Source: Balanoglossus misakiensis (taxonomy: Eukaryota > Animalia > Hemichordata). From it: 64,000 bases of DNA. Positions 1-64,000 of this stretch are shown piece after piece. Both the position numbers and the translations under genes were made by a program. Location of the stretch: the NCBI GenBank assembly GCA_040954595.2, contig CM082576.2, forward strand, positions 10,915,129-10,979,128, written 5' to 3'. Below the pieces are notes generated by a model, which had not been told where the DNA came from, did not search any database, and saw only the letters and a list, made by a program, of their open reading frames with translations. The number at the start of each line of letters is the position of its first letter. The stretch's first letter is position 1.

Positions 1-714
1 GAAGGGGCATTCACAAATGTTATCTAATAGATGAATCTATTCTGCTCAATTGTGATCAAATCTTTGGAAGATATTCCAGAAATTGAAGAAATGTTGAAAA
101 GTAAACATCCATACCCAGTATGTTTGTATCAGTCACTGTCGGTGTCAAAATATTACTTACATTTAAATTTGGATTATTTTCTGAATTTAGTTATACTATC
201 CCCCGTGGTTTTAGGTATTGAAACTATGAGGGATATTTTCGCGGCGTTATTTACGCACTGGTTTGTGCATGGTCACGTTCAGGAGCACGAGGGACAGATG
301 AAGAATTAAGGATGTCGAGTCGTTTGAAACGCCCACTCTCCTTGCAGTCCTTGTTGGTTGAAGGTAGTTCCCGAGTTCCGCCGCGCTGTGCCATCACCTT
401 TCTGTGCCCACCTGGAAGGATGCACTTTTGCCGTGTGAGACAAATGCCCGCAGACCCATTGTGGGGAGGGTTGCGAAAGTTTCTTGTCTCGGCAGTCGAT
501 TCAACCAATGAACAGCCGAACTTTCGGCTTAACAACCCAGCAAATTTTGCGTACTGATTAAAAATTGCCAAGAGTGCTGGCACCAAGCATACTGATATTT
601 CGAGGGGAAAACATTGACAGAAATCAGAGAGTTTTGTGAAATTCACCACGACGAAGAAAACCACGAAACTCCAAAAGACTGGGTGTAAGAGATAGATTAA
701 TTGCAACATTTGCA

Positions 715-6974
<6,260 letters not shown>

Positions 6975-9900
6975 AACATTACATCGAGCGCTTTGAATAA
7001 CCATTGAAACCTGAAAACGACACCTTGCTCAAAACAAAATAAACAATCGATAGACTTTTCAGGATCTGTGACCGCCTTCTTGATTTCTGACGGTTCGGAA
7101 CAGCCGGGGCGCGGTGACTCTGCCTACGGCTGCTTCGAATTCAAGTGTGAAGCCAAGCAACCAGACTGCATACACATGGCATATTTGCATATAGCACTGA
7201 AAACCTTATGACAAAACACATGTCAATTTTGCGATGAGAAAGTTAATTTTATACGTCAACTGCAATGAACAAAAGCACTAGGTTAACATTTCTGTAAAAC
7301 AACCGCCGACAACCGTTCCATCCTTACGCGATGAGAGTCTGAATAGAAGCCGCAATGCCGTCTAACTGTTTGGTTGGCTTCACGCCTACACGCGAGGCAG
7401 GCTTTGGGCGGCAGAGTCACGTCCCGGCTGTTCCGCTGACACAGCCGAAAGTTCTTGGACAAACCATGGAGGTAATTGTACGTACAAGTAGGAGCAACCT
7501 CTAATGTTCTTCATTGGTCGTTGAACGCGCTTGCGCAGTTTGTCCACTAGGCTCAGTGTACGACTGAACGAGAAGTGCCCAGTGTGGCAATACATTTTAT
7601 TGTCTGACTTTCATTGTGGACAGAAGTCCTCGAGGGTAGTAAATCAACACAGAGAAGGATGTTTGTCGACTTCATTGAAATGAAATTACGCGTACATGTG
7701 TAGTCATTCACCAAGTACTCCGGATTGAAAATACTCTATTAAGCTGTAAAGTTTACAGCCTGGGTTCTCGACACACGAAACTTAATAGTCGCTGGGCATG
7801 TCCTAGAGAGCTGTGTACGGGGAGATTGCCATACATATCAGGTCTAACCCATCCTGGGTTAATGTAAAGCTCTAAACCACTGTCGTTTTCTCGATGTTTT
7901 TGTCTGAAGTTCAAAAAAGAAACGAAACGGGGCTACATCTTATTAAGGGGTGGGGGTCTTCATATATCCCATCTCATATGATATTTTGTTTGCACCATAA
8001 TCAAGACGTTTTACATAATTTAACATGGCAAGCACGTTTGGGGAGTTAAAAGCACCACGGATCTGATTCGTAGGGGGTTCCAGGTCGTCTTTCATTCGAT
8101 GAGAAGTCTTGCTTCGAAAAAAGATCTCGCGCAGGTACAACGCAGTTTAGCTCTGTGGGCGCTGTTTCCGTTTTTCAAAACACCTCGGCCATTTTTCGCC
8201 CAAGTGCCTGCACTACGTCTAGGTCGTTTCGCAGGGTAAACCCCGGCGTCACACGGTCACACCACTCCACCGTGGTCGTACCAATGGTTCACCTGGACAT
8301 TCCGCCGTCGTTTAGAGACAGAACGACCGGTCATAAAGTACCCCGATGACGCTGTCAACACCATTCTTGTGTTGCGAAATACAGTGAAAACCAGGAACGT
8401 ACAGTCCACCTTCAAGTGTTGCACGACTCCAGTGATCCGTCTCGCTTATTTGACTGTTGAGCTATCGTGGAGAATTCCAGCCATAATTAACAGCCCCAGT
8501 TTGGCGATCTACACTTGCAAATGCGGCCTTTTCATTAATATCTTACGGTCGATAATTAAAATTGCAAGTGAAATTGCAACGACCCACACGCGCACTCCGT
8601 GTACACCGACAATAAAAGGTGGCCATACACTTCATCCCCACGTCAGTTTTGGCCAATAAAAAAGAACGGTGTCGTCTAAAGAATGGCTTTCTTTCTGTTG
8701 CGTTTACAACATATTAAATCTTTGTACATTATTTTTCTAACTCACCAATATGAATATCTGTGGATCGACGTTTCCTGTTTTACAATAATGAATATGGGAC
8801 AACCTCAGTGTACGCGGCTAGAGCAGCGGTAATATTGACAATATCAAAGGTCAAGACTGGTGACACACTCCATGTCAAATGTGAAATATATGTCTCCATT
8901 ATTCATTGAGGCAGTTCGTAGAACCGATCCATTCTTCTTGTCTTTACGAGGAAATGAGCAAGTTGTCGCAGAAGACGAGTTCAGCAGCGCTGCAGTTGTC
9001 CGCGGTGCCGTGGACCGGTCTCTGCACCACTGATCGGTATGGGACTACCCAGACGTAATGCTTAGCTTGGAGTTTTATTGATTGATTTATGTATCGTAGT
9101 TTTTCTTGAATTTTTCGCATAAGGTCCAGGAAGACTAACCTTATCAAAAGACGCGAAGGAAATGCTTTGTCGCTGTGCTGATTGTTTCGGATAGATCTGA
9201 AATTGCCCTGAAAGACACTGAAAGAAATTACTTTGCGTGGTTTAAGCGGGACGACTTTCTTAATAGCAACAATCGGAAAGTCATCATGAATCATAAATAG
9301 TACAGTTTCAACGCCAGTGGCACACTTCTGACGTCATCACTGGCTGTGAAGGAAAGTTTGGCCCACTTTGGTCCAATGTTACCGCTATGGACTCACACTG
9401 AATAAATCCATCGATCGCCAGTGTTTACTAGCCTAAGGTTGTATATACAGAACAAGTACAGCGCCTCCGAAACGACCGTTCCCGTCGATGAAAGCAAATC
9501 GGGAAGTCGTGTCGAGAAAATATTAAAGGTTTGTTGAGATTGGGCGCCGTTGTAAGTGGTTGAAAGCAGTTAAAATGAAAAGGCACAACACTTGGTTGTT
9601 TCATTCCATACGACACGTGGATTCATTTGCACGAGGAGAAACATACATTTTGACTGTGATTGGGATCAGTAGGGAAATTTGAGGGGAGGGAGGGGGGTTA
9701 ACAAGCATGGATATGTACTTGCAGTGGTTAGCTGTTGGAGTTGTTACAGAAACTGATGGAAAAATTGTCCCCGTTTTACAAAGGCGATTAAATATCTGAA
9801 GTCTACTGGACATTGTCACATAATCCAAGCAAATAGTCCTTGAACAACACACCCCCAGACTTATGCAGGGTTTCCCCCCAGTGACAAACACGTCCAACTT

Positions 9901-10214
9901 CAGTCAATCAGTCAGAAGTATTAACGCAGCGCATCAAGGCGTACACAGTCTATATACTTACTCATTACAGGGGGGAATGTCGATTCGGTGCCGGACTGAA
10001 AAAAAAGGAAAATAAAATTGAGTCAGTATACATACAATTAACCGAAATCCTGTCATTTTCAAGGTCCAGGCACGGTTTGGCTGCCTTCGCGTATAAGGTA
10101 GTATTGTCGTAAAAATGATCTCGACAAGTGTGTGTGTGGAAATTCAATCAAACAATCCAAGTTCCACCAACTGGAGGTCACGAGAAACTGACGGTTTTTG
10201 AAGAGAAAAACGAA

Positions 10215-10227
10215 GGAAAGTGAAACT
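10215..10227 (+). promoter_or_regulatory. IRF-E/ISRE consensus site GGAAAGTGAAACT
   Basis: Exact match to the IRF1/2 consensus GAAA(G/C)(T/C)GAAA(G/C)(T/C); function not shown. Confidence 0.4.
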
Positions 10228-10360
10228 CAAATTTATGTTCGAGATTACATTGATTCGAAGAGGGGAAGGCCGATGACAAGGACTGAAGTGTGATAGTTCA
10301 AGATATTAATCTGTAGTAAATCCTTTGTAAACACAGCAGCGCGATCGTCAAGTCCTTCCA

Positions 10361-10800
10361 GTGTAGGCGGTGCGGAAATCGGACAACGCTTCCTTCAATA
10401 ATGATTCCCACGCTGTTAGAATCGACGCCACCGTCCTGACAACTATTGTTGTGGTCGAAATCCAAAACTATTGACAATCACAAAGTTTCCCATGCAGTGA
10501 TAAGAAGTTTTCGTTTCTGGAATAGGGTTCAAGTGTTTGTTTCTTTCGAACGGCTATCCGCGGATCTCTCCGCGGGCAATGGTGAATCCGTCGATTTCGT
10601 GATTTAGCCGTCTATATCATCGACCATCGTTCCGTCATATTCGATAAACAGAGACTTTAGAATGATGTTTGTTTCTATTCTGTGCTAAAAATTGCGTGAT
10701 GTTATGGTTTGTTTTAATTAACATAGGTAACATCTGCCGAGTAGAATGGGATTCGAGTCTATCTGTTGATAATGTGACGTCATGATCTCGTGTACATTCA
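10361..10800 (+). repeat. Diverged direct duplication, copy 1 of module A
   Basis: Collinear similarity to 12827-13230, sharing gtgtaggcg-tgcggaaat, ttgacaatcacaaa, atgcagtga-aagaa, ggttcaagtgtt, aatgggattc and a perfect TGACGTCA. Confidence 0.8.
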
Positions 10801-12208
10801 TCATTTCATCGATCATACATGCAATTTGTGAATGGTGCTGGGCAGTGCGCTCTTTCAGAGAGACTGTCGTCTACACTACACTCAAAACGTCGCATAGGAT
10901 CCGTAATTTACAACACATTCCTGATATCTGTGCACAGTGTGCCGCTTTTGATGAGCATTCATCTGTTTACGTTTACGTTACTTGGCAACTGTGAGTAACG
11001 TCGTTTGCCGTCAATGAAGAAGTTGACTTCTCAACATGTGTCGATTATTTCTGTGACACTACAGAACGCAGTCGTTGCTTGTATGCGAATGCAATTATCC
11101 AGTCGCTCGACCACTGTCAGGAAGTTTCGAAATTTCTCTCTGGAATCTGGACAATTACTTACATAGGATATACTAGTAGTGTAGGAGTTGGCAGCTCACA
11201 GAAATTCACATTCCAACCTATTGAAATTTAAATTCTTTTTATTCTATGACAACTTTTCAAATGTTAATTCTCAATAATTTCAATTAGTTGAACTTTGGCG
11301 GATGTGCAATTCAAAGAAGCACAGGAACTACATGTATAGTGTCCGATTATTTTATATTTTATTTATAATATTTCCTTAATGAGGTTCTGTATATGATATT
11401 ATTCCCAAACAAGCTATGTGATCTAAAATTATATTTCCTTTTCTGATCGTTCCTATTTCACTGAAAATAAAGAAACGAGTAATTTTGCCGCCTCGACGGG
11501 TGCCATTTTGACAGGTATTTCAATTCGTAAAAAGGAACACCCCCTATCAATAGACAGTTGATTTTTTTTTTCAACAGAGCGTCCCTCAGTGGTCAGATCG
11601 TCACACCGAAGAGCAAACATCAGGACAATTAGTCAGACATGCACGTGACTCTGGCGAAAAGATCAGACATACACAAGGAGGCAGCCCCGTATAGGTGCTC
11701 CCCTACGACAAACAAAGCCAACAGCAGTCTCTGGGGACCAACGGAGTGGTGTACTGCTCACTTTACCGAGTAACACGGTCAACAGAAACATATGAAGCGG
11801 AAACTACTTGTTTTGATCTTGAACAAGGAGGAAGATCCCGAGTATCCATGATCTCCGGGATTATTTGCAACAGACAGAGCCGTCGGAAGACGGTCGGTTT
11901 TTAAAGCAATGGACTGACTCTCCCCTCTCTCTCCCCCAATTCTCTCCCTCTCCCACTCTCTCTCCCTTCCCTTCTCCATCAACTGGCTTTCAAAAGGGAA
12001 CTCTCTCACACTCGGAACAATTGACTGAGAAAGGGGAAAATAAACTTAAGTAAATGGACTATTTAAATGACGGTTTGAGTTCACAATGAAATATTCGTAC
12101 AATTCTACACTTCTTCTACAAAACGAAAGTTAAAAGTTGTTTTGTCGGCCGTTCATATTGTTTTAATAAGTTCGTATTGTCTGCAGCTGTTATTTAAGAA
12201 AACATCCC

Positions 12209-12315
12209 TCCTTGGTTTTCCTTTTTCTTTGCATTACGTGACCAGTTTATAATTAGAAACACCGTCTTCAACGAATGTCGGCTGACTCATTGCGACGTCA
12301 AGTTTCTGATTTTGA
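12209..12315 (+). repeat. Short duplicated module B, copy 1 (AP-1 plus CRE-like site)
   Basis: ttcaacgaatgtcggcTGACTCAttgcgacgtcaagtttctgatttt is nearly identical to 16689-16740; both copies also share an upstream cttggttttcc. Confidence 0.75.
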
Positions 12316-12826
12316 GGGGGTCTATGTCCACATTAAAAGTCTTAAATACCCACGGGAAATTGTACTCCATACACCGTGATAACGCGTCATTATTTGTATC
12401 AAAAATACCCATTCCCGATTTTTGGTTTTTCTTTAGTAACCCTGTTTACAATTGGACAAGATTTGCGCATAAACGACAGTTCGTATAGTTGCGGTTAAAA
12501 AGAGGCCCAGGCCCAGGGATTGGTTATAATTGACGTTTCACAGTACACCAGTCACCGATCTGACCAAACAGTCACTATTTTTATGTCGGGTGCCAGAAAA
12601 TGATCAGCTATTATATGGCCTGCAACTGCCGTACAGTTGTATTTATGTGCACCCTGTAGTAGCGCTAATATGCACATGGTGTACATCAGTTGCATGTACA
12701 CGGTTTAAAGTCAAACTGTAACTTGCAATAAAATTCTTTGATTTCATATCAGTCCCTAGCAATCTTTGGTCATTAGTATAATGGTACACGTACATGTAGG
12801 CCTTGAAATCTATACAAATCAGGTCT

Positions 12827-13230
12827 GTGTAGGCGATGCGGAAATACGTTTGTCAATAACGGTTTTCACGATATTCACTCGACACCGCGCCCTGCAACGC
12901 ATTGTTGTGACTGACAACAGTTTTGACAATCACAAACATTCCATATGCAGTGACAAGAATCGTTTTCAAGCATATACGGTTCAAGTGTTACTATTTATGG
13001 TCGCGAAGGCGCCTACTCGTTGTTGTGGGTCTGTCAATTTCGTAATTATCTTCCTGAACCTGTCGCCATCCACTCGATAAGAGACTTCACACGTTTGTTC
13101 TACTCCATGTTACATCGCACGACGTTTTGTTATTTGGAAATATTTGAAATAATAGCGTCTGATTTGGTAATCGGTAAAATGGGATTCAGCTGATTCTGTG
13201 ACGTCATAATCTCGTGCGCGTTCATCTCAG
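12827..13230 (+). repeat. Diverged direct duplication, copy 2 of module A
   Basis: Collinear with 10361-10800; CRE TGACGTCA at 13199-13206. Confidence 0.8.
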
Positions 13231-14599
13231 TCTATGCTAGATTATATGAGCGCGCTTATAAAAATGCGAAAAGATCAGGTATTAAGGTCCCTTCAATATT
13301 ACACACAATACATACATGTATCACCATCGCACTACTCAGCTTGTCTCGGACCTGGTTGCCTACCACGCATGCGCAATCTTATTCTACTGACTTACAAGAT
13401 TGAATGGGGCGGAGGATTGAACGAACGGGAAGTGAACTGTACAACAATAAATTCTCTTTTTATTGACTTGCGTTGTAAACCAAAAGCCTTACATGCAAGA
13501 AAAAGGGTTCATGTCGACTTCATTAAAAGGAAATTATCCAACATTCAACAAGTACCTAGGATGTAAAACTGTCACAGTAGTCATCATCATGATGGCGAGA
13601 TACACACGCAGGCAGCGAACTTTAAAACTTTGAGAAATAACGATATTTAACCCAGAATTTGAAGCTTTCTTCACGTCAGCGGGGTAATTTGACGCTCTAG
13701 TCGAATGTACCTTCATGATCGCATGCACATCTGCATGGTACGCGGACAATAACAGATTATGCAGATCGGGCGCGTGGATGACTACGCATGACCGTAATTT
13801 GCTCTGGGATCCGCGGGGCTTGGCGAGTCATCCGGGTCAAGTTCCATGCAGCTAACAACGCGGCGAAGGGGAACGTCGACTATTCCATAGGTTTGGTGCT
13901 TTTGGACCTGTTCAGCGGCAATACATTCCAGAGTAGGGTACAGCGCCGTCTACTTATAGTGGCGTTTTAAAGAACAAATTCCACTAAGGGGAAACATTGT
14001 CCCGAAAAGGTGTCATGTCTGGAATTTGTGGTTGACAAGGGTCACTGACGCAACCACAAATGTCAGTAAACTGGGTAATAGTCACCTGGATGCACTTATT
14101 TAATTAAAAAAGGATGACTAAACGTGTGTGCAGTGTCAAGAGCGTCCTGACATCATGACTAGTAGATAGCGACTCACACCACAGGTTACTGTGAGACCGG
14201 CTTCGCATTTTCTAAAATTGGCAGATTAGCTTTGAAGCTAATCACGACTATGAATCATGTCACCTTGAAAATACCGCTCCCACTCTCCAAAGTCTGAACT
14301 TTTGAAAGACACAGAAAACTAGCAACATTACAAATAAAGAAAAATTATTCAAAAGACTACCTGCAAATATTTACTATATTTTGGTTTGGTCCAGTCAGTT
14401 TTTGTTCACATATGCGATGCAAGTATGTTCAATCATTCTGCCGTTTAACAAAACGGCGAATTGTTATCATCCAACAACACTCTGTCGTGTGCTTTTATGA
14501 AGCGCTGCGTCCACGCATGTCGCTCTAAAAACGGATTTTAGAATTCCCATTGACACGCTTCTGACGACATCACTTGATCCTAATGGAAATATCATTGGC

Positions 14600-14942
14600 C
14601 AATATTTCGACCGAGAAGTTATAATTAACATCATCTCTGCTGCAAGTTTTATCAAAATCGGTTGAGTAGGCCTATTTCGTGAAAATATACAGATTAGCAG
14701 TGAATTTGACCCGTCAAATTCCTTCAGGTGGAATTCATCTTAGTCATATCTGCTGCAAGTTTCATCGACTTCAGGACTGCCACCATGACAATGCCTGAAA
14801 TTAGTATTTATGCAAATTAGTCTTGGTTCATGTCAATCATGTCCGCAGGATTGTAAAATCCGATTGGTAAGCCCTAATGATTGATACATTGTTCATAGAC
14901 AGACAGACAGTCAGTCAGACAGGTAGACAGACAGATAGACAG
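14600..14942. repeat. Degenerate interspersed-repeat remnant with an internal direct repeat and (GACA)n tail
   Basis: cat(c/a)tctgctgcaagttt(t/c)atc occurs twice (about 14632 and 14745), followed by a (GACA)n run at about 14895-14942. Family not identified. Confidence 0.4.
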
Positions 14943-16635
14943 GCAAGAAGTTTGAGAAATTGTTCGAACCGCGCAATTTGCCATGACACACGTTGTAAGA
15001 GCTGAATCATAGGTAGGTCGCGTACCGTACCTGACACAGGTCAAACTTAACAATTAGTGAACAATTGGCGAGAGCTGTATTAAAAACTGTTGTAAGTGCC
15101 CGATACTAAGACAGCAATGACCAAAATCCGGTCTGTGACGTGATCTGCATGAGATGTATCACACAAACTTCTGTTCTTATGGAGCCACGCGATAACATTT
15201 TGGTCGATCGAAAACATTTTCTCGGCCGGCCAAAAATTCACGTTTGTAGGCTGAAACGACATATTATATTTTTTTAAGTTGACCCCAATAACAATTGATA
15301 GTCAATTAATCATGTGGTAAACACGATCCACTGAAACTTTAACTGCTATCTTGGATTTGACTTTAACAAGGCTTGACCACCGTATTATTCTAGTAACAGG
15401 GTACACACTACAATAGTTGCGAGCTTACGTTTGCCGAACTTGTGGTGGTGCGCCTTCTCGCCAAATTCCTGCACTTTTCTGGCACAGAGGATGGTACGAA
15501 ATTAGTAATTACTGATCGATGCCACTTCCTCCATAACATATTATTGTTTCACGACATCCTCCGTCATTTTGACAATGTTGATGGGAATCGGAAGGGGGAA
15601 TTAGCGCTGCCCGTACCCAGATACAGATGTAATCGTTCGTCGCTTGGTTCATTGTTTGAAACGGTTTTTTTAAAAATCGGTATGGGTTCGTTTTTATCAC
15701 AAGGATTCGGATAAATACATGAAAGCAATTTTGAAAGAGGGACTAGAGTTTGAGAAGAAGATTTAAGAAATCAAAAGAGAGATTGCATGTCACCCGAGAC
15801 GTGGTTTCAAGACATTAAAAGCTATCGCGCTCTCTCACTGTCTATGCTTTTAATACAAAAAGGGGTTGCATCTCCCGAGGCAGTTCCCGTTTATGGCAAA
15901 CAAAGGTAACACACGTGTGTAGGAAGCGACCTATAGTAGTGGTATGCTTGTCCGATAAAATATGGCAATGTATAAATGGGCATTGTCTGCCACTTGAGGA
16001 AACTGTGTGTGAAATCTCTCCGGTCGGTGTCAGAGAGGAAGGTCATTTCAGTGCCAAACCGTTATTATACCTTTGAGTCAGTCTAGGCAAAACTCTGTCA
16101 TTTCAAGGTCAGAACCGACCAGGCAATGTAGCTGCCTTTAAAGACGTACCCGTTAGTGTCATCGAAAAATGTCGGTGTGACCTCCACAGCACGAATTTGA
16201 CGAATTTCTATCACGAAGCTCCACATTTGCTGCACTATCTCGACCAGGTCGGCGCCGAAAAAAGGACGACTCCAAAATCCCCGATGTGCATTCAGACATT
16301 GTGAATAGTTGGATATCACATTGCCACGCAAATAATCTGTATCATTTGGGCACATTAAAACGACGTTTCTCTCTTCTAATTTCAAGAACACTATTAAAGT
16401 ACAGAACGATCGACCCGATTCAACGACGCAGGGTCCCATTTGCAAGTGGTGTCTTTGGAACAGTCTAAAGATGAACATTTCAGACGATGGTGTTCTGGTG
16501 TTCGAAGTGAAAGCTTCAGTCTGTTTGAACATCCGTTTCAAAACGAAAGTTGGATTTTGTTTTGTCGTCAGGGAGTCCTGTTTTTTAATACAGTCTTTGT
16601 CAAAATTTGTGATTTAAGATAACATTTATTTTTCA

Positions 16636-16740
16636 CTTGGTTTTCCAATTATCTTTATATTAAAAACTAGGGTATTGTTGGAAATTGGTTTTCAACGAAT
16701 ACCGGTTGACTCATTGCGATGTCAAGTTTGTGATTTTTTT
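16636..16740 (+). repeat. Short duplicated module B, copy 2
   Basis: ttcaacgaataccggtTGACTCAttgcgatgtcaagtttgtgatttt. Confidence 0.75.
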
Positions 16741-18585
16741 GTGATTTCATTTCCACGTTTCGTCGAAGGGTGCGTCTTGGATTCTCATATGAAATTCACT
16801 TTGTATTATTCGTATTGTTACCAAACTGTGAATTAACGAATGGTGAATTCTTTTTTTTATTTGTCTTGAAAATTTCAATTCGCGAGAACCAAAATATAAC
16901 CAACTATGCGCGTCTTCAAAAAGTGCGTTAACGTCATGCGGGGCATTCCGATTACTGTCAATGACTGCACCAAGTTTTGGCGGGAAGGTTGGTGAACACG
17001 TATCCCCTGACGACCAGATTCCTTCCGTTCTATTAGCCAATGGTACTCCTGATACTTAAAATGACATATTCGAACGTTTTAATGTATAAATGACATAATG
17101 ACCAAACTCGGACAGTCGGATAGATACACTCACGCCTTCCAAACAAACGAATTATGTCCACACGAACAACAAAATACGCAACTCTTTACTCATTTAAACC
17201 AATAGCCATAGAGAGGGGGGGGGGGGTAGAGAATCCAACACATTCGCAATTAAAAACACGAGAACAACAAGCGGATTGCTGTCTCTGAGTAATTGAAGGA
17301 GGATAGTGAGGCAATACATGCGCGGTACATTCCCCTTTCACACACAAAATAGCACACACATGTAACAACGTTGGCTGAACATTTGGGATAGAAGGGAGAC
17401 GCTCCTATACAGGACGTCTTCGGCCACTAGATCACTTTGCCGTGGAAAGTACAAAACATCGAGGAGATACGAGAAAGCTACCTGTGCCTCTGTCTCACTC
17501 CTTCGCCAATACAGGATGTAACCTGGCGTTTTTTGGCGCCAAAATAAAAACAAACTTTGACATTGTGTGAATTGAAAAATACCCCATACGTAAAGCAGAA
17601 GTGTTCCCTCATATCATTTGATGGGTGCCGGAGTAGTACAAGTTGGATGTGGGTCAAAAATTTTGCTGAAGTCAACGGTAGTCCTAAGCGACCAATTACT
17701 AGCAGTGGTCGTTCATTTTCAATGCATTTAGCCCAATTTGTTTGCTCTTCCGCCAATTAATCGACAATTTTCACACCGCTGATTCGCGGACCTCTCCAAT
17801 TTAACCCCCGCTTTAGATTTGTATCACATGATTTGTGATTCCCCCGCCCGTTGAATTGAAACACGATGACGTAAAACGGAGTTTGTCCGCGCTGAAAGAA
17901 GAGAACTGAGTCCCGAAACCCTTAAAACCGTACGCGTGCGCTATCACGACAACTGAACCGAGACCAGGATTGGCTGCCACCGTTGGAACTAAATCGTTTA
18001 TAATTGCCCCATGATTGTATTTTAATAGATACTTAATATTAAAAATGGTAGCCCATACAGGCCGTATTTCCCACCGACAAAAGAGACCACTGAATGACGA
18101 TACGGAATGTCGAATGCTAAATGATGAGGTTTTAATCGAAAAATATTTTAATGGTTTGATGCGTTTCTCAGTCGGACCTGCAATGACAATGTGAACTCTA
18201 CAGTGCATCAGAATGGAACTACAGTTGAGTCATAAAACTGTACTCGACCTTTATTTTGGCCCAATGACAACGCTGCATAATGATGATCAAAAACAATAAT
18301 GGCGCATGCGTTGGAGACAATAAGAGTGATTTAAACAAAACAAGAAAACAAAATGCAAGTTATCTCACGAGCCTAAATATAGGAAAAGCGTCGAGCGATG
18401 TACTTTCCGTCGTATCCCACGCTCTCGCCGATTCGTGGAGACCGATTCGCCCGGCAGTTTGGTTCCTGTTGATTTTTTGACGATGGGCTTGAAATTTTAT
18501 TATCGTTGTTATGCTGACGCATCGACGACAGAAAAAAATCCCCTCGTGCGGGTATTTTCAGCACCCGGGTTCATCGACGAAAATG

Positions 18586-18715
18586 TATATAAGGCAGACG
18601 TTCGCGTCTCCGAATTACAAGCGACTCAGTCTATCAGAAGAGTACATACCAAACCCTGCAACGGATATTAGCAGTTTGAGCTATCTAACACAATTTGAAC
18701 CGTTTTCTGAAACAG
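18586..18715 (+). promoter_or_regulatory. Putative distal TATA promoter and non-coding first exon of the secreted cytokine-like gene
   Basis: TATATAA at 18586-18592 followed about 125 nt later by a perfect CAG|GTGAGT donor at 18715/18716; AP-1 TGAGTCA at 18226. Confidence 0.5.
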
Positions 18716-19749
18716 GTGAGTGATATTTATGAGTCCTTTGAATCGGCCTATACAGTTACTGACAAACTCTGGCATTTTATGAGTTCGAAACTAATAGTTG
18801 ACACCTAAAACATTACCTCCACAATGTTCAAGCTGACATGTATTTACCTACGCCATCAAATAGAAATCTTTTGACGACAAACCCGACGTCTTTTTGGTCC
18901 TATCTGCAGTACTTTGTGTATTTTGAAACGCAGCATCCAAAATTATTCGCTCATAATAGATACTCAGAAGGGCTGTGATGGTCCATCCAAAATCATTCTT
19001 AACGCCTGGAAACCTGTTATTGCGTCTTTCCCATTTAATTTTAAATCAGTTTCATTGATAGTTTAAAAGCTGAAAAGTCGAATTCCACTAAAAACTCCAC
19101 AAAGTGTGAAATGTAGTTACAAACAATAATGTTATTTTTAAACCTAGTGCTAACTTGGGCTTCCTTTAAATAACTGGCAGTATTCAAATCAATCATTTAT
19201 GCTGTAATTAATGCTGTAAGTCCGAGAAAACAGCGTCGATTTCCCCGACTTCGGTGGAATGAAGTCCCGCCATCGTTCCCGCGTTGGGGCGGGGATACTG
19301 GGCGTTTGTTCACATTCTATCCATGAACATTTATTCATCGAGGAACGATTCAATATATTTCACTTCTGTACGTTTGGGGTCCTGGTGGACTTTGTACAGT
19401 AGCCACGAACAACTAAGCGGATCAAACAACGAAATCGCGCGGTACACTTCCTCGCGACAACGCATTCTACAAATCGAGCTTAAATGGGATTTGTACTTGA
19501 AGGGCCGAATAAGTCTTTAAGTAGAATATTGGCACTCTGAGTTAAGGCAGGATTAGTCGCTATGATCTTGCTAGTAACTGAACCATGCACGGAGATGCGC
19601 CTTCATGATTACATCTGAACCACCATCAGTTGATCATGAACTTAATTTGAATTGTTACATGAACAAAAGAAATGGACGCGGCTGCAGCAATTAATGTTTA
19701 GTTCGCCCCTAATCTCCCATCCCAAAAGTAATTGAAACAAACTGGTGTT

Positions 19750-20543
19750 CATCACGTGGAATTTTCCGCCATGGCTTTGTCCGTGGGTACCGCACGTGTC
19801 CAATCGAGAGAGTCACATTGTAATTTAGTCACCGAGTTTTGCTAAATGTCTATACGCACACGACATGGATTGAAATGCCTGGTTCCGTCTTACCCGCTGA
19901 TCACAATAGGCCAATCGCAGTATGCCGTCATCAGATCGGGTGGGTCCCCATTCGAAACGTCCCATTGGTGGGGAAAGTCAGTCCACGCGCCCGTTAACAA
20001 AATCCAAATTCGCGCACCGGGCTGATGGAGCCTCGTAACGGGAACGTAATCACGTCCAAATAATTCCAGTGACCAAACCGGCGCGAAAATGGACTTTGAA
20101 ATCGGAAATGTAAATCTATTGAACACAAGTAGGGCAGATAAGAGCCAGGAAGCCTTGGGAAGGACTGCCCCTTTATCGATTGTAGCGAGAGGGCCCGATT
20201 CCCTCATCACCTCCGGAAGTGGCGTCAAAGTAGATTTTTCATCCCCATTACGTTATGATCATGAACTTCAGGGATAACCCTGGTTCCCCTTTTCGCGCTT
20301 CGCGGAAACTGGCATAGGTTGACTCATTGGCGATCTTCATCAACCTATCAGCCCTGTCGATGACGTAAAATTCATGTTGGCGGCTACTGGCGGAATCCGT
20401 TAAGTAAGCGAAGACAAGGGAAACCCCATCGAAATGCTTTTTTCAGTAATTGTTACAAAAATAAGTAAAAATAATTTCATGACGTTCTCAGTCTATAAAA
20501 CACGGGGCATGGAGACAGAAAGAAACATACTAAGAACTACCAG
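19750..20543 (+). promoter_or_regulatory. Proximal inducible-type promoter and short non-coding exon of the cytokine-like gene
   Basis: TATAAAA at 20494; kB site GGGAAACCCC at 20418; kB-like GGGATAACCC 20271, GGGAAAGTCA 19971 and GGAATTTTCC 19758; AP-1 TGACTCA 20320; TGACGTAA 20361; GAS TTCGCGGAA 20299; ETS CCGGAAGT 20213. Donor CAG|GTAATA at 20543/20544 and acceptor ttttcccgccAG at 20742, 13 nt before the ATG. Confidence 0.65.
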
Positions 20544-20755
20544 GTAATAATGAACATCTAGATGTCCGTGACAGAACAGAGAACTTTTTTGTAATCTGAA
20601 AAATGTTTTGTTTTCATCGTCACTACGAGTAACAACATGGAGGTATTCCGTTATTGCAGTGGAATACTGCCATGCACAGCTTTGCGGCTATCAACTGAAA
20701 AATTGCCTAACCACTCCTTATTTCCTCTCATTTTCCCGCCAGAAAAAGCCAAAGA

Positions 20756-23582
20756 ATGAACTACTTCAAAGTCACGGTGGCGTTGTGCATCCTTGGAGCC
20801 GCGCTGTTGGCCTTTGCCGCGCAGCCGGGAGAGGCGAAATCGCTGAACTCTCTCCTCCGACAGAGACGGTCGACACGGTGCCAGGCCGAGACGAACTTCT
20901 GCCAATATGTCGTCAACGATCCTGTCCACAACTGGGACTACTACCTCCACAACCTGCTGGCCGAATACGTGAGTATGGCGTTGGCACTCAAAGGGTCGCT
21001 CACTTTTCGCGGCATTATTTTAGTTTCTCTTGATTGCTCATTTATGTTGTTCAGTTCACTGAAATATTCTGTATGACCGGTAGTCGCAATAATTTTAACT
21101 CACGCCCTGTATATGCATATGACACAGGTGTACTTAGATCATTTAAAATTTGACTGTGTCTCCCTATTTATACGGAAATTAACCCGAATAAGCTTATGCA
21201 CGAGATTTCGTTTCGACCCACCACACGAAAAATGCGACTCAATCGTGAAAGTACAATCCTTGGTAATCGTTTTATCTGTCATGAATTGGAAGACTCCTCT
21301 ATCGCACAGGCGGCTACCACAAACTATCGTCAAGATTTGTCTTTTACAAAATAAAATGTACGCACCAATTGATTTTGGATCACTCAGACACAATGAGGAC
21401 GTCTCTGGTAAATATTAAATAACTAATAACCGTGTCCAAATTCCTTTTTTTACTCCTTACAGAAAGACAGACGCCAGCCCAAACCAATCTGGCAAAGACC
21501 TCCATCTGGTTTGTTGATCTATGATACCGATACCACCTGCTTCAATGCTATGAACGTAAGTTGTAATATTGCGCATATCAAAATTTCAACAGAATTAACT
21601 CGTTCCTCTCTCTCTCCGTACTTGGACCAATTTGTTTTTTGGGCTTGGCTACAGCCTTGATGAAGGCATAATCCTAATATCAAACGGAGGATGTCAGATT
21701 ATTTTATTTGCGCTGTAACTTTTTCGGATGTCACGGGAAAACCCAAGCGCGTACCGTTGGTGTTGTAATTAACAGGTGCCAACCTCAACGGTAATTGATT
21801 AGCAGGGATTGTACAACACCACATGTACAGGATATTATGTCACCTTGTTACACACACCTGTCGATAAAGTGAACAAAACTGGCCATACCGGTAGTACCTT
21901 TTTAACCGACCGCAGATGGATTACGCGCAGTGAGCAAAAATGTTCCATCTAAATTAACGTGGTTTGGCAAGGGCGATTTTTTTTACAGTTTCCATCAGTA
22001 GGCTCTCTGTCTTGGGGGGGGGGATTTGAGTCATCCAAGAGAGTATTTTATAAATAGCACCGGAAATCTACGACTGTCATGGAACTGGCTTATGAATCAT
22101 GAATGGATGGAGTGCGTATCATACGCGCGCTGTTGACCACAACAATAATCAGTGGGCAGGACAATACATGATTGTAAACTTCGACCTTTGGTATACGGCG
22201 CTTCTGAAGAGAACAAATAATGTGACTTACGAGTTCAGTAGCGTATAGCAGTCTTGCCTTGATTTCAATTTGGGGTGCAGAATTACCCGGTGGTCGTTCC
22301 GTCGAGAGGTTCTTCTTACACGAACTCTGTTGCTTTGTCATTGCAGAAGGTCGACCAGGCGTGGGTCCACCAGTGCGAGCAGTCCGACATGTTACCCTGG
22401 GTGGCCAGAATTGTTCAGGACGAGACGGGCAGAAGCGACAGCTTGAGGGACGACTTCGTCACGCTGCAGACGTACGTCAACAACACGGTCAAGACACTCG
22501 ACAGCTACGTAAGTCCGGTCTCCAATCTCGCGAGACTTCAACCTCATGAGTAACACTATTCAAATTTACAGTGAAACGACTGGTGGGATCGCCACCTATA
22601 CACAAACGAAATCCACACAAAACTGTGCAAGTAAAACACAAAACCGTCAATACAATCTAAAACCAGGATGTACATGTTTCATTCGCGTGAATGAAAACGG
22701 GTACAATGGGGTCTCCCAACAACACTTGACCCGTACTTAGCAACATATTATTACGTGATATCACGGGTCACCAGCGGTGTGGCCACACCAATTGCGAAAA
22801 GCTTGGATTTATCAAACAAACGGTCTACAAAATAAACGTCCGGGTTCTCTCTACAAAAGGAAGTTCCATATATATAATTTAGTATAAAATAAACCGCAGT
22901 GTAGACTCAAGTGTGAGTCGGGATGTAGGGTAACTTACATCTGATTTAATCAATTGGACAGCGAAGGTCTTTAGACCAAATAAACTTTAGTCACGTTCGT
23001 ATACAGAACTCCTTTTATAGAGCACTTTTTGTTATGAAAGGTTAGGCGAGGTGAAACAATTAACTTTTTATTACATGGCGATTTCGAAGTTGGCAGAGCA
23101 CCAACCTTTTGCATTGGGGAAGGCCTTTACTCTGTAGCTTTTTATAAACGCATTCTCATCTCGACGATTTCTTTCTTTCTATTTCCCAGATTGCACCAAT
23201 GACGGCATGCGACAGCTATTCAGAGAACAATGGCTGCACCATTGATGAAATGGTTCCTCCTCCCCGCGCATGCGTCTGGGTAAGTATTTTTGTCAATCCC
23301 CAGAATATAAACTGCCCAGCCACGCGAGATCTCTCAGGCTCTCGCGGCGTTCCGTAAATGGTCCATTCACGCAAATTTCGCGTTTGACCACTTCACTTCC
23401 GAAGGTATACTGTTTGTTAACTGCATATACGTTCTCGTTCTATCTTGACTCTGCAGGATAACTCTATCGCCGCCGAGAGGGACATTGACTACTACACTTC
23501 TGTCCTGGAGAGCCTGGAAAGCTCCGGCAGCAAGATGCAACAGACCTTCCAGCAGTTTCGCCTGCCCGACGGTACCTGTTAA
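20756..23582 (+). CDS. Secreted 227-aa protein; putative long-chain four-helix (IL-6/IL-11/LIF/CNTF-like) cytokine
   Basis: Five coding exons with canonical splice sites and all phase-0 introns: 20756-20968, 21463-21555, 22347-22508, 23190-23279, 23457-23582. Protein: MNYFKVTVALCILGAALLAFAAQPGEAKSLNSLLRQRRSTRCQAETNFCQYVVNDPVHNWDYYLHNLLAEY|KDRRQPKPIWQRPPSGLLIYDTDTTCFNAMN|KVDQAWVHQCEQSDMLPWVARIVQDETGRSDSLRDDFVTLQTYVNNTVKTLDSY|IAPMTACDSYSENNGCTIDEMVPPPRACVW|DNSIAAERDIDYYTSVLESLESSGSKMQQTFQQFRLPDGTC. Confidence is about 0.9 for the gene model and about 0.65 for the cytokine call. Confidence 0.8.
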
Positions 23583-24700
23583 GGGATGTTGTCTCCACCG
23601 ACCGCCCTCGCTAAAGTAATCTTTATAAATTTAGTCGTGTGTGTGTGTAGTTTAACGGTGATATTTATTCTTTTTTTAAGTTATTGTTATTTGTAGGCAT
23701 TTCTTCAGCGAGACAAGTGTGAGTCATTATTTTCCCGAAAAGAAACAAACCGACCGTGTAAGAGTGAGCCGTTGTTTTGTCAATACGATTGATCGAAATT
23801 AATTCGTAAAAATGTTGAAATTGAAATAATCCAGATAATTTCAACGCAGGTCTATCCTAATTATTGGTTTGAAATGAGAGAGAAAATTGGAGGTAAAAAT
23901 TGAGCGACCTTCTTTAAATCGAAACAAAAATCCTTGACAAAACATTGGCAAGCTCTGAGTCTTAATTTTAAGTTGCTTGATTTCAAGCGATTTTCAGTGA
24001 TATCCCATGGATATGATCTGCAGAGGTTGGACGTAATTCCTAACCTCTATTAAAATTGTGAAATATAGGCTATAGCAAATTCTCTGACCCAGTCAACCGG
24101 GGTTCTAATCATTCTATTGTTTGATTCATTTTCGCTCTGTCTGTTGTTGTTCAAACGCGTCAACACCAAAACAAGTGTGATTTTTTTCATGATTCCCCGC
24201 GGCGTACAAAGCATGACCGCAAGTCTTTTATATAGTCTACGTTTCACAATTGGCCTATATTAGGCTTTTGAAACAACAGTATTTAATTAGTGTGATGATT
24301 TGCTAGGAAATGAAGTTTCCCACAATCATTGCAAGACTGCTTTAATTCTTGCCAAAACAGTAGCATTGTTACATTCAAATTTATCCGCCCAGTCTGTAGT
24401 CGTATTAGATTTTAAGAATAGAGTTTGCTTTAAAAGACATATAAGATGTAGTCGTTTAGTTGTGTGTTGATATATTTAAAATGTATTTATATTTTAACTT
24501 ATTTAGAAGTTTGCGGTGTAATTATTTCATAGTACCAGTAAGTTTGAAAGTGTTATTTTATCAGCGTCAAGTATTCAATGCATAATCTAGTTTCTTTTAA
24601 AAACTTAGATGTGTAGAGCATTTTGAAAAAGAAGTACAATCCCAATTTGTGATGGGTTTCTGAAAACGGCATTGTAATAAAATATTAGCGTTACAAATTA
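23583..24700 (+). promoter_or_regulatory. AU-rich 3'UTR of the cytokine-like gene with AUUUA elements and a polyA signal
   Basis: ATTTA at about 23629, 23663, 24281 and 24379, a cluster at 24474, 24485 and 24501, and AATAAA at 24676. Confidence 0.55.
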
Positions 24701-25816
24701 TATATCTGTCTCTGGTCTTGTTTGTTTTTGAATATTACGCTATTTATAGTAAGTTGGGATGACCATTCGCGAACATTTTGCAATGGAGGTGTATCTCATC
24801 TTCAGAAAGCTGCCTGTAGAAATTCCCAGCCTGTTTTTAGCCCACTTTATTTTAACGTCCAACTGACCCAACTGTTTTGACTCAGTCGTCACAATGAGCA
24901 ATATGATTCAGACATCGCCGCTGTAGATTATCGAGTAAACTATCACATTATCAAACAATTTGTGAACGTGAAAAAAACTTCCTTGTCGAAGACGTGTAAT
25001 ATTGGCAGGGCAGAAGCTTCATGTGACATCACTGGATTTTTGAATTCCCCGAAAATTTCCCGTCCGTGTTTTACCTGGTCGAGCCCCATAATAGGAGTTG
25101 AGTATACCGTGACCTGAAGACCAGAGGTGCCTATTCGGGTAGAATATACCAGCATAGCAACAGAGATTTGAGTGGCTGCATTAGGGTACTGGACTCGCGA
25201 CATTTCGCGAACCACACAATTGACCATTGTATGCCTACCACCTGTATGAGCCAGGATTCCAGTAAAGAGAAGACGTACGTGCACGCCGACGTATTGTGGG
25301 CCGGGTCGTCCATAGCGTCTCCCCCGATTCAGTTACTTTTACAAAATCACACACAGGAATCGGTGTGATATACGATGACGAGATCGAAACTGACCACATC
25401 CGTGAAGCAACTGAAACGACTTAGGCCTACAGCATCCTTAGGGAGTCGGCGCAGTAAGGTCAAGACGCGACGACGATGACGTCGACGGGTCTGAACGCAC
25501 CCATGAAGACATTGAATTGAACTTTTGACAAGGTGATAAACTGAGGTAGTAAATTAAGGTAATAAGAAAGTAATACATAACAGATATTCAATACGTTAAC
25601 AATAAATAAATTTAGACGACACAATGTATGAATGGTGTCAATGTACGCCCGACAACAAACTACGCCAGAATAAAAACAAAGGCATTTCCATTATGTCCAG
25701 ATGTGGCGCAATGTTGCCAGCTGATATCTAGCAGAAAACCGGAACTGATGGCTTCCTGATTTTCAAGGTTTGACTCTCGTCTCGTCATCGGAGAAGAATT
25801 AAAAGTTCCATTCCAA

Positions 25817-26939
25817 ATGTGCGTGGACTGCATCAAACAACAATGTCCCGACAGGGTACGTATTCTTCGCTAGGTACAGGTAAACCATGCATCATGGATT
25901 CTCCGAGAGTCGATGGTCCCATTGGCTGTTTTGATGACTGTATCTGTGCCATTTGCACTTCCTACAAAATTCAGGCGATTTCGTCCCTTCCACTGTCGCT
26001 TGTTTAATGTTATTAGGTATTCTTACGCCGGGGCCTAGGTAGCTGTTGCTGCAGTTTTGTGGCCCCACAACACCCCTTGAAATCGTCAAGGGGAGTCGTG
26101 GGGCTACAAAACAGCAGCAACTGCTCTCACCCACATTCCAATCCAACACTGGCATATTATTACATATATTACAACACTCTTTTTTTGCAGGGAAGTCTGT
26201 GTCTAGACACTGGTGCTTACTTGCTGAATTTTCAAGGATGTTCAGAGTGCAAAACCAAAGAACCGCTGGAAATCCAAGACAGACATGAAGAGACACAAGA
26301 TGATGGGGAGGAAACCGTCACGTACCAACGTATGTATGCATGCAGTAATAGTCTGGGATCAATGGTAGTCTGTAGAAATCACACATGATACACACCAAGG
26401 AGACTTTGTGTGCAAGTCAATGGATGTAATTAATGACATGCCAATTCTGAAACTCTTACAGCGTTGTCACCTTTTGGAGTGTGATGTTTTTTTCTCAACT
26501 ACAATGTATCTCATTATTTTCTTGTTTGCAGACATCTGTCCAAACTGCAAGCATGTTGTAGCAGAGCACAGCTATACATTCAGTGTGGAAGATGACTTTC
26601 AGGTATGTAAACAAACAAACAAAGTCAATTTCAGGAAAGAAAGAGAACAACACAACCATATTCTGTGTCGACACAAGTCATAGTTGTCGCCGATTCTTTG
26701 CAACTGTGCATGCATTGCCAAAAGCTGACAATTCATCATGAGCAATATTTAGTGACATATCATCCCCAACTTTCTTCTCCTGGTGCCATCTGACTGTAAT
26801 CCACATTCACCCAAACAATTTTCAACTTTTGTTTTGTACTGTACAGGAATACCAGATGTTCTGCATGTTGTGTGGCAGAGGGACTGACACAGTCAGTGTT
26901 TTGCCAAATGATCCCAGGAAGCAACAAGCGCTCTTCTGA
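25817..26939 (+). CDS. CHURC1: Protein Churchill (zinc-binding), 113 aa, 4 exons
   Basis: Exons 25817-25855, 26191-26329, 26532-26602, 26847-26939 give [33 protein letters not shown]...[57 protein letters not shown], which has the Churchill Cys/His pattern and C-terminal motif. Confidence 0.96.
26041..26125. repeat. Inverted repeat/hairpin, 40-nt arms and 5-nt loop, in CHURC1 intron 1
   Basis: Arms 26041-26080 and 26086-26125 are reverse-complementary at 35 of 40 positions. Confidence 0.85.
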
Positions 26940-28223
26940 CATGGACCGTCGGACAAAAGCAAGAAAACTGGCTTTCTTGTGATGGCGGTGAACTCTGATG
27001 CTGCTGGTATTATACAGAAGCACATGATGTCTGTGTATTCAAAGTGTGCCCGCCGCGACACAAAAAGACAAAACAACGAGAAAAGATATACAAATGCAAA
27101 GATTGTTTTATTTTCTTGAAATATCTGGACAAATTTACGACATCGAGTAGAGTTTTACTGACGATAGATGCAGCTTTTATATACCGATACTTGATATTTC
27201 GGTTCATATCTCTCACAGGGATTGTAAATATGCAAACAAATCACCATATTGTGTAATACAACTGATATATCAGAAGTGCGGACAATGTTTATGGGGTGTC
27301 CAACGTTTAGTCAAACGGCAGTACTGTACATCCAAGAGCCAATGCCTATTTGGTCAAGTACTGTGCCTTGTCAGTATTGAGTTGACTATGATTTTCAAAA
27401 TACGCCATCACAGAACCTGTATGGAATTTATTTTCACTGTCATTATAACAAAATGAATGTACTTTTAAGAAAGAATAAAATGTAAACTGAAATATTGAAT
27501 GGTGTGATTTCAGTGGTGGAATTATGGACAGAGTGCATGCTGACTTGAGGTTATCTTCCAGATCTGCGCACACAACTTTTCAAGTGTCATAGATGTATCT
27601 ACAAATAATTGCTGTGTGTCTGTTGATACGATGGTTTTTCACGAAAATGGACACAGAACAGTAAAGCTGCCCATTGCAACTTCATTGGTATAAAAATTGA
27701 TCAAATGCATAGGAGTATCCAAAAGATTTGTCTGTGAACAGCAACAAGGAGGGGAGGAGAGATAAATTGCACTGCAGAAAGAGTGGTGAATGCATGATGA
27801 GGTTGTGTGATTTTCAGAAGAGCTGCTTCCATGAGTGATTGCCGTAATCTCTCATGTAACCTTCACTGTTGGCAGGTGCTTTCAAAAAGACAGTCTTGAA
27901 AGAACTTATTCCATGATATTGACCGCTCCATGTATTGTTGTTTTCGTTCACTTATTCCAGCGAATTAATTAGAAGCCTTGGCCCATCAGTGGAATGTTAT
28001 CACAATTCTGAGATCCAAAGATGTCAAAATTGCAGTATACACGACAGGGTTGATGAAGGCCACGACTTTCATTTCAAAGCCCTTGATGTGGCACAGTGTT
28101 TCATCACAGACTTTCTAGCTGCCAGACAGCGACAGACCAATTTCCTCTCCACAAAGCGAATGCATTCTGCGATGCACATTGTCAATCAAAGCAGGGTGAT
28201 GATGACCAATTGAGCCTTTATTG

Positions 28224-31200
28224 CTACGGTGTCACTTTGAATCCTGTCAACAGATACCCACTGCTGCCACTCATCATGTTTTCTGGATGTGTTCTTCTTG
28301 GCAACACCTGCAACGCAGAAAAACATTCAGACTATTGCCTCTACTTTTAGAGGATGGTCATTTTAAACACAAAACACTGAATTGCAAATTGCTGATATGT
28401 CTCTATACTCTAAAAGTCGCTATCAACTCTTGAGATTTTCACGGGTGTTTTGACAGTTTCAAACTTCATGTTATTAAAATTATACTCCCCCGAAGTGATT
28501 CTGTATGATTTTGAACCTTGTTCAACAAATGTAACCTTCCATACCTGATACTCCCGTAGCCAGTTCTCTGTAATCTTCACGTTGACAGTCTCTTTGCTCT
28601 CCCGCAACTTCCCGAAACATTCGTACAGCGGCTGGAGATGAAATGGGATGTCATTTTTCGTTTTCAACAATCAGACAATTGTACCAAAATTTAGTGTGAA
28701 TTTGCTAATGATAACAGAAATGCAGGTTAACTCCCACCACCTCTATCACAGACATTTCGCTCATAACGAGCATGTTTCAATTATCCACATCAAGAGATGT
28801 TTGGCAACAAGTTTGCCAGCAAAACACTTCAGTTTGTTTCTCACCTCAATGTACTGGCTGTACACCATGAATGGTCTGGACGGCGCTAGGAAATCCAACA
28901 GTTTCATCACAATGGGACACGGGTCATATTTGCTGGCTATGATAAGTCTGTATTATGGGAGAGAGAGAGAGAGAAGAAACACGCAAAAGATCATGCTTAG
29001 AATGCATAATGTGCAGAATTGCGAGATTTGACAACAGCCACCAACAATCAACTAAGGCATTATGACCTCACTCTTTGTATCTGAATGAATGTACTTACAC
29101 ATCAAAGTCTCCCTGTTCTACTACATTCCTGGCCGCCTCTAACTGTTGTCTCCGCTTCTCCTTTTTGGCCAATCTCTCCGGGTTCTGAAAACAATTAAAA
29201 TGTTGAGAAAAAAAAAGTACAGTTTGTGACAGTACAATCTAAATGCCTATAGACTAAAGCTGGCAAAAAGAACAATATAACATACGTTTACATCTTCCTG
29301 ACTTTGCCATTGAAATGTTTTCTAATGCCAATAAACTACACATTACTTACCACTGGTCTCTTTTGTCCTCTTGGTGAAGCAGGAGCAGTTTCCTCATCCA
29401 CTGCTGAACTTGCTTCAGCCTCATCTGTTGCCATGGTTACATCCTCATCATTGCTGGAAGAGTCCTTCTCCTCTTCTGTTTTCACAGCGGCAGCAGCTTC
29501 ACTGCCTATGTTCTCCTCCTCGGTGTCAGACACAGTCTCCTCGCCACTTACTTTCCTGGAGTCAGTCCCACTGTCCTTGACATCATCGCCGACTTTCCCA
29601 CATCCGCTTTCTACATCGCTCGTCCATCTCGCATCACCACCGACTCGCTTGCTGCCAATCCCTGCATCACTAGTTTCCATGGCAACGCTAGGATCGGCTG
29701 CACCGTCACCTTCCTCAGTCTTCAATCTTTTTACCTCTCTCTCCCCGTCATCAGGTGCAGCCTGCGAAGCTGACTGCACCGGTGTCCTTTCATCAGATTT
29801 CTCGGCTGCAGGCTGAATTTTTAGGCTGTTCGCCTTGTTCAACGGAAAACTGTGAAGTATCTGGAAGAATTCTTTGGGGAAATTGAAACCATCCATGGAG
29901 GTCCTCACAGGTGCTTCGCCATGGTACATGTGTACAAGAGTGCCAAGCCCTGAAATCAAACAAGGTATTTCATAGTTGGTTTGACCAGACCACGACATGA
30001 CAACGGGACTGGACCTCACCTTGGTGGTGGCAGGGTCAAAATCTTTCTACAGATGTTAAAACAAGCAACTTGAGGGAGTATGTATGAATTATTTTCAGTA
30101 TTCTGCAGTTACTTTATGTGGCAGAAGTTTATAACCAGTACGGCTTCCAAAAGCTCACCTCCCATTCTGTCCATGACGGCTCCAAGTAGAAGTCCCATGC
30201 AGCTTTCCACAACCATGGCTTTCATGTTTGCATGAACGTTGCTGAGAGTTAATATCTGGCCCATTGTGTCGTTGCGAAGAAAACTGAGAAATGAACAGAA
30301 TTATCACCATGGGTTTTCCTGCACTATCACAACCTATGATATTATTTACATGTTAACAGTTAATTAAAGGTTGCAACACCCACGAGCATTACAGTGTTCA
30401 CCCTTAAATGAATGAATTGGCAACTGGCACCCCACTTACACGACTTTCGGTGATACTTTGCTCTGGTACATTTCACACATCAATCTCGTGGTTGGTCTCA
30501 GAATGGTGAACAGAGGAATGTGCCTGTTGAGGGAAGCATGTTAAAAAATATCAGACACTAATAAGAAGTTTAAATCCACCAGAATCACCACTTCAAAGCA
30601 TCCCTACAAGACTATAGTCAATAGACACTTCTCATATGGTAAATTGAAACTTAAATCTCTATTAGCTGAAACTTTTGACTATTTTTATGTACAGTAAAAA
30701 ATGTACTTACTTTTGCTTTTTCTTTTTGATGTATTTTTCTTGAGAATAAATATTCTTCTCTTTAAAAGTTGCACTGTTCTCAACAATCTGATCAATCAAC
30801 TCCTGTAACATTGAAAAAACAGGAGGAAGTATTTCACTGATGCCTGTTGCTGTAAACATACTTCATACAAAAAACAAGCATTTCTCACTTTCACATAAAG
30901 TTGAAGTTAACTAGGTTTTCATTCCCTAATATGTTATCTCTCTTACCTCTCCTTTCATTCCATCTTTCTTCAATGCCATGATCTCATCCTGTGATAACTT
31001 TTGTGCCGTGTTGTCATCAACTATGTTTCTGTTGTCACCGACATCATGAATGTCTGGCAAAAAAGCAACAGTTGAAGTACTCAATAATACATACAGTCAC
31101 TACATATTGGGAAGTACATAGTACAAATAAGACCATTAGCCATTTCCTCTGTGACAGCATTGACTCCGTAGTATATCTGTGATCGAGGCCCCGTTAAGAT

Positions 31201-31645
31201 TGAAGTAACAATCCTCACCACCAGATTCTTCTCTTTTCACCTCACTTGCTACATCAGTCTGGTCTTCAATCTTCCTGATCGTTCTCTTTGTAATTTCCCA
31301 TGTTGTTCCATAGAGCTCGCCAATGGCTGGGTCCAGGGTGAAAAACTTTCTTTCCAAATTTACTTTCCTGGAGACAAACAAAGCAGTTCATTCAAGGTTG
31401 GTGGTTCTATAGTCGCGTGTCTAAAAACAACAAATGTTGGTAATAAAGATTTTGTTCAGATGTATCACGCGAACTGAGACTCCACTGCCTCCAGTCTGCA
31501 GACGACAACTTCAGTCACAAATGCAACAGTGCAGTGCAGTGCCAGTCGTTACCTACCTTTTACGGTGTACTAGAACTATTACGAGATTCTTCCCTTTCTT
31601 TAGAATAACATAATTCCCCTCTTTTATACGCGATTCATCTGCCAT
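28224..31645 (-). CDS. TRMT6: tRNA (adenine(58)-N1)-methyltransferase non-catalytic subunit, about 534 aa, 11 exons
   Basis: Exons 31557-31645, 31219-31367, 30947-31053, 30711-30802, 30440-30523, 30159-30283, 29351-29949, 29099-29184, 28845-28947, 28545-28631, 28224-28307. Gcd10 motifs DNRNIVDD..AQKLSQDEI, IVENSATFKEKNIYSQEKYIK, LRNDTMGQILTLSNV, LAPSRPFMVYS, ENWLREYQVLPRRTHP..MSGSSGYLLTG. Confidence 0.96.
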
Positions 31646-32362
31646 GCTGTCGCCCGCGAAATTTCGGTATGATGCAAACAGGAGTGAAACTAAAGCGTTA
31701 CCTATAACCGGAAGTCATTTCCACATGGAGCACATTCGTTTGTTCGGAGGAGAACGAACGCTTTCCTCATGGTGACGTCATAAACTCGAACAAACGGTGG
31801 CGTTGTCACGGACTTTTGTTTTTATGTGGAACACTTCTAACCATACACCGTGCGTACGCGTGGTCATATCCAAAACATACGAATGCGGATAGAAACACAA
31901 CTGAAAAAAAGGTATGAAATGCTTCACAGAATATTTAATGTAGATGAGTGTGTGTAAAAGAGTTTGTTATTGTAAATATTATGAATATAGGACACGATAA
32001 TCTTCACGCTTGTTCCTGCTATTTCCACTGCCGCATATGTCTCCGTCTCATGCAGACTTCATGGACTTTGTTCCCCCGAAAGTTGATATTTCCGTTTTCT
32101 TGAAACCTCATACTACAGTACGTTCAGATTATTTAGGCAGTGTTATAATATAAAAGGGAAGTAATTAAACACAGATCACGAATAACAATTCTTCTTTCAC
32201 ACTAAATTCCTTTCACGTATGCTTTTATTCAGGTAAGAGACGGTGTACTGCTGCATGAGTTCAGTTGGAGTAACACTCATATAAATGTAGATTGCAGTTA
32301 TAGGATGCAGGACAAAATCAACCGAGCGATGGTAACTGAAATTAGGGAATTCCAACGAGCGC
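31646..32362. promoter_or_regulatory. Putative bidirectional promoter region between TRMT6 and the 661-aa ORF
   Basis: Head-to-head start codons about 720 nt apart; ETS CCGGAAGT at 31708 and CRE TGACGTCA at 31773. Confidence 0.45.
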
Positions 32363-34348
32363 ATGGATCACACCAGCCACAGTAACTTATCGGTAGACAG
32401 GCCGCTTCCAAGTTTATTAAATTTGGCCCAAGCCCAATCACACAAGAAGAATGAATACGATCTGGCAGCCTCGGCAATCGCATCTGCCCACTCATTTTCA
32501 TCTTTTGTAATTCCGGGCGCGGCCGCGGGTTCAATACTGAATCTGTTGCCAGAGTTACAAGGCAGTTCATCCAAGTATTACTACGACCCCGCTGACGCCG
32601 ATTTGCACAACTGGACACTTCTGGACAAATCGGTGCTAGAGGCACTCGAACCGTACGCACACCAGCTTTCCAGTTCTTTATACGAAACCTACACTTTCGT
32701 GAACGAGTTGTCGGGGCCTTCTGGTTTGCGCCTGGCGAAGACCAGCCGACCGCTAGCCATTGCAGCCGGCCTCGCCAGTTTTATCAACAAGACGTACCAA
32801 AAGCACGGAAAGGGTGTAACGCGCGCCTCGAGCGACAGAACGGATTCGCACAAAACGATCGCCGCACCGCACGACGCGCACGCTTCTTCTTCTTCTTCCG
32901 AAGACAAAAAGAACGCTCGGTTTGAATATCGGCGTGGCGGGGACGTTAGACCAGAGCTAAGCTGTGACAAAGATGAACTCTTGGAAAATCTGAACCTACA
33001 GAAGTTGCACGACTTCATCCTCGATATACAGGAAAAGGACTTTGCCGCTGAATTGGACATTCCCCCGAGAAGCTTTCAGGTGACCGACAGCGAAGGCAGC
33101 GAGGAAATGTTTGGCCCAAACGTCCACTTCAAAGGGCCAAACACCAGGCGCCCCGCGGTGATAGTTGTAAAACCGCATAAACTGTGGAATACGTCCAACA
33201 GCAGCACAGCAGCGAGCAATGATGACCGAACGCAACAAAAACCACCAATTAATGAAGATAGGAGGAAAACGTTTTTCCCAGAAGAGAACAGAGTTACATA
33301 TTTCATATATTCCGGCGACGGACAGAAGTATTTGCGCAGGTTTCAGCAGATAAAGGAATCCAACTGCCACCATTATCGGGTCGTTGTCATGTTTTCTACA
33401 AAGCACGCCAAGACTGGACCACTCTCTTGCTCTGATGATGCCAAACTACTTCACGATGATAACGAAGAGGACGTCGAAACACTGTCTGCCACTCTCAACT
33501 TTCACAAAAGCGATCATTTCGAAGATTATTCTGTTAATAGCATGTCGAACACTATGGAATATCTGAAAGATGTAGGTGTGACCAAGACCTCATCCCTACA
33601 CGACGAACTGAAAGCTGGGGGCATGGAGTCCCTCAAATCCGAATATTACGGCGCGGATGATGGTAGCAGTAACTCGGTGGTCGCCACGGATGACGAAAGA
33701 CAGCGCAGCCTGAGCGTGCCAAACTTACAGAATTGGGTCAAAATGACTTCTATTCCTGACGACGATGGGGTCGACGAAACTACGAAAGATAAGCCCCGGG
33801 ATAAGCCTAAAAATGCCAAAAATCCCAGGATTAAGTTACTTAAAGATACGATTCAGAAGAAAATGAAACAGCTGAGGAAGCGCAGAGTAAGCCCGTTGCC
33901 GGGCAACGACGAAACTAACAGAACTAGTAGAAGCACCCAGAAATATGAGGAGTGCATGCAATACATCAAAATGTGCACCAGGCCGCCGGCGAACGGCCTC
34001 CGAGTGACGCTGTACGTGCAGACGCCGGACAGGTTTGAGATGTGCAAACTCAAGACAGATTTCCTCATCCACTCGATGAAGCTGTTCTTCTCGTCCCCGA
34101 AGGACAGAATCGACATTCGCTCGGTGTCGCACATCGCCGACGAGCTAGAGTCGATCATCGAGCAGTACGGTGCACGGTCGCAGTTCGAGTACGACTTCGA
34201 AAACCTACTCGTCTGTCGTGCCGCTCTGGTGGTGCCGAGAGAAGCAGGCATTTTGACCAAGAGGCGAAATTCGTACTTTCTCGGCAACATTTGTGAAGTT
34301 CTCGAAATTCGACGAGAACAGCTGGTCGTGTTACTAGCCTACAAGTAG
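32363..34348 (+). CDS. Intronless 661-aa protein of unrecognised family
   Basis: 1986-nt uninterrupted ORF bounded by an upstream in-frame TAA (32333); coding-like composition with ordered blocks separated by acidic/basic low-complexity linkers; AATAAA at about 34490 and 34501. Confidence 0.75.
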   Translation: MDHTSHSNLSVDRPLPSLLNLAQAQSHKKNEYDLAASAIASAHSFSSFVIPGAAAGSILNLLPELQGSSSKYYYDPADADLHNWTLLDKSVLEALEPYAHQLSSSLYETYTFVNELSGPSGLRLAKTSRPLAIAAGLASFINKTYQKHGKGVTRASSDRTDSHKTIAAPHDAHASSSSSEDKKNARFEYRRGGDVRPELSCDKDELLENLNLQKLHDFILDIQEKDFAAELDIPPRSFQVTDSEGSEEMFGPNVHFKGPNTRRPAVIVVKPHKLWNTSNSSTAASNDDRTQQKPPINEDRRKTFFPEENRVTYFIYSGDGQKYLRRFQQIKESNCHHYRVVVMFSTKHAKTGPLSCSDDAKLLHDDNEEDVETLSATLNFHKSDHFEDYSVNSMSNTMEYLKDVGVTKTSSLHDELKAGGMESLKSEYYGADDGSSNSVVATDDERQRSLSVPNLQNWVKMTSIPDDDGVDETTKDKPRDKPKNAKNPRIKLLKDTIQKKMKQLRKRRVSPLPGNDETNRTSRSTQKYEECMQYIKMCTRPPANGLRVTLYVQTPDRFEMCKLKTDFLIHSMKLFFSSPKDRIDIRSVSHIADELESIIEQYGARSQFEYDFENLLVCRAALVVPREAGILTKRRNSYFLGNICEVLEIRREQLVVLLAYK

Positions 34349-34679
34349 ATATGTGGTTTGACATCACTTTCTTTTTCTGTATCAAACTACACCCTGGAAT
34401 AAGTATTTGTGGAACTGATCATGCCTTTAATAAGAATTCTTTTTTTTCTTTTTCTTTTTAAATATTAATATACTGTATAACCTGGAAACAATAAATTCAG
34501 AATAAATTGAGAACTATATTTGCTGTGGTGCACTTCTATGAAATAATTCAAGAAATAGCTCGCCACCACCGGCCACATTTGTAGAATTCTTTCTTTTAGA
34601 AGTCTTGCGCAAGCGTTGAGTGTGATTGGGCCATTTCATAGTGCCTATTGGTACGAGCGTGCATAGAAACTGCGTCAAT

Positions 34680-34840
34680 CCAGCCATCAATCCATCCATC
34701 CACACATCACTTGCCCATCCGTACACCCATCCGCTTGTCCACTCATAATATCCATACTGGACCAAATCTAACACTATCCATACGTTTACCAATCAACCAA
34801 CTCAACATGTTCATCCATCCACCCATCCATCCACATTCCT
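34680..34840. repeat. Degenerate (ATCC)n low-complexity tract
   Basis: Visible imperfect catc/atcc repeats. Confidence 0.6.
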
Positions 34841-36373
34841 TCCTTCAACTGGAGCACACACACACAGCAACCACACCCATGTAAAACGCTTGAAAATTTC
34901 AAACTGTTTTATTCACATAATAAATATTATCCATCTGAAACTATAATGCAAACATTCTGACTTCATCATTAATGTCAATTTAACTATTCATGATATGAAG
35001 CTTATTAAAAATGTGTACAATTGGAATGTTAGCAAAAATGCAACACTTACAACCCCCCTGAAATTATGAGGGGGGGGGGGGATGGAAACCTCCCTGGGGT
35101 TGTGGCAAATTTGTATGAACCTGGAAATATTTGGTCAGTACTGCTAAAAAAAGAACTTTTTCTGAGTGAAATACATCTAATTACCTCCTATCCCAAGTGT
35201 CATCGATGTTTATTTAAGGCAGAAAAATTATAAATGATCCAAGGGGACAATGTCCTCACACAACATGGGAACATTCAAAGCAAAACTGAAATCTGTACAA
35301 ACATGAAATGCTGAGTGAAAATTGTCCTGTCGGAAAGTGGCCAAAAATTCTTGTGGACATTCTCAGGCATACATATTTAAATATCTTTTTATTTTTACCT
35401 TGAAAATTGACATTTCTTTTCTGTGTTGCTAAAAAATGACAAGGCCAATAATAAAATGGAGATTTGTTGAAAATTTGATAGAAAATGACCAATTTATAAA
35501 TGTCAAATCCCAACCTACAATAAATTCAGGGGCTTGCTAAATTCCTGTCAAAATACATCATTTTCACGTTTTGATAAGTTAAAAGTCACAATTTACAGCA
35601 ATTAATAAATCATAGATATTTTACAAATGCATAGGATGAACAAATTAATTTTTAAAAAGTATGCAGAAATACAGTACGCAGTAAAAAACACACAGCAGTT
35701 AGTGAACAAATAAAGACCTTTTTAAAAGGGTGACTTTTACAACATTGCATCCTATGGTTCCAAACATGAACATTTCTCTCTAAATGCAATGGAAATGTTT
35801 CAAATTTTACACCTCTCATGCTCATTGTTTGTTCATCTGTCTTTCTACACTTAAATTAAGCCCGACAGAGCGCATCACAAACAGACTGATTGACTTCCAT
35901 TTGCGGACAAATCATTTGATGAGTGTTGGCATGGTACTTAACCTTTGAGATGACATGTATTGAACTCTGTATCTTCCTTGATATGAATGACATACTGTCT
36001 TGTATAGGCAACTCCAGAACATGTAGTGCCATCCACCATTAACAATTTCTACTTGGGGGACGAGAGTGATTTGAAGAGCCTGTCTTGGTGTAAACTGCAA
36101 TGGGTCTGTGTATGATGGCAAATGGCATCAAACATTTTTATCAGTGTCACTTGAATTTCTAATTCGAAGAGCAGAACACAGACCTTTTGAAAGGAAAATA
36201 TTGTGCACAGTGACAATATTACAATTTTTACACTCCATCATGAAATAAGTGAGATCCGTCAATATTGTGGTAGCACCTTAAAATCAGCACATTACAGAGA
36301 ATGTAACACAAACTATAGAGGTATACAAACACATGTGGCACCGTTGTGGGAATGAGAAAAGCCCGCAAAAAGA

Positions 36374-39300
36374 CTATGTGATCTTCATGACGGAAAATGT
36401 TGAACTCAGCGACCGAAGACTCACAACTCTCCTTCTGTGATAGAGTCTTAAGTAGTAGGGCAGCCGGTGCTGAATCGCTATAAAAACGACCGCCATGATG
36501 AAAAACGCCAGGAAGGCATACACGAGCGACTGACTCGTCGGTGGTTCCTGAAAACAATTCGAAAATATCTGCCAGTGAGTGTTTTGCAGTTTACAGTATG
36601 CAAGAAGCACAGAGTGGACTGTCTCACTGTTGAACCAGTAAGTGTGACCGTCCATGGACGAACTTGCATCCAAACTGGCATGAGAGCAAAGGCACGTACT
36701 GTACAAGGATAACAATGACACAGTGCACTTCAGAGGCCAAAAAGATGTGTTTATGTCAGCAAAAAACACAACAGCCGGGAAAACCACATCACAAGATTCC
36801 GTACACTAAATGCATATAAGCTAGTCGATAGTTTGCACATACACAGTGAACAAATGCAAGGCCATGTCTCGATTATCTTTACCTCTGTTTAAGAAAACTG
36901 AAAAATTCATGCAGCTTCATATATGCGAATGCAGTACAAAAGGAATATACTCACATCTATTTGGGAGAAGTACTCCCTGAGCTGTTTCTCCTTCCAATCA
37001 ATAACAAAAGTAAACAGTGTTTCGTAAATAGGGTGTACCTCTTCAACTGCTTTCTGCAAGAGAAGATTGGAGATGTCAGCAATGTACGTGCAGAATGGAT
37101 CAATCCAGAGGGTCATTAGGTGTTATTGCATTTAGACCTGAAAAGTACTATGTACTTTATAGAATGCAGCAACACATACTTACAACAGGTCTCTGGGTAT
37201 ATGTAACAAACCCAAATGTGATAACAGAACATTTTGTTGTGATCAAAGCTATGGGATTCTTACCTGCAAATCTTCACTTCTAGGATTAAAAAGATCGAAG
37301 CACCTAGCACTTTTGTGATCGCCAACCCCCCATAGTTCTATTGCAAAGGAAAATGGCACCTGCAGGCAAAACAAACTCACATATACATGTAGGTGTATCA
37401 CTCAGGTAGTATCACAATAATTCAACATATAAAACATTTAAATAAAAAATCACTGCAGCATACAGGCATGCGTGCAAGTAAGCATTACGATGCAAATATC
37501 CTATATGAACCTCTGTTGATATCGCCAATATTTCTCGTCACGAAAATTTCCCAGTTTACAGTATCTATCACAACTACATGTACGCTGAAGTTCACAAGTA
37601 GAATTACTTGGGAAACCAAAAAAGTGACATTCTTACCTGCCTGACACCAGCCATGTAATCAAATATGGTGCCGTCGGCAACATAATCATTCAGTTTGTGG
37701 GCGACGCCGTAGGTGAAAATATTGGGAGTGGAGACAGACATCAGACGTGCCAACTCCAACTGTGCTTCTACATTGGTAGGAACTCTGTGCTCTTTCTTGG
37801 ACATTGAATCTGAAAAATCAAAAACGGTTGATTTCTGAAAGTCGAATAAATCAAATATTGTTGCTTTAGCAGCTCATTGCATACACACTTTGCACAATGA
37901 TAGTTGATACTCTCCCTGCAGGCTTTGAAATCTGATTGAATAGCTCATGTGACAGATGTGACAAGTCTGCAATTTGACAAATACATACATCATCACATGG
38001 ATTTCATGTTTAAAATATTGTTAGTCAAATTGTCCTACTTTGATATTTGCAATATAGAATTATGCACTCAATTCTTGCAGTACGTACATGTTCAACATAA
38101 AAATATGCGTTAAATTTCAATGACAGAAGATCAAATAACACATGATCTTCAAGGGCGACAATGTTGACCTGGAATTTAATAAAATACTACACTAGGTTCC
38201 AAAAGGCATTTCATGTTTACGAAAGACCCACTATACATTAACACCACAGCTTTCATCCTACATATAATCACAGCCAACGCACACATTCACACATATGAAT
38301 TTGATTTTGAAATAGACTAAATATGCTCTGAAGAACTCCATCACTGTATTACATAGGATGTCCTTAGCGAATGAATAATTACATGTATGTCACAGCTGGT
38401 ATGACTAAACAACTATAACTCGATGAAGTGTTCGGGGAAACATAAAACCAAGGTAACTCTGTGACAGAGCTGTCAACAGGTATACCCAGTCCTGACCAAT
38501 GGGTGAGGCTTCTCGCTGGATTGTCAAAGATCATACAGTCATACTCCAATGAACTAATTACTTAAATTACTCCACAAAACATGGTGCATTGAACTGTAAA
38601 ACACACACAACACCAAGACTGGACTGATGACCCCAATCACAGTCCCATGTGCCTCAATGAACTTTTGCCTGTAATGTATTTTTTGGTGTTGGGACTCTAA
38701 GAGACTGTTTGGTCAATGTTTGAAATATCTTACATTTTACATGTATAGTCATGACATATTTGAATAATTTCTCTACATCATGCTACAACTTCTCAGAGGT
38801 TTCTGCTGAAAACTAATAAACAACATGTTGATTTGTATAGTTAGATTTGGTAGACAGCTATGACCACTTTCACATTGACATCTTGATAAATATTTTTCCT
38901 CTGGGTCTGATAGTGACTGTATAAAAGTAGAATACGAGCCACATGGACAATCAAAAGAGATGCCTCTACCAAATACCATTCCGGGCACTTTCCTTTCTAT
39001 GTCGTGTCAACATCTGGTGTATTGAAGTTAATAAAAGAAACAGCATGGTACCAGTTACCATTCATTGCCTACTTCATAGCTATTGTGGAAGCTTACACTT
39101 TTCTATCACAGCAAAACACAAAATGCATAACTGACTGTCTCATCTATTTGGCATGATCATCTTAACAGCAGTGTATTCCTGTAATTACAAATAAAGCCAC
39201 TGGATATTGCTTGGAGTTTTCCTACGCTAACCATTTCACAGAGCATGTATTATTTTGACCCAGTTTCAAAATAATATGCGAGTCAACCATAAGACCCACT

Positions 39301-40979
39301 GACCTCCAGCTATTTTAAAAGTAATGTGAACCACAACACATTTTTATCTGGCCTGAATTAAGTAATTGAACATATTATTATTAAAATACATGTACAACTG
39401 TACTTGTATACGGGCAAACAGACACTGAAAGTTTGAAAGCCATGTAATCACACACTTGGAAAAAGATACACGGACCCAATTCACATACCCCCTTTAACCT
39501 GCGTACATTGTACCTTAAGAATGCATGGTTCACGGCTTAACATCTGGTCAAATTCCTAGTCAGAGTGTGACATGACCTATATTACAAGCAGACTCAGGTC
39601 CTGTGGAGTTGATGAAGATCATCCCAACCTGAGAATACAGCATGCACTAGGTCAGACACCAAGGTCAGGTCACCACACAGTCTCCCTGAACACGTCCAGT
39701 CTAGGGTGTCATTCATTCATTCATTCATTCATTCATTCCCTTTTGATAACCTTACCTGCAAAAGGCACGTAGATTTGTCTGATGCCAGAATGGAAGGAGA
39801 TAAAGACATCAAACTTGTATTTGGCTGTAATCTCTGTCAACACTGCACATTCCGGTTCTGCGAATACAGAAAACATGGATTGGAGTCAGCTCTGTCCTAG
39901 TTAAAATACATTATGGGTTGCTAATGTGCTGTGATGTGAAACCAGTGTACAGTCTCGTCCATGATGATTGCAGTTTGATGGAAGCCATGCTTGGGGTCAC
40001 TTTCCTATGATATGATGCTTGCTACATCAAGACTGACAATTATAACACTATAGAAAGTGTAACTTTGGTTATTACAACAAACAGTTTCAGCCATTTACCA
40101 TGATGCACTTGTATGTAAAGCAAATGAGAGTGACCTTAATTTTTCAGATTTTGTTCTACTCATCATCCCATTGGAGCTAGCCCACTCATAGAATGAGGTA
40201 CCTACCACTCCTGGGTAAGATCGAGTTGCCATATTGTGAAGAATCTGGACAAAATGTTTTTGGATGAAGTGAATCAGAGCATGGACGTGTCTAATACGTC
40301 CATACCCAGAAGTTCAGAATCATCCATACTTGTTATACATGTACACACCTGAAAATGCATGCACTCCCCTATACTCTTCATCCTTGGAGTTTCCTGAGCT
40401 GCCACGCCCACCAAACAACCAATCAAAATTCCGGTTGAGATCAACTCCGGTACTGGTGCCCCTCCAACAGTAATTCTCAGTCTCCTCTATGTAGTGTCTC
40501 CCGTCTGGATTCACCATGGCAATTATAAACAAGTCCAGTTTGGAAAGAACCTTTCTGCTGAAACTCTCCCCGTAACTTCCCCTGGGAGCGGCCAGACCGC
40601 TTGTGATGTTCTGAAGTAAGTAAATCATGCTTTCCACGGGGAAGTATTCTCTGGCGTGTTCCCCGAACGACAGTAAAATTTTGGGCTTGTGCTGAGACAG
40701 CCTGTACGTCCCTGTGAACCTGTGGCTGTCTGAAAAATTTGTCATCCTCACTACATACTGGGGTCTCCCTTGACGTGAGGTATAGTCTTTCTCCAATTTT
40801 AAGTAGTAAGGATTCCTAGAGACTATTTCTTCAAGGTGCTGACCCAATCTTTGCATGTTGTGATAGTATTTGTAATCGGGTATGTATAATTCATTTTGAC
40901 GTCTCACATCTCTGCACTGGCACTTTTGTAAATACACGAGAATAAAGAGTACCATGATCTGTATAGTCCTTTCTTCCAT
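36374..40979 (-). CDS. M14-family zinc carboxypeptidase lacking a prodomain, with a C-terminal transmembrane helix, about 424 aa, 6 coding exons
   Basis: Exons 40349-40979, 39756-39857, 37637-37809, 37264-37359, 36955-37053, 36374-36547. Signal-like N-terminus IMVLFILVYLQKCQC; motifs FGEHAREYF, VNPDGR, WRGTSTGVDLNRNF, YRG.HAFSEPE, SFHSG, YVADGTIFDY, FAIEL; TM segment LVYAFLAFFIMAVVFIAI followed by a basic tail. Confidence 0.88.
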
Positions 40980-42009
40980 ATCGATACTTTTAAACAATGC
41001 CTTTGCCTCGCCGTGAACCTCGACAGTTTGGTAGATCCAGCTGCATGTGTTTATGCCTTCGGATAACGTTTCACAAATGTAGACTCAGCTGGCTTGATTA
41101 AGCATGTCTAACATGGTTGAACTTGGTCTGATTTTTTGGTCATTAATGCTCATTACATGTGAAAACTTATATACACCTCAACACACTTGAAAGGCACGAA
41201 ATCTCGTCGTGTATCTGACACAGAATAAACACACATGGGCATAGTGCAGTGAGAGTTGCGGACTGATCTCAGACCAGTAATGATAATCTGTACACAACAC
41301 AGCAGAGTGTCAGGGTCATCGGGACCATAGACTTACTCCATCCTCATCCATGGAGCTCCGTTGAGAAGAGATGTACATGTATGCTGCTACCATTACCAGA
41401 TGGATTGCGCGAGGACGATTCCAACTTATCGAATCCTGAAGGCGTTCGATTGCCTATCCAGACACTCATGCATACCACAGTGGTTCACTTTACCGTATCA
41501 TCGACGCTTGAACTTTGGACAACACATGGTTATCTCAGTAACTGCGATTCGGATTGAAACATACTAACATACACTCCAAACGAAACTCTCAAACTCTCCT
41601 CCACGTCGGTCGTCTAAACTGCGCCGGAGTTGTGCGCAGGGGAAACCTCTGCCTCGTACAAGGTATTAGCTGAAGTGCGGATTAAAGAATGGTGGGTTTT
41701 CATATATCTCGACATTTAACTAAATAAGCCGATGTAGATAACATAAAACTTTACGCGTGTTATTGATAAAGCAACTTAACTGTCAACATTTTGAAGTACG
41801 AGTGCAACCCTGAAATCAGTGAACAGTCCGAGGGGAAACTTTACCCATGCGCAGACCGATTAGGGAATCCCCACAAACTCTTATACTGCCCTCTCGCGAC
41901 CACTATTTCAACTCAGTGTAACCCTTGACCTTTGCGAATGTTTTCAAAACGTGTTGTTAGCTTCAGCTTTAGGTGTTCTGTCCGTCTTTTAAATTGCAAA
42001 TACCCGAGA

Positions 42010-42940
42010 ATGTCTTCATCCACGGAGCAAAATGCAGCTGCTAACGTTAGCGAAGGGGCCAGTGAAGCCCAAGCCAACAAAATGGCTGGAAAAGCAGAAA
42101 TTCTTGCAGAACTAGAGAGTCGGGGATTTGACATTATAACAGTTGAACATCCCGAGGTAAAGGACTATGCTGTGGGCATGGGGGATATACATATGTACAA
42201 AATGTGATGGGAAAGGGCATAGGAACTTGTATAGCTATCTATACAACATACTGTTACGCGACTATACATGTATATGTAGCAATGTATGTCTTGTAACTAG
42301 CTGTCACTCAGAATATGTCATCTGTCACTGTGCATCATGCATTGGTTGGATTGCAAACTTACAGACATCTTCATAAACAATTAACAGTTCCCATCATATG
42401 CAGATAACTGATGCTGGTGTGTTCAAATCTCCCATTAACAAAGAAAATGCAGTTTGAACTCATACATCAATCTTATAACTTTGTTGCATCATTTTACTTA
42501 CCACATAGGTTTTCACAGTGGAGACAATGATGCCTCATCTTAAAGATGTACAAGGTGTTCCAGCGAAGAACTTCTTCATGAAGGACAAAAAGAAGAAAAG
42601 ACTATGGCTACTCACTACCCGCTATGACCGAGAGGTGAACCTAGCAAAAGTCGCCAAAGAGGTCGGAGGTTCCGGTGGCTTTCGATTTGCAGACGAAGCC
42701 ATCATGTTGGAAAAGATCGGCGTTGGTCAAGGCTGCGTCACCCCGCTTGCATTGTACAACGACAAAGGCCAGGATGTGCGACTGTTACTGGACAGTGACC
42801 TCGTCAATGGTGGACACGAACGTATATTCTGTCACCCCATGGTGAATTCAGCATCCACTGGTCTCAAGCCGGACGATTTTGTGAAATTCATGGAATCTAC
42901 CGGTCACTCACCAGTTTTAGTCAACTTTGAGAATCTGTGA
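42010..42940 (+). CDS. PRORSD1: Prolyl-tRNA synthetase-associated domain protein (ProX/PrdX, YbaK-family tRNA deacylase), 192 aa, 2 exons
   Basis: Exons 42010-42156 and 42509-42940; motifs VEHPEVFTVE, KNFFMKDKKKK, FRFADE, GVGQGCVTPLALYND, FCHPMVNSAS. Confidence 0.92.
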
Positions 42941-45225
42941 TAGAGGTTGTCGTATTCGTTAAGAAGAGACTTCAAGGGAATAATTGGGAGTTGCTGGAAG
43001 GGAAGGCTGAAGTGTCACTCCCACTGCTCTTAGGCCTTGTTCTTTCATCTGCTTGACACAAATATGCTAGGCAAAGTCAATCCTAAGATTGGCGGCTACA
43101 TGTAGCAGGACTGAGGTGTATTTATTGACACAGCTGCACTCTGGGAAAAGGTTGACCATATGATCTAGAGTACACTTACAGTTTGAGCTTTAAAAAGATT
43201 TTAATCAAAATCAACATGTGTATCTGGTTTGTCAATATTGCAAAAGTCTTTTAAATGCTTGTAGTGCCAGATATATTTTTATATCAATTAACCTGGTGTT
43301 TCACAAAAATAAATGCAGTTTTTGCTGGAACATATAATTGCTTTTGGTGTCAATCATAATTTGTCCTGATTGATGTGTATGGTCTGTTTGATCTGTGTGT
43401 TTCTTTGCCTTGTCCAGTTTATAGAAGTTTATGGTTGTATGATTAGAAGAGTGTAACTGACTTTGGCCACTTGTGGCGCTATAAGTATGCATGCAGTGCA
43501 AGAGGATGGTGTGCTGCCTGGTGTGCAGTCATGCAGCATACAGTGCACCACCCTCTTGCCATGCATGCATAGTTACAGCGCCACCAGTGGCCGAATTCAG
43601 TTCTACAGTTATTGGTACTGTTAGTATTCTACAGTTGGTAGTACAGTGTAATGTTACCGAAATAGATGGCCCTATTGGGCCATGCAGAATAATTGGAGCT
43701 ACAACCATACATGTAGATTCATACCATCAAGGTTGTGTTTGGTTTCAACATGAAATAAATGACCAAGGCCAACACCTTACAGCCTCTACTGTACGCTTCA
43801 TTATGATGTGTATACAAACTTTCCATGGATAACTAAATAGAGAGATTGCATCAGCATCAAGAGATAAAATAAGTGACCCACATCAGTCACATCAAATGAA
43901 ACCTGGTTGATATGTAAATTGTATTGACGTGCACAGAGAGTCACTATTGCCATGTTGGTTTAACTATATACATAACTTTATTTTCGATTCAAATAAAAAA
44001 TGCATACATGATCAGTTTCCACGACAACTACAGGTTTGAGGGCATATTATTTATAATCTATGCCTCAAGGGACACTGGCAGGCACGATGCAACCAGCCAG
44101 GACTCAAACTATATTTCATAACTTGATTTCATTACTTGTACGAAGTCAGCTGTTGTGTTTATGGGATTTAAATAAATATACATGCCATACAAAATAAGAC
44201 ATTATTGCCTACAATAAAGCTTGAGGTTATCTCATTGCATTCAAAGCATATGAATGCATTGTGCGCTACATTATATTAGTGATGAAAAACCCAGAACATA
44301 AACCCTGACATATCAAGAATGTAGCCCTGGGATTGTGCGTGTGTGTGTGTGTGTGTGTCTACTACTGAACATCTGTCAACGTTAATACTGTCTGGAAGTT
44401 TTTTTTATTAATGGCAAACAAAGTCACATGTGTTCCTTGATCACTGTTTACACACACATCACGATAGACATTTTGTAGAATCTTAGAACTACTCTGGTAT
44501 TTTATTACATGATTTTTTTCCCCTTGTGATCTGATCTCCAAATCGTCTGCAAAATTAATGACCCCTGTGTAAACAAATGATTTCAAAATTGAAATTCACA
44601 CAAACCAATTCGGACAACTTGAAAGAAGAACATTGTAATGATTTTCTTATAAACACACAACTGCCAGTATTGCAACACATACACAGGCCAATTACATATG
44701 CACGGAAATTATTAATTTCATGAATTTGTTAAAGAGCACCAAAATTTTTCCAGTTTTGGAGGCAATATAAGATGATCCGAGACTGCCAAATCCACCTTTT
44801 TTCTATGGTAAAATTGGACCTCTATAACGGTAAACAGGGGTGAAAGGGTTAACCGTACTCGGCCATGCAAACAGCAGAATTGACACAAGATATCTACCAG
44901 TATGTTCATACAACATGTTAACTGTCAGATTTTAACATTTACCATGTATGTGGTTTATAACCTGGGATCATGTTCTGGGAAATTTTTATATACTTTGACA
45001 CAAAACAATCTGCACATTATACATGATTCAGAGACTCCATTATCTGTAATTCTATCTCAATTTTATTGAGTAATACTGTCATTTTTTCCATCACTCCTTC
45101 AGTTTTCTGATCAAAGTTTACCTCTACTAGCTGTAAGAACCTCCTTACCAAATCACCAACCAAGATGGAAGTCACAACCACTGTCGCTGTTTCATAGATG
45201 TGAACAGTTTTGCCATTCCTGATAT

Positions 45226-45535
45226 TTAAAGGGACAAAGTCGCTCACTCTGACATTCTGTAGATAAATCTCTTATATTGTTCTGCTCACTGGAACACTGT
45301 AACGCGCCGGTTGTTAAAACTCAACTTGCATCCTGGATACGGGCATATCATGTGAATGCCACTACAACAAATTTTTGGTACTGACCAAAAAATCAGGAAA
45401 GTGTCCATGTCCATGCACATGGCTTGAGTAGATCTGTGACAACTGGTGATTTACCACATGTCAATAGAACAAAATTTCTAAAATGAAACTAAAACAGACA
45501 AAAGTATGTCAAAAGTGAGCGACTTTGTCCCTTAA
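45226..45535. mobile_element. Non-autonomous DNA transposon (MITE) with about 25-bp TIRs and TTAA flanks, Kolobok-like
   Basis: Left TTAA-AGGGACAAAGTCGCTCACTCTGACA and right TGTCAAAAGTGAGCGACTTTGTCCC-TTAA; about 300 bp with no ORF. Confidence 0.75.
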
Positions 45536-46614
45536 AAAGGTCACAGAGAAAAAGCAAACAATTTGGCTTTTCTGCAGGTTGAAAATCTTAAATGAACAGA
45601 AATACAAAATTTACTATATTTTTTGACATAGACCAGCTAGTTAAAACTTACATGAACTATAAACTTGGACAAGTCATCAATAATACAGTATTGTCTGCAA
45701 AATTTGCCACACAATCTCTCACTGTGTTTCCATGAGAAATCCCTGTTATGTGTGGTTCATTAAAAAAATCACTCAAAATTTAAAAATCATTATTGCAAGT
45801 AAAAGCAATACCTTTCTATAACTCATCAATCTAAAACGCAGACTTGCATTTTAATAGGTCCAGCTGGAACACTCGGCCGAATGCCCAAAGTTAAATAGTA
45901 AGTGTACAATGTCTACTTTGATCAAAATTACATCTTAGCAAACTACAGATAAACACTTGTTTTTGACCAGCAACAGAACAGAGATAATCCCACCAAAGTT
46001 TCCGGACCTTACCGTATTGCTAAATTTCATATACATAGAGAGTCCAATACATAACACCCATGATGCAGTCACTGTCACAGGCAAAAAAAAAAACTATGTG
46101 CCTTGTAGTGACAAGTCAGAATTTCAATCCATGATTTTTTTTATTCAAATATACAATGCTTTTCTACCTATTTTTTTTTTTACAATCCTCTGGTTTTTTT
46201 ACAATGTACAAACAAGTTCATTACTCATCAATGGAATGATTTTATTGCCAAAAAAATCCACAGCAAAAAGTAAAAGTAAGTATATTAAAAGTGACAGTAA
46301 ATTTTTCAGAATGATCAGCTGGGCATTCACTTCTCGTTCTAGAATACACTATGATTTTATTTCTATGATATTGGGAAACCTTTACAGCCAGATGGAGTTC
46401 AGTGCAGACAACCTTTACATCTTAAATTACAGAGTTTGTAAAAAATCAATTCTTTACATTACATACATGTATCAAATTCATCTTACATATTTAAATTACA
46501 GATATAGAAGTTAAAATTTTCTTGACAAGTTTTACTGTCTCTCTAAAAGCCTAATTTACATAATGCTCCCAAATATGGAAACCAATTTCCATATATGGTA
46601 TGGTCACGTGACTT

Positions 46615-61910
<15,296 letters not shown>

Positions 61911-64000
61911 CTGCAGATCAAAAGAAAAATGCAAATCTGTTAGTGCACTACGTTTATCTCCAGGAGTGATTAGAGAAGGCCATGAGTAATGTCCCTAAAC
62001 AAGAATTGTGCCCCAATGTAGAATTCATTTCGTCGGTCTTAGTTGGTCATTTTTTTAATCATTTAGTGATCAATGCATTTGCTTCCGACTTGTAAAAAGT
62101 ACAACAAAATGGCCACCTGGCAACCACATTGGATCAGATTGTGAAACAAATCCACATGCACATATTTGCCCCCTAGTACATACATGTACATTTGTATAGT
62201 CCTGTGTCAAGTTTGAAAGAAATTGTCTTGCGCATGTTTGAGTTGCGACTCTGGAGAGGGGCACTGCTGGACACATAGACACATTATAGAGCCCCAAATA
62301 AACGTGCATAAATGCAAAATTATAAATGCACTTGATCACACAACTTCTTTGGCATCGACTTCCACTGGAACATACTACATGTATGTAGAGTAATCAGTGC
62401 ACAACATCATGCAATTTCAAAGTACCCGTAAGCCATTACTGACAACCACTTTTACATCCAAGCCTACCAACCATACACTTCACCCTGTACGTGCAGCAAT
62501 TACAGACGAAAAACACACACTATACAATCATTATGAAATTACACAACTAAATTAGAATCGCAGGGAAATGATGATGATCCTGGCTTGTCGTTGGATGCAG
62601 CCTGATTGTCTGACGAGCTCTCGTCGTAATTTGGTTGGGTTCTCTCTGGAGACAACCAACAATGGCTGCTGAAAATCCTGATCGATTTTCACAGGCAAAC
62701 TTATTATTGTCTGGGATCAGAATGATTCCCTTAATCACGCAATCTCTCATCTAGAAAATGTAATTATTTCCCAAGGTAAACTCAGAATAGACCATACTTG
62801 CTAAAAATTATTCTTGATATTTTTCTTGAGAAATCTGATGTCATGCCTGTACATTGCACCCTCTTTCGACCCACTTCTGTGTGCATCGATTAACTGTAGG
62901 ACTATGCATGAAATAATGATCTGAGCATGATTCAGTCCTCAAATCAATATATCCCTACAAACTATCATTATCAACAATCATTATATGTCTTCCCATATGG
63001 GACAACACCACTATCCATGACAACTTCATCCCTGTGACAATGACTGTACACAAGCTTGAGAAATCAAATTTCTAATTTACAAAGTGGTGCAAGGCATTTC
63101 ACTTGTTTTACCGAAACCCACTTGTGTGATGATCAGATTAAAAAAAGATATGCAATTCATCTGTCTGAAGGTGAAGTACTTTATCCTTGGTTGCAATTGT
63201 GCACTTTGAAAGATGAATAGAAAAAAAAATTAATGTCACTTAAGAAAATTTGAGATAATTGTGCCAAAAGAAACCCAGTCATGCAACAATGGTTTCCGTT
63301 GTTTGTGTACGTTTGAAAAGTTGCCAAAACGCCTACTGAGACTTTCAATCTCACCTTGAAATGTGTATAAATTATGCAATTAGCAAATTGTTTTTGTCCA
63401 TGGCTGTTTTTTGAGAACACTGTTCAAATTGCGAAGTGAGTACATCCTGGCATATATTGCCATTATGTGGGTGTTATAGCCATCAGTGAATATGGACAAA
63501 TGGACAAGGATTTTACAGATGAATACTCAAGGACCTTGATGAAAATTTATACAAGGCCACTAATTTTAATACTGCATTGTGCAATCAAGATAATGGAATA
63601 AGTCACTTAACGCTTAAGATTATTTCCACAATGAATGAATTATATTTTTCAAATAATGGATGATGGATCTTCATCTGTCATTGGCCCACTTTCAGTTTTC
63701 TTTGTCAGTTCTCACACACTGCTGTGAACTTTCTTTTCCAAAGCATCCATCTGGGGTTCAGTTCGCCAGTGAGGCAGGCTGGAAAATTTATTTTTTGGCA
63801 ACTATATAAGACATAGACATTTTCTGGGCTTTGGTAAAGGCACCCGATTTGAATCATGGGTATAGTGATGCTCCTTGACCTAGTGACCGGTAATGGAAAC
63901 AATAATCCAAATTGCCAAAAACATAAAAGTCTAAGTACCGATTAACCGGTATATATATTAAAGGTTATGGAGCAAAGTAAAGCCATACCCATGATTTAAG

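What the first reader, a model, noticed from the sequence alone, without database searches (positions are those of the whole stretch)
20756..23582. Unannotated secreted protein that looks like an invertebrate IL-6/LIF/CNTF-family four-helix cytokine
Seen in sequence: five exons, fragmented in the ORF track, splice cleanly into a 227-aa protein with a signal peptide and an approximately 189-aa mature part. It has four amphipathic segments in long-chain cytokine order: A (WDYYLHNLLAEY), a Pro-rich AB loop, B and C in one exon, a Pro/Cys-rich CD loop, and D (ERDIDYYTSVLESLESSGSKMQQTFQQF). Established knowledge, recalled: helix A ends in LLQEY in CT-1, LTESY in CNTF and LFILY in LIF, versus LLAEY here. 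CNTF WSELTEAERL...LLARLLEDQ aligns without gaps over 31 residues to FNAMNKVDQA...WVARIVQDE. Inference: this is a class-I helical cytokine and JAK/STAT ligand. Invertebrate deuterostomes have gp130/Dome-like receptors and JAK/STAT, but their ligands are largely unidentified because these cytokines diverge beyond BLAST detection.
Basis: partly seen in the sequence, partly recalled or inferred. Interest (0 to 1): 0.93.

Follow-up and report, generated by a model that had tools for sequence, protein, structure and literature searches.

The report
Acorn-worm long-chain four-helix cytokine
This five-exon acorn-worm gene encodes a conserved, unnamed protein that is likely secreted and is predicted to fold like the vertebrate signalling proteins CNTF, IL-11 and IL-6, which makes it a testable candidate for the JAK-STAT ligand that has been reported missing in these animals.

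Summary
The gene is real. Five GT-AG exons (20756-23582, all introns phase 0) give 227 aa, 164 of them identical to an uncharacterized Ptychodera flava RefSeq protein. Relatives were found only in acorn worms: four sequences from three species. Pfam and PDB sequence searches gave no family. An AlphaFold2 model of the Ptychodera mature chain (151/189 identical to ours) reached pLDDT 83, pTM 0.80, though only 2 of 5 models were confident. Against 48,161 solved chains its top 30 matches were all helical cytokines, and the top 11 were long-chain class I (IL-11 Z 14.0; CNTF 15.1 in a second run). The best interferon scored 10.3 and the best non-cytokine 7.1. Foldseek gave no E ≤ 0.001 hit and ranked prolactin first. 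'Long-chain class I cytokine' is supported. 'IL-6/LIF/CNTF family member' is not shown: the site-3 aromatic is missing at a roughly estimated register, and the 0-0-0-0 layout is the interferon pattern. Receptor, expression and function are untested. A 2022 review says acorn worms have no such gene. The scan's earlier notes report similar cytokines in cephalopods (unchecked); a sequence look-up showed none on this family.

The parts
20756..20968 (+). Coding exon 1 (aa 1-71): likely signal peptide (about aa 1-27), short propeptide, RQRR furin-type site, C42 and C49, split helix A (aa 43-53 and 60-75)
   Evidence: 38/71 identical to the Ptychodera orthologue
20858..20869 (+). R-X-X-R basic cleavage motif (aa 35-38) that would release a 189-aa, 21.8-kDa, pI 4.5 mature chain
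   Evidence: an R-X-X-R motif stands at the same place in P0001 and P0002; cleavage is inferred
21463..21555 (+). Coding exon 2 (aa 72-102): end of helix A, long AB crossover loop, short helix with C97
   Evidence: 27/31 identical
22347..22508 (+). Coding exon 3 (aa 103-156): helix B (aa 103-128, starting at the exon's first residue), short BC loop, most of helix C (aa 136-161); invariant N-N-T sequon at aa 147-149
   Evidence: 43/54 identical; 14 of 26 helix-B residues invariant in 5 sequences
23190..23279 (+). Coding exon 4 (aa 157-186): end of helix C, Cys/Pro-rich CD crossover loop with C163, C172, C184 and invariant W186
   Evidence: 22/30 identical
23457..23582 (+). Coding exon 5 (aa 187-227 and TAA): helix D (aa 196-218), C-terminal C227
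   Evidence: 34/41 identical
20494..20543 (+). Putative TATA box (20494-20499) and short upstream exon ending at a GT donor at 20544; acceptor AG at 20741-20742, 13 nt before the ATG. Unverified. An ATG at 20509 would be in frame and add 16 aa.
   Evidence: sequence; no transcript evidence
20418..20427 (.). NF-kB-consensus site matching on both strands, ending 66 nt upstream of the putative TATA box
   Evidence: 6 distinct sites (8 strand matches) in the 64-kb window; function untested; consensus recalled
23583..24681 (+). Putative 3' UTR with 7 ATTTA pentamers and candidate poly(A) signals at 24049 (ATTAAA) and 24676 (AATAAA)
   Evidence: 7 seen in 1,118 nt, 2.1 expected at the window-wide rate, not corrected for local AT content

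Best explanation
The gene encodes a likely secreted, likely furin-trimmed protein that is predicted to be a long-chain class I four-helix cytokine and would signal by clustering a gp130/Domeless-type receptor to activate JAK-STAT in acorn worms. Shown: the gene model, its conservation across acorn worms, and eight conserved cysteines. Predicted: the cytokine fold, modelled on the 80%-identical Ptychodera orthologue. Inferred: removal of a signal peptide and propeptide; four disulfides, with C42/C49 possibly tied to C163/C172 after helix C in the way LIF's N-terminal extension is tied to helix C; receptor binding; JAK-STAT output. It forms its own acorn-worm family. It is nearest in shape to the gp130 cytokines but cannot be assigned to IL-6, LIF or CNTF.
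For: Fold: mature-chain model pLDDT 83.3, pTM 0.80, no templates; helices of 11+16, 26, 26 and 23 residues, with long AB and CD connections and a 7-residue BC loop. Wide search of 48,161 chains: ranks 1-30 all helical cytokines; ranks 1-11 long-chain class I (IL-11 Z 14.0, rmsd 3.3, 156 aligned; CLCF1 13.6; IL-6 13.3, rmsd 2.8, 141 aligned; CNTF 12.9); first non-cytokine Z 7.1. Second look at 710 chains: CNTF Z 15.1, rmsd 3.2, 161 aligned; ranks 1-43 all long-chain class I. Foldseek ranks 1-7 are prolactin, IL-11, IL-27 and GH, prob 0.91-0.96. Language-model features of the full-length orthologue: 9 of the 10 rows shown carry long-chain cytokine Pfam families; the tenth is an unnamed, mostly cnidarian cluster. 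Introns fall in the last turn of helix A, just before helix B and near the end of helix C. IL-6 genes have three introns in the domain and some have lost the signal-peptide intron (PMC13081863); that these lie at the same places is recalled. A Saccoglossus IL6R-like sequence and a JAK (kinase domain only) are reported (PMC13203501).
Against: The fold rests on a 9-row alignment (4 proteins plus 5 exon fragments). The five models scored pLDDT 83, 73, 45, 39 and 39, and the model with the signal peptide reached only 43.8. No shuffled-sequence folding control was run. Foldseek gave no hit at E ≤ 0.001 (best 0.16; TM by query at most 0.59). The tool warns that Z up to about 13 can be generic for helical bundles. 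Structural identity is only 4-14%. Pfam found no cytokine family for any member, and PDB sequence searches found nothing. Atlas scores were at most 0.81 (lead level), and the second query, the mature Saccoglossus chain, gave no usable hit. The site-3 aromatic is not at the estimated register. A fourth phase-0 intron gives the interferon-type layout. No receptor, expression or activity data.
Confidence: 0.62

Rival explanations
1. It is a growth-hormone/prolactin-like endocrine hormone: the same long-chain fold, acting through two copies of one short receptor (sites 1 and 2 only) on growth or osmoregulation, like amphioxus GH-like.
For: Prolactin holds Foldseek ranks 1-3 and 5 and is the best named Atlas cluster (0.77). 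It has the longest aligned spans (163-170 residues). There is no site-3 aromatic at the expected register. The protein ends in a cysteine, as prolactin does (recalled). Slow change (80% to Ptychodera, 59% to Saccoglossus over the mature chain) would suit a hormone (inference).
Against: VIA Z for prolactin is 12.3 and for GH 11.4, below CNTF 15.1 and IL-11 13.6-14.0. No Hormone_1 Pfam hit. Eight cysteines, against the four conserved in vertebrate GH/PRL (PMC9546618); their positions were not compared.
Confidence: 0.13
2. It is a class II (interferon/IL-10-type) cytokine, an antiviral ligand older than the lancelet interferons.
For: Five coding exons with phases 0-0-0-0, about 200 aa and a signal peptide are the screen criteria for interferons (bioRxiv 10.64898/2026.05.30.728932; PMC4929537). 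Interferons appear in the fold list (IFN-lambda Z 9.8-10.3, fish IFNa 9.4). A Cys-x-Trp motif precedes the last helix, as in type I IFN (recalled).
Against: Class II scores lie 4-5 Z units below class I. Exon 4, which carries a full helix in interferons (recalled), is here a Pro/Gly/Cys-rich loop with hydrophobic moment 0.00-0.29 and only a 4-residue helix in the model. No Atlas row shown is class II.
Confidence: 0.08
3. It has the cytokine fold but acts through another receptor type (a receptor tyrosine kinase, as SCF, CSF1, FLT3L and IL-34 do) or only with a soluble partner subunit (as CLCF1 and IL-27p28 do), or it is not a signal at all.
For: A shared fold shows no function. IL-34, SCF, M-CSF and FLT3L are in the list (Z 9.0, 7.5, 7.3, 6.4). 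CLCF1 and p28, which need partners, are among the top hits. The invariant N-N-T sequon lies in the middle of helix C, one of the two site-2 helices (site-2 geometry recalled).
Against: The kinase-receptor ligands score 5 or more Z units below the best long-chain cytokines. Class I receptor-like and JAK sequences are reported in a hemichordate.
Confidence: 0.09
4. The cytokine fold is a modelling artefact of a shallow alignment, and the protein is some other secreted disulfide-rich helical protein.
For: 3 of 5 models of the mature chain and all 5 full-length models were under pLDDT 50. The Atlas's own model has pTM 0.24 and matches no cytokine by structure. No significant Foldseek E-value.
Against: Even the poor model drew prolactin, IL-27, CLCF1, CNTF and IL-11 among its weak matches. 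Language-model features point the same way. Exon boundaries fall at or near the helix ends of the model.
Confidence: 0.08

Closest known systems
gp130-family cytokines (CNTF, IL-11, CLCF1, IL-6, IL-27p28, LIF, OSM)
   Same: Best structural matches (Z 10.6-15.1, 137-164 residues aligned). Similar length. Two N-terminal and two post-helix-C cysteines recall LIF's tethered N-terminus (PMC10022904; pairing not read from the model).
   Different: 6-12% structural identity; no Pfam hit; no aromatic/FxxK at the estimated site-3 register; eight cysteines; basic-site propeptide; extra phase-0 intron in the CD loop; broken helix A.
Prolactin / growth hormone family and amphioxus GH-like (KJ735508)
   Same: Long-chain bundle; top Foldseek and best named Atlas hits. 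Amphioxus GH-like is the published invertebrate-deuterostome precedent for a type-I helical cytokine (PMC9010856).
   Different: Lower VIA Z (11-12). No Hormone_1 hit. No amphioxus protein was found by phmmer or profile searches, so it is not a recognisable GH-like orthologue.
Intron-containing type I/III interferons, including lamprey and lancelet IFN homologues
   Same: Five coding exons, phases 0-0-0-0, about 200 aa, signal peptide.
   Different: Four main helices rather than five; the exon-4 segment is a loop; Z at most 10.3.
Drosophila Unpaired ligands
   Same: Invertebrate ligands of the gp130-like receptor Domeless and JAK-STAT (PMC13203501 passages).
   Different: Not found in any sequence search here; no structural comparison was possible.

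Membership tests
Long-chain class I helical cytokines | Secreted protein of about 150-280 aa with N-terminal signal peptide | tested here: met
   227 aa; hydrophobic segment at aa 6-22 by hydropathy, also present in P0001, P0002 and the P0004 part; no dedicated predictor available
Long-chain class I helical cytokines | Four long helices with long AB and CD crossovers and a short BC loop (up-up-down-down) | tested here: met
   Predicted only, on the 80%-identical orthologue; sequential alignment over 141-164 residues to IL-11, CLCF1, IL-6 and CNTF. Topology inferred from these matches; coordinates were not inspected; helix A is broken.
Long-chain class I helical cytokines | Sequence or profile match to a curated family (IL6, IL11, LIF_OSM, CNTF, Hormone_1) | tested here: inconclusive
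   No hit in hmmscan or PDB sequence searches; lamprey IL-6s also escaped BLAST; HHpred-type profile search not available
Long-chain class I helical cytokines | Introns at the end of helix A, start of helix B and end of helix C, plus one in the signal-peptide region | tested here: inconclusive
   Three introns sit at those helix boundaries in the model. The vertebrate positions and phases are recalled; PMC13081863 gives only their number. No intron in the signal peptide (a likely one 13 nt before the ATG); one extra intron in the CD loop.
Long-chain class I helical cytokines | Binds a WSXWS-type class I receptor and activates JAK-STAT | not testable with these tools
   No genome held and no receptor sequence in hand
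gp130 (IL-6/LIF/CNTF) family | Site-3 aromatic at the start of helix D (Trp in IL-6, IL-11, p28; FxxK in CNTF, CLCF1, LIF, OSM) | tested here: inconclusive
   Residue numbers from PMC10022904. Counting back without gaps from the last aligned pair puts them at aa 192-196, none aromatic; invariant W186 lies 6-10 residues earlier. No residue-level alignment was available; leans to not met.
gp130 (IL-6/LIF/CNTF) family | Signals through gp130 or its orthologue | not testable with these tools
   No receptor sequence could be obtained
gp130 (IL-6/LIF/CNTF) family | Conserved synteny with a vertebrate family locus (for IL-6, TOMM7) | tested here: inconclusive
   14 neighbouring ORFs scanned: M14 carboxypeptidases, Churchill, a tRNA-editing domain and a protein kinase; none is named among the IL-6 neighbours; only 64 kb seen and small exons not scanned
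Class II cytokines (interferon / IL-10 family) | Five coding exons, four phase-0 introns | tested here: met
   criterion
Class II cytokines (interferon / IL-10 family) | Five or six helices, with a full helix in the exon-4 segment | tested here: not met
   Model has coil and one 4-residue helix over aa 162-195; low hydrophobic moment; predicted model only, pLDDT about 69-79 there; the exon-4 helix of interferons is recalled
GH/prolactin family | Four conserved cysteines in two disulfides; Hormone_1 profile | tested here: inconclusive
   Eight cysteines here; no profile hit; criterion from PMC9546618; no residue-level alignment available

The most novel reading that the evidence does not exclude
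This is the founding member of an ancient, disulfide-rich, proteolytically matured branch of long-chain cytokines. It joins a class I fold to the 0-0-0-0 exon plan of interferons, preserving the gene layout from before class I and class II cytokines split, and it is the native ligand of the acorn-worm gp130/Domeless-type receptor. With the unnamed cnidarian and molluscan clusters that share its language-model features, it would push long-chain cytokines back to the cnidarian-bilaterian ancestor.
Probability: 0.15. Interest if true: 0.88.

Novelty: new member of a known kind. Interest (0 to 1): 0.7.

Why it matters
The papers seen here say that no type-I helical cytokine had been detected in acorn worms (PMC9010856), that IL-6 is found only in vertebrates although receptor-like and JAK sequences exist in a hemichordate (PMC13203501), and that leptin and IL-6-family ligands were known only from jawed vertebrates (PMC12284397; since extended to lampreys and hagfish, PMC13081863). 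A named, conserved, small candidate with orthologues in the laboratory species Saccoglossus and Ptychodera makes the missing-ligand question directly testable. It also supplies a non-chordate deuterostome outgroup for the origin of the gp130, GH/prolactin and interferon families. The surprise is moderate, because invertebrate precedents exist (Unpaired, amphioxus GH-like, lancelet IFN).

Tried and rejected
Expression: no RNA holder listed, so no reads were laid; this is no evidence either way. No whole genome is held, so receptors and paralogues elsewhere in this genome could not be searched, and no complex was folded. Pfam on 5 exons, on P0001 and on the 4 members of A2: no cytokine family; weak unrelated hits (best E 0.0055) dismissed. 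PDB by sequence: one chance hit each, E 0.9 and 1.2. Wider homologues: the profile search returned only the 3 known proteins among 912 candidates; 0 of 18 shorter candidates scored; phmmer over 1.84 billion representatives gave 4 hits, of which P0005 (E 1.9e-5, 756 aa, repetitive, 32-residue match) was dropped as spurious; 0 of 43 metagenome pattern matches were confirmed. No second copy in the window (best other profile hit E 0.25). First model with the signal peptide: pLDDT 43.8; its fold searches were inconclusive (best Z 7.5). Viral structure library: nothing at E ≤ 0.001. Second Atlas query: no usable hit. I began with class II at about 25% because of the intron phases and lowered it. Huising et al. 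2006, the reference for class I intron phases, is not held. PMC4690019 and PMC7274943 (passages) added nothing.

Full report
Observation. All four introns are canonical (GTRAGT...CAG) and phase 0, and the product is 227 aa. Exon 1 as query found 1 relative among 147 candidates, a 224-aa 'uncharacterized protein' of the acorn worm Ptychodera flava, XP_070579238.1. It is identical at 164 of 227 positions, covers every exon, and has no gap at any junction. The gene model is therefore backed by an independent annotation, although no reads of this organism could be laid.

Family. phmmer over 1.84 billion representatives gave 4 hits: Saccoglossus kowalevskii XP_077862471.1, Glandiceps talaboti XP_078001066.1 (its model lacks a matching first exon), the C-terminal part of Saccoglossus XP_002739484.2, and one repetitive protein that I dropped. 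The XP_002739484.2 model joins a carboxypeptidase to a second paralogue. The window has a matching carboxypeptidase gene upstream on the same strand (4220-6971, most exons 57-72% identical), so the neighbourhood looks conserved and that model is probably two fused genes. Profile searches added nothing. So the recognisable family is limited to acorn worms, and the window is most likely from one. Across 5 sequences, 47 of 189 mature positions are invariant, most densely in helix B (14 of 26), the CD loop and helix D. Six cysteines are invariant in all five, and C42 and C49 in the four that have exon 1.

Fold. Pfam and PDB sequence searches gave no family. Language-model features of the orthologue returned an unnamed cluster that is mostly cnidarian (0.81), then prolactin, a molluscan cluster with IL6 on 11% of members, IL-12A, cardiotrophin-2, G-CSF, IL-11 and CLCF1 (0.75-0.77). 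These scores are leads only, and a second query gave no usable hit. AlphaFold2 on the full-length orthologue failed (pLDDT 43.8). On the mature 189-aa orthologue (151/189 identical to the window's protein) with a 9-row alignment, the best model had pLDDT 83.3 and pTM 0.80; the five models scored 83, 73, 45, 39 and 39. In window numbering its helices are 43-53 and 60-75 (A, broken), 103-128 (B), 136-161 (C) and 196-218 (D). The AB and CD connections are long and the BC loop has 7 residues. The window's own spliced protein was not folded.

Structural comparison. Against 48,161 solved chains, ranks 1-30 were all helical cytokines and ranks 1-11 long-chain class I: IL-11 Z 14.0 (rmsd 3.3, 156 aligned), CLCF1 13.6, IL-6 13.3, CNTF 12.9, IL-27p28 12.8, the cytokine chain of 1i1r 12.7, LIF 11.8, placental lactogen 11.7, GH 11.2 and OSM 10.6. 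The best class II chain scored 9.8 and the first non-cytokine 7.1. Realigning 710 Foldseek candidates gave CNTF 15.1 (rmsd 3.2, 161 aligned), prolactin 12.3, G-CSF 11.9 and IFN-lambda 10.3. Foldseek itself found nothing at E ≤ 0.001 and ranked prolactin first (E 0.16, prob 0.96). The tool notes that Z up to about 13 can be generic for helical bundles. The weight here lies in the gap to unrelated bundles and in the near full-length, in-order alignment.

Class and subfamily. The 0-0-0-0 five-exon plan is the published interferon signature (bioRxiv 10.64898/2026.05.30.728932, abstract, passages and sections 5 and 11 read; PMC4929537 passages). That preprint found interferons in lampreys and lancelets but not in other invertebrates. 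Its main text never names hemichordates, and its supplements could not be read. Against class II, exon 4 here is a loop, not a helix, and class II Z values are 4-5 units lower. The first three introns fall in the last turn of helix A, immediately before helix B, and near the end of helix C. This is the long-chain class I plan as I recall it; PMC13081863 (passages and section 5) confirms three domain introns and occasional loss of the signal-peptide intron but gives no phases in the text I read. The fourth intron, in the CD loop, is extra. For gp130-family membership the site-3 aromatic is the hallmark (PMC10022904, passages and section 14). Counting back without gaps from the last aligned pair for CNTF, CLCF1, IL-6, p28 and IL-11 places it at aa 192-196, where there is no aromatic; invariant W186 lies 6-10 residues earlier. 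This estimate is rough, so membership stays open.

Mechanism. Most likely the precursor is secreted, loses its signal peptide and a short propeptide at RQRR (aa 35-38), folds as a four-disulfide long-chain bundle, and brings together chains of a gp130/Domeless-type receptor to activate JAK and STAT. Everything after the fold is inference. PMC13203501 (passages) reports an IL6R-like sequence and a kinase-domain-only JAK in Saccoglossus. Two weak hints favour an inducible gene: an NF-kB-consensus site just upstream of a putative TATA box (6 such sites in 64 kb) and 7 ATTTA motifs downstream against 2.1 expected. The slow sequence change argues more for a hormonal or developmental role.

Novelty. 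PMC9010856 (passages and section 9) states that no type-I helical cytokine was detected in acorn worms, while amphioxus has a GH-like one. PMC12284397 (passages) and PMC13203501 limit IL-6-family ligands to vertebrates. PMC9546618 (passages) calls amphioxus GH-like proteins highly derived. PMC13736523 (passages) shows that motif- and structure-led searches have found IL-1 in Saccoglossus. Seven searches aimed at a hemichordate or invertebrate helical cytokine (listings only, at most 20 papers each) showed no title or abstract on this family; subscription journals are mostly not covered. The scan's own notes hold three unchecked reports of IL-6-like families in cephalopods and nothing on this sequence.

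Verdict. A real, conserved gene and a well-supported new member of a known kind, the long-chain class I cytokines, in a phylum reported to lack them. Subfamily and function are unproven. Interest 0.70.

Noticed in passing
P0004 (XP_002739484.2) versus window 4220-6971 and 20756-23582: The Saccoglossus 'carboxypeptidase B-like' model appears to fuse a carboxypeptidase gene with a second paralogue of this cytokine. The window has both genes in the same order and strand, about 14 kb apart. Saccoglossus thus seems to have two paralogues; the window has one.
   Followed up: partly
Atlas result for P0001: An unnamed 56-member, mostly cnidarian cluster (223 aa, score 0.81) and a 114-member, mostly molluscan cluster (IL6 Pfam on 11%) share features with this protein; they are candidate invertebrate helical-cytokine families.
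   Followed up: no
window 22479-22487 (aa 147-149): An N-N-T glycosylation sequon is invariant in all 5 sequences and lies in the middle of predicted helix C, an odd place if that face binds a receptor.
   Followed up: no
window 26017-26388 +: Exon of a Churchill zinc-finger gene (PF06573, E 6e-15), the next recognised gene downstream.
   Followed up: no
window 40320-41084 -: Second M14 zinc carboxypeptidase, with most of the domain in one long open frame; a perfect NF-kB-consensus site lies at 41863 between it and the next gene.
   Followed up: no
window 41929-42940 +: Gene with an aminoacyl-tRNA editing domain (PF04073), probably PrdX/PRORSD1-like (name recalled).
   Followed up: no
window 46615-59806 -: Protein kinase gene with two kinase-domain regions and a Pkinase_C segment, MSK/RSK-like (name recalled), ending in a long low-complexity tail of about 500 aa.
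   Followed up: no
window 32336-34348 +: 670-codon uninterrupted open frame with no Pfam hit at E 0.01.
   Followed up: no
window 16098-16613 - and 29336-30046 -: Coding-looking frames (171 and 236 aa) with no Pfam hit; the first is the nearest upstream candidate gene fragment, on the opposite strand.
   Followed up: no
window about 5830-5985 +: Long trinucleotide (GTT-type) microsatellite inside a carboxypeptidase intron, producing spurious homopolymer ORFs in five frames.
   Followed up: no
whole window: NF-kB consensus matches number 8 against 3.1 expected, and 0 of 100 shuffles reached 8; two sites count on both strands.
   Followed up: no

What the first reader, a model, noticed from the sequence alone, without database searches (positions are those of the whole stretch)
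20968..23457. All four coding introns are phase 0, and the first sits right after the helix-A tyrosine
Seen in sequence: coding exon lengths are 213, 93, 162, 90 and 126 nt, all multiples of three. Established knowledge: phase-0 introns separating helices are typical of helical cytokine genes (IL-6/IL-11/G-CSF; five exons with four phase-0 introns in the IL-10 family, IFN-lambda and fish type I IFN). As recalled, CNTF, LIF and CT-1 have an intron directly after the Tyr ending helix A (TESY|VKHQG, FILY|YTAQG, LQEY|VQLQG), matching LAEY|KDRRQ here. This is sequence-independent support for homology, although a class-II (IFN/IL-10-like) identity remains an alternative.
Basis: partly seen in the sequence, partly recalled or inferred. 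Interest (0 to 1): 0.75.

Follow-up and report, generated by a model that had tools for sequence, protein, structure and literature searches.

The report
Acorn-worm cytokine with interferon-style introns
This acorn-worm gene has five coding exons split by four phase-0 introns, the layout typical of interferon and IL-10 genes, yet its protein family is predicted to fold like the IL-6/IL-11/CNTF signalling proteins, so it is likely an inducible cytokine and a testable candidate ligand for the JAK-STAT receptor of these invertebrates.

Summary
Observation confirmed: coding exons of 213/93/162/90/126 nt, four GT-AG phase-0 introns, a 227-aa open frame with a signal-like N-terminus. The product is 74% identical, without gaps at any junction, to an uncharacterised Ptychodera flava protein. 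Relatives were found only in three acorn-worm species. The mature P. flava orthologue folds (pLDDT 78.8) as a long-chain four-helix bundle. Among 48,161 PDB representatives the top 11 are class I long-chain cytokines (IL-11 Z 14.3, CLCF1 14.2, IL-6 13.7, CNTF 13.4); interferons start at 10.0, non-cytokines at 7.1. Introns 1-3 fall at the end of helix A, start of B and end of C. Intron 4 lies in the CD loop, a class II-like position. A GAS/AP-1/CRE/NF-kB cluster precedes a TATA-like box (0 of 5000 shuffles). Caveats: 0-0-0-0 alone is weak (p about 0.05); intron 1 is shared by most helical cytokines, so it does not single out CNTF/LIF/CT-1; there are no RNA reads, receptor data or sequence-level match. 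Verdict: a real hemichordate class I-fold cytokine gene with a class II-type exon layout, not found described in the searched literature.

The parts
19758..19767 (+). Distal relaxed NF-kB-like site
20299..20307 (.). GAS (STAT) consensus site
20320..20326 (.). AP-1 consensus site
20361..20368 (.). CRE/ATF consensus site
20418..20427 (.). NF-kB consensus site (matches on both strands)
20494..20500 (+). TATA-like box (TATAAAA; misses the strict 8-base pattern at its last base)
   Evidence: sequence
20522..20543 (+). Putative non-coding first exon; start inferred from the TATA-like box, donor at 20544
   Evidence: inference; no RNA reads
20544..20742 (+). Putative 5' UTR intron (GT..AG), acceptor 13 nt before the ATG
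   Evidence: sequence
20756..20968 (+). Coding exon 1 (213 nt, aa 1-71): signal-like peptide, furin-like RQRR at 35-38, Cys42/Cys49, most of helix A, ends on Tyr71
20969..21462 (+). Intron 1, phase 0, 494 nt; four residues before the end of predicted helix A
21463..21555 (+). Coding exon 2 (93 nt, aa 72-102): long AB loop with mini-helices, Cys97
21556..22346 (+). Intron 2, phase 0, 791 nt; exactly at the start of predicted helix B
22347..22508 (+). Coding exon 3 (162 nt, aa 103-156): helices B and C, Cys112, N-glycosylation sequon at Asn147
22509..23189 (+). Intron 3, phase 0, 681 nt; five residues before the end of predicted helix C
23190..23279 (+). Coding exon 4 (90 nt, aa 157-186): Pro/Gly/Cys-rich CD loop (Cys163, 172, 184; invariant Trp186), mostly low confidence in the model
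23280..23456 (+). Intron 4, phase 0, 177 nt; in the CD loop, 11 residues before helix D (class II-like position)
23457..23582 (+). Coding exon 5 (126 nt with stop, aa 187-227): helix D and terminal Cys227
23583..24700 (+). Putative AT-rich 3' UTR: 7 ATTTA up to 24505 (three within 24474-24505), AATAAA at 24676
   Evidence: extent inferred

Best explanation
The gene encodes a 227-residue acorn-worm protein with a signal-like N-terminus whose family is predicted to fold as a long-chain class I four-helix cytokine closest in shape to IL-11, CLCF1, IL-6 and CNTF, and it likely acts as an inducible infection or injury signal through a gp130/Domeless-like receptor and JAK-STAT. Shown: the exon layout, the orthologues and the promoter consensus matches. 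Predicted: the fold, on the 74%-identical P. flava orthologue. Inferred steps: NF-kB, AP-1 and CREB/ATF switch the gene on; the GAS site gives STAT feedback; AU-rich elements shorten mRNA life; the signal peptide is cut near residue 27 and a furin-like site at 35-38 frees a 188-residue mature chain held by up to four disulfides; the bundle dimerises a class I receptor. Introns 1-3 are likely the ancient helical-cytokine introns (end of A, start of B, end of C). Intron 4 is an extra CD-loop intron that gives the gene the five-exon layout otherwise typical of class II.
For:: mature-chain model pLDDT 78.8, pTM 0.79; helices A 4-36 (kinked), B 64-89, C 97-122, D 159-181, long AB and CD loops, short BC loop. 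(48,161 chains, no Foldseek pre-filter): ranks 1-31 are all helical cytokines and ranks 1-11 long-chain class I (IL-11 Z 14.3, rmsd 3.2, 156 aligned; CLCF1 14.2/3.3/164; IL-6 13.7/2.8/143; CNTF 13.4/3.4/141); best class II 10.0/3.1/128; best non-cytokine 7.1. CNTF 15.6/3.0/161; the first class II row is rank 48 of 50. Foldseek probability 0.82-0.98 and TM 0.50-0.60 for PRL, GH, CNTF and IL-27p28, against 0.38 and 0.36 for IFN-tau; language-model features of P0003 give PRL, IL-6-like, IL-12A, CT-2, G-CSF, IL-11 and CLCF1 clusters at 0.75-0.77 (lead only)., independent of AlphaFold: exons 1, 3, 5 are Pro/Gly-poor (0.03-0.05) with amphipathic stretches, exons 2 and 4 are Pro/Gly-rich (0.13-0.14); eight mature cysteines are invariant; four of five tested motif classes lie within 130 bp before the TATA-like box; it is the only such cluster in 64 kb; 0 of 5000 local and 0 of 100 whole-window shuffles reach four. 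PMC13203501 (passages) reports an IL6R/gp130-like receptor and a JAK in Saccoglossus but IL-6 only in vertebrates.
Against: There is no sequence-level link to any cytokine: Pfam found none for 6 of 6 and 3 of 3 family queries, PDB sequence searches found none, and identity in the cytokine superpositions is 4-14%. No Foldseek E-value reached 0.001 (best 0.30). The five models ranged 78.8, 68.5, 59.8, 43.5, 43.2 on a very shallow alignment, and the full-length model was poor (42.6; VIA Z under 7). The tool warns that Z under about 13 can be a common arrangement for helical bundles, and the best values are only 13-15.6. The second Atlas search (Saccoglossus residues 35-222) gave no usable hit, and the scores are under 0.9. 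By offset from the aligned ends the recalled site III aromatic of IL-6/IL-11/CNTF would fall near Ala192/Glu193, which are not aromatic. The motif set was fixed after I had seen the NF-kB and CRE sites by eye. PMC13203501 notes that the Saccoglossus JAK model has only the kinase domain. Expression, secretion and receptor were not observed.
Confidence: 0.72

Rival explanations
1. It is a class II (interferon/IL-10-like) cytokine, which would push that class back from chordates to the deuterostome ancestor.
For: It meets the gene-level screen used to find IFN-upsilon and the lancelet IFNs: five coding exons, all phase 0, signal peptide, many helices (PMC8863823 passages; bioRxiv 2026.05.30.728932 section 5). 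Many IFN-lambda genes also have an intron upstream of the start codon (PMC5332411 passage), as inferred here. Interferons still superpose at Z 9.8-10.2.
Against: Class I matches are about 4 Z units higher and cover more residues. Exon 4 is a Pro/Gly/Cys-rich loop with only two 4-residue turns, not a long helix. The mature chain is 188 aa. No ISRE consensus in 1.26 kb upstream.
Confidence: 0.1
2. It is a long-chain class I ligand, but a growth-hormone/prolactin/leptin-like endocrine factor acting on a homodimeric receptor rather than an inflammatory gp130-type cytokine.
For: Prolactin is the top Foldseek row for both models and the best named Atlas cluster. PRL Z 12.0-12.9, placental lactogen 12.0 and GH 11.8 are within 1-3 units of the gp130 group. 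The chain length matches PRL/GH best (net difference -1 to -3). The site III aromatic is not in register.
Against: VIA ranks IL-11/CLCF1/IL-6/CNTF higher. The NF-kB/AP-1/CRE/GAS cluster and the AU-rich 3' end suggest rapid induction. No Hormone_1 match.
Confidence: 0.13
3. It is an unrelated secreted helical protein (or an IL-34/CSF-1-like RTK ligand); the cytokine fold is an AlphaFold bias on a shallow alignment and the phases are chance.
For: No sequence homology; spread among models; phase-0 runs occur next door; IL-34 Z 9.7.
Against: The model aligns over 140-165 residues with the crossed-loop cytokine topology, twice the Z of any other bundle. The helix/loop pattern by exon is seen without AlphaFold. 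The intron positions and the promoter agree independently.
Confidence: 0.05

Closest known systems
gp130-family cytokines IL-11 (8qy4_A), CLCF1 (8d7h_D), IL-6 (1alu_A), CNTF (8d74_D, 1cnt), IL-27p28, LIF, OSM
   Same: Predicted long-chain four-helix bundle, Z 11.7-15.6; intron near the end of helix A; as recalled, IL-11 and IL-6 also have introns at the start of B and end of C, and IL-11's B+C exon is also 162 nt; inducible-type promoter as recalled for IL-6.
   Different: 7-14% identity; eight invariant cysteines; furin-like propeptide site; no intron in the signal peptide (IL-11 has one 7 bp after the ATG, PMC3271213; here one probably lies 13 nt before the ATG); an extra CD-loop intron; site III aromatic not in register; CNTF/LIF/CT-1 lack introns 2-4 (recalled).
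Growth hormone / prolactin / placental lactogen family
   Same: Same fold class (Z 11-12.9), nearly the same chain length, cysteine at the C-terminus; helix-A intron within 1-2 residues (vertebrate position recalled).
   Different: No Pfam Hormone_1 match; lower Z than the gp130 group; extra intron; inflammatory-type promoter motifs.
Class II cytokines: IL-10 family, IFN-lambda, fish type I IFN, IFN-upsilon, lamprey and lancelet IFN candidates
   Same: Five coding exons, four phase-0 introns, signal peptide in coding exon 1, last exon carrying the last helix.
   Different: Fold match clearly lower (Z 7.7-10.2); exon 4 is a loop, not a helix; no ISRE consensus upstream.
Drosophila Unpaired 1-3 (Domeless ligands)
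   Same: Invertebrate JAK-STAT ligands (named in PMC13203501); four-helix cytokine fold as recalled.
   Different: No sequence match in any search; gene structure not compared.

Membership tests
Long-chain class I helical cytokines (fold class) | Secreted chain of about 170-200 residues with a signal peptide and no membrane segment | tested here: met
   hydropathy peak 2.64 from residue 8, at most 0.49 after residue 30; 188-aa mature part. Hydropathy only, no signal-peptide predictor; secretion not observed.
Long-chain class I helical cytokines (fold class) | Four helices of 20-30 residues, long AB and CD loops, short BC loop | tested here: met
   (model of the P. flava orthologue): A 4-36 kinked, B 26, C 26, D 23 residues; AB 27, BC 7, CD 36 residues; supported.
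Long-chain class I helical cytokines (fold class) | Up-up-down-down topology superposing on solved members | tested here: met
   Z 13-15.6 over 141-164 residues; best non-cytokine 7.1. Predicted model, not an experimental structure.
Long-chain class I helical cytokines (fold class) | Phase-0 introns at the end of helix A, start of B and end of C | tested here: met
   junctions at model 32/33, 63/64, 117/118 against helix limits 36, 64, 122. The vertebrate positions are recalled; only intron 1 could be extrapolated onto PDB numbering.
Long-chain class I helical cytokines (fold class) | Signals through a class I (WSXWS) receptor and JAK-STAT | not testable with these tools
   No hemichordate receptor sequence was in hand; PMC13203501 reports an IL6R/gp130-like receptor in Saccoglossus.
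IL-6/gp130 family (IL-6, IL-11, CNTF, CLCF1, LIF, OSM, CT-1) | Site III aromatic (Trp or FxxK) at the start of helix D | tested here: inconclusive
   Offset mapping gives Ala192/Glu193; invariant Trp186 lies 6-7 residues earlier, in a loop with pLDDT under 50. Motif positions recalled; no residue-level alignment returned.
IL-6/gp130 family (IL-6, IL-11, CNTF, CLCF1, LIF, OSM, CT-1) | Use of gp130 as signalling chain | not testable with these tools
   Needs receptor sequence and assay. Not filed as an orthologue of any member.
IL-6/gp130 family (IL-6, IL-11, CNTF, CLCF1, LIF, OSM, CT-1) | Match to the Pfam models IL6, IL11, CNTF or LIF_OSM | tested here: not met
   Searches (E up to 10; E up to 0.5): none.
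Class II helical cytokines (IFN / IL-10) | Five coding exons, four phase-0 introns, signal peptide | tested here: met
   criteria from PMC8863823 and bioRxiv 2026.05.30.728932.
Class II helical cytokines (IFN / IL-10) | Five or six helices, with an additional long helix before the last one (exon 4) | tested here: not met
   only two 4-residue turns, mostly low confidence. Pro/Gly fraction 0.13, hydrophobic moment at most 0.28 within the exon. Class II Z at most 10.2.
Class II helical cytokines (IFN / IL-10) | Use of class II (CRFB) receptors; induction of ISGs | not testable with these tools
   Needs assay.
Growth hormone / prolactin family | Pfam Hormone_1 match | tested here: not met
Growth hormone / prolactin family | AB-loop to helix-D disulfide and small C-terminal disulfide loop | not tested

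The most novel reading that the evidence does not exclude
The gene keeps the exon layout of the common ancestor of class I and class II helical cytokines: a class I-fold, gp130-type ligand on a five-exon 0-0-0-0 gene. Intron 4 would be ancestral, lost in vertebrate long-chain class I genes and kept in interferon/IL-10 genes. The 0-0-0-0 signature would then not diagnose interferons in invertebrates, and this would be the missing JAK-STAT ligand of hemichordates and a pro-orthologue of the CNTF/CLCF1/IL-11 group.
Probability: 0.3. Interest if true: 0.85.

Novelty: new variant of a known kind. Interest (0 to 1): 0.7.

Why it matters
Class I cytokine receptors and JAK-STAT are reported across invertebrates, but their ligands are mostly missing: a 2026 survey found IL-6 only in vertebrates while listing a receptor in Saccoglossus (PMC13203501), and IL-6 has only just been traced to lampreys (bioRxiv 2026.04.02.716188). 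A concrete ligand candidate in a non-chordate deuterostome, conserved across three acorn-worm species plus this one, makes the origin of IL-6-type signalling directly testable. It also passes the gene-structure filter used to discover IFN-upsilon and the lancelet interferons while folding like class I. That is a caution for such screens and a clue to how the two cytokine classes split.

Tried and rejected
No genome was held for the window, so paralogues and receptors in this species were not searched; tblastn found no second copy inside the 64 kb. No RNA holder was listed. Pfam and PDB sequence searches gave only sub-threshold unrelated hits. The 1.84-billion phmmer search gave 4 hits: three acorn-worm proteins and P0007, a repeat protein matching 32 residues, rejected as spurious. 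A profile search of 912 candidates added nothing; it needs shared exact words, so distant relatives in echinoderms or lancelets are not excluded. The full-length model was too poor to use; its searches only leaned towards PRL/CNTF. The Atlas structure search on the Atlas's own pLDDT 0.36 model was uninformative, and the second Atlas query was blank. The P0006 carboxypeptidase fusion is treated as a merged gene model, not a real fusion, because a signal-like segment starts the second part and the two genes lie about 14 kb apart here (inference). The upstream in-frame ATG at 20509 would add a phase-2 coding intron; it was set aside because it lies 15 nt after the start of the TATA-like box and the orthologues start at the downstream Met, but it is not excluded without 5' RACE. 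No notable repeats at the locus. Papers with vertebrate class I intron maps were not held and one id led to an unrelated paper, so those intron positions stay recalled. No complex prediction was run because no receptor sequence was in hand.
Full report
Observation. The five coding exons lie at 20756-20968, 21463-21555, 22347-22508, 23190-23279 and 23457-23582 (+), with lengths 213, 93, 162, 90 and 126 nt. All four introns are GT-AG and phase 0, and the joined frame is 227 aa without an internal stop. Exon 1 ends on Tyr71. A likely fifth intron (20544-20742) lies in the 5' UTR and ends 13 nt before the ATG. No RNA run was listed, so the junctions rest on splice signals, codon bias and homology.

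What organism and family. Exon 1 found one protein, Ptychodera flava XP_070579238. It is 74% identical to the spliced product, and the 188 mature residues align without a gap. Further relatives are Saccoglossus XP_077862471 (55%), Glandiceps XP_078001066 (52%, first exon probably mis-modelled) and a Saccoglossus paralogue (41%) merged into carboxypeptidase model XP_002739484.2. A carboxypeptidase gene also lies upstream in the window. phmmer over 1.84 billion representatives returned 4 proteins, three of them these and one spurious; a profile search added none. The window is therefore acorn-worm DNA, probably closest to Ptychodera (inference). No source names the proteins as cytokines. Pfam and PDB sequence searches found no cytokine.

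Fold. I folded the P. flava orthologue, not the window's own spliced product. The full-length model was poor (pLDDT 42.6). The mature chain (residues 37-224; three other proteins and the window's five exons as alignment rows) gave pLDDT 78.8 and pTM 0.79; the five models scored 78.8, 68.5, 59.8, 43.5 and 43.2. Helices are A 4-36 (kinked), B 64-89, C 97-122 and D 159-181, with long AB and CD loops. Against 48,161 PDB representatives, ranks 1-31 are helical cytokines and ranks 1-11 long-chain class I: IL-11 Z 14.3 (rmsd 3.2, 156 aligned), CLCF1 14.2 (3.3, 164), IL-6 13.7 (2.8, 143), CNTF 13.4 (3.4, 141), IL-27, viral IL-6, placental lactogen 12.0, LIF and GH 11.8, OSM 11.7. The best class II chain is a fish IFN at 10.0 (3.1, 128) and the best non-cytokine 7.1. 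The second look at 475 Foldseek chains put CNTF first (15.6, 3.0, 161) and IFN-lambda3 48th (10.2). Foldseek itself reached no E-value under 0.001 (best 0.30) but gave probabilities of 0.82-0.98 for PRL, GH, CNTF and IL-27p28. Rows within 1 Z unit are ties, so the data choose the class, not the vertebrate member. Without AlphaFold, the alignment shows Pro/Gly-poor exons 1, 3 and 5 with amphipathic stretches, Pro/Gly-rich exons 2 and 4, and eight invariant cysteines (P0005 left out of exon 1). Atlas features pointed to the same class at lead level for P0003 and gave nothing for the Saccoglossus mature chain.

Introns on the fold. In model numbering the junctions are 32/33, 63/64, 117/118 and 147/148: four residues before the end of A, exactly at the start of B, five before the end of C, and 11 before D. 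Random placement hits the first three boundaries within 5 residues with p 0.003. Phase alone is weak, p about 0.05, and the neighbouring gene has 3 phase-0 introns among 4 resolved. The fold tools return only first and last aligned residues. Extrapolating along helix A puts intron 1 near CNTF 39, CLCF1 62, LIF 45-46, IL-6 43-44, IL-11 62, PRL 41, GH 33 and G-CSF 37, each 1-2 residues from the position I recall for those genes. So intron 1 is the general helical-cytokine intron and is not special to CNTF/LIF/CT-1. Introns 2 and 3 correspond, as recalled, to the other two domain introns of IL-6, IL-11, G-CSF, GH and PRL; the IL-6 preprint confirms three domain introns plus one in the signal peptide, and PMC3271213 gives the first IL-11 intron 7 bp after the start. 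Intron 4 has no recalled counterpart in those genes. It completes the five-exon 0-0-0-0 layout that PMC8863823, PMC5332411 and bioRxiv 2026.05.30.728932 describe for class II. Whether it is the same intron as in class II or a local gain could not be tested.

Regulation. GAS (20299), AP-1 (20320), CRE (20361) and NF-kB (20418) consensus sites precede a TATA-like box (20494). Four of the five classes tested are present and ISRE is absent. None of 5000 shuffles of the 300 bp reached four classes (3 reached three), none of 100 whole-window shuffles did in any 200 bp, and no other place in the window does. I had seen two of the sites before fixing the motif list, and consensus matches do not show function. 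The region after the stop is AT-rich, with 8 ATTTA in 1.6 kb against 1.9 per kb in the window, and AATAAA at 24676.

How it most likely works. Shown: gene layout, conservation, motif matches. Predicted: fold. Inferred: induction by infection or injury through NF-kB/AP-1/CREB, secretion, furin-like trimming after residue 38, binding to a gp130/Domeless-like class I receptor, JAK-STAT signalling and STAT feedback at the GAS site (0.72). Rivals: a GH/PRL-like hormone of the same fold (0.13), a class II ligand (0.10), an unrelated bundle (0.05). It is filed as a long-chain class I-fold cytokine, not as an IL-6-family orthologue: the Pfam models do not match, site III is inconclusive and receptor use is untested.

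Novelty. Ten full-text searches listed no paper describing a hemichordate helical cytokine; the search for 'hemichordate' with 'helical cytokine' gave 0. Most subscription papers are outside the library. What I saw: bioRxiv 2026.05.30.728932, abstract and sections 5 and 11; bioRxiv 2026.04.02.716188, passages and section 5; passages only of PMC13203501, PMC3271213, PMC5332411, PMC4690019, PMC8863823 and PMC1963337. The IFN preprint reports no IFN-fold secreted protein outside chordates; its supplementary list of genomes was not seen (bioRxiv supplements are closed), so I cannot say whether acorn worms were screened. Invertebrate class I ligands are not unprecedented: Unpaired in insects (PMC13203501) and an amphioxus GH-like protein (recalled). 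Unchecked notes of this scan report similar candidates in octopus, an annelid and an ascidian; they are not support, but they lower the claim to uniqueness. By place and by sequence nothing earlier was found. The new points here are a ligand candidate in a non-chordate deuterostome and the pairing of a class I fold with the class II exon layout.

Verdict. Observation confirmed; interpretation partly supported; new variant of a known kind; interest 0.70.

Noticed in passing
window 20299-20500: GAS, AP-1, CRE and NF-kB consensus sites in 130 bp just before a TATA-like box; the only four-class cluster in the window. The order AP-1, CRE, NF-kB, TATA is the one recalled for the mammalian IL-6 promoter.
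   Followed up: yes
window 3700-7000 (+) and P0006: A carboxypeptidase A/B-like gene lies upstream on the same strand. In Saccoglossus, RefSeq model XP_002739484.2 joins a carboxypeptidase to a 41%-identical paralogue of this cytokine, which suggests a conserved neighbourhood and a second, hidden copy in that species.
   Followed up: partly
P0005 (Glandiceps XP_078001066): The model lacks the signal peptide and helix A, and its similarity begins at the exon 2 boundary, so it is probably mis-annotated at exon 1; this indirectly suggests intron 1 is conserved there.
   Followed up: partly
window 28500-30050 (-), 42509-42937 (+), 46600-54300 (-): Neighbours are TRMT6, PRORSD1 and an MSK kinase (RPS6KA5-like). 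As recalled, their human counterparts (20p12, 2p16, 14q32/11q13) belong to the paralogous regions that also hold CNTF, CLCF1 (11q12-13), IL11 and IFNL (19q13). This is an untested lead and does not separate class I from IFN-lambda.
   Followed up: partly
window 32336-34345 (+): 670-codon stop-free frame with no significant Pfam match; unexplained.
   Followed up: no
window 40323-41084 (-): Second zinc carboxypeptidase (Peptidase_M14, E 8e-22) gene piece.
   Followed up: no
window about 5830-5985: Long trinucleotide microsatellite in a carboxypeptidase intron, giving poly-Leu/Val/Cys/Asn frames.
   Followed up: no
ESM Atlas, rank 1: The nearest cluster by features (0.81, 56 members, 223 aa, mostly Cnidaria, no Pfam family) and a mollusc cluster with 11% IL6 Pfam may be further invertebrate helical cytokines; no sequences were available.
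   Followed up: no
window 20858-20872 (codons 35-39): Furin-like RQRR-S site, with similar basic motifs in the three other complete sequences; helix A starts just after it.
   Followed up: partly
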